From: Eledone cirrhosa
Lineage: Eukaryota
DNA: 64,000 nucleotides
Assembly: GCA_964016885.1 (NCBI GenBank)
Contig: OZ024741.1
Coordinates: 222,890,001 to 222,954,000, forward strand
Direction of reading: 5' to 3'
Shown: positions 1 to 64,000 of the stretch, piece by piece
How positions within the stretch are numbered: position 1 is the stretch's first letter
Layout: every line of letters begins with the position of its first letter
Translations under genes and position numbers: made by a program
Notes under the pieces: generated by a model
What the model was told of the DNA's origin: nothing
What the model saw: only the letters and a program-made list of their open reading frames with translations
The model's database searches: none

Positions 1-1098
1 GAGGGAAACTCTGAAGTGAAACCTGCAGTTTACATTATTGCTAATCATCTTAGGCTTGTCATCAGATAATAATCACTAAGACTTCGGGAGTGGCACTCAT
101 GTTATGCAACTGTTTCTCACTGTAATCCATGATGTACAGATGTCTCTTTTGCAATCTTCTCATCTGCTGTTCTCTCTCTCCAGACAATGTAGGACAGGAC
201 TCTGAATTTTTAGCACCATATAGACGTTGATCCAATTGCTACAGCTATTGGGTTTTCACGTAAATTCGAGCCAATAGAATAGCACCACTTCCGTCCGTAG
301 TTTCGTCACACCGTTCCTGTAGTATTGGCGGGAACAGTCATGGTTTTTACAGTCGCATCTGCTGATGTCTTACATTGGAGCGTTGTCAGTGACTGGTCAG
401 CTTGCTTGGGCTTGTCATCAGATAATAAGTGTTTCTACTTTTGGCACAAGGCCAGCAATTACCCAGTACATTACTGGTACTTTATTTTATCGACCCCGTA
501 AGGATGAAAGGCAAAATTAACCTCGACTGGATTTGAACTCAAACCGTAAAGGGACGTAACTATGCTAGAAAGCATGGCGTCCAACCCTCTACCGATACTG
601 TCATAATAATCACTAAGATTTAGAGAGTGGCACTTTAATCAATCATCTACCTATAATAATTTGCAATGTGTTTTTATTTGCTGTCACGAAAACGAGAGAC
701 TGTGGAAATTGGAGACTGTCGAACTGCAGGGACAAAAAGTGGATGAGAAAGAGAGGGGAAAGAAACAGTGGGAGAATGAAAATAAAAATGAGTGGAAGTG
801 AGGGAATAAAATTCTGAGTAAATTGCTACAAGAATTTTGAGACTAGTCGAAATGAAAGGTATAACGTAGTTATATAGTATACAATTTAGAATCCCAGGAG
901 GATGAAAAGTAATATTGACTATAGCAATAATTGAACTCAGGGCGTAAAAAGCTATCACTAAATGTCGCAAAGTCAATCTACCGCCTTCCAGAAAGAGCAG
1001 ACAATACAATAAATATCAGGCGTCATACAAGATAATGCCAAAAAATATTTCAAAAATAAAAGAATTTTATTTTAAAAAAAAAAGAATATATATTTGTG

Positions 1099-1201
<103 letters not shown>

Positions 1202-1446
1202 GTATACATATATATATATATATTCTTCTATGTGAGCTTGTTATAGCTTAATTGCTATAAATTAATGTTTTCTCTCTCGTCTCTTACTCCACTGGCTTGT
1301 GACAGACGCTGTGACCCCGGGTGGACCAGCAATACCGTTGATAGAGGTCGCAACTGCCAATATCCATCTCAACGGCAGATGACCCTGGAGTAAACAATCT
1401 TTTTCTGTCACTGCTAGAACAAAAGGATATCGATGGTCATCTAAAA

Positions 1447-1647
1447 CTGGCATATCAAACTGAGGGTCCCCCCGAGGGCCACATGGGTAACATATGTGTT
1501 GTCTGAGGGCCACATGGGTCACATATGTGTTGTCTGAGGGCCACACATGACAACTAATATTATTTATTTTATATTGCGCTCGCGCTGTAAAAACCTTTGT
1601 GCGGGCCGCAGGTGTGCTTGTAAAGAGCCGGATGTTTGACATGCCTG
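1447..1647. mobile_element. hAT (Charlie-like) MITE
   Basis: TIRs CTGGCATATCAAAC / GTTTGACATGCCTG; 8-bp TSD ATCTAAAA. Confidence 0.85.
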
Positions 1648-1877
1648 ATCTAAAATACATAGCGTAATGAGACTGTTTGCTTGCAAACGAATCGAATATT
1701 ATTATCATTCGATATAAAACTCACGAATACATTTATGTATCCGCTATGTTAGAGCGAAACTAATTGTTTTTCGGTTTGCTTTATTTTTGTTCGTTGTCTT
1801 CGGTTTATCATATATATATATATCGTTTCTGAATTTGTTTAGCAAGATTCTTTATCTGAAATCGTGTGTTGAAACCG

Positions 1878-2326
1878 ATATTGTTATACTTTGGGAGGGT
1901 CATGTTGCCAATAAGAAACACACGCACCAGTTGCTTTCACTTCAATTTATTATATATTTATAAATTTACAAATTTATAAATTTCTGGTTGGTTGGTTGGT
2001 TCCACAACCAGATAGTTGTTTATATATAGTCATAGTCCTTTCGTCACACACTCTGTGACCTCTTCAGTGACTGGGGATTCCTTTCTTTGTTTCTGTGCCT
2101 CTCCTTTCTCTGTCCTACGCCATTTTGTTTCTGTGTGTGTGTTGTGTGCTCAGTTTGCGCATGCGCCACATCCGGGTGTCTGTGTGTGTTTATGTTCATT
2201 TATCTATTTGTTTATTTATTTATTTATTTATTTACATTTATTATAAATTTATAAATATATAATAAATTGAAGTGAAAGCAACTGGTGCGTGTGTTTCTTA
2301 TTGGCAACATGACCCTCCCAAAGTAT

Positions 2327-2333
<7 letters not shown>
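1878..2333 (-). mobile_element. Penelope-like pLTR with inverted partial copy
   Basis: Arms ~1878-1968 and ~2244-2333 are inverted; hammerhead in the spacer; homologous to 42740-42975. Confidence 0.75.
2028..2072 (-). ncRNA. Minimal type-I hammerhead ribozyme motif
   Basis: AGUCA CUGAAGA G GUCACA-GAGUG-UGUGAC GAAA GGAC UA UGACU. Confidence 0.65.

Positions 2334-2413
<80 letters not shown>
2331..2413. repeat. (TA)n microsatellite
   Basis: Direct observation. Confidence 0.98.
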
Positions 2414-2416
<3 letters not shown>

Positions 2417-3721
2417 TATATATATTAGTAGGTTGACAAAATCACAGTAAAAAGTACACAGAAAAACAACACAGTAAAACGATACAGGACAATGAAGCCG
2501 TATATTAGTTTAACGGGAGTGGTTCATTTTAGATATCGATACAACATTCAAAGGGAAATAACTACAGTAATTTTAATTTGCGTGTTATTCCCCTTTTAAT
2601 TTGATTTGTGTACGAATAACAAAATAGATATAAGGTGAAGTTAGGAGAATTAATATTTATTTATTTATAACTATTATCACCATATTTACTAGATTCTCCT
2701 ATAATCTTACTTTTACTATTTCTATTTAAAGGTTGGTGGTCGACATTAAAAAAAAAAGACTACCACTTAAATCAAAATTAATTTAGGTAATAAGGACAGG
2801 CGTCAAGTGAACCAGGAGACCTAACATGGTTAAACGATACTGTGACAATATATCAACCTTCGTCTTCTCGTTTTCCGCCTTATTCTCCACATTCTAAGGG
2901 AGTTAACTTGCATCGCCCTGTCTCTCATCCCTCCCTTCCAACGTCTGATCCCAACAGAGTTAATCCTGTTCACCCCATTATTCATCGCACCACTGCCTGA
3001 GTTAATTTTACTCATCAAGTTCCCATCTATCTCTACCGGTATCGATGGTCATCTAAAACAGGCATATCAAAATTCTAATGTTGATCCTTTGGAGTCAGTT
3101 GCCGTCAATTCACTACCAAATTGCATTCTCTGTCTCCGCACAAGTTGTTATTTGAAATACATCTAATGCCACGTTACTAAGGTTCAAGCGGAAAGTCTTT
3201 CAAACTGGTCTTCTAACCAATGCCATTTCAGCTCCGACACCTTCGCGAGACAGAACCTTGTTCTGATGACCAACTTCCTGTTGAGGATTTTGCCGCTGCC
3301 CTCCAGGGTTTATATAATTCGAAACCCATTAATAGGATTACAAAGGGAGCTTGGAATAATTTCGCCCGTGCTCCTTCCAAACTACTGAAAATCCAACAAT
3401 ATTTTCGATTGGCAGAGTCTGTTCTTATTCCTTCGTATTTTCTTTTTCTCCGTGTGCCTAATGTGGAATCTGGTTTCCTTGTATAGAAGAGAATGTTTCC
3501 CCACGTTGTGATCTACGACCTCGGAGACATCACTATAAATAAATTTCCCTTGTAGAAAGACTCGCGGCGCCAATTGTAGGAAAGGGGATATTTTCTAAGG
3601 GTCAACTGTTTACTGTAAAAGAAACAAGTGATCATTGATAAAATATGCTGTCGACCGGATTTGGAAGTATCCTCACCGTCGTACCAAATTAACTCAACAT
3701 CAGTACTTCCACTGGTACTCC

Positions 3722-4482
3722 TATAACGGCGGCGAACATTCGAAACCGAATCTGAGCTTTCCCGCCTCTGGGACAAGCCGTGGTTAGTTGTTTACGCCTG
3801 GCAGACCAACCCCTTCGGAGATGCTAAACACAGGTCAGATGTTGTTGACGCCTGGCAGAAAAGAGGTCAGATGATATATCCATCCTTCTAACTTCAACCG
3901 TTATAAATACAAGGGTTGTTTACACCCGGCAGACCAATCCCTTGGGAGATGCTAACCACAGGTCAGATGGTATATCTATCCTCCTAACTTCAACCCTTAT
4001 AAATACAAGGGTTGTTTACACCCGGCAGAAAAAGTGAGACCACAGATAAGAGCGGACGTATTTTCACCAACGCTGTCAATACTCCCTTCACGAAAAACCA
4101 GTCTGTCCACTAATTTCTCACACGCCATTCCCGCCTGGCTGATTGAATCCTACTACTGCTAAGACAAGAAAGTATACTAATACGCACACACGCACACATA
4201 GTAAGTTCACACTGCTTGCATTTTTACACGCACCATTTTTGTCTGTCATATTGTATCTTTCAGATACAATACAAATTATATTATAATCGTATTCTGTGAT
4301 ATTTGTATTTTCGTGGCTCGAAGAACCACCAACTTATTGTACGAATATTTCATGTTATAGATGTTATCATTCAATATTCAAATTGAATATTGTTATAATA
4401 AAATAAACATTGTAACAACACAATCCTGGTATTATTCTTTGCATTGAAATCATCATACCAACAATTCCACTTAATCGTTACA
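3722..4482 (+). repeat. 5' LTR (761 bp)
   Basis: Direct repeat of 8061-8821; TATAACG...CGTTACA. Confidence 0.95.
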
Positions 4483-4484
4483 AC

Positions 4485-4495
4485 TGGTGACCCCG
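4485..4495 (+). other. Primer binding site (tRNA-Trp type)
   Basis: TGGTGACCCCG two nt after the LTR; same start as the tRNA-Trp PBS of avian retroviruses. Confidence 0.8.
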
Positions 4496-4629
4496 TGGAA
4501 CAGACACACAACCTTCTGATTATTCACTACAAACGATGTGCCTAACACACGACGATTCATCAACGGCAGAAATGGCAGTCCGGGTGGCGTTTACATTAAG
4601 GATACCACCATTTTGGGTGCACGATCCAA

Positions 4630-7510
4630 CATTCAGGATCGCGTCACAGGCATGCGTTTCCTGGTCGACACCAGTGCTGAAGTCAGCATCATCCCGGTTT
4701 TCTGCGTTCCTGGAAAAAGGAAAGAAACACCAGCCTGACTCCATGCGGTGAATCATTCACCTATTCCGACCTACGGAGAGTAGTCCCTGGCACTAAATTT
4801 AGCACTACGCCGCACTTTCCAGTGGGTATTCGTTATGGATAAGCTGCTGACCCCTATTTTCGGGGCTGATTTTCTTCAGCACTTCTCACTGCTAGTGGAC
4901 CTGAAAAACTGACGACTCGTTGACAACTCCACTGGTCTCGCTGTGCGTGGCATAGCCGCTCGGACAGCTACAGTCAGCCAGTTATTTCACGATCGGCAAC
5001 AACAACCCGGCACAACCATATAATCAACAGATACCCAAACGTAGCTCGACCAGTATTCAACGCCTGCCCTGTAAAACATGACGTTACTCACCACATAAAA
5101 ACACACGGCCCACCTGTCGCTGCACGACCTAGAAGGCTACCACCAGACCGGCTGAAGTCCGTCAAACAAGAATTTTAGCACACGCTGGATCTCGGCATCA
5201 TACGTCCGTCCAGCAACAACTGGTCCTCACCCATACATTGTGTACCCAAGAAGTCGTCGAACGACTGGCGAATCTGTGGCGACTACCGTGCACTTAACAA
5301 CTGCACCGTGCCTGACTCTTATCCAGTGCCTCATCTACAGGACTTCTCTCTCTCGCTGCACGGCGCTCGCATATTTTCGAAGATCGATCTTGTGCGAGCT
5401 TATAATCAGATACCTGTGGAGCCCGCTTATATTCCTAAGACCGCCATCACAACACCCTTTGGAATGTTCGAATTCCTGCGTATGCCTTTCGGTTTGCGCA
5501 ATGCAGCGCAGACATTCCAACGGTTCATCGATACAGTCACCAGAGGTCTACCTATTGTATACGCATACATCGACGACTTACTGGTGGCAAGCGGCTCCGA
5601 AGGAGCACATGAGAGGCACCTGCACCTGCTATTCGAACGTTTGCGTGAATACGGAATTGTTAACAACCCCAGCAAATGTGAGTTTGGAGTTGCGTCCCTT
5701 AATTTTCTGGGACACATCATTGATGAAGATGGTATTCGCCCACTTAAGGAGAAAGTCAAATCAATCATTGATTTTCCACAGCCCACATCTCTCCGCAAAC
5801 TGCGAGAATTCCTTGGTCTGGTGAACTTCTACAGAAGATTTATACCCACTGTGCAGAGACAGCCCAACCGCTCACAGATTTGCTGCGGCAGCGAACAACC
5901 AAAAACGCTAAAAAGAATGTACCGCTTTCGCTGAGTTGAAGAAAATGTTGTACGAGGCTACAATGCTGAGTTATCCCAAACCTGACGCGCCAATGTATGT
6001 ATTGACTGATGCATCCGATTTCAGAGTTGGAGGTGTGCTTCAACAACTCTCTGGCGATATTTGGCGACCTGTATCTTTTTTCTCTAAGCGATTAAAATCC
6101 GCCGAAACTAAGTACAGCACATTCAGTCGTGAATTATTGGCAGCATACTTTGTTGTCAAGCATTTTCGACACATGTTAGAAGGTCGTGTGTTCTCCATGT
6201 ACACCGACCACAAACCACTAGTGTACGCGTTCAACGCCAAGCCTGATCGCTACTCACCCAGGGAGGTCCGACATCTGGACTTCATTTCTCAGTACACTAC
6301 TGATATTCGGTACATTAAGGGTGCCACCAACTCAGCAGCTGATGCCCTGTCGCGCATGGAGCTTAACGCAATCCACACCACTGCCACTATCGATCTCCAG
6401 AAGATTGCAGCGGATCAACAGGATGATGAGGAACTGTTACAGCTCCGGAAATCATCCTTGAAATTGCAGGAATGCCCGCTGCCCTCTTCTTCAGGTTATA
6501 TTTGGTGCGACATCTCCACAGGCCACGAGCACCCATACGTGCCCCGGAAACATCGACGCGACGTTTTTTCGGCACTGCATTCTCTGGCACATCCTGGCGT
6601 CCGTGCCACGCAGAAACTGATGGTTGCCCGCTTTGTGTGGCCCAACATCATGAAGGACACCGCGAATGGGCTAGGAACTGTATCGCATGCCAGAAGGCGA
6701 AAATTCACCAGCACATCAAAGCCCCGATCGGTTCTTTCGCAACACCTGATGCACGGTTCCAACATGTGCACATAGACATCGTTGGACCTTTGCCTCCTTC
6801 TCACCTGTGTCGACCGATTCTCTCGCTGGCCAGAAGCTTTTTCTCCTGACGGATATTACCGCGGAAACTGTCGCCAAAACACTAGTTATTTCACTGGGTT
6901 TCGCGTTTCGGCACACCCGCGACCATCACTACGGATAGAGGACGTCAGTTCGATTCGAACCTCTTTACCGAGCTGACTCGTCTCGGGTGTAAACAGATCC
7001 GTACAATGGCGTATCACCCTGCAGCTAACGGCATGGTTGAACGTTTCCACCGTCAGCTAAAAGCAGCCATCAAGGTTTATGCAGACTCCACTAACTGGTT
7101 CGAATACCTCCCACTCATTCTTCTTGGTATTCGTTCCACTGTTAAGGAGGGAGCCGGACATTCTCCGGCTGAAATGGTTTATGGCACGGTACTCGCTCTA
7201 CCCGGGCAAATGATCGCTCCTATTTCGCCACAAGAACTTCCAGACCCAACAAAATATGTGCACCGTTTACGGTCATCGATGTCGCATCTGTCTCCTTCAG
7301 CCCCTAAACAACAGCACGTTACTTCACAACTACCAAAAGACATCGATACATGGACGCATGTTTTCGTTAGAAATGACGGTATTCCATCGCAACTTCGTCC
7401 GCCGTATTCCGAGCCCTATAAGATAATACAGAAACGCCCTTAGTATTTCGTCCTCGACTTGAACGGGAAACAAAATACCGTCTCCATTGACTGTTTAAAA
7501 AAAGTGTCCA
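4630..7510 (+). pseudogene. Gypsy pol (PR-RT-RH-IN), disrupted
   Basis: ORF fragments 4538-4738, 5308-5934, 5936-6775, 6472-6849 and 7006-7443. Confidence 0.93.
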
Positions 7511-8060
7511 TGGAACAGGATGTGCCACCATTACCCACCGTTTCTCCAGCAGACTCACCAACAACTTTGCCCGACACAAACACGACAAATTCTGAACAAC
7601 CCCCCACACACCAAATCTGGAAGAACAGTTCGATGGACCACGCTATACGTACAAGTTTATCGGGTAAGTACAAATTATGCATCTGGTCGACATTTCGGCT
7701 AATTTGTACATTTCAACGAATCGGCCAATTTCTGTGGTCATGAACTATTGCTACACACAAATCAATTAACTCTGTGCATCATACACATCAAAAGAACAGA
7801 CAAAAGAACATTTTTCCGTTTCTATGAAATGAACGAACTTTTAATCAACAAACTTTTCGTACGAACATTTTCAATATTATGTAACATCACAGTACATTTT
7901 CCTGCATGTAAATTTGTTTTCTTTCATTTCGCCTGTTTGTAAATGACTTTCATGTATTTTTTTTCTGATTTTTTTCAACAACACACCTAGTCATACCTAT
8001 CTTAATTTCACATACACATAGATCGTTCGATCTTTAGCTTTCTCACTGGAAGCGGGGTAC

Positions 8061-8821
8061 TATAACGGCGGCAAGCATTCGAAACCGAATCTGAGCTTTC
8101 CCGCCTCTGGGACAAGCCGTGGTTAGTTGTTTACACCTGGCAGATCAACCCCTTGGGAGATGCTAAACACAGGTCAGATGTTGTTTATACCTGGCAGAAA
8201 AGAGGTCAGATGATATATCCATCCTTCTAACTTCAACCGTTATAAATACAAGGGTTGTTTACGCTCGGCAGACCAATCCCTTGGGAGATGCTAACCACAG
8301 ATGAGGTGATATATCTATCTTTCTAACCTCAACCCTTATAAATAGAAGGGTTGTTTACACCCGGCAGAAAAAGTGAGACCACAGATAAGAGCAGACGTAT
8401 TTTCACCAACGCTGTCAATACTCCCTTCACGAAAAACCAGTCTGTCCACTAATTTCTCACACGCCACTCCCGCCTGGCTGATCGAATCCTACTACTGCTA
8501 AGACAAGAAAGTATACTAATACGCACACACGCACACATAGTAAGTTCACACTGCTTGCATTTTTACACGCACCATTTCTGTCTGTCATATTGTATCTTTC
8601 AGATACAATACAAATTATATTATAATCGTATTCTGTGATACTTGTATTTTCGTGGCTCGAAGAACCACCAACTTATTGTACGAATATTTCATGTTATAGA
8701 TGTTATCATTCAATATTCAAATTGAATATTGTTATAATAAAATAAATATTGTAACAACACAATCTTGGTATTATTCTTTGCATTGAAATCATCATACCAA
8801 CAATTCCACTTACTCGTTACA
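8061..8821 (+). repeat. 3' LTR (761 bp)
   Basis: Direct repeat of 3722-4482, preceded by a purine-rich tract. Confidence 0.95.
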
Positions 8822-9228
8822 CTCCTAACTCTATACCAATAACAAGAACCAGATCTGGTCTCGCTGTGTCCAATATTTCGAGTAACATTCCTCATCACAT
8901 CTATCATTTGTCGATCCTTCTTTTTCTTTCTACAAAAGAAGTGTGAAGGCAGTTTTCTATCTGAAGCCATTGGTTCTCTCTCTCGTAAACCTTTTTGATT
9001 ATCGATCACCACTACCGTATCGATCTGGGCAGAGAACTAATGTAGTGAAAGAAATTTTACCCTAGTGGTCACGACCACCAAAAGATTGCCCTACAACCTC
9101 AAAGACATCACTATAGATAAATTTTCCTTGTGGAAAACTCACGGCGCCAACTGTACAAAAGGAGGACATTTTCTAAAGACCATCTGTTTGTTGTAAAAGC
9201 AACTAATGTTCATTATAAATACGCTGTC

Positions 9229-9305
9229 ATCCTTACGGGGTCGATAAAATAAAGTACCAGTAATGCACTGGGTAATTGCTGGCTTTGTGCCTAAAAGTTG
9301 AAACA
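9229..9305 (+). mobile_element. 5'-truncated Meta-domain SINE
   Basis: 17-bp TSD ATTATAAATACGCTGTC (9212-9228 and 9306-9322). Confidence 0.85.
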
Positions 9306-9659
9306 ATTATAAATACGCTGTCGTTTGGCCCTAGGAAGGCATTCTCTTGCATGTTGCCTGTTTGACAACACAGTTTGCCACATATGAGTTACTACTACTA
9401 TTTCTATGGCATCACAAACTTGTCACTTTTTAAGGTAAAACAAAGTGACATCTCACACAACGCATAGGCTTTATTGACACCATAATCATTATCGAACACT
9501 ATAATCATCGATTGTATTTACGATTCAAAGCAGTAGTATTTTTCGTTTTGTGAGGTAAAGTAAAGCTATATATATATATTAAACTAGAATTATTGTACTT
9601 GTATTCGTTTTTTCCTCACAAATAAACTTTGCTTCCGACTCACATCTTCCCTAAAACGA

Positions 9660-10760
9660 CAGTTTGAGCTGTCCACCGCAACCACTGTTTATCTCAAGTC
9701 GGAGGTCAACACGGTTTCTAAAAATGGACGATCGCCAAACTTCAAGAAAGCTGTCAACGCCAAATCCAGAAAATCTGACATTAAAGGGGCTGTTCGCCTC
9801 TTCTCTTCTCTGTCCTCCCTCGCCCACTGTAATACAAAGACCCTCGAATGATTAAAAGAGGAACATCCTTCGGTCCTTCCGGATGACTGTTTACACTGGC
9901 CTGACCCACAGGTTATTCAAAACCAGTTTTCACCTCTGATAACACCTGGAAGCCGATTGCATCCTTTCCTGCAGGATTGGCCTACGGCCCAAGCATCTTA
10001 AGGATGATAACTCCCTGTTGGCCGATGATACCAGCCTCGAGCAGTTTGTCAATATGTTCTTGTTCGAAAGTATCCTTCTCAATATTTGCCCCTTGTTCTT
10101 TGACACTAAAACTGTTCGGCCTCGCAAAGTCCAGTGACGATCTCCACCCCATTGCAGCTGAGTGCATTCTGCAACGGCTTATAGCAAAAGTGTGTTGGTC
10201 ATCGATTTCAGCTGGTTGTGGGTACCAAGATGGGTTGTGAGGCAGCCGTCCACGCCACAAGAGCTTTTACCAACTTGCCTTTTGATATCCCCAAGTTTAT
10301 CCTCAAACTCGATCTCAAGAATGCCTTCAATTCCATCAGTCGGGATGCCATCCTCCGTTCAGTAAGAGAGAGGGCCCCACAGTTCTATCATTTTGCTTGC
10401 CAAACTTATCCGGAGCCCTCCTTCCTCTCTTTTGGTGACCATTTCATCCTATCTACCTCAGGAGTCCAACAAGGTGACCCGCTCGGACCTGCTCTATTCG
10501 CATTGTGTATCGATGACGTTACCAAAATAAGAACTGGCCTGGATTTGAATGTTTGGTATTATGATGGTGCATGTTTGAGGATGGGGGGCTCCAGATAAGT
10601 TGCAACTACGAAGAAGATGATTGAAAAACTTGATCGTAAGGACCTCCATGTCAACAGCTCCAAATGCAAACTCTGTGTCCTCAACCACCCAGCTTCAAAA
10701 CATCAGCAGACTGTAGACTTGTTTGCATAATCTTTCCTCTCATAGGCACGGGGCTCTCCA
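9660..10760 (+). mobile_element. CRE-like non-LTR retrotransposon RT relic
   Basis: DIKGAVRL, EAAVHATR, KLDLKNAFNSISR, GVQQGDPLGPALF, LNVWYYD; frameshifted. Confidence 0.75.
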
Positions 10761-11813
10761 ATTACTGATCTCGCTTTTCAAACTAAAAACTTGGTTTTGA
10801 AACCTTTTTATATATAAAATACTACAATTAGCAGTCATTTTTTTACGGCACGGGGCCACCTAGTTAAGAATATTACGCAAACAGCCACTATTGTTATCAC
10901 AATGTAGGACGTTCTCTGACATGTAGAACACCAGGCGAAAGCCGCCATTTTGTCTCAATGGACAGAATGGAGAAAATGTTTCCCCAGAGAATATCGAGGA
11001 AGACGCATTGAAATAACAATTCAACTCCCGGAGTTTACTCCTGCGGATGGCCAACTCCGTCTATATTTTATTTTTTGTTTATTTGATATAATAAATTCTT
11101 TTTAAGCTTATTTTTTTATATCTGAACTTCATTTGAACATATACAATTTAATTAGCGTAAAATTTTATTTATGTGATAGGGTCCGGGAAAGGCACCATAA
11201 GCAATTTATGCTCCTTTAAGAATCAACAAATGTTGGTTTGTCACTCAGATTTTTATGGCATACGAGGCCCCTGCTCAGAAGTCTCCGCTGTAATACCTTC
11301 AACGACAAACCTGTCGGAAAGCGACTGACACTTCAACAGCTTGCGATCTTCAACTTGTCGAGCAACAAAACATGGGTCTCCCATCGAATAGACCAAGTTG
11401 CCGTTGAAGAAAGTGTTGCAACACGTCGTATCTGTTTCCGTCACTTGATGGCGGTCGTGATTAGGCATCGTTTTGAAGGGATTTAGTCGAGTGTAAATAA
11501 TGGTTTTAGATTTAAGCACAAGGCCAGCAATTTTGGAGGAGGGGAAAACGATTAAATCGACCCCAGTATGTGATTGGTACCTTATTTCATCGACCCCGTA
11601 AGGATGAAAGGCAAAGCTAACCTCGGCGGGATTTGAACGCAGAACCTAAAGGGCTGTAGCTCTATGCTGCAAAGCATGGTGTCCTACGCTCTACCGAAAC
11701 TGTCAATCCACCGCCCTTCCAGTGTAAATAAGCAACAATGATGACGATTACCACCACCCCCAGAAGCATTGAGAAACTTGAAATGTGTGCGTCCCAGAGC
11801 AAATAACCATAAT

Positions 11814-12000
11814 TGTTTCGACTGTTGGCACAAGGCCAGCAATTACCCAGTGCATTACTGGTACTTTATTTTATCGACCCCGTAAGGATGAAAGGCAAAG
11901 TTAACCTCGGCTGGATTTGAACTCAGAATGGCAAGGGCCGTAACTATGCATCAAAGCATGGCGTCCGGCCCTCTACCGATACTGCCAATCCACCACCCTT
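11814..12000 (-). mobile_element. tRNA-derived Meta-domain SINE (representative)
   Basis: tRNA-like head with B box GAGTTCAAATCC; GCCTTTCATCCTTACGGGGTCGATAAAATAAAGTACC core; 16-bp TSD AGCAAATAACCATAAT. Other copies at ~429-601, 11501-11720, 12801-12900, 13270-13415, 22630-22818, 28285-28457, 37530-37692, 41748-41939 and 44363-44570. Confidence 0.85.
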
Positions 12001-12149
12001 AGCAAATAACCATAATATTAGTCAATCACTGTAGATAATAGTTGAGAAAATCAGGTAAAGTACCCCTGGAGACAGGGAAAAGTGGACAGAGACCACTGAC
12101 CACATTTTTTCGTCTCCGGTGGTATTGTTCACGATTTTCTCAGCAATGA

Positions 12150-12343
12150 TTTAATCGCGAGTGAGCGGGCACTCACACATTAATAGAAAGAGAGATAGAG
12201 AAGGGAAGAAAGATCAACTGGAGAGGGAAAATCGCGAGAGAACTTCTAGAATATATAATTGAATGAGAGGAAGTGCTTGCTTGGACCCGGAAGTTGATAG
12301 ATTTATCCAGTAGTTTAGTCTAGCAAAACTTCAACGTGACAAA

Positions 12344-12349
<6 letters not shown>
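12150..12349 (+). promoter_or_regulatory. Putative PRMT3 housekeeping-type promoter
   Basis: Two TCGCGA motifs (~12155, ~12232), ETS core CCGGAAGT at 12287-12294, and YY1-like AAAATGGCG overlapping the ATG. Confidence 0.5.
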
Positions 12350-31279
<18,930 letters not shown>

Positions 31280-31597
31280 CTGGAACTGATTTCTCAATGA
31301 TGGGACTGTATTTATTTATTTTTATACATATGTATACATACATGCACATACATACGTATACACACATGCACATACATACGTATATATATATATGTGTATA
31401 GTAACTGGTAAAATTCCAATGGAGGGCCCACTCTGTTTTGCCAACTTTCAGACCAGCTAAAACAGAATGGGATTTCCATTGTGATTTTACCAATTACTCT
31501 ACCAGCTCTACACATAAACATGTATTAAGCACAACACTGATCTGTGGTCTTCCCTGTCCCCATACTGCAAAAACTTTATATATATATATTATATATA

Positions 31598-32881
31598 CCA
31601 GGTGTACCAGCAAAATTGTCCAAATTTTAGATTCAACTTCGAACCTCTGTATCTCCGGAATGCTTAAAGATAATTTAATGGAATTGTCAGTGGGTTTTCT
31701 AACACCATTGGACTCTACTTTAAACAAGGATAATGTTGATTACTCTCCAAGCTTACCGGAAGAATTTATGAAGTTGATCATGGACGAAAGTGACATTTTC
31801 ATAAATAATTAACCATAGCTCAGGATTGGGAGCTCAATGTTGTCTTCCCATGTCCCACTGATGGAAATTTTGAGGGCTTGCAAGTTACTCTAGGGCTTCT
31901 CACAAGCTTTTCTGACCAGTTCATTCCAGATACTGAAGTCTAATAGGTTCAAATCAGGTGATGAAGGGGCCAAGTGTCCTTATCCCAAAACCTGTTCCCA
32001 AACTCATCCCTGAAAAATTTTCGAGCTACTGCACTTGTGTTGCTGGAATGTAAACTTGAAGTCCTTAGCAATCTTATTGGGGTTTCCCTCGTCTCGTGCC
32101 TCAGGATATTCAGAAAGCATCCAGGTCTTTACATCTTTCAAAACCTGAACATAATAAATTCCTGTCAGTCTCTCAGCCTTCTCAAACATGATCGATGGCA
32201 CTTCTTTCTATCAGAGGCCACGCAGGTGAAAATCATCAATTTGGCAGGGTTTTTGCACCTGAAAATTATATTTTTGTCTCTCTCGTGAGGATCTGAAGCC
32301 AGAATGTGGCTGTTGCATCTGTTTGTGTGAAATTCTTCTCATCTGTGTAAAAGATCAGTCCAGGATTGTTTCTTCACAGGTCTCACATACGATTTCATTT
32401 TCAAGTCTTCTGTCATAGCTGAAAATCCTCCCTCACACGCCAAGTGTCTTATGGATTGAGTTGGATCTCTTCAGCTCCAGATTGAAATGAGGATCCCTCT
32501 TGTAGTTATGACCTCCTCATCCAGTTTTCCTCTCCACTATTTCCTCTTTCTCAAACTTATTCACAATTCTCTTGATGGTACTTGAATGGACTTTGAAGAT
32601 GGAATCCAGAGAATGAATGTTGGTACCATTACTGAAGGCCTGGATGATCTTAGCCCACTCAACATTGCTCAGTTGGGAAGACATGGTGAGGCTGGCACAA
32701 AACGATATCAGCCTGTTCTCTTTCTAACTAAATATCTCAATAGGTATTTCACTGATTCTTTCAAAATCTGGTGTCAGTATGGCCCGATGTCTTATCTGGA
32801 AGACCTGGAAAATTGAAAATCGATTATTAGTTTATTGATTTAAAAAATTTGTGAGTGTGACAATTTTGCTGTTACACCCGA
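31598..32881 (-). mobile_element. Tc1/mariner fossil
   Basis: Imperfect TIRs CCAGGTGTACCAGCAAAATTGTC / GACAATTTTGCTGTTACACCCGA with TA flanks; minus-strand FTFQQ and PSSPDLNLLDFSIW transposase motifs. Confidence 0.85.
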
Positions 32882-33559
32882 TATATATTTTGAATGAACA
32901 TCTGACTATGGACAAACACAAAATGAACTGCTATAAAAAATTAAAAAATCAAATGATAGAATATTAAATATATATTTAAAAGAAAAATGTTTTGTTTTAA
33001 AACCATTTACAAAAGCATAAAAACCCAAGCAACTACAGCAACAACAAAGATATCAGACTTGACCAGAACATTGTCTGAGAAATAAAGGCAAAAGCTGAGT
33101 AATTCTGCTGGAATTGATTTATGCACATAGTATGATGAAAGTGACTAGTTTTGTTGCTATGTGTTGAGGCAGGGTGCAAGGTTATGAGGATTCAGCAAGA
33201 CTTGGACGAGGAAAGGGGAGTACCAGTGGATCATATGAGAGAAATCAGCCATTAGAATAACCCCTAAGGAATGCTGGCTTGGTTAGACCAAGCCTTAACA
33301 CTCTACTTTGGATCTGGACAGCATTAGGACCACCATTGCTCATGTCTTAAAACCCATATCTTTAACCCTTTAACATTTACATTACTCTATATTTTCACAG
33401 TAAAGACTTTACCTCACATAATATCAAATCTATGAGATTTTGATATTATTTATTTTAAGAACAATGTCTTAACATCAGCGTGAGTTTTAACAAAAAAAGG
33501 TGAGAATTCTGGCCGGATACAGCAAAGAAACAGGTGTGTGTGCAAAAGAGAAAGATGGG

Positions 33560-36500
33560 GGTGTATGTGGCTCAGGTGTGTGGGCCCGTTTAAGTCTATC
33601 AAACGCAATGGTCTCTCTGGATCCCTTAATGTCTACAGTGAAATGTTTATCAGAACGAGCTAATACACGGTAGGGTCCTGAGTACGGTTGTGTGAGAGGT
33701 GGTCTCACAGCATCATTTCTTACGAACACGTGTCCACGAGGCAATATCCCTCGGGACTGCAGCTTTAATAGTTTGTTTCCTAGTATTCATGGGCGGTAAG
33801 TCCTGAAAATAGGAGCGCAAACGAGATACATAGGAAACAGGGTCCTGGAAAGCAAGATCAACAGGGGCAGGCATTTGCCCAGGCAACGCTAGAGGAACAC
33901 CATACAGTAATTCGGCCGGGGAGAACCCAAGGTCCTCCTTTATTGATGACCGAATTCCTAACAACACAATAGGAAGGTACTCGCTCCAACATTGAGAGTC
34001 TGGATAGGTGCGAAGAGCAGCCTTTAATTGGCGGTGGAATCGTTCCACCATTCCGTTCGAAGCAGGGTGATAGGCTGTGGTCCGAATCCGTTGAGCTCCA
34101 ATTATCTTTGTGAGTTCAGAGAAAAGATGACTCAAATTGTCTACCACGGTCTGTGGTGACTGTAGTTGGTACCCCAAAGCGGGTAATCCACCCTGATACC
34201 AGGGCAGGCGCTACAGTCTCAGCAGTTATACCTTGTAAGGGGATGGCTTCAGGTCAAGAGGTACGAATATCCACTGCTGAATAGCCAAGGTCCAACAATC
34301 TCAATGTGGATGTGTTGAAACCGAGCATCTGGAGTACTGAAAGTACCAAGTGGAGTCCGGATGTGTCTGTGGACTTTAGATTGTTGGCACTGTGTACAGG
34401 AACGGCACCAGGCAGTAATTTCTCGCCTCATATTGGGCCAGAAAAATTAGCCGTTATAAGCTTTACTGTGACAGAAATTCCTGGGTGAGAAATGCTGTGC
34501 AAAGCAAGGAACACAATTCGACGGTGAATCTCAGGAACAAATGGTCGTGGTGAATCCATAGATACATCACATAGAATCTGCCTGTCGGTCGACAATGGTA
34601 GATATTTGAAGATGCAGGTTGGTCTGCAGCTAAACGACCTAAGTTGATCTCCTGGGATGATGAGATGGAGCTGATTGGCAAATGCGTCTGCAGCTATGTT
34701 ATGCGAGCCAGCAATGTGCTGGATATCATTTGTAAATTGCGAAACGTAGTCCAGGTGCCTTGTCTCTCTGGGCGAATATCTGTCGGCTTTAGCCCTCAAA
34801 GTGAAGGTCAGAGGTTGTGGTCGGTTAAAACAGTCAAATTTCTCCCCTCAAGAATATGAGAGAAATGTTTCACCGACAGATATATGGCTAATAATTCCCG
34901 CCCAAACGTGCTGTAACGCGTTTCTGCTGGTTTCAGCTTCCTCGAGAAAAATGCCAAAGGTTGTTGGTTTCCAGCGTTGAACTGCTCCCACAGCGGTATC
35001 AGATGCATCGACACAAAGCGAAAGCTTGGCCTCTGGTACCGGGTGGGCTAGCAAAGATGAACTAGCGAGTGCTGTCTTGGAAGTCTTTAAGCTGTCCTTG
35101 TGTCAAGGAAATATCCTCATTCTTCTTGCAACGATTTTTCAAAATGTCTGTGAGGGAAGATAGCAAATTAGCACAATGAGGAACGAAACACCTATAGAAA
35201 TTGATTAGGCCTAAGAAGTGACGCAACTGGTGGGGGTAAATCCTGTATGGCTTGAACTCGCTGAGGGAGCAGCCTAATACCTTCGGCGTCGATGAGGTGG
35301 CCTAAAAAATTCAGCGAAGTGGAACCGTAAACACACTTTGCAGGATTCACACGAACGCGGTAATCCTGAAGTCGCCGAAATAAGAGATGCATGTGGCGCA
35401 TATGCTCTTCCGGAGAGGAACTAGCGATGAGAATATCGTCTATGTTAGCATAAACAAAGTCCAGACCACGAGTGACTTCGTCTATGAACCGCTGAAAAGT
35501 GCTAGCGGCGTTCCTGAGTCCAAAAGGCATGGGCAAAAATTCAAAGGATCTGAAAGGAGTTGTAATCGCCGTTTTCGGAATATCCTCCTTCCTGACCGGA
35601 ATTTGGTGGTAGGCTCGCACTAAATCTAGTTTTGAGAAAATCTTACACCCCTGCAATGAAGATGCGAAATCGTGGAGATGGGGAATGGGATACCTATCCG
35701 GGACGGTCATAGCATTTAACCTCCTATAATCCCCAGTGGGTCTCCAGTCGCCGGAGGTCTTGGGCACCATGTGTAACGGTGAAGCCCAAGGACTCGTAGA
35801 TGTGCGAATAATGCCCAGCTGCAGCATATGGTCGAACTCTGACCGTGCTGCTTTTAATTTGTCCGCCGGTAAGCAGCGTGGACGTGAGAACACTGGGGCG
35901 CCAGATAAAATGCTCCGTTGTGTGAGTCGGTTCAACAACTCAAAAATTTCCCTGAGTAAGCTGTGGGAAAGAATTCAACAATGAATGATAGGGATTCCCA
36001 GCATTAGCGATGAAAAAGATAGGGTATGGCAAATCGGCAACCGTAAAAATCCACTTTAAAGCCCTACAAAGATTTGAGAGGAAGCGAGATTTGCCCATAC
36101 GTCTTTATAGACGAGTGATTAACTGCCTGCAGAGTAATGGATGATTCTTCGGGGGTATCTTTCAGGCAATGGACCGGCCAAATACTACAGGAGGCTCCTG
36201 TATCCACGAGGAAACCTCTTCCCGACATAAGGTCCTTAATGAAGAAATGGCGGTTTGGCGGCTTTATGTTGAGGTCAACTGCCTCCATCAGTGGACCTCT
36301 TAGGCATTTCCCGCCTTATGAAACGAGCAAGGTTGCACGCAGTGGTTCGCTCTCTCGGCGAATCACTCATGGTACCAGCATAAAGATGAAGCTGGTGATT
36401 TGGAACGGCATCTAAAAGATTGAGATCTGCGACTGCGGGGGCGCGAACGGGCACCACACCAGACCGTCATCTTCTGGAGCTCCAGGGTGGGTTCCTGAAT

Positions 36501-37525
36501 GGACTCTTACATCGCCATAATGGCTGAATGAGATGCCATTGTTATACCGTAGGTAATTTGCCCCCCCATAAAAAATCGTCTCCATTTGGAAAAATGTCTC
36601 CAACACAACAGAAAAGGAATACAAAGTCGCTTATTTTTCTGTCAAACAACTGGACAGGAAAAAGAATACGTCCAAGACAATATGCAAAGGAGCGACTAAC
36701 CGAGCGATGTCATTAATAAGGTATAGGCAGGGAATTTAAAACCAACATGGCGGACTATTTCGCGCCAAAAACACTATTGATGGAGAAGAAAGCCGCCATC
36801 TTGTTATCCTCAACATTTTTAGCCAGAGAAAAGGAGAAAAAAAAGAACAAACATTCGTTCAATTGCTGTTTGTTTGTGTGTAAATAACTTTGGGCATTCG
36901 TTTTGCACATATGAAGAGTTTGATGTTAAGTGTTACAGAGAAATATGTTTAGCTCGGTCAATACAGCCGTATCAGAATCAAGTGTGTTGTTTTGTATTAA
37001 ATGTTTTTTTGTTTTTTTTATTATATACACATGGTACCATTTCCCATTCTTTTTTAAAAAACGTTGGGGTCACCAATTTAGGAAATTAGTATCAGTGTAT
37101 ATAAATATTATCGAGAATGACAATAAATGCAGGTGAGAGTTGTGACATGGCTTTACTTCACAGAAGTCAAATAAATTGTTATAAATAATTGTTACCATAT
37201 GTTGATGTTCAGGTGGTCACAACTCCCAGACTGGAGTGTGTGGAGAAGAACAGAAAATCTTCTCTTGGTAAGGTTCAAGTGTTTCTTTAGGCTGCCGGTG
37301 TTCTTGGGTGCGAAGGAAATGAAACAGGAGTCATCTCTTGACAAGGTCTCAGGTGTTCTTGTCCCTTCAAAGTTCAGGAGTAGAGTGTGTCTTATGCCTT
37401 GACTATATAGTCCCCAGGGGGACGCAACTCTGTTTAGTACATGAATCTGCCACTGGGAGTCACGCCCGTCGCAAAGGGACGTAACTCCTATACGTGCTGA
37501 GTCACGGCCATAAGGGGCCGCTACA
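33560..37525 (-). mobile_element. Second Gypsy element, decayed; 5' LTR only
   Basis: LTR ~37077-37525 starts TGTAGCGG; PBS TGGTGACCCC at 37075-37066. Short gag remnant (CWYH..F...A..C..PCSF), PR (FLVDTGA), RT 35192-35938, RH, and IN with YSGPY. The 3' end abuts a MITE and no 3' LTR is seen. Confidence 0.92.
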
Positions 37526-38095
37526 AGTGAATTACCCCAGTATTTTACTGGTGCTTTATTTTTTCAACCCAAGAACGATGAAAGGAAAAGTTGACTTTGG
37601 AGGGACTTGAACTCAAAAAGTAAAGAGCTAGAAGAAATACTGCAATGGCATTTGATCCAACTATCGAGCAATTTCACCAATCCACACCATCCTTAAATTT
37701 AATATCATTATAAACAGGAGAAATGCGATACAATTGGAATTGCTGGAGTGGTCGCCAGCCTATTCATGACATGGTGGAATAGGCAGTTTAAACACAAATT
37801 AGCTGCCAATAACGTTTACTTGGTGATGTACTGGCATTAACCATGTCATGAAAAATATTCCACACATTAACGGTCAGATGACTGAGGAACACATGATGAT
37901 ATTGATACAATACATAACTAACTGAGTATAAAAGTAATCTAAGACACCCCTGTAAGAGATTGCCTGTTCTCAATACAGAGTTGTGGATAGATGCAGGACC
38001 ATAAGTATTACATGTGTAAAGTTTGAAAACAATGGGTTGGGTGGTTCTCGAGTTTTAGGGAGTTGGACAGACATTCTCTGTTTTAGATATATAGA

Positions 38096-38878
38096 CTAGC
38101 AGAATGGCCCGGCGTTGCTCGGGATTTGCTGTAGAGGTTCTTATATATTTGATATATATTTATCCTTATCGAACCTCGTGAAATAAATACGTTTGTTTAT
38201 ATTTTGTTATTGTGCATGCAAAAATATCTACACGAATATATATATATATATATATAAAAGTACAGAATACCTCGGCCCTGGGATGGTGTCTACATTTTGT
38301 GCTTATGAAAAAAAATTTTTTCCGTGTGAAGAAAATCACTACTTTATCGCGAAATAAATACTTTTGTTTATATTTTGTTATTGTGTATGCAAAAATATCT
38401 GTACACGAATATATATATATTAAAATAACAGATTAAAGTTTAAGCAAAGAATCACTGCTTTCACCCTTAACAGGATCTTCTGAAGCTAAAAAAATCAATC
38501 TGTGAACGCAGAAGTAAATATTTCGAAAAACGTTACACACTATTTATATATACACACACACTATATATACATATATACACACACGCACACCGCGTCATAA
38601 TGACGTAATGCAGACAGCCAGGCATACAGACAGATATTATAAGGGCACAACGTTATATCTATGTATCTATCTAAAAAGAGAAAGACTAAGAATTATAGAA
38701 AGAGATCGCTAAATCACCTAATGCGGTCCCTAGGGCATTGAAAATTTGAAATATTTTTTTCTCAAAACACTCACAGGACCATAAATATTACATGTGTAAA
38801 GTCTGAAAACAATCGGTTGGGTGGTTCTCAACTTTTAGTGATCGGACAGACAGACATTCTCTGTTTTAAATATATAGA
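38096..38878 (-). mobile_element. Non-autonomous Helitron, tandem with a partial copy at ~37990-38095
   Basis: Same termini as 15551-16434; CCCGGCGTTGCTCGGG hairpin next to CTAG. Confidence 0.7.
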
Positions 38879-39275
38879 CTAGCAGAAAACCACCCGGTGG
38901 GTGGTTTTCTGCTAGTCGATATATATTTAACACAAACAGACACACACACACACACATATATACACCCATGTTCATATTTTGAGATGCATTATTCTCAAAT
39001 CAGATTATTATCTCTGACAGGAAGGACCAGTTTATAATTTTTAAGAAAAATTAAGCAAACACATATTTTAGGAAACTTATGAATTCCTGTACACACACAC
39101 ACACAAACACTTACACAGATACACACGCACAGACACACACAAACACTTACACAGATACACACTTAAACCTATATATATGTATATATATAGAGACACACAT
39201 AATATACATATATAATATATATATATACACACCTATATATAAAACACACGCATATACGCATACACACATATATAT

Positions 39276-40932
39276 ATATACAATATTAAAGAAATGGAAA
39301 CTATATTTATAAAACCATATTTATTTCATTATACATATTTCAGGGATACCATATTAAAAATATGGCATGCCTTCAGATAAAATACAATATATAAGCAGTT
39401 TTATAAATAAATTTGACGTACCATAAATATTGATCAACTTTTATGTAAGAAGTTGGTTTGGTAGTGAGATGTTTATAAATATTTAGTGTTAAGCACAGTT
39501 AGAAAGAAAGATGGAGAAAAGGAAGAAATATATGTAAAGAAAAACAGAGAGAGAAATAGTGAGGTGAAAAATGAGAGGCAGCTGAGGCAACAGATGAATA
39601 ATAATAATTCATCATACAAATTGAGAGATTTAGGAGGGAGGGAGTACTGTAATTATTTATTTATTTAGTTATAGTGTTAAGGAGACGGAGAGAAATAAAA
39701 AATAAATAAAGAGAAAACAGAGAGGTAGAGAAAGATAGAGGTGGGGGGGAAAAGAGGTAGACCGAATAATAATAATTATATATGGGGAGGTGAGAGAAAT
39801 AGGAGAGAAGTAAGAGAAAACAATAGAGAAGCTCGAGAGGCAAAGTTAAAATAACCGATACTTAAATTTCATCATGTATAGAGGGAGGAGAAGAAAGAGC
39901 TATATCTAGAGAGAAGGATGATAGATTTACAACTTTACGTTATGTCCTATCAATTTGAATTATCAATTCATATGAATTGGGTATTATAATGTAAATATCA
40001 ATATTCATGAATGAGACATAGATATATAATGTGTGAAAAATAATGACCATATGTTTAGTTTAAAAATTCTTAGGTCGATGTACCAAAAACTGAGATAAAA
40101 CTTCAAAAAATACGGAAATACATAAGTATATATGTACTTTCCGGAAAAGTACATATATACTTATGAATTTTTAAACTAAACATATGGTCATTATTTTTCA
40201 CACATTATATATCTATGTCTCATTCATGAATATTGATATTTACATTATAATACCCAATTCATATGAATTGATAATTCAAATTGATAGGACATAACGTAAA
40301 GTTGTAAATCTATCATCCTTCTCTCTAGATATAGCTCTTTCTTCTCCTCTCTCTATACATGATGAAATTTAAGTATCGGTTATTTTAACTTTGCCTCTCG
40401 AGCTTCTCTATTGTTTTCTCTCCTATTTCTCTCACCTCCCCATATATAATTATTATTATTCGGTCTACCTCTTTTTCCCCCCACCTCTATCTTTCTCTTT
40501 ATTTATTTTTTATTTCTCTCCGTCTCCTTAACACTATAACTAAATAAATAAATAATTACAGTACTCCCTCCCTCCTAAATCTCTCAATTTGTATGATGAA
40601 TTATTATTATTCATCTGTTGCCTCAGCTGCCTCTCATTTTTCACCTCCTCACTATTTCTGTTTTTCTTTACATACATTTCTTCCTTTTCTCCGTCTTTCT
40701 TTCTAACTGTGCTTAACACTAAATATTTATAAACATCTCACTACCAAACCAACTTCTTACATAAAAGTTGATCAATATTTATGGTACGTCAAATTTATTT
40801 ATAAAACTGCTTATATATTGTATTTTATCTGAAGAAGGCATGCCATATTTTTAATATGGTATCCCTGAAATATGTATAATGAAATAAATATGGTTTTATA
40901 AATATAGTTTCCATTTGTTTAATATCGTATAT
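39276..40932. repeat. Giant near-perfect inverted repeat (~790-bp arms)
   Basis: 39276-40069 is the reverse complement of 40165-40932 with few indels; inner hairpin at 40121-40165. Confidence 0.95.
40821..40886 (+). ncRNA. Type-I hammerhead ribozyme motif
   Basis: UAUUUUAU CUGAAGA AGGCAUGCCAUAU-UUUUA-AUAUGGUAUCCCU GAAA UAUGUA UA AUGAAAUA. Confidence 0.65.
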
Positions 40933-41013
40933 CTACTCCAAAACTTGTTGAGTGCTTTATATCAGTTATAAAATATTTACTTGTTGTAACCCAACAATTT
41001 TAAATAAAACTTT

Positions 41014-41049
<36 letters not shown>

Positions 41050-42199
41050 GCTCAGCCCCAGTGAGTTGGTTAAAACACCAAAAGCCAGTCTTAAAGTTGT
41101 CGTCTGTAAATTCAAAGAACTCGGCTGTGTTTGGCTAGATCTCCATGGTAACTACTCCAAGGTTGCGCGTGCCATGGCTGGGAACGCAGGTGTCACATGC
41201 TGGCCTAGAACGCTGGTTGTTGGAATCAGTGGTCGACGACATAACATATATATTATGTGTGTATGGAATAGTATAAATATTTCTTCGTATTTACTAACAT
41301 ATATATATATATTATATATACATACATTATATATATATTATTAATATATTACATACGTACATTTATTTATATATATATATATTTATTAAAATAAAAGATT
41401 AAAGTTTAAGCAAAGAATCGCTGCTTTCAACCTGAACGGGATCTTCTGAAACTAACCAATATATATATATATATTCCTGGTGATTTCTCAATATATATAT
41501 TACACACACAGAAATGTATATATATTTCTGTGTGTGTATATATATATTACACACACAGAAATGTATATATATTTCTGTGTGTGTATATATATATATATTA
41601 CACACACAAAAATGTATATATATTTCTTAGAACAAAATTATTATTAATGTTTTGCTGTTCATAACAATTGGAATTGAAAAATTACTTTTGAAATTATTAG
41701 TTATTTTACTAATGCTTAGATATGTAAAAATGAAGCAATGTTTCTAATAATTGTTTCTACTTTTGGCACAAGGCCAGCAATTACCCAGTACATTACTGGT
41801 ACTTTATTTTATCGACCTCGTGAGGATGAAAAGCAAAGTTAACCTCGGCGGTATTTGAACTCAGACCGTAAAGGGACGTAACTCCATGCTATGAAGCATG
41901 GTGTCTGACTCTCTACAGATTCTGCCAATCCACCGCCCTAATGTCTGTACGTAATGAGGGAGTGAGAGGGGAGAGAAAGGCAGAGGTGAAGTGACGAACT
42001 GACTCTCTCCTCCTCCTCTATCTCCCCATTCGTCACAGCGATAGAGGGGAGGAATGTTAGTGTGTTACAAAGAGTGAGAGTGAGAGAGACAGACTAAAAG
42101 AGAGGGATAGCTGGAGCGAGAGAGAGAGATAGCAACCACGCGCGCACGTGTTTCCACTGTCGGACAGACAGACAGAGAAATTGCTGGTTATATATTATA

Positions 42200-42975
42200 A
42201 GGAGATTAAGAAAAAGACCAATAAAATCAACTCCTGGTATGATAAGCAATAAATACCAGTGTAATATTCATCAATGTAACCCCCAGAGACGAACTAGCTT
42301 ACAGATTTAGAAGGGCTCTAGACGAACTAAAATTAAATATTAAGATAATCGAAAGACCAGTTATTCCCATAAAAACCCTTATTAGTAAAAGATATCCATT
42401 TCAAAGAACCCCCTGCATTGATAGGAAATGCATAGTCTGCAAGTTAAGCCCCCAATCTAACTTCAAAACTAGAAACAGTATATAGCATAAGATGTACTGA
42501 GGGACAGTGTAGGAATAAGAACACAACATACATAGGTGAGACAGCCTGTAGCATAGGAGAAAGGATAAGTGAACACTGGTGAGAACGCCAAGATGGGAAG
42601 AACTCATCAGTACTCCACCAATATGCCAAAATAGAACATAAATGAGTGGAATAGCAACATCACAACTAGTAATTAAGGACAAAATGAAGATATATAGAGA
42701 CACACACAGATAGAACAAACAACTAGCTAGGGAGAAGTAAATAAAAACACACACACCCAGATGTAACGCATGTGCAAACCAAGTACACAACACACAAAAA
42801 CAAGATGGTGTAGGACAGAACAAAGAGACAAAATAAAAACTCAGTCACTGAGGAGGTCACAATGTTTGACAATATACAAACAACCATCCAGTTATCCAAC
42901 CAGAAATTTAAAAGTGAAAACCAACAGGTGCATGTGTTTTTATTGGCAGCATGACCCTCCCAAAGTATAACAATA
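42200..42975 (+). mobile_element. Penelope-like element 3' fragment (GIY-YIG endonuclease + pLTR)
   Basis: C..C..C...IYSIRC...YIGETACSIGERISEH remnants, followed by sequence homologous to the reverse complement of ~1878-2200, with a decayed hammerhead at ~42843. Confidence 0.8.
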
Positions 42976-45900
42976 TGATTTAGCTTATATATCTTATCTA
43001 CTCACATATACAATGTTAAGACAAGTCTGCATATGAGAGTACAAGTCAAGCCTCAACCATAAGTCTGAATAGGGTGATACCAATGAAACTTACAAAAGAG
43101 CTGAACTGTTCCTCTCTACTCCTTAATCATCCCAATTTTAGATATTTGTCTATTTACCTTTACACAGATATATGTGTGTATACATAAAGGTGTGTGGTTT
43201 GTGGTGGGAAAGCTCAGCTCGCAATAAGGTCGTAAATTTGATTCCCAACAACTTGTGTCCTTTAGCAGGATACTTTATTTCACATCCACCCTTGCCATAT
43301 GTTGTTATGCTAAAGCTCCCTGAAAGTTGCTTTGTGGGTGCATGGGTCTGGAGTGCTTAGCCACTTGCATGTTGGTTATGTGAGTAGGCTGTTCCATTGG
43401 TCACTTGTTGGCAGATCCCGATTGAGGTTCCATAGCATGTGTATGCATGGGAGTACATGTGTATGAGGATATATATATGTATATGTGCTGATGACGTATA
43501 TATATGAGTGTGTGTTTGAATGACTAAAATGACTTTTCCATGCAATTGCTTTAGTTTCAATGAATGGTCTCAGATCAAGATTCTTGCCAGACAAGTACAT
43601 CTGTGTCTAAAATGACTTCATAAGAAAGTTTGTTAAAATACTAAATCTTTCCGTATTGATTATTTTCAAACTAGTTTAAAAATCATACAATGTTTTTCAT
43701 TAGAAATATGATAATGAAGAGATTTAGAAACATACTAATTGAAGTCCCTGAGAAATTGGGAGTTTGATAACAGAAGTCAACAGTAAACACCCACAAAACA
43801 ACTTAAGGGTTATCGATGAGATTTGTGACTGAGGTAAGGGACTAGTAAGATGGGGTGTGATATGATTGTGAAATAATACTGTAGATAGGGCATTTAAAGG
43901 CTAAGAGACAGGCAGGAAAAAGTACCAAGTAGCTAGATATCAGGTTTAGTTATCAAGAAGGGAAGCAGAAAGTAAGATTTTTGCCAATGTTCCAGATGGT
44001 AAAGCAGTATACTAACAAGTATTATTACTCACTTGGCCTTCCATACACTTTGCAAGGTTGTAATGGTGAGTAGGATCAAGTTGCACAAATACAAGTAACC
44101 TTAACCAGATAACATGTTTTTTGTTTTTATAAAGTAAAATATGACAAATTATTCTTTTAAATAGTTACTTGGAGGTGAAATTAGGAATTGGGGAATCTTG
44201 GCATCAAATCGCTAACCTGGAAATTGTTTGGGAATTATTTTTAGGTAAAAGAGTAAATAATGATTAGTTCTATTGTCTAACAAACAACCACAAAGAGATC
44301 TGGAGTGAATTCATTCAACAGATGAAGTTTTATTTTCATTGTTTTATGGTGCCAAGCTTAGAAAGGGGTGGTGGATTGGCAGGATTGGTAGAGCATCGGA
44401 CATGCTTTGCAACATAGAGTTATGGTTCTTTACGTTGAGTTCAAAATCCCGCCAAGGTTAACTTTGTCTTTCAACCTTATGGGGTTGATAAAATAAAATA
44501 CCAGTAATGCACTGGGATCGATTTATTCAACTTTCCCTCTCCCCAAATATTGTTGTCCTTGTGCCTAAATTATTGGTAGAGCATGTTTAATTACAACTTT
44601 TTGAGTTCAAATCCAACTAAGGTCAACTTTGCTTTTCATCCTTCTGGGGTTAATAAAATAAAATACCAGTAAAGTACTGAAGTTGATATAATTGACTTTT
44701 TCCTTCCCCAGTTTGCTGGCATTGTGCCGATGTAGGAAAAAATTATCAATTCTGGTTTGGCTCCCCTACCTTTTTTCTAACAGAACTGATCATTAAACTT
44801 TCTCCTTACCATCGATGTAATTTTAATAATTAAAGTTTCTTGGCTCACAATTGTGTCCTTGGGTATATTTCCTACTCTTTATAGCGAAGTCTGACCTTCT
44901 AAGGGGCCAGGAAATACTTTTCTACAATTAATACTCTGCAAAGCTCAAATGTGATCCAATGGAATACTGCTACTAAATCTTGGATTATGTAGCTGCTATA
45001 CAAACCTAGGGCTCTTGGTTATTTCAGCTTTTTGGTCTTTCTGTAACCCTGGCTATGCTGCGAGTATGTTGACTTGCCTAAAAAAGTATTAGAGGTAAAT
45101 TCCAGTGCCCCTTGTAGTATGTATGCGTCTTCCCCCACCTATTATAAAAAAAATATAAATTGCATTTATTTGTTCGCATTTTATTAAAAATAAAACTTTT
45201 TTTCATATAAAAAAAATAAGAATAATCATAGACTGCATCCATAAACAATCAGTTGACTGATTGATATGAAATTGCTCACCAATATGCCTCAACTCTAGCC
45301 CTCATTCACAGTTTCCTCACTATGTTTTTGTAACACTACTACAATAGCTTCTGTGAAGGCATGTAACTAGATGGTTTGGGTATACAGCTCTTGATCATAA
45401 AGTCATGAGTTCAATTCTGCTCCAGTCCATTCAGCTGGAAAAAGTTAATTGTACTTGTAATTCAAGAGGCCAGCACAGAATCTTCCAGAAAACTACCATA
45501 TATACTTGTATATCAGCTGAGAAATAGGATTTTAAAAATCGATAGTAAAATCGATAGTAAAATGGGGGTGAACTTATATTCGAGGTCAATATTTCCCACG
45601 TAAATAAGGTGCTAAAATATCTGGAGTGATTATTTCACAATAAAACAGCTTTTTTACATTTACTACGTGGTTACTGGTGTTATCTATTCATTCTCTTGAA
45701 AATATTTCCAATAAATATTTATAATTTGAACCTTTTAATACATACATATTCCATACTCATACATGTTTTTCCCTGACTTAATACTTTTTCCTTCAATCTT
45801 ACATAAGATTGAAATCTTACTTCTGACTTATTTTATTATTCTCGTTTCCTTATCACTCTGGCTCCTTTCCCCTCTCTTCTACTCTAAATCCCTAAACAAA

Positions 45901-46519
45901 GTTCTCTTATTCAATCTCTTGCTTTCAACTACTCTGAGTGGCCAGAAATAAACAAAAATTCGAGAAACTTATTAAAATTTTATAAAATGGATGAAATGGT
46001 AAAAAAAAAAAGCATGTAATGGAATAGTGAAACAAAAAACTATATTCCAAACGGCACTCAAAACATTTAAAATATCTTCGTCTTTGCCCTCTTATTCCTG
46101 AGAGGGTTGTGGGGGAAGAGTCCTCAAACACTCCGTTCAGTGGGTCCTGTCAGAAGCAACCATCTCCAACTGATCTGGTTGGATCCCCAAGCGTGACCAG
46201 CCAAGCTCATGGATGCTATCTGGGTCTGTTGCTGATTGGTTTTGCCCGTAAAATCTGTCAAGCTATTCTTTCCTGAGACATTCTAACCACATGCCCATAG
46301 TATCGGAGTTGTGATCTCTCAATTCGGAGAATTAGCATTTTAAACATCAAAATATTAAAATTTCATAAATATATTTTATACTCATGCGAATTTCAAAACC
46401 ACGCCATCTAAATATGTTTAGCTGCCAAGACTTATAAACGATGTTTGAATTTTTGTTCATTTCTCAGACATAAAATAGGGGGTTGGCTTATATTTGAGTA
46501 TATGTGGCATATCATTCAA

Positions 46520-46900
46520 AATGGGACAATAGTGAGAATTGGTGGGAAGAGACCAGATGGTCTTACCCTTTGTCTACGGGTAAGAGGTAGATGTCTCATT
46601 TGGGACACCACAGTTAGTAACTCTTGCACCTTCCTACATTCTGGATGCTGTGGTAAATGTGAAGGTGACTGCTTCTGTAACCGAATGGAATAAAATTCTA
46701 AAGTACCAGGAATTATCAGTTCGTTATTTCTTCCAGCCTGTGGCGTTCAAGACGTTTGTGGGAGCTGACAGTAAAGTTTTTGTCATCGTTAGCAGCTCGT
46801 CTTACCGAAATATTAGGTGATGCCCGTGATGGTGCTTGATTGTTTTTGGTGCCTTGGCCTTAAAATATATTACGATGTCCCTTGTGGTATGTGACCGCTC
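46520..46900 (+). mobile_element. Restriction-like endonuclease relic of a CRE/R2-group retrotransposon
   Basis: GKRPDGLTL...GRCLIWDTTV motif. Confidence 0.65.
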
Positions 46901-47379
46901 GACGAACTTGATGTTTCTTTTTTTTTACTTTGATTGTATATTTTTGTGTCTTATATTCATAACGTTGCATGAATTCTATTTTTTTTAAACTTTGTTTCAA
47001 TTCAATTTTTAACATTAAATATTGTATTTTTTGGAGAGATTTTTTTCGTGTTATTTTAAAAGCTAATTTCAAATACATTAATTTCTATAAAACAGACACG
47101 TTAATATATATGTTTATATTCAAAGAAGGAAAGTATTATTCTATAAGGATTTCGTTTGTAACAATAATATCCAGTAATGTAAGTATTTAAAGCAGGAAAG
47201 TAGTCGATAGTGAGTGTAAACTGCGTTATGCAGTATTGCCAACACTATCGGAAATAAACAAAATGATTGTCAAGTCAAGTTTGGAACATAGCTTTGCTCA
47301 ATCTTGTAATAACGATGTCAGCTGCAAGGGAGGTAACTCTAAAACAAATTTCAATAATTGAACGAGACTTGAACGTGAT

Positions 47380-47563
47380 TTTAACGGACGGAGAAGAAAA
47401 TACGCCACGTTCACTGAATATTGTTGTCAACCTGCTTACTGTCGCGTTATTACTCTCCCAATAAGTATTGTCTTTCGGCAGTAATCTGTCAAGCTAAAGA
47501 AAGAAAGCCTAAGTGGAAGGCGAATATCTGAGTATATATATTTTGGGAATTGCTTAAAAAAAG
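47380..47563 (+). promoter_or_regulatory. Candidate COPB1 promoter / non-coding first exon
   Basis: Unique, relatively CpG-rich segment ending in a strong donor AAG|GTAAGC at 47564; start coordinate approximate. Confidence 0.4.
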
Positions 47564-48520
47564 GTAAGCCGCATCTGTTTCTTTGCTAACACTTTCACAC
47601 ACCCTCACACGCGTAATTTACCAGAGGCCGGAGCTAATTAACACGTTACTGTCAGGAACCACTTACAAACAAACTCAGTGACCCATTCCTCAGCAACAGT
47701 GCGATAATAAACATTACCTATGCCACCGAAATTCGCCGACTTCGATTACATTACATACACATACTGCGAATCAACAAGAGGCTACGTGGTCCTTCAACTT
47801 TTTAGAAATAGCAGCTAAATATTTCAAATTACACTGCCATCTTATAAAAGTGGTGACAAATTAGATAATGTAAGCCTATGCCTGGGTCCGGCTTGAATAC
47901 ATTTAATCATTGCTTTATCGAGGCCACAAAATTAATGGTTCTAGAAGTGACAGAACTTCGGTTAACATCATTCATGACGCCCATTGTTATGAAATCAAAT
48001 TTTTATACTTCTTTACTGCTTGCCGTATATGGCTAGATTTTTTTTAAATGTCAGTATACCACGTCATACTATTGAAAACATTACTGTTAAGCCATCCTCT
48101 AGTTTGACATCTATTTGTTTAATATATATATATAAATGTCAAATGTTAGTTTAAATAATGTTCAAAATCTGCTGTTGAAGATCTATCATTTTATAGATAT
48201 TAAATAAGTATCCTCTGTAAATACAAACAATATATTTAACATGTTTCTGACTATGTTGAGTAAAGTTTTTTCTGAATAATGGTTAAAGAAATTAATACTT
48301 TTATTAAAATATCTTATACATATAAACACAATTTATATAGTAAATATGGTTTACAAAAGTAACAAATTAATTTTTAAAAAATTAATCAGAGAAGAAATAT
48401 ATATATATATATATATATATATAGCAAAGTAGTAGTGCTGGTGCCACGAAAAAACGAACCTGATACATACTGTGAAGTGGTTGTCATCAAGAAAGGCATC
48501 CAGCCGTAGAACTCTGATAC

Positions 48521-48935
48521 ATTGAAGCTCCGACGCCTGGCAACTGACTCGGTAAACACCCACAAAATTGTTAACCATCTTGCCAACAACAACCCTGAGT
48601 ATCTTTTTGATTTCCATGTGTCTAACACACGTGGGCATGCCCACAAAGTCAGAAAACAGCACAGTTCCCATGACTTTCGGAAACACTTTTTCACGCTCAG
48701 AGTTGCTGAAGCATGGAACAAACTACCTGCATCAATTGTTAGCTGTCGAGACACTGCATCCTTTAAAACTTCCATGCTTCCCGAGATTCGCCAACACTAC
48801 ACCTAATGTTCCCCCTCCATACACATACACACATGTATATCATGACTCATACACTATTAACTTCCCTGACATTTGTATATTATTCTATGTACTATACATG
48901 TAGCTGAGCACGTTACACAATAATTTCATTATTAT
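48521..48935 (+). mobile_element. CR1-group LINE 3' fragment
   Basis: LRRL..D...HKI...NTRGHAHKV...RKHFFTLRVAEAWNKLP; ATT-rich tail. Confidence 0.85.
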
Positions 48936-49261
48936 TTTATTTTAAAACGGAACATAGAGCAAGACAATCATCTGACCTGTTAACCCATGCGAGCATGGCA
49001 CATAGACATATATATCATCATCATCAACATGATTTAACGTCCATTTTCCACGTTAGCATGGGTTAGACAGGTTCTATTTGAGGTAAGCTGGGTCAATTGA
49101 TCGAGTCTTACTCATATATGACTGTTTCTGGCTAGGTTTCTACGGCTGGATGCCCTTCCTAACGCCAGCCACATTTACAGTGTGTGCTGAGTGCTTTTTG
49201 TTGTGACACCTACACGACCATTTTACAGTGTGGGCTGGGAGCTTTTTGGCATATATATATA

Positions 49262-49880
49262 TCATCATCATCATTTTACGTCCGCATTTCCCTGCTTGCA
49301 AGAGTGGGACAGGTCCTATTCAGCACAGCATCTCTCCACTTGTCACGGACCTTCGTCATCTCCACCGTGAGCTTCAGCGATCTGAGGTTTGCTCTCACCA
49401 CCTCCGCCCATGTTTTCCGTGGTCCACCTCTACCACGTCTCCCTTCAACTGGCATTTCCTCGCACTTCTTCACTGATCGGTCATCCTCCATGCACATCAT
49501 ATGTCCATACCATCGCAGTCTCCCCTCCCGCACACTACAATCTGTCTCTCTCAACACATCCATGCTCGGTCGTTCACGCACATTGACATTGCACATCCAA
49601 CGGAGTATGCTTGCCTCATTTCTCTCCAGCCGTCGCATATCCTCTGCAGTTGCTGCCCATGTCTCACTACCATGCAGCATCGCGCTCCTCACACAAGCAT
49701 CATATAACCGGCCTTTCGTACGCAGAGAGAAACCCTTCGTCAGCAGAGGAAGCAGCTCCCTAAACTTCTTGCAACCCGTCCTTATTCTAGATACTATGGT
49801 CTCGGAACACCCCCTCCCATGCTAATCTGATCACCTAGGTACCGGAAGCTATCAACCACTTCTATAGCACCCACCTGCAT
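49262..49880 (-). mobile_element. RTE 3' fragment
   Basis: RSAMLHGSETWA...LRWYGHM...GPRKTW; (GAT)n tail. Confidence 0.88.
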
Positions 49881-49925
49881 TTGAAAAATGTATACATATA
49901 TATATATATATATATATAAGCATGC

Positions 49926-50206
49926 AGTACAAGTCGACAGGTTGTAATTCACTTTGTTTATTCATAATCGCTTTTATATATATTTTGATAACTGTTATGC
50001 AACAGCAATGACCTCATCAGATTGCAAAAAGTTGAACAGAGAAAACAGAAAAACATAAATAAAAAATAAAGCTTACTTCTGTTGTTTCGATTGATGTTTT
50101 CTGTTCAACTTCTAGCTGTCTGATGATGTCATACCAGTTAGCACCAAAATTTATATAACACTGATTATGGATAAACGAAGTGAATTATAACCTGTTAACT
50201 TGTACT
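49926..50206. repeat. Diverged inverted repeat with CTGATGA in both arms
   Basis: Arms ~49926-50046 and ~50096-50206. Confidence 0.75.
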
Positions 50207-50309
50207 ACTTGTTTATAAATATACTCAGGAGTAAACAGACCCACTTGTGTACTTTGCCGTGTGCATACTAAAGTGTCTGTGATAAACTAACACCTACTCT
50301 AATTAATGT

Positions 50310-50341
<32 letters not shown>

Positions 50342-51028
50342 ATTCCACAACAATTACTGAACTATATGTGTTTTACCTAAAATAGGATTTTCAACCTGTA
50401 TATGGTTGTCGTGAGAATGATATAAAAAAGTGCAAGGTGATCAAAATTGATGGAAGCTACGGAGGAGGGGATAAATACTGACCTGGGACGAGGTGATAAA
50501 AGCTGACCTTGCACACTTGCACCTCTCTAAGACAATGACACAGGATCAAGATCTTTGGCGCTATGCAGTAATAGAGAAGGCCGCCTTCTCTTGCACACGG
50601 ACTTAATCTTACATTCAGTAGGCACCCCTTAATCCAATATCTCCCTCCCACTTCCACCCACACCACCCTTACTCTGTAAAGTTATGTTGGTTCTACAAAA
50701 CATTCAGCCCACACTGTAAAATGGTCATGTAGGTGTCACGACAAAAAGCACCCACTCCACATTGTAAAGTGGTTGTGTAGGAGACACGGCAAAAAGCACC
50801 CAGCACACACTGTAAATGAGGTTGGTGTTAGGAAGGGCATCCAGCCAGAAACAGTCCTATATGAGGGAGACACAGTCACCTGACTCAACTTGCCTCAAAA
50901 GGGACAAACCCATTTAACCCATGCATCATGATCTGAAGGCATAAGCTGGCCATATACTGGAATCAGCCTACTTTTTTTTCATTGAAGTATTTATCTATTT
51001 GATCTTCACACTTGTCATAGATATATAT

Positions 51029-51440
51029 GGCACATGGCTTAGTGGTTAGAGCATTGGGCTTGCAATCGAAAGGTTGTGAGTTCAATTCTTTGATCGGGTG
51101 ATGTGTTGTTTCCTTGAGCAAGACCCTTTATTTCACATTGCTTCAATTTACTCAGCTGTAGAAATGAGATGATAGGACTGGAGTCCCTATCATTCCACTG
51201 CAAAGTGGTCGTGGAGGTGCCACGGCAAAAAAGTACCCAGCCCACACTGTAAAGTGGACATGTAGGGGCCACGGAAAAAAAAGCATCCAGCACTCACTGT
51301 AAATGAGGTTGGTGTTAGGAAGGGCATCCAGCTGTAGAAATCAAGCCAGAATCAGTTCCCGTATGAGCAAGACAAGGTCAGCTGACCTGACACTGCTCAC
51401 AACAGGACAACCTGTCTAACCCATGCTAGCGTGGAAGAAC
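51029..51440 (+). mobile_element. tRNA-derived SINE with RTE 3' tail (second copy ~56357-56671)
   Basis: A/B boxes TGGCTTAGTGG / GAGTTCAATTC, CCTTGAGCAAG core, then sequence shared with the RTE 3' UTR. Confidence 0.8.
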
Positions 51441-51639
51441 CTACAACCATACACGGGTTGAAAATCCTATTTTAGGTATAACATGTATCTTCAAGTATAG
51501 CTTAGTAATTGTTGTGGAATTAACTATATATATCATCATCATCATCATCATTAGCGTCCGTGTTCCACGCTTGCATGGGTTTGGACGGGGGTTTTCCCAC
51601 TTGAGGCAAGAGTGGTTGTCTTGCTCGCATAGGACTGTC

Positions 51640-51672
<33 letters not shown>

Positions 51673-51679
<7 letters not shown>

Positions 51680-51987
51680 TAAAAGGAATTCCAACTTTGT
51701 TTGATTTACTCGTTTTATTTACAATCCTTTAACATTTATAATGGTATTAGAATGAAATAGTATGGTAGAATATTAAATGTTAAGTTTGCAATTTTCAACA
51801 GTTGAAAATTGCAAACTTGACTGTCACCACACATTATGGACCTGAAGATTGCGAAAGCATGAAAGTACTTGTTCAATTAACACTTAATATTCTACCATAC
51901 TATTTCATTCTAATACCATTATAAATTTTAAAGGATTGTAAATAAAACGAGTAATCAGACAAAGTTGGAATTCCTTTTATTAATATA
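51673..51987. repeat. Fold-back element with inner hairpin and hammerhead
   Basis: Arms 51673-51783 and 51877-51987; perfect hairpin at 51782-51818. Confidence 0.9.
51837..51875 (+). ncRNA. Minimal type-I hammerhead ribozyme motif
   Basis: UGGAC CUGAAGA UUGC-GAAA-GCAU GAAA GUAC UU GUUCA; palindromic GUAC in place of helix III. Confidence 0.7.
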
Positions 51988-51989
51988 AT

Positions 51990-52625
51990 CTTCTATACAC
52001 AATCATACACACCCGTGTCGAACAACTGCTGTCAAGGGTGGGACCGATCCGGTTGACCACCGAGTCTATTGAAACGATCAAGCCGCCTCCCCTCTTCAAA
52101 AACGAAGGAGAGGCGGTGTTTCTGTGTGTAATAGCCATGGCAAAAGAGGTTGTATGGTGGACGCGTCTGAAAGGACTGAGGTCAGACACCTTTCTCTCTG
52201 GCCAACAACTGGTCCGTTTCTTCCGATATCATTTCGGAAGAAGGATCAGGATGGAGAGAGAGAGATGCTGCACCCCAGCCGTTTTTATGAAAGATGGGTG
52301 AAAGTGGCGAGAATGGCCCGTGTGAATGGGCCTTCACTCTACATCAGACTATAGGTGAGGAAGATGAAAGATCAAGGGAGCACCCCCTCTCTGTGCTCGT
52401 GAGGAGAAGAGTTGCACACTTTTTTTCGGGGGTGCATGCGACCCCCCCCCCCCCCAAGGCGCCTCCTCCCTATTGAGGATTTTGTTATTAAATTTATTTT
52501 TGTTATATTTTATTTTATTTTTATATCTTGTTATTGCCTCCTCCTTATTGAGGACGCCTTTTTATGTAAACTCCCCCCATTGTACTTGTCCCACTTTTTT
52601 ATGCCCTGGTGGCAAATAAAAAGAA
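51990..52625 (+). mobile_element. Tx1/L1-like LINE 3' fragment
   Basis: AMAKEVVWWTR...FFRYH...IRMERE...FYERW, then pyrimidine-rich UTR and AATAAA. Confidence 0.55.
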
Positions 52626-53009
52626 AGTTATATATATATATGCACAACACGTATATATTTACATACATGCATATTGATAAGGAATGAAACTGACATCTAT
52701 GTAAGATATTCTTTTTAAAAAGTATAAGAATGATAGAATGAAATAACTAGACAATAACTTCAAAAACTTTTCTGTATATTGCTATGCTTCACCTCCATCA
52801 CCTTGTTTAAATCTATTTCTCACTTTCATCCTCCAAAGTTTTCCCTCTCCACATACTTCCTGTCTAATTTTAGCTATCTCTCTCTTTCTTTTCTCTCTAT
52901 ACTCACTAATGATACTCTTTCTCTTTATAGTTCTCCAACTCCCATGCCTACTATCACTTTGATCCTCCTCACATACATGCAAAGTCACAAATATATCACC
53001 CCCTCTCTC

Positions 53010-53046
<37 letters not shown>

Positions 53047-53251
53047 ATATATATACATTATTATATTTGGGGAGGGTCATATCGTTATAATATTGCCAGA
53101 AATAATAACAGAACACACTCACTGTTTGGTTTCAATTGGATTTTGCTCTGTATCTTTTATATCTCCATAGTTAATTTATCTGGCAATCAATGTTTATCAT
53201 TGATTGACCAACAGTTAAAAATACAAATATATATATATATATAGTCTAGTC

Positions 53252-53295
53252 TATCAAAGTTCTTTCGTCACACATCTGTGACATCATCAGTGGTA
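53252..53295 (-). ncRNA. Minimal type-I hammerhead ribozyme motif
   Basis: UACCA CUGAUGA U GUCACA-GAUG-UGUGAC GAAA GAAC UU UGAUA; same family as 2028-2072. Confidence 0.6.
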
Positions 53296-53378
53296 CTATT
53301 ATGTTTCCTCTCATTGTTTTGTAATGCCTGCGCCATTGTTATTTAATTTATATATATATATATATAGTATAATTAATA

Positions 53379-53572
53379 TTTCATACACATAACATGTATG
53401 CGCAACCTTGGGTTTCGGGGTCCAGTTATGGCTACCACTGTATAGTAGAGGAGCTATTTCAATACTGGCCTCTCATTTTGTCCTGGTACCCAATAAGAGG
53501 CCAGTTTTGAAACAGTGAATACAGTGGTGGCCCTGAAACCTAAGGACATGCATACATGTTAAGTGTATGAAA
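53379..53572. repeat. Fold-back MITE-like element
   Basis: TTTCATACAC.TAACATGTATG...CATACATGTTA.GTGTATGAAA with nested internal complementarity. Confidence 0.65.
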
Positions 53573-53646
53573 TAAAAAATATACTAAATAAGCTCTCTTG
53601 CAATAGATAGAACATTGTTTTCCTTGACCTTTTATCTATGGATATT

Positions 53647-53649
<3 letters not shown>

Positions 53650-53713
<64 letters not shown>
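53650..53713. repeat. (CA)n microsatellite
   Basis: Direct observation. Confidence 0.98.
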
Positions 53714-53714
<1 letters not shown>

Positions 53715-54597
53715 CTCTTCTCTATATATATAAAACAGAGGATGTCTGTCTGTGTAAATCCCTAAAACTCGAAGTACCCAACCGATTTTTTTTCAAACTT
53801 TGCACATGCGTTACTTATATTTCTTGAAGCACAATGGGATAAAAAAAATTCTAATTCTTTCTGCCCTAGGGCCCACATTAGGCGAAAAACCGCATTTTAA
53901 AGGCATTTTTAGGCTTTTTTGAAGCGTAACTTAAAGATAATCCAGCCGAAATTTGTAGCACACATTAGTTAGTCCCCTCACATTGCTGTGGACAAAAAAT
54001 ATTTCCGATTCCATTAATGGTTTCTAGGAAATTTACGAATTAGCATTGGGCTTACATGTCATTTTCATTTTCAATATAAATGTTACTTAAACATCGTAAG
54101 TAGCTTATAATATTTCGTTAAAAATTTGGTTTATTTAACAGAGAGCACAACACTTACTTTTAAGCAGGACCATTTTGGGGGGATTGAGGAAATGAAGAGA
54201 ACCTTAAAACTTTTGTCGGCGCCTTGTTGACGCTTCGTGCTTTCATCACACGCAAATCCGGGCCTTGTGTACGTTGCCGTGTTATTGACACCATAAAACT
54301 CACGTCTGTGCTACTTCTTCTAAGACCCCTTTTATTGCACCTATACCGCAGTATGAACGTCCTGTGCAACTACGCCGAACAGCGGTTGTGCTAATTCTGC
54401 GGTGACCCCTTTTGTCGCACGCTGATTTCGTCATCTCAATATCCCTACTTGTTTTTCACACAATTGACTACGTCGCTCCGCAATCATTCCCTAAGAATAA
54501 GGGAATTCAAGAAGTATACAGCTACATTCCTCAATCTTTGCATATGCATGTTGCTCTTTCACGTTTCTTACCCCGTGCAACCCAGGTCCTGCTGCTA

Positions 54598-54598
<1 letters not shown>
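53714..54598 (+). mobile_element. Non-autonomous Helitron
   Basis: TC..TCTATATATATAAAACAGAGGATGTCTGTCTG start, GCTGCTAG|T end; same family as the two above. Confidence 0.7.
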
Positions 54599-54652
<54 letters not shown>

Positions 54653-54771
54653 ATGTGTGTAAAAACATGTTTTTATATAAGTTGTATAAGTTTCATATAA
54701 GTTATATGAGTTTTATATAAGCTCAAAGTTATCAAGGTTTTATTGATGTTGATTAATTTCAGAAGAAAGAC

Positions 54772-54862
54772 ATGTCGCTTGCAGAGCAGGCATCGTACAC
54801 TCTCATCAATGTACCAACAGATGCAGAACCACCTTCTGAAATGCAGCTGAAGCATGACTTGG
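54772..54862 (+). CDS. COPB1: Coatomer subunit beta, first coding exon
   Basis: MSLAEQASYTLINVPTDAEPPSEMQLKHDL|gtaag matches the beta-COP N-terminus; the acceptor tttcag ending at 54762 implies an upstream UTR exon. Confidence 0.93.
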
Positions 54863-54919
54863 GTAAGATTTTTTCTCTAATTTTCTTTACGAATTAATTT
54901 CGCTTGTGATATGTTTCAG

Positions 54920-54962
<43 letters not shown>

Positions 54963-55119
54963 ATACTTGGGAAGGGTCATATTTGCGTAATATTGCCAGA
55001 ATTAATAACAGAACACACTGTTTGGTTGGTTTTCGCTTCTCGCTGTCTTTTATATCTGCGATCTAACTTACTCGGTCCTCAATTTCATATACAATTTCAT
55101 ATAAAAAAACCTCGCTAAA

Positions 55120-55172
<53 letters not shown>

Positions 55173-56120
55173 TAAAGGTTAATTAGTCTCTAATTCTTGA
55201 ACATCATCTCAATGAGAGGAATCTGTCAGAGAAGTAATAATCTATATACTACTAAAACTCTGTAATTGCTTCCTTGCTTGCTTGTCTGTAGCCAAAAGGG
55301 CGCATAATGGGAAAATACTTTGAATGGAAGTTGACACTGAAATGGGAATACAAATAGAATAAAACAAGTTTCACGTAAACCGGAGCACAGATTTCCAAGA
55401 TATGTGATTTTTCCGGGTACCTTCATAAACAGAGAGATAGAAAGAGATAGTGGTTGTGAGAGAGTAGATTGAAAGAGAGACATAAAGAGAGGGAGAGGAG
55501 AATGGAAGAAAGACAGAGAGAGAGCTGGTGGTGTTGTGTGTGTATATATATATATATATATGAGTCTGTGTGTGAATATATATATATGTGTGTGTGTCTA
55601 TGACCAGTGTATATAGATCACACATACAAATACATACATACATACAAAGAGAAAACATGCTGACTATAATTATAGCAAGTGGAAGGTAAAGTTCTGTTGT
55701 AGTAGTATTTTGAAATGTTCTTGGTTTTAGGATCAAGTGATGACAGCAGCTGAGAAGAGATAAGTTTATGGGTTGATGAGGTACTTACAGACATTAGTGT
55801 GGTATAGAACTAAGAAGGCTAGAATGTACTTAATGATTATATTTCTGTGGTGATTCGTGCAGAGTATTATTACTCCAAGTGTTTACAACATAGGAATTAC
55901 AGCGTACTCGCAGCAGCACTAAGGAAACGCCTTGTTGAGTCAAACTTAGCCAAGCGTTGTAACTGGACTACACCTAAGTGGACTGTATATAACTATTATT
56001 TGTTACCCATATATATATATATATATACACATATATATATACTATCCGGGAGCTTCCAACAGTAATGGTTGCATTCCTTAAGGGTATGTCAATATTTATT
56101 TATAAAACTGCTCTATATTA

Positions 56121-56185
56121 TATTTTATCTGATGAAAGCACACCATAATTTAACTTGGTGTCCTTGAAATATGTATAATGAAATA
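56121..56185 (+). ncRNA. Type-I hammerhead ribozyme motif
   Basis: UAUUUUAU CUGAUGA AAGCACACCA-loop-UGGUGUCCUU GAAA UAUGUA UA AUGAAAUA; covaries with 40821-40886. Confidence 0.65.
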
Positions 56186-56759
56186 AATATGGCTTTATAA
56201 ATATAGTTTCCATTTGTTAATATCGTATATACATATATATATATATGTATATATATACATATATATATGTATATATATACATATATATACATATATATAC
56301 ATATATATATACATATATATATACATATATATATATACATATATATACATATATATAGAGCATTGGCCTTGCAATCAAAAGGTTGTGAGTTCAATTCTCA
56401 GACTGGGTGATGTGTTGTTTCCTTGAGCAAGACACTGTATTTCACATTGCTCCAGTTTACTCAGCTGTAGAAATGAGATGATAGGGACTGGGGTCCCTAT
56501 CATTCCACTGCAAAGTGGTCGTGGAGGTGCCACGGCAAAAAAGCACCCATCACTCACTGTAAATGAGGTTGGTGTTAGGAAGGGCATCCAGCTGTAGAAA
56601 TCAAGCCAGAATCAGTTCCCATCCCACCCTTGCAAGCAGGGAAAAAGCGGACGTAAAATGATGATGATGATAGTAATAATAATAAATTTGAAGACTAAAA
56701 TCCAAAGAGTTAAGGGTGAAAGCAGCGATTCTTTGCTTAAACTTTAATCTGTTATTTTA

Positions 56760-56802
<43 letters not shown>

Positions 56803-56809
56803 TAGTAAG

Positions 56810-57004
56810 AAACACAGTAAACCGTGTGTCTAAAATTACAAGGGTTGAAAAACCACATTTGTTTGAAATATTTAACCAAGAAGCAATAATAATATATTTT
56901 TATTTCATCATTCTGTCTGCTTCTTGGTTAAATATTTCAAACAAATGTGGTTTTTCAACCCTTGTAATTTTAGACACACGGTTTACTGTGTTTCTTACTA
57001 TATA
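56810..57004. repeat. Inverted repeat (~75-bp arms)
   Basis: ATAGTAAGAAACACAGTAAACCG...AAGAAGCA and its reverse complement. Confidence 0.9.
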
Positions 57005-57080
57005 TTATTAATCGGCTCAGTATTTTTATACTTGGAGCTTAATAGTTACAGGGTTCCAATTGAGTTTTAACTCTAATTTT

Positions 57081-57587
<507 letters not shown>

Positions 57588-58742
57588 GGGCCTTCAAGTT
57601 TCATTTCACATTATATACATGTCTGTGTATATTTTAATTATCTGAAAATTATTTTTAAGTGAACATGATTTTTTTAAAATATTTAAAGTGAACAGGTGGT
57701 CTAGTATATATTAAAATTGAGAAAAAACCCTATTTATGGGAGTACAAACAAGATAAACAAGAATAATATTCTATCTAAACTTGCTTATATATAGATCTCC
57801 CTACCATGGTTTCATATGGGGAAGAATTCTTATTGGAACCACCAATAATTGAATAATCTGCCATACTCTCCAATGGAGAATATGGCAGATTCTTCAAAAT
57901 CTAAGAGAAATTGACCAAGAAATCATACAAACTATTTTATTTGCCATGGTAACATGCTGGAATAAAAATACACTTAGTTTTACATGATCAAAAATCTCCT
58001 AACATATTAGGACTATGTAACATGTATAATGTCGGTAGAAATAGCAGCCAAAAGACTGCCTAGAACAACTTTACAAATTAAGGAGCAGTTTAATAATAAT
58101 TAAAGGTTAATTAGTCTCTAATAATTAAACATCTCAATGAGAGGAATCTCTCAGAGAAGCAATATTATATATTAAAATTGAGAAAAAACTAAATATATAA
58201 TTCTATCTCTCTGTCTGTCTTTTCCTTATGCATTCCCAAACGGCTTGACCAAATCAAACCATTAGACCCCGGGAGTGACAACATATAATTTTTATTTTCA
58301 TTTGGATTAAAATAATATAACATTTTATCTAAAATATTCTATTATAGATATTTTATAACACGAAGACGATGTCACATTTTGTATATGAGTGTGTATGTGT
58401 CTGTGAGTGTGTGTTTGCATGTTCGTTATGTACATTACACCTCAGTAAGTTACATACACACACATCTTCATGTAAATACTTAATCAGATTAACAGAATTG
58501 GATGCTGGATTATACACACACATACGTATGCACGTACACACTCACACACATTTATATATAATTATCTATATCTACATATAATATAAAATATTGGAACTTC
58601 CATCATCCTTTTGAGAAACGTGAACCTGCTACTTCTATGCAATGGCACACACTTTAAAGCCAGGAGGATGATGAACTATCTCCTAGAGGTCACTATTCTT
58701 GGAGGCAATCATCAAGGAGAAAAAGCATTTATTCCCAAGATT

Positions 58743-61700
58743 GGGGCTTGTGGAAGCTGGTCCGTCGCGGCCGAGGTAGCTTTGAGCGATCTTGGGGTTG
58801 GTGGCGGTGCGTTCCAGAGATTCCTCTGCAGGCGCACTCTTTGTAACACCATGGCGATGTTACGTGATTGAACACGCCCTCGGGGCGCCTCCTTTGCTTT
58901 GTTTTAGACCTTTCGGGCCCATCGATGGCGACCTCCCGTAGGATCTCACCTTGGCCGAGCTCGCCCCCCCCCTCCACTGGGCTTAGTGTCGGCCGTTGGG
59001 GTCCAGTCGCCAACGTTCGGGCTCCCCGTTCTTTGTTTTAGACCATTCGAGCCTATCGATGGCGACCTCCCATAAAAACTCACCGTGGCCGAGCCCGCCC
59101 TCCCGACTTAATCTGGGACGGGTGTCGGCCGTTGAGTTACAGTCGCCATGATCCGTACATAGTCCAAACCAGTCGCCATGATTCGTACATAGTCCAAACA
59201 TCCAATCTCGCAAAATCCGAAATCTGTATTTTTTGTTATTTATTTAAGGTTTAAATACGGTGTTTTTGTCGTATTGAACAGAACAAATCTTGCAGTTTTG
59301 CTTTTTGTTAAATCGCTTGTTAAACATTCATAACCTTCCAGCTAGCTACCCCATACCCCTCCCACCCGCCCCCACACACCACCATTCTTAATACGTGGAC
59401 CAATCATAAGCCAGAGCCCCCCCCCCCACGCATCACCATTATTATTATAAGCCAGACCCCCCCCCCCACGCATCACCATTATTATTATAAGCCAAACCCC
59501 CCCCCCCACGCATCACCATTATTATTATTACGCGAACCAATCATAAGCCAGAGGCCTATACTATCGCTTGCCCGGTTGCCTTCGATATATGATGGATGGA
59601 TGGATGGACGGACGGACTGCGGAATCCTGGAGAGTGGAAGGGAGAGAAAAATCTGGACGCTCAGAGCGAAAATGCCAAAGTTAAAGTCAAATTCACCTCG
59701 TGGACGAGAATGCGAGAACTCCTCTTTGTTTCGTCCGCGGATGGCTAACATAACCCTATCTCCCCCCGCCCCCCACCACCCCCACCCTCCAAACGCAACC
59801 CAAAACTTCAGAGTTGGTACCATAAATGTAGGCACCCTAAAGGGTCGCGCTAACGAGGTTGTAGAAATGCTTGAACGTAAGGAGGTCGATGTTTGTTGTA
59901 TTCAAGAGACCAGGTGGAGGGGTGGGTCTGCTAGATTCATTGAGGGTAAAAAACGATGTTATAAGCTTTTCTGGGTGGGAAACGACGATGGGCTGGGTGG
60001 AGTAGGAATCATGGTAGCAGAAAAGTGGGCAGATAAGATAATAGATGTAAAAAGAGTGAACGACAGAATAATTAAAATACGACTTGTCCTCAATAGAACT
60101 ACGGTGACAGTAATATCTGCGTACGCACCCCAATCCGGACTGCCCGGCACTATAAAAGACAGATTCTATGAGACACTGTTGCTAACTACCTCCCAAATAT
60201 CTGACAGTGACTATATAATTATTGCAGGTGACCTAAATGGTCACGTTGGACAACATTGTGACGGCTACGACAAAATTCATGGAGGCTATGGGTTTGGTAC
60301 TAGAAATGAGGAAGGCTCCAGAATCCTGGAATTCTGTGATGCAAATAACCTAACTATCTGTAACACTAACTTCAAAAAACGTGACAATCACCTGATCACC
60401 TATAGATCCGGGCAACACACAAGCCAGGTAGATTATATCCTTACCAGAAGACGTGACAGAGTGTCTGTTGTAAACACTAAATCCCTCCCCCATGAAGAAT
60501 GCACCTCCCAACATAGACTGATAATTAGCGACCTCATAGTCAGGACGAGACGTACTCGACAGCAGAAGAGGACTATCCTCAGGAGGAAAATATGGAAGCT
60601 AAAGGACCCCACAGCCAGAAATAAATTTCAAAGCATATTACTTGATGCTTTCGACAGTAAGGAAGAGCATCTAGAATCGGACAATATAGAGGGACAGTGG
60701 GAATTTCTGAAAGCAAACCTGCTGTTGGCGACAGACGAAGTCTGTGGCTGGAGCAGGCCTGTAGGCAGGAGGAGAGTAACATGGTGGTGGAACAGTAAGG
60801 TGGAGGGGTCAATTAAGGCCAAAAAGCAGGCTTGGAAAGTATGGCGGGATGGGGGAAGTAGAGTAGACTATCAAGTGGCCAGGAGGGAAGCTAGGAGAGA
60901 AGTGTACTTAGCAAGAAGGGAAGCTGAGGAAAGAAAGTTCAAGCATGTTCTACAACGCGATGACCAAAAACGTGAGGTGTTCAGGATTGCTAGGCAATGC
61001 GTCAAGGAAAGCCGTGATATTGTCGGGGAGAAGTGTGTACTTAACGATGATGGCATACTTGCCATCACCGACACTGATAAGAAGGTAGCTTGGAAGTGTC
61101 ACTATGAAAGGCTACTAAATGAGGAGAATAAATGGGAGAACGACAGTCTCCCCCATATCGACCCAATAGAGGGACCAGCAGTGTTAGTCGAGGGGAGTAT
61201 AATAAGTAAGGCAATCAAGGATATGAAGATGGGTAAGGCGGCTGGGCCTTCGGAAATAGTTGCTGAGATGCTGAAGGCATCTGGCACGGTGGGACACACC
61301 ATGGTCACCCGCATAGTTAACCAAGTCGTACAGAATGGGGTTGTTCCGAAGGACTGGCATAGCAGCAGCATCGTTAACTGTTATAAGGGTAAAGGAGACG
61401 CCCTAGATAGGAGTAACTATAGAGGCATTAAATTAATCGACCAGGTCATTAAGGTCACGGAAAAAGTAATAGCGCAACTAATCAGAGAGAGAATTGACCT
61501 AGACGAAATGCAGTTCGGGTTTGTGTCAGGCAAAAGCACCACAGACGCTCTTTTCATAGTACGACAACTACAGGAGAAGTACCTAGCTAAAGGTAAACCC
61601 CTCTACTTAGCTTTTGTCGACCTGGAGAAAGCCTTCGACAGAGTCCCCCGCTCCATTATCTGGTGGGCTCTTAGAAAACTAGGCGTTGACGAATGGCTTG

Positions 61701-63206
61701 TGAGGGCTATACAAGCCATGTATAAAGAAACAGTCAGCAAGGTTAGAATTAACAACGAATATAGTGAAGAGTTTAGCGTAAAAGTTGGCGTCCATCAGGG
61801 CTCTGTTCTCAGCCCCCTACTATTTATTATTGCCCTTCAGGCTATAACAGAGGAGTTCAAGACAGGCTGCCCATGGGAACTCCTATACGCAGACGACCTG
61901 ACACTCATAGCGGAATCAATGGCCGAGCTAGAGAAGAAATTCCAAACATGGAAGCACGGCCTAGAGTCAAAAGGACTTAAAATTAACCTGGCTAAGACCA
62001 AAGTTCTAGTTTGTAGGAAAGAAAACAAGGCGGCGGTCCCTTCTGGGAAATGGTCGTGCTCGGTATGTAGGAAAGGCGTAGGTAGAAACTCCATCTTATG
62101 TCCTAAATGCAAAGTATGGGTGCATAAAAGATGTAGTGGGATCACAGGTAAGCTAACTAAGAACATAGACTTTACATGTGGCCGATGTTCTGGTGCAATA
62201 AGTAGCAGCAAGTGCCCAAAAAATACTAGCTCTTTCAATTGCGCAGAGGGTTCTATAGAAATAGTGGACAGCTTCCGTTACCTGGGCGATAAAATCAGCA
62301 GTGGGGGAGGGTGCTCTGAAAGTACTGTAGCTAGAGTCAGAACTGGTTGGAAAAAGTTCAGAGAGCTTATACCACTATTAGCTGCTAAAGGGTTCTCCCT
62401 AAAAATGAAAGGCAGGTTGTACGATGCCTGCATACGAACAGCAATGTTGCATGGCAGTGAGACCTGGGCATTGTGTGCAGAGGATATACGCAGACTAGAG
62501 AGGAACGAAGCTTGCATGCTCCGCTGGATGTGTAACAGTAATATACGTGAACGGCAAAGCATAAACGAACTAAGGAAAAAATTAGAGATAAGGGGGATCA
62601 GATGTTGTTTACTCGAGAGAAGGCTACGTTGGTATGGACACGTGATGCGCATGAAAGTCGATAGCTGTATAACAAAGTGCAGGGCAATAAAGATAGACGG
62701 TAGCCACGGAATAGGCAGACCTAGAAAAACCTGTGATGAGCTGATAAACTCCGACCTCACACACTTACACCTCTCCAAGACAATGTCACTGGACCGAGAC
62801 CTTTGGCGGTACTCAGTAACAGAGAAGACCCGCCTTGCCAGTAGGCATCTCTAACAAAATACACCCCGTCCCGCCACCACCCCCACCCCATCCACACCAC
62901 CCGTTCTATGTAAAGTTATGTTGGTGCCGCGCCATCCAGGCCGAAACAAATGAGATCGTGTAGGTGTCACGACAAAAAAACACACAGTCCACGCTGTAAT
63001 GTGGCCGTGTAGGCAACACGGTAAAAACCTCCCAGACCCACACTGTAAATGTGGTTGGTGTTAGGAAGGGCATCCAACTGTAGAAAACCTGCCAGACAGT
63101 CCTATGCGAGCAAGACAATCACTCTTGCCTCAAGTGGGACTACCCCCGTCCAAACCCATGCAAGCGTGGAACACGGACGTTAAACGTTGATGATGATGAT
63201 GATGAT
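58743..63206 (+). mobile_element. Full-length RTE-clade LINE in a COPB1 intron
   Basis: GATT duplication at 58739-58742 and 63207-63210, ~0.9 kb structured 5' UTR, single ORF, 3' UTR with tandem repeats and a (GAT)n tail. Confidence 0.9.
59672..62854 (+). CDS. RTE ORF: AP endonuclease + reverse transcriptase with PHD-type finger
   Basis: Frame is open from 59576 (first ATG 59672, alternative 59741). APE motifs IQETRW, SAYAP, GDLNGHVG, QVDYIL, SQH; RT motifs FVDLEKAFD, GVHQGSVLSP, YADD, FRYLG; RTE-type C-terminus LRWYGHV...GRPRK. Confidence 0.95.
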   Translation: MPKLKSNSPRGRECENSSLFRPRMANITLSPPAPHHPHPPNATQNFRVGTINVGTLKGRANEVVEMLERKEVDVCCIQETRWRGGSARFIEGKKRCYKLFWVGNDDGLGGVGIMVAEKWADKIIDVKRVNDRIIKIRLVLNRTTVTVISAYAPQSGLPGTIKDRFYETLLLTTSQISDSDYIIIAGDLNGHVGQHCDGYDKIHGGYGFGTRNEEGSRILEFCDANNLTICNTNFKKRDNHLITYRSGQHTSQVDYILTRRRDRVSVVNTKSLPHEECTSQHRLIISDLIVRTRRTRQQKRTILRRKIWKLKDPTARNKFQSILLDAFDSKEEHLESDNIEGQWEFLKANLLLATDEVCGWSRPVGRRRVTWWWNSKVEGSIKAKKQAWKVWRDGGSRVDYQVARREARREVYLARREAEERKFKHVLQRDDQKREVFRIARQCVKESRDIVGEKCVLNDDGILAITDTDKKVAWKCHYERLLNEENKWENDSLPHIDPIEGPAVLVEGSIISKAIKDMKMGKAAGPSEIVAEMLKASGTVGHTMVTRIVNQVVQNGVVPKDWHSSSIVNCYKGKGDALDRSNYRGIKLIDQVIKVTEKVIAQLIRERIDLDEMQFGFVSGKSTTDALFIVRQLQEKYLAKGKPLYLAFVDLEKAFDRVPRSIIWWALRKLGVDEWLVRAIQAMYKETVSKVRINNEYSEEFSVKVGVHQGSVLSPLLFIIALQAITEEFKTGCPWELLYADDLTLIAESMAELEKKFQTWKHGLESKGLKINLAKTKVLVCRKENKAAVPSGKWSCSVCRKGVGRNSILCPKCKVWVHKRCSGITGKLTKNIDFTCGRCSGAISSSKCPKNTSSFNCAEGSIEIVDSFRYLGDKISSGGGCSESTVARVRTGWKKFRELIPLLAAKGFSLKMKGRLYDACIRTAMLHGSETWALCAEDIRRLERNEACMLRWMCNSNIRERQSINELRKKLEIRGIRCCLLERRLRWYGHVMRMKVDSCITKCRAIKIDGSHGIGRPRKTCDELINSDLTHLHLSKTMSLDRDLWRYSVTEKTRLASRHL

Positions 63207-63840
63207 GATTCCTTTTATCTCTTCCTCTACCAAGCTACCGTTTAAATTCTCAAGATGTCGGTTCTCTGTTAGAGCCAGTTTTGCTAAAGCTCAGGCTCAG
63301 AGTTTAAAAGTTGTAGAATTGAATACAAGAGAATCGCTTTTTACCCATGGAGTTATATGTAGGCTATTCACGAGTGGAAACACCTAAAAATCTTTATATA
63401 CTATGCATGAATGGTAAATCGAAGGATCTGGTGTATCTGGAAGATTTTTTTTACCATTTATTTTTTTTGTTTTATCAGACTCACCATGGTCTTGCCTCAT
63501 ATTGTAAACCAGACAAACATCCAATATAATCATTTTCTCTTATACCTGTCTTCTCTTATTATCTGTTTACCTGGGCAAAGCTGGGAACGTCAGCTAGTAT
63601 ATAATATAAATGTGTATAGCAGTGGGTGCTGTAAAACAATAAAACTAGTGAATCCTTGGTAATCAGCAATGGTGTGACATATGTGCAGTTTATTGTTCAT
63701 TTGTTTTCGAAGTACACCCGGGATATGGAAAACAACCAACTCATGCCAACTTGGAAAAGTTGATATAAAAATGATGAGGATGAAATAAAAAACTAACACT
63801 AAACTATCTTTATTAAACTTTTTCTTTTTTACATATTCAG

Positions 63841-64000
63841 AAAAAGGTGATGTGAAGACAAAGATCAGCTCTTTGAAGAAAACCATTCAAATGATTCTAA
63901 ATGGTGAGAAAATGCCCTCTCTTCTGATGACCATAATCCGTTTTGTGATGCCACTTCATGACCACACCATAAAGAAGTTGTTACTGATATTCTGGGAAGT
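63841..64000 (+). CDS. COPB1: Coatomer subunit beta, second coding exon (runs off the window)
   Basis: ttcag|[53 protein letters not shown]; phase 1 matches. Confidence 0.95.

What the first reader, a model, noticed from the sequence alone, without database searches (positions are those of the whole stretch)
40821..56185. Hammerhead pair with compensatory stem-II changes and a conserved C-C mismatch
Seen: 40821-40886 and 56121-56185 share CUGANGA...GAAA, identical stem I (UAUUUUAU/AUGAAAUA) and an AUA cleavage triplet. Stem II differs but still pairs: AGGCAUGCCA/UGGUAUCCCU versus AAGCACACCA/UGGUGUCCUU (G-C to A-U, U-A to C-G, G-U to A-U), with the C-C mismatch kept at position 4. The helix-III segment UAUGUA is a near-palindrome. 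Known: Penelope-like element (PLE) hammerheads replace helix III with short palindromes and cleave as dimers. Inference: a structure-selected ribozyme family with an unusually long, A-U-closed stem II.
Basis: partly seen in the sequence, partly recalled or inferred. Interest (0 to 1): 0.75.

Follow-up and report, generated by a model that had tools for sequence, protein, structure and literature searches.

The report
Octopus retrotransposon hammerhead with fixed mismatch
Both motifs are hammerhead-shaped RNA elements at the tail ends of two separately inserted, broken Penelope-like jumping genes, a known pairing predicted to cut RNA only as dimers, and across their many relatives in this likely octopus genome one unpaired C·C spot stays fixed in an otherwise fast-changing stem, likely as a docking point that helps the RNA fold for cutting.

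Summary
Both motifs are type I hammerheads in the 3' pseudo-LTR of Hydra-clade Penelope-like elements (PLEs), inserted into (TA)n. They belong to two subfamilies and are independent insertions, not a working pair. A third, inverted copy with a broken core lies at 39322-39384. One pattern finds 85,259 such motifs in the 3.0-Gb genome (control 0). Family A links to a 750-aa RT + GIY-YIG ORF with the Hydra marks. Stem II covaries strongly (8 of 9 pairs change on both sides across 20 subfamily representatives). Pair 4 is never paired (18 C·C, 2 C·U). C·C also recurs in two sequence-unrelated families, one with an RT only 48% identical; four other families lack it. Common helix III variants are all self-complementary, as dimer cleavage requires. 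The 'A-U-closed' claim fails: the closing pair varies. Hammerheads of Hydra PLEs are published; the fixed mismatch is absent from the 26 published rows and I found it in no paper. The scan noted it before on other DNA of this genome (e1-9848614). No RNA data; cleavage is untested, and copy ends show no spike at the cleavage site.

The parts
40153..41016 (+). 5'-truncated 3' end (3' UTR, pseudo-LTR and tail) of a Hydra-clade PLE, subfamily A; no ORF remnant in the window
   Evidence: 40153-40935 matches the 3' UTR of the longer copy in L061 at 90.7%; tail shared with the other copies; tblastn of the ORF against the window finds nothing
40821..40886 (+). Hammerhead 1 (type I): stem I 8 bp, CUGAAGA, stem II with C·C at 40839·40863, GAAA, helix III UAUGUA, predicted cut between 40878 and 40879
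   Evidence: 81.6 bits with the model built from these families
40783..40791 (+). Upstream GGUAYGUCA motif kept in subfamilies A-F; role unknown
40798..40902 (+). Predicted extension of stem I (40798-40807 with 40893-40902, 10 bp, beyond an internal loop)
   Evidence: Folds (z -2.78 for copy 1; only -0.77 for copy 2)
41017..41049 (.). (AT)n target at the 3' end of copy 1
39273..40148 (-). Inverted, 5'-truncated second copy joined to the 5' end of copy 1 (typical PLE arrangement)
39322..39384 (-). Hammerhead 3, in the inverted copy; 3 bases missing from the CUGANGA core, predicted inactive
56042..56225 (+). Short 3'-end fragment of subfamily B between two (TA)n runs (56009-56041 and 56226-56357)
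56121..56185 (+). Hammerhead 2 (type I): CUGAUGA, stem II with C·C at 56139·56162, helix III UAUGUA, predicted cut between 56177 and 56178
   Evidence: 86.3 bits
56082..56091 (+). Upstream GGGUAUGUCA motif of subfamily B

Best explanation
These are type I hammerhead motifs in the terminal repeat of Hydra-clade Penelope-like retrotransposons, predicted to cut after AUA only when two copies pair through the palindromic helix III, and the fixed C·C at pair 4 of stem II is likely a selected docking point that takes the place of the usual loop 2. Shown: the sequence, the link to the RT-endonuclease ORF, the (TA)n insertions, the covariation, the invariant mismatch and the self-complementary helix III. 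Inferred: in a partial tandem (pseudo-LTR, ORF, pseudo-LTR; about 4.1 kb apart in L061) one transcript carries two hammerheads, which would swap strands, form helix III between them and release a unit-length RNA whose 5' end lies 188 nt before the ATG. Inferred: stem II is far longer than the 4 bp of canonical hammerheads, so its end loop would lie too far out to touch stem I; a pyrimidine mismatch three pairs from the core would give a soft spot near where canonical loop 2 begins, to be gripped by stem I (which has an invariant U at 1.7 in the main group) and probably stabilised by the element's own protein. The two window copies are solo fragments and likely silent. Reverse transcription starts downstream of the cut site, on uncut or re-ligated RNA, because copies keep the whole motif.
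For: PLE link: L061 has pseudo-LTR, ORF pieces, 1.7-kb 3' UTR, second pseudo-LTR and an inverted 5' copy; L077 has an uninterrupted 750-aa frame; RWR, DKT, CxCX5C (5 of 6 ORF pieces examined), no CxxC between IIY and YVG, CxxC and CxH round the late E and N match the Hydra definition (PMC8557442 section 11). Covariation: 8 of 9 stem-II pairs change on both sides over 20 representatives, score 0.399 against 0.222 shuffled, 0 of 500 shuffles, slid controls 0.04-0.16; 9 of 9 over 84 distinct model-aligned hits. Mismatch: 0 of 20 paired (18 C·C, 2 C·U) while pairs 1-3, 5, 6 are paired in 19-20 of 20; parsimony changes 0 and 1 at its two sides against 1-5 at neighbours. Genome: C·Y in 78,734 of 85,259; C-G in 278, the first 100 listed being spread over all subfamilies; the one odd C-G copy belongs to a family whose other members have C·C or C·U. 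C·C recurs in two unrelated families, one with RT 48% identical to family A; the C·U family has an endonuclease region 46-49% identical. Helix III: UAUGUA 197, UAUAUA 45, UGCGCA 15, UACGUA 10 of 275 copies, all self-complementary, with an A-U to G-C double change; strand-swapped dimer 5.8 kcal/mol below two monomers. AUA is a working natural triplet, the slowest of four tested (PMC1636495 abstract). A PLE hammerhead needed the element's protein to cut (PMC11167929 passages).
Against: No cleavage or expression data. Copies that begin at the cut site are not enriched: 51 matches against 21 and 39 at two control junctions, and 0 of 128 local alignments start there. In PMC11167929 hammerhead mutants did not affect insertion in vitro and no RNA reads ended at the cut site. 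PLE hammerheads cut poorly even as dimers (PMC4209133). The UAUGUA duplex is weak (-2.2 kcal/mol) and the predicted minimum-energy folds of monomer and dimer are not the active fold. Four other hammerhead families in the same genome are fully paired at pair 4, so the mismatch is not needed for the kind. Turning C·C into a pair needs a transversion, whereas nearly all observed compensations are transitions; 6 of 58 flank columns are also invariant; representatives are related, so shuffle counts are not probabilities. U1.7 is absent in the L117 family that has C·C. The docking role has no direct evidence.
Confidence: 0.55

Rival explanations
1. The mismatch is a recognition mark for the element's RT-endonuclease (RNP assembly or choice of the reverse-transcription start), independent of cutting; cleavage matters little.
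For: Copies end at two fixed sites, +57 (42 of 128) and +144 (51 of 128) after the cut site, so the protein engages this region on uncut RNA. In PMC11167929 unprocessed RNA was the main template and the protein bound near the hammerhead. No spike of copy 5' ends at the cut site.
Against: Catalytic core and dimer palindrome are kept and covary, which fits selection for cutting, though my patterns demanded the core. Lineages with RTs about 48% identical share the mark while other families lack it; their relationships were not resolved.
Confidence: 0.22
2. The mismatch weakens stem II so that an upstream GGUAYGUC motif can pair with its 5' strand (G opposite the invariant C), a folding switch that delays cutting during transcription.
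For: The best upstream duplex pairs C4 in 11 of 16 groups; energies reach -10 kcal/mol in subfamily C, equal to or better than the native strand; the C·U family has GUGUUU upstream, matching its changed 5' strand.
Against: Only 3 of 16 groups beat shuffles at p<0.05; the motif stays the same in subfamily B where pairing breaks; families of the L231/L241 type have no such partner.
Confidence: 0.08
3. The mismatch is an inherited accident or a DNA-level constraint (for example an internal promoter in the pseudo-LTR): tolerated, not used by the RNA.
For: Repair needs a transversion; about 10% of flank columns are invariant too (6 of 58); fully paired families exist. PLE pseudo-LTRs contain promoters (PMC6765202 passages).
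Against: An unpaired site should drift at least as fast as its paired neighbours, yet shows 1 change where about 6 are expected (hand arithmetic, Poisson p about 0.02); the same state recurs in families with unrelated stems, loops and flanks, including a U-A at pair 3 and a 104-nt arm. Its two Cs lie 22-100 nt apart, which a DNA motif would not keep.
Confidence: 0.15

Closest known systems
Hammerheads of Hydra-clade Penelope-like elements, including Hydra-1_Obim of Octopus bimaculoides (Craig et al. 2021, PMC8557442; sections 3, 11, 12, passages, File S1 and S2 tables, parts of S4/S7 seen)
   Same: Type I hammerhead near the 3' end, short self-complementary helix III, variable and often weak pair next to the core, C-terminal GIY-YIG ORF with RWK/DKT/CxCX5C and no CCHH, (TA)n insertion.
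   Different: None of the 26 Hydra rows of File S2 shows a mismatch inside stem II as printed (read by eye); their stems are 3-8 bp against 9-14 here; Hydra-1_Obim has another hammerhead and is 2.5 kb, whereas this unit is about 4.1 kb with a 1.7-kb 3' UTR.
Minimal PLE hammerheads (Cervera and De la Pena 2014, PMC4209133; parts 1-2 of 4 read)
   Same: In pseudo-LTRs, long helix II, palindromic 15.2-16.2 and loop 3, many consensus families with compensatory changes, mostly solo copies from truncated PLEs, dimer-dependent low activity.
   Different: They stress a conserved G10.1-C11.1 and an extra base between 9 and 10.1; here the direct register has A-U, G-U, A·C or G-C. A bulge in mid helix II is described for Drosophila virilis, not a fixed C·C.
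Protein-assisted hammerhead of the Anolis Poseidon PLE (Frangieh et al. 2024, PMC11167929; passages)
   Same: Hammerhead in the pseudo-LTR, two reverse-transcription start sites downstream of it giving a tail, AT-rich targets.
   Different: Other PLE clade; there the ORF starts inside stem II, here the ATG is 188 nt after the cut site.
Non-LTR retrozymes with canonical type I hammerheads (PMC7229834 passages; bioRxiv 10.64898/2026.07.22.740005 part 1 of 5)
   Same: Type I, weak palindromic helix III, very high copy numbers (axolotl about 120,000), a U·U mismatch at the base of helix II in one axolotl family.
   Different: Retrozymes are short non-coding tandem repeats with loop 1-loop 2 contacts; these copies are dispersed fragments of an autonomous element, 0 of 60 with a direct neighbour within 1.5 kb.

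Membership tests
Type I hammerhead ribozyme | Core CUGANGA, GAAA, UH | tested here: met
   position 7 varies freely (U 140, A 76, C 19, G 5 of 240)
Type I hammerhead ribozyme | Helices I and II round the core, open end at helix I | tested here: met
   97.5% and 93.3% of cells paired, with covariation
Type I hammerhead ribozyme | Helix III, stable or formed in a dimer | tested here: met
   A15.1-U16.1 and 15.2-16.2 invariant; self-complementary hexamer in 269 of 275 copies counting G-U; only a 2-nt loop as monomer
Type I hammerhead ribozyme | Conserved G10.1-C11.1 pair | tested here: not met
   A-U 13, G-U 7 of 20; natural exceptions are known, such as U·U (PMC3088659 passages)
Type I hammerhead ribozyme | Canonical loop 1-loop 2 tertiary contact | tested here: inconclusive
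   No short stem II loop; U1.7 invariant in 20 of 20 but mostly paired; role of U1.7 from PMC11875169 passages
Type I hammerhead ribozyme | Self-cleavage after H17 | not testable with these tools
   No bench data; indirect junction test negative
Rfam hammerhead families | Score above threshold | tested here: not met
   No hammerhead family listed
Penelope-like element | Single ORF with RT and GIY-YIG endonuclease | tested here: met
   750-aa frame in L077 with YRDD, IIY and YVG; identified by motifs and by likeness to published Hydra ORFs read by eye; Pfam and PDB gave no named match
Penelope-like element | Partial tandem pseudo-LTRs, inverted 5'-truncated copy, tail | tested here: met
   L061; window 39273-41016; two 3' ends; 18 of 60 with an inverted partner
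Hydra clade | RWK motif, DKT, CxCX5C linker, no CCHH, late CxxC and CxH | tested here: met
   RWR, DKT, CNCRNKSKC in 5 of 6 ORF pieces (L077 has lost the first C), CDLC, CRH
Hydra clade | Insertion into (TA)n | tested here: met
   3' ends of L001-L030 and L031-L060 run into (TA)n, apart from tandem junctions
Hydra clade | Placement in an RT tree with reference Hydra elements | not tested
   Reference ORFs were seen only in a paper's supplement and were not entered into tools
Hydra clade | Generally shorter than 3 kb | tested here: not met
   Unit about 4.1 kb; a tendency in the paper, not a diagnostic
Naiad | N-terminal endonuclease, CxC, CCHH | tested here: not met
   Endonuclease is C-terminal and lacks CCHH
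Non-LTR retrozyme | Short non-coding head-to-tail repeats, each with a hammerhead | tested here: not met
   0 of 60 with a direct partner within 1.5 kb; linked to an ORF

The most novel reading that the evidence does not exclude
Long-armed PLE hammerheads form a distinct structural subclass in which a fixed C·C (or C·U) at the fourth pair of stem II replaces the loop-loop contact of canonical hammerheads, as a docking site for stem I or for the element's reverse transcriptase, kept across lineages whose proteins are under 50% identical. It would be a new tertiary or protein-switch motif and a ready handle on why PLEs keep slow ribozymes.
Probability: 0.35. Interest if true: 0.65.

Novelty: new variant of a known kind. 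Interest (0 to 1): 0.4.

Why it matters
What PLE hammerheads do is open: they cut poorly in vitro, and one needs the element's protein. This genome supplies tens of thousands of natural variants that fix every pair of stem II by covariation and single out one unpaired position as invariant. That gives one precise mutation to test for a tertiary contact or protein grip. It also shows a large hammerhead group that Rfam models miss entirely. The element and the ribozyme kind are known, so the gain is a detail of mechanism, not a new system.

Tried and rejected
Rfam: no hammerhead hit. Pfam and PDB: no informative match to the ORF. Sequencing runs: no RNA holder listed; laying four contig runs of unknown kind gave nothing on expression or RNA ends; the thin cover in X5 and X6 is not used. 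Junction test for copies that start at the cut site: 51 against 21 and 39 at control sites, no spike; none of 25 inspected had an intact core directly upstream, but the native TATA matches the (TA)n target, so they cannot be told from ordinary truncations. Upstream motif as a partner of stem II: inconclusive. Shifted register with an extra base after A9: rejected by eye, because subfamily C would get A·C at pair 2 while the direct register covaries. The two motifs as a functional dimer pair: rejected, different subfamilies, 15.3 kb apart, each with its own (TA)n ends. Naiad and retrozyme: rejected (membership table). A possible C-G family (L207): a private change. Lunse et al. 2017 on PLE hammerhead dimers is not held; I know it only through the review PMC6765202, and it or its supplements may already show such a mismatch. 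Searches for prior report: 'hammerhead ribozyme'+'C-C mismatch'+'stem II' 0 papers; 'hammerhead ribozyme'+'octopus' 5 papers, 4 listed, only Craig 2021 relevant; searches showed none by title or abstract; the O. vulgaris repeat paper PMC13282606 has no 'ribozyme'. Subscription papers are not searched.
Full report
Observation. Both motifs stand as described. Each has an 8-bp stem I, CUGANGA, a stem II of three pairs, a C·C mismatch and six or more further pairs, GAAA, UAUGUA, and UA before the 3' strand of stem I. The copies share 134 of 151 bases. A third copy lies on the minus strand at 39322-39384 with three core bases missing. Rfam finds no hammerhead here.

What carries it. The window lies on a 416-Mb contig of a 3.0-Gb genome. 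It is likely an octopod: the best hit that names an organism is Argonauta hians (41% identity). Copy 1 has at least 33 copies identical over 166 bases among the 40 candidates scored of 856, so subfamily A is young. Its copies end in (TA)n, are 5'-truncated and often have an inverted copy attached. L061 holds a partial tandem: pseudo-LTR, ORF pieces, a 1.7-kb 3' UTR, a second pseudo-LTR about 4.1 kb from the first, and an inverted piece. L077 has an uninterrupted 750-aa frame. RWR, DKT, YRDD, a CxCX5C linker (5 of 6 ORF pieces), no CCHH, and late CxxC and CxH motifs fit the Hydra clade as defined in PMC8557442 section 11. Copy 2 is a 184-base 3' fragment of sister subfamily B between two (TA)n runs. 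The two are independent insertions.

Abundance. A narrow pattern has 19,489 exact matches, a wider one 85,259, both with 0 in the control. That is about one per 35 kb, so two in a 64-kb window is the expectation. The number is large but not a record: the axolotl has about 120,000 hammerheads (PMC7229834 passages).

Covariation. I clustered 275 copies from the fetched loci at 91% identity. Copies fetched because they carried C-G were left out. Of 24 clusters with two or more copies I kept 20 and dropped 4 near-duplicates; 36 singletons were not used. In their alignment, 8 of 9 stem-II pairs change on both sides, 93.3% of cells pair, and no shuffle of 500 reaches the covariation score; slid partners score far lower. 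A model built on it aligned 102 hits from 89 loci, where 9 of 9 stem-II pairs change on both sides (that alignment leans to the model). The representatives are related, so these are not probabilities.

The mismatch. Pair 4 is unpaired in 20 of 20 (18 C·C, 2 C·U); pairs 1-3, 5 and 6 are paired in 19 or 20 of 20. On a tree from flanks and loops its sides change 0 and 1 times, neighbours 1 to 5 times. By hand, 1 change against about 6 expected gives p near 0.02, but 6 of 58 flank columns are invariant too. Genome-wide, 78,734 of 85,259 motifs have C·Y and 278 have C-G; the first 100 of these are spread over all subfamilies, as post-insertion mutations would be. One odd C-G copy proved to belong to a family with C·C. 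A looser scan of the flanks found C·C at the same pair in two unrelated families: one with U-A at pair 3 (L117, L205), one with a 103-106-nt arm (L017, L066, L082), whose RT is 48% identical to family A. Four other families are fully paired there. So the mismatch is very likely selected in these lineages, yet not needed by all PLE hammerheads.

Closing pair and helix III. The pair next to the core is A-U, G-U, A·C or G-C. Published Hydra hammerheads often have U·U there, and U10.1·U11.1 is known to be tolerated (PMC3088659). Helix III is UAUGUA, UAUAUA, UGCGCA or UACGUA in 267 of 275 copies, all self-complementary. A strand-swapped dimer is 5.8 kcal/mol below two monomers, but it is not the predicted minimum and the UAUGUA duplex is weak.

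How it likely works. In a partial tandem, one transcript holds two hammerheads that would pair through helix III and cut after AUA, releasing a unit-length RNA that starts 188 nt before the ATG (inference from PMC4209133 and PMC6765202). Genomic copies end +57 or +144 after the cut site (42 and 51 of 128 alignments), so reverse transcription starts on uncut or re-ligated RNA, as in the Anolis element (PMC11167929). Solo and inverted copies, the great majority (18 of 60 with an inverted partner, 0 of 60 with a direct one within 1.5 kb), lack a same-strand partner. For the mismatch I favour a docking role: canonical hammerheads have a 4-bp helix II whose loop touches helix I; here the loop is far out, the mismatch sits where the canonical stem ends, and U1.7 is invariant in the main group. 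This step is inference only. Rivals are a pure protein-binding mark, a switch with the upstream GGUAYGUC motif (inconclusive) and neutral inheritance.

Against. No RNA holder was listed, so expression and cutting are open. Copies starting at the cut site are not enriched (51 against 21 and 39). PLE hammerheads are slow in vitro, and in one element they were not needed for insertion.

Novelty. Hammerheads in Hydra PLEs, including one from an octopus, are published. The fixed mismatch is not in the 26 published Hydra rows (by eye), and my searches found no report; Lunse et al. 2017 could not be read. The scan has noted the same mismatch on other DNA of this genome (e1-9848614, unreviewed; looked up after my own tests). 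Verdict: a new variant of a known kind, interest 0.4.

Noticed in passing
window 2025-2075 (-); also L080: Another hammerhead-like motif (CUGAAGA, fully paired 6-bp stem II after an extra G, GAAA, UA) of a different family; helix III is poorly self-complementary in the window copy.
   Followed up: no
window 49972-50028 (-): Decayed hammerhead-like motif, 20.6 bits with the model, GAAA lost.
   Followed up: partly
L017 +746, L066 +9646, L082: Hydra-type family with a 103-106-nt stem II that keeps C·C at pair 4; helix III CGAUCG.
   Followed up: partly
L005, L012, L019, L034, L047, L052, L076, L118, L123: At least four more hammerhead families, each with its own palindromic helix III and fully paired pair 4; some have 50-55-nt arms.
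   Followed up: partly
window 40783-40791 and 56082-56091: GGUAYGUCA motif kept 19-40 nt upstream of the core in subfamilies whose other flanks differ; could be a promoter element, a protein site or a pairing partner.
   Followed up: partly
L038, L044, L121 and others: Subfamilies with A·C next to the core have expanded (18 of 240 copies), so this closing mismatch did not block spreading.
   Followed up: no
window 425-603, 11562-11987, 12800-12978, 22627-22805, 28319-28474, 37536-37691, 41747-41939: Dispersed SINE-like repeats of 150-180 bases; a tRNA-like weak match at 51033-51092 heads another repeat that also follows copy 2 at 56356-56620.
   Followed up: no
window 41491-41627: 47-base tandem repeat with strong fold-back symmetry; its miRNA hits in Rfam are below threshold and likely chance.
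   Followed up: no

What the first reader, a model, noticed from the sequence alone, without database searches (positions are those of the whole stretch)
51673..51987. Same arm-hairpin-arm architecture in an unrelated family, with a minimal hammerhead
Seen: ~110-bp inverted arms, a perfect 18-bp hairpin with a 1-nt loop at the junction (AAGTTTGCAATTTTCAAC-A-GTTGAAAATTGCAAACTT), and a minimal hammerhead with a GUAC palindrome in the spacer. The sequence is unrelated to the 39-41 kb element, yet the design is shared. Inference: the junction hairpin is a mechanistic scar (snap-back priming with template switch) of non-coding, ribozyme-bearing retroelements.
Basis: partly seen in the sequence, partly recalled or inferred. 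Interest (0 to 1): 0.7.

Follow-up and report, generated by a model that had tools for sequence, protein, structure and literature searches.

The report
Head-to-head Penelope retrotransposon stub
This hairpin is one of thousands of short back-to-back end pieces of a protein-coding Penelope-type jumping gene, a layout already described for this class; its junction was made at insertion, and the family's junctions pile up at what is likely the RNA's start and at the ribozyme's predicted cut site.

Summary
In detail: ~112-bp inverted arms, an 18-bp hairpin and a minimal type I hammerhead. It is not a non-coding element of its own. It is the terminal 198-nt repeat (pLTR) of an autonomous Penelope-like element (RT + GIY-YIG), laid head-to-head in (TA)n with a ~31-nt tail at one end; the hammerhead core has 6,224 exact hits in the genome. 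The hairpin is absent from the parent and was made at insertion. The 'spacer' is not a design: the left arm folds back 18 nt, then skips 67 nt (with its hammerhead) by 4-nt microhomology. Inverted pLTRs, junction palindromes read as self-priming, one-sided tails and minimal hammerheads are all published for this class. Extra, inferred from copies only: 67 of 100 arms start within -1..+11 of one base 31 nt behind a TATA box; 35 junctions sit on the hammerhead cut site (control 4); 50 of 51 palindromes are tail/no-tail. This favours two cDNAs joined at their 3' ends over pure snap-back. No RNA data. The scan reported the same pattern before, in this genome and in others.

The parts
51642..51671 (.). 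(TA)n target microsatellite at the left end
   Evidence: sequence; family ends lie in (TA)n
51672..51785 (-). Left arm: pLTR positions +85..+198 in inverted orientation, no tail
51782..51785 (-). 4-nt microhomology (ACTT) joining pLTR +21 to +89; 67 nt skipped, including this arm's hammerhead
   Evidence: the same jump found at 2 places genome-wide, the other with a different centre and the tail on the other arm
51782..51818 (.). Junction hairpin: inverted copy of pLTR +4..+21 next to the start of the full arm; commonest junction type of the family
   Evidence: 546 exact copies of the 29-nt centre; absent from the parent
51798..51987 (+). Right arm: complete pLTR starting at +1 (51798, predicted transcription start); lacks one 7-nt repeat unit
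   Evidence: loose ends of DNA contigs at 51798 carry the parent's upstream sequence
51836..51876 (+). Minimal type I hammerhead, predicted cut between 51870 and 51871 (pLTR +73/+74); palindromic AGTACT for a dimer helix III
   Evidence: family junctions at +74
51988..52018 (+). One-sided tail; in the parent it is the start of the 5' UTR behind the first pLTR
52019..52630 (+). Unrelated later insertion: 5'-truncated LINE-like 3' fragment at the tail end (not part of the element)
   Evidence: sequence; translation; no Pfam hit; L1/Tx1-like label is recalled

Best explanation
This is a likely dead, head-to-head pair of terminal repeats (pLTRs) from a protein-coding Penelope-like retrotransposon, inserted in (TA)n, whose central hairpin was made at insertion, likely when two cDNAs primed on opposite target strands were joined at their 3' ends. 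Steps. (1) Shown: the 198-nt unit and tail are the end and the start of a 4.2-kb element coding RT + GIY-YIG. (2) Inferred: RNA starts at the A of ACAGTTG, 31 nt behind a TATA box that lies outside the stub, so stubs cannot be transcribed from their own promoter. (3) Inferred, in line with in vitro work on another Penelope-like element: the enzyme nicks both strands of (TA)n and starts one cDNA at the pLTR end and one ~40 nt further on, which gives one end without and one with the tail. (4) Inferred: a cDNA that runs off the RNA 5' end pairs through the imperfect palindrome ACTGT, with itself or with the partner cDNA, and this yields CAAC-W-GTTG. (5) In this copy the extension ran 18 nt and then jumped by ACTT microhomology to position +89 of the tailless arm; a later deletion would look the same. 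The hammerhead is the ordinary pLTR ribozyme and likely cuts a minority of transcripts as a dimer.
For: Parent: L111 carries a 775-aa frame with RVT_1 (E 2.9e-6, under the curated cut-off) and GIY-YIG (E 3.3e-6, over the cut-off), followed 350 nt later by the unit. Copy number: 6,224 exact hammerhead-core hits. Fixed start: 67 of the first 100 hits on C1 begin at -1..+11, 28 exactly at +1; 24 run further upstream; 9 begin at +15..+46. The TATA box sits at -31 in two subfamilies that differ between TATA and +1. 5 of 25 long copies keep the TATA upstream of a full first pLTR. Junctions vary between copies; the commonest occurs 546 times. Tail rule: 50 of 51 complete short palindromes are tail/no-tail, as are 24 of 24 cut-site palindromes with both ends called, of 30 loci. 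In those 24 the arm that reaches the cut site is tailless in 12 and tailed in 12, so a single fold-back could not supply the tail in half. Two templates: arms differ at polymorphic site +35 in 14 of 46 and at +37 in 8 of 46 pairs, against 2.9% background. 20 loci have both arms complete to +1 with one G/C between them. Cut site: 35 exact junctions at +74 against 4 at a perfect 8-nt palindrome 8 nt upstream (pattern 7 nt longer). Of 100 arms anchored at +92, 10 begin at +68..+87 and 0 at +47..+67. Literature: both strands cleaved and extended, two start sites bounding the tail, predicted dimer (PMC11167929, parts 1-2 of 4 read).
Against: Arms share rare variants far above random pairing (31 against a null mean of 2.4; 24 of 51 pairs), and 3' diagnostic sites are nearly always concordant (discordant in 4 of 49, 2 of 48 and 1 of 51). 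7 of 27 shared variants occur in no other arm of 256. That fits one template, or later conversion between arms. The main junctions also fit intramolecular fold-back with loops of 3-5 nt. The cap signal is mixed: after TATAT the base before +1 is G 44, C 11, A 2, but flanks themselves favour TATATG over TATATC (p = 0.82 against locus background, 0.011 against window background); only the lack of A stands out. The hammerhead is non-canonical (U.U closing stem II, cut after UU) and was not assayed. In PMC11167929 no reads began at the cut site and cleavage was not needed in vitro. The 51 palindromes are not a random sample: many were fetched by junction patterns or by likeness to the window copy.
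Confidence: 0.62

Rival explanations
1. Same element, but a single cDNA folds back on itself and copies the whole arm; one end is then trimmed at the pLTR end by the endonuclease, and differing arms come from later gene conversion.
For: Shared rare variants, 31 against 2.4, some private. Junctions match fold-back with feasible loops, and repeated micro-fold-backs occur. Published reading: self-priming (PMC3846280) and an endonuclease-made tail (PMC8557442, passages).
Against: Haplotype discordance at +35/+37. 20 junctions with both arms complete to +1 and a single base between them. In long copies the two arms start hundreds to thousands of bases apart without a hairpin.
Confidence: 0.27
2. 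A separately replicating non-autonomous fold-back element (MITE- or retrozyme-like) whose palindrome is inherited from a short master.
For: Most copies are short and share one start (67 of 100); one junction recurs 546 times.
Against: Junctions differ among copies, and the loop base occurs in both orientations relative to the tail. Stubs carry the same subfamily markers as long copies. The TATA box lies outside the stub. No tandem arrays were seen in 76 insertions.
Confidence: 0.07
3. The arm-hairpin-arm shape of this copy arose after insertion, by a microhomology deletion in one arm of a full palindrome. This changes only step 5 and is compatible with the best explanation.
For: 4-nt microhomology; deletions of this kind are reported for Penelope copies (PMC3846280); internal gaps away from the junction also occur.
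Against: The hairpin tip is kept and the skips start next to it in most of the 13 cases, several with an extra C at +1. Palindrome instability usually removes the tip (own knowledge).
Confidence: 0.3

Closest known systems
Endonuclease-positive Penelope-like elements with inverted pLTR and one-sided 30-40-bp tail (PMC3846280: passages and Discussion read; PMC8557442: passages read; PMC2377424: passages read)
   Same: Partial tandem pLTR-ORF-pLTR parent, inverted 5'-truncated copy head-to-head, palindrome at the inverted junction, tail at one end, AT-rich microsatellite target, promoter in the pLTR region.
   Different: Here most insertions are only the two pLTRs. Their junctions fall at two fixed points of the sense RNA, whereas PMC3846280 argued for self-priming on an antisense template. 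The parent has a TATA box upstream of the start, while D. virilis Penelope has a TATA-less internal promoter.
Minimal type I hammerheads of Penelope-like pLTRs (PMC4209133, parts 1-2 of 4 read; PMC6765202, passages)
   Same: Core boxes, short stem I, palindromic loop III suited to dimers, location in the pLTR; opposite-strand pairs 100-700 bp apart were already noted.
   Different: Stem II is short (3 bp) and closed by U.U rather than the conserved G10.1-C11.1; the predicted cut follows UU.
Poseidon element of Anolis in vitro (PMC11167929, parts 1-2 of 4 read)
   Same: AT-rich target, both strands nicked and extended, two start sites bounding the tail.
   Different: Different clade (the parent here has the CX4CxxC linker); the hammerhead lies upstream of the ORF start here; that work saw no RNA ends at the cut site, whereas genomic junctions here cluster on it.
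L1 twin priming (recalled; only search listings seen)
   Same: Two target strands prime cDNA and the products join by microhomology, giving an inversion.
   Different: Here both cDNAs cover the same RNA segment, giving a duplicated palindrome.
Non-LTR retrozymes (10.64898/2026.07.22.740005, part 1 of 5 read)
   Same: Non-coding, hammerhead-bearing, derived from pLTRs.
   Different: Retrozymes are head-to-tail tandem arrays; these stubs are single or head-to-head.

Membership tests
EN+ Penelope-like element (parent) | RT followed by a C-terminal GIY-YIG endonuclease | tested here: met
   RVT_1 at aa 299-439 (below cut-off), GIY-YIG at aa 687-773 (above cut-off); GLKF, DKG and YLDD motifs visible
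EN+ Penelope-like element (parent) | CCHH motif with two cysteines between GIY and YIG | tested here: met
   LIYCIKCPNCEELYVG with downstream histidines; definition from PMC8557442
EN+ Penelope-like element (parent) | Single ORF | tested here: not met
   two overlapping frames offset by -1 in L111; 40 of 40 scored copies identical over the overlap; may be read as one protein by frameshift or splicing, untested
EN+ Penelope-like element (parent) | Partial tandem structure forming pLTRs | tested here: met
   L111 and 5 of 25 long copies
EN+ Penelope-like insertion unit | Inverted 5'-truncated copy, head-to-head | tested here: met
   window copy; 45 of 76 insertions sampled on C1
EN+ Penelope-like insertion unit | 30-40-bp tail at one end only | tested here: met
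   window 51988-52018; 50 of 51 palindromes
EN+ Penelope-like insertion unit | AT-rich or (TA)n target | tested here: met
Neptune / Nematis clades | CX2-5CxxC linker between RT and EN | tested here: met
   CNDNRCGTC; definition in PMC8557442
Neptune / Nematis clades | RT phylogeny placing it in one of the two clades | not tested
   no reference set was fetched
Minimal type I hammerhead | CUGANGA and GAAA boxes, stems I and II, palindromic loop III | tested here: met
   cofold gives an intermolecular helix over AAGUACUU (-17.0 kcal/mol against -4.5 for the monomer)
Minimal type I hammerhead | G10.1-C11.1 pair | tested here: not met
   U.U in the window and in nearly all of about 190 arms
Minimal type I hammerhead | Self-cleavage | not testable with these tools
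   indirect only: 35 junctions at the predicted site against 4 at a control
Non-LTR retrozyme | Head-to-tail tandem units, each with a hammerhead | tested here: not met
MITE / fold-back DNA transposon | Conserved termini and centre inherited from a short master | tested here: not met
   asymmetric ends, variable junctions, RT-coding parent

The most novel reading that the evidence does not exclude
Thousands of these stubs map, to the base, the capped start of the Penelope-like RNA and an in vivo hammerhead cut, and show that each insertion uses both reverse-transcription start sites once, on opposite target strands, with two cDNAs (sometimes from different RNAs) joined head-to-head: twin priming by a dimeric enzyme as the normal route to inverted pLTRs.
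Probability: 0.5. Interest if true: 0.55.

Novelty: new member of a known kind. Interest (0 to 1): 0.3.

Why it matters
The locus itself is ordinary. The family matters a little more. How Penelope-like elements make inverted pLTRs and one-sided tails, and whether their hammerheads cut in vivo, are named as open in PMC8557442 and PMC11167929. The copy statistics give sharp, testable predictions: sense RNA, start at +1, cut at +74, one cDNA per start site. A young subfamily (long copies about 99-100% identical) could supply the enzyme for such tests.

Tried and rejected
Rfam scan: no hammerhead family hit. RNA runs: no RNA holder listed, so nothing on expression; three runs of unknown kind, laid as contigs, only confirmed the parent's upstream sequence and the two 3' ends. 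PDB sequence search with the RT-EN frame: 0 hits. Search for longer proteins fusing ORF1 to RT: none of 2,628 candidates scored, weak evidence. Pfam on ORF1: nothing above cut-off; on the LINE-like fragment: 0 families. Cap-G test: mixed once flank background was counted. Idea that skipped arms re-enter at the hammerhead cut site: re-entry points spread over +26..+177, 6 of 13 at +63..+92, too few and chosen after the fact. No ORF was found within 1 kb upstream in 7 long copies of the 39-41 kb family; not pursued. Lunse et al. 2016 on hammerhead dimers was not held; seen only as a reference. No target-site duplication can be read inside (TA)n. Paper searches for frameshifts in EN+ elements and twin priming in Penelope-like elements listed nothing on point; figures and supplements of PMC4209133 and PMC8557442 were not seen and may bear on the hammerhead variant and the frameshift.

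Full report
Observation. The arms, the 18-bp hairpin with its 1-nt loop and the minimal hammerhead are at the stated places. The arms differ at 4 of 112 columns. Rfam does not detect the hammerhead. The window lies in a 3.0-Gb genome at G000:C2:222,890,001.

The family. A search with the hairpin and right arm gave 580 candidates, 40 scored. Most of the 30 loci fetched were not arm-spacer-arm shapes but full palindromes of a ~200-nt unit centred on the same hairpin, each arm with its own hammerhead, in (TA)n, with a ~40-nt extension at one end. The 25-nt hammerhead core occurs 6,224 times exactly. The window copy is the same thing with a skip: its left arm holds unit positions +4..+21 and then +89..+198, joined through ACTT. 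That exact join occurs twice in the genome; the second copy has another centre and the tail on the other arm, so it arose separately. In 13 of 91 arm-pair readings a short fold-back is followed by such a jump, at scattered positions.

The parent. Copies picked by the hammerhead alone often run further upstream, and there the sequence before the hairpin centre is not palindromic. L111 is an 8.7-kb head-to-head pair of full-length copies. It codes a 775-aa frame with GLKF, DKG and YLDD motifs, a CX4CxxC linker and a GIY-YIG domain with the internal CxxC. By the definitions in PMC8557442 (passages) this is an endonuclease-positive Penelope-like element of the Neptune/Nematis type; no tree was built. 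The unit is its pLTR, and the tail is the start of the 5' UTR. The window copy carries the markers of an older subfamily than L111; L112 is a broken long copy of an older subfamily.

Where arms start. Among the first 100 hammerhead hits on C1, 67 arms begin at -1..+11 of one A, 28 exactly on it; 24 run further upstream and 9 begin at +15..+46. A TATA box lies 31 nt upstream of that A in two subfamilies, and 5 of 25 long copies have it in front of a complete first pLTR. I infer that +1 is the transcription start and that stubs are promoterless by-products of the parent's RNA. An extra G before +1, as a cap would give, is seen in 44 of 57 (TA)n-flanked starts, with 11 C and 2 A. Against flank background the G:C ratio is not clearly significant, so this is only consistent with a cap.

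The hammerhead cut. L111's centre sits on the predicted cut, +74. That exact junction occurs 35 times; the junction expected at a perfect 8-nt palindrome 8 nt upstream occurs 4 times (with a longer pattern). Of 100 arms anchored at +92, 58 start near +1, 23 are long, 9 start at +15..+46, none at +47..+67 and 10 at +68..+87. One long copy starts at the cut site directly in (TA)n (L238). This suggests that a minority of templates are cut. The motif is non-canonical and cleavage was not assayed; PMC11167929 found no RNA ends at the cut site of its element.

Hairpins. In 76 insertions sampled on C1, 31 were scored as single arms and 45 as head-to-head. A perfect stem of at least 8 bp was found at 27 of 35 junctions with both arm starts inside the pLTR and at 0 of 10 junctions in longer copies, two of which are doubtful pairs. 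So hairpins mark run-off at an RNA 5' end, not inversion as such. The commonest centre occurs 546 times, with many variants.

One cDNA or two. 50 of 51 complete short palindromes have the tail at exactly one end. So do 24 of 24 cut-site palindromes with both ends called, and there the arm that reaches the cut site is the tailless one in 12; a fold-back of that arm cannot supply the tail. Arms differ at +35 in 14 of 46 and at +37 in 8 of 46 pairs against 2.9% background, several times by whole circulating haplotypes. 20 loci join two complete arms with one base between. Against this, arms share rare variants 31 times against 2.4 expected, and 3' subfamily sites are nearly always concordant. This fits one RNA, one source locus, or conversion. 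The sample is biased toward loci fetched by junction. I put two target-primed cDNAs joined at their 3' ends at about 0.6 and snap-back with later trimming at about 0.27. The family assignment itself is near certain.

The 39-41 kb element. It is a second, unrelated repeat family (2,148 candidates; alignment score below shuffled mean) with a hammerhead near its end and a longer one-sided tail. Its window hairpin is copy-specific, centred on a native 10-nt palindrome, again with a skip in one arm. No ORF was traced for it.

What is known. Inverted pLTRs with palindromes at the junction, read as self-priming, are described in PMC3846280. The inverted copy, one-sided tail and microsatellite bias are in PMC8557442, minimal hammerheads in pLTRs in PMC4209133, and two start sites with both strands extended in PMC11167929. 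My searches listed no paper that maps junctions to the start and cut sites or counts tail asymmetry, but the library is partial. After my reading was formed, the scan's notes showed 32 similar findings in at least 10 genomes, one in this genome; a look-up by sequence found none. They are unchecked and not independent support.

Verdict. Real, a new member of a known kind, low as a locus. The copy statistics give moderately useful, testable hints on an open mechanism. Interest 0.3.

Noticed in passing
L111:4981-6330 and 6237-8564 (G000:C1:21871600-21881200): The parent's coding region is split into two frames overlapping by -1 at a T TTT TTA heptamer in the upstream frame. 40 of 40 scored copies are identical over this stretch and the older copy L112 keeps it. 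Possible programmed -1 frameshift in an endonuclease-positive element; the downstream fold is weak (-6 kcal/mol) and an intron is not excluded. PMC8557442 Fig. 1 legend mentions frameshifted ORF1 in some types; the figure was not seen.
   Followed up: partly
L111 and L221-L245: A very young subfamily: long copies 99-100% identical, including an 8.7-kb near-perfect palindrome of two full-length copies centred on the hammerhead cut site; an assembly artefact was not excluded.
   Followed up: partly
window 39290-41020: Second hammerhead-bearing, Penelope-like family with ~800-bp arms and a ~80-nt one-sided tail; a related diverged hammerhead lies near 56129. Several copies begin near window position 40657 in the alignments, next to a low-complexity stretch, so this may be an alignment edge.
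   Followed up: partly
window 52019-52630: 5'-truncated LINE-like 3' fragment sitting directly at the tail end of the stub, itself a high-copy repeat.
   Followed up: partly
window 38877-38917: Perfect 19-bp hairpin with a 3-nt loop at the end of another repeat; resembles Helitron/DINE-type ends (recalled, untested).
   Followed up: no
window ~53250-53298 (-) and ~2030-2075 (-): Two further hammerhead-like motifs with a related stem II (GTCACAGA...GTGTGAC), probably a third family.
   Followed up: no
window 59324-62854 (+); 5179-7443 (+); 33713-35974 (-): A 1,176-aa open frame of LINE type (endonuclease, RT) and two broken Gypsy-like pol regions (labels from recalled motifs).
   Followed up: no
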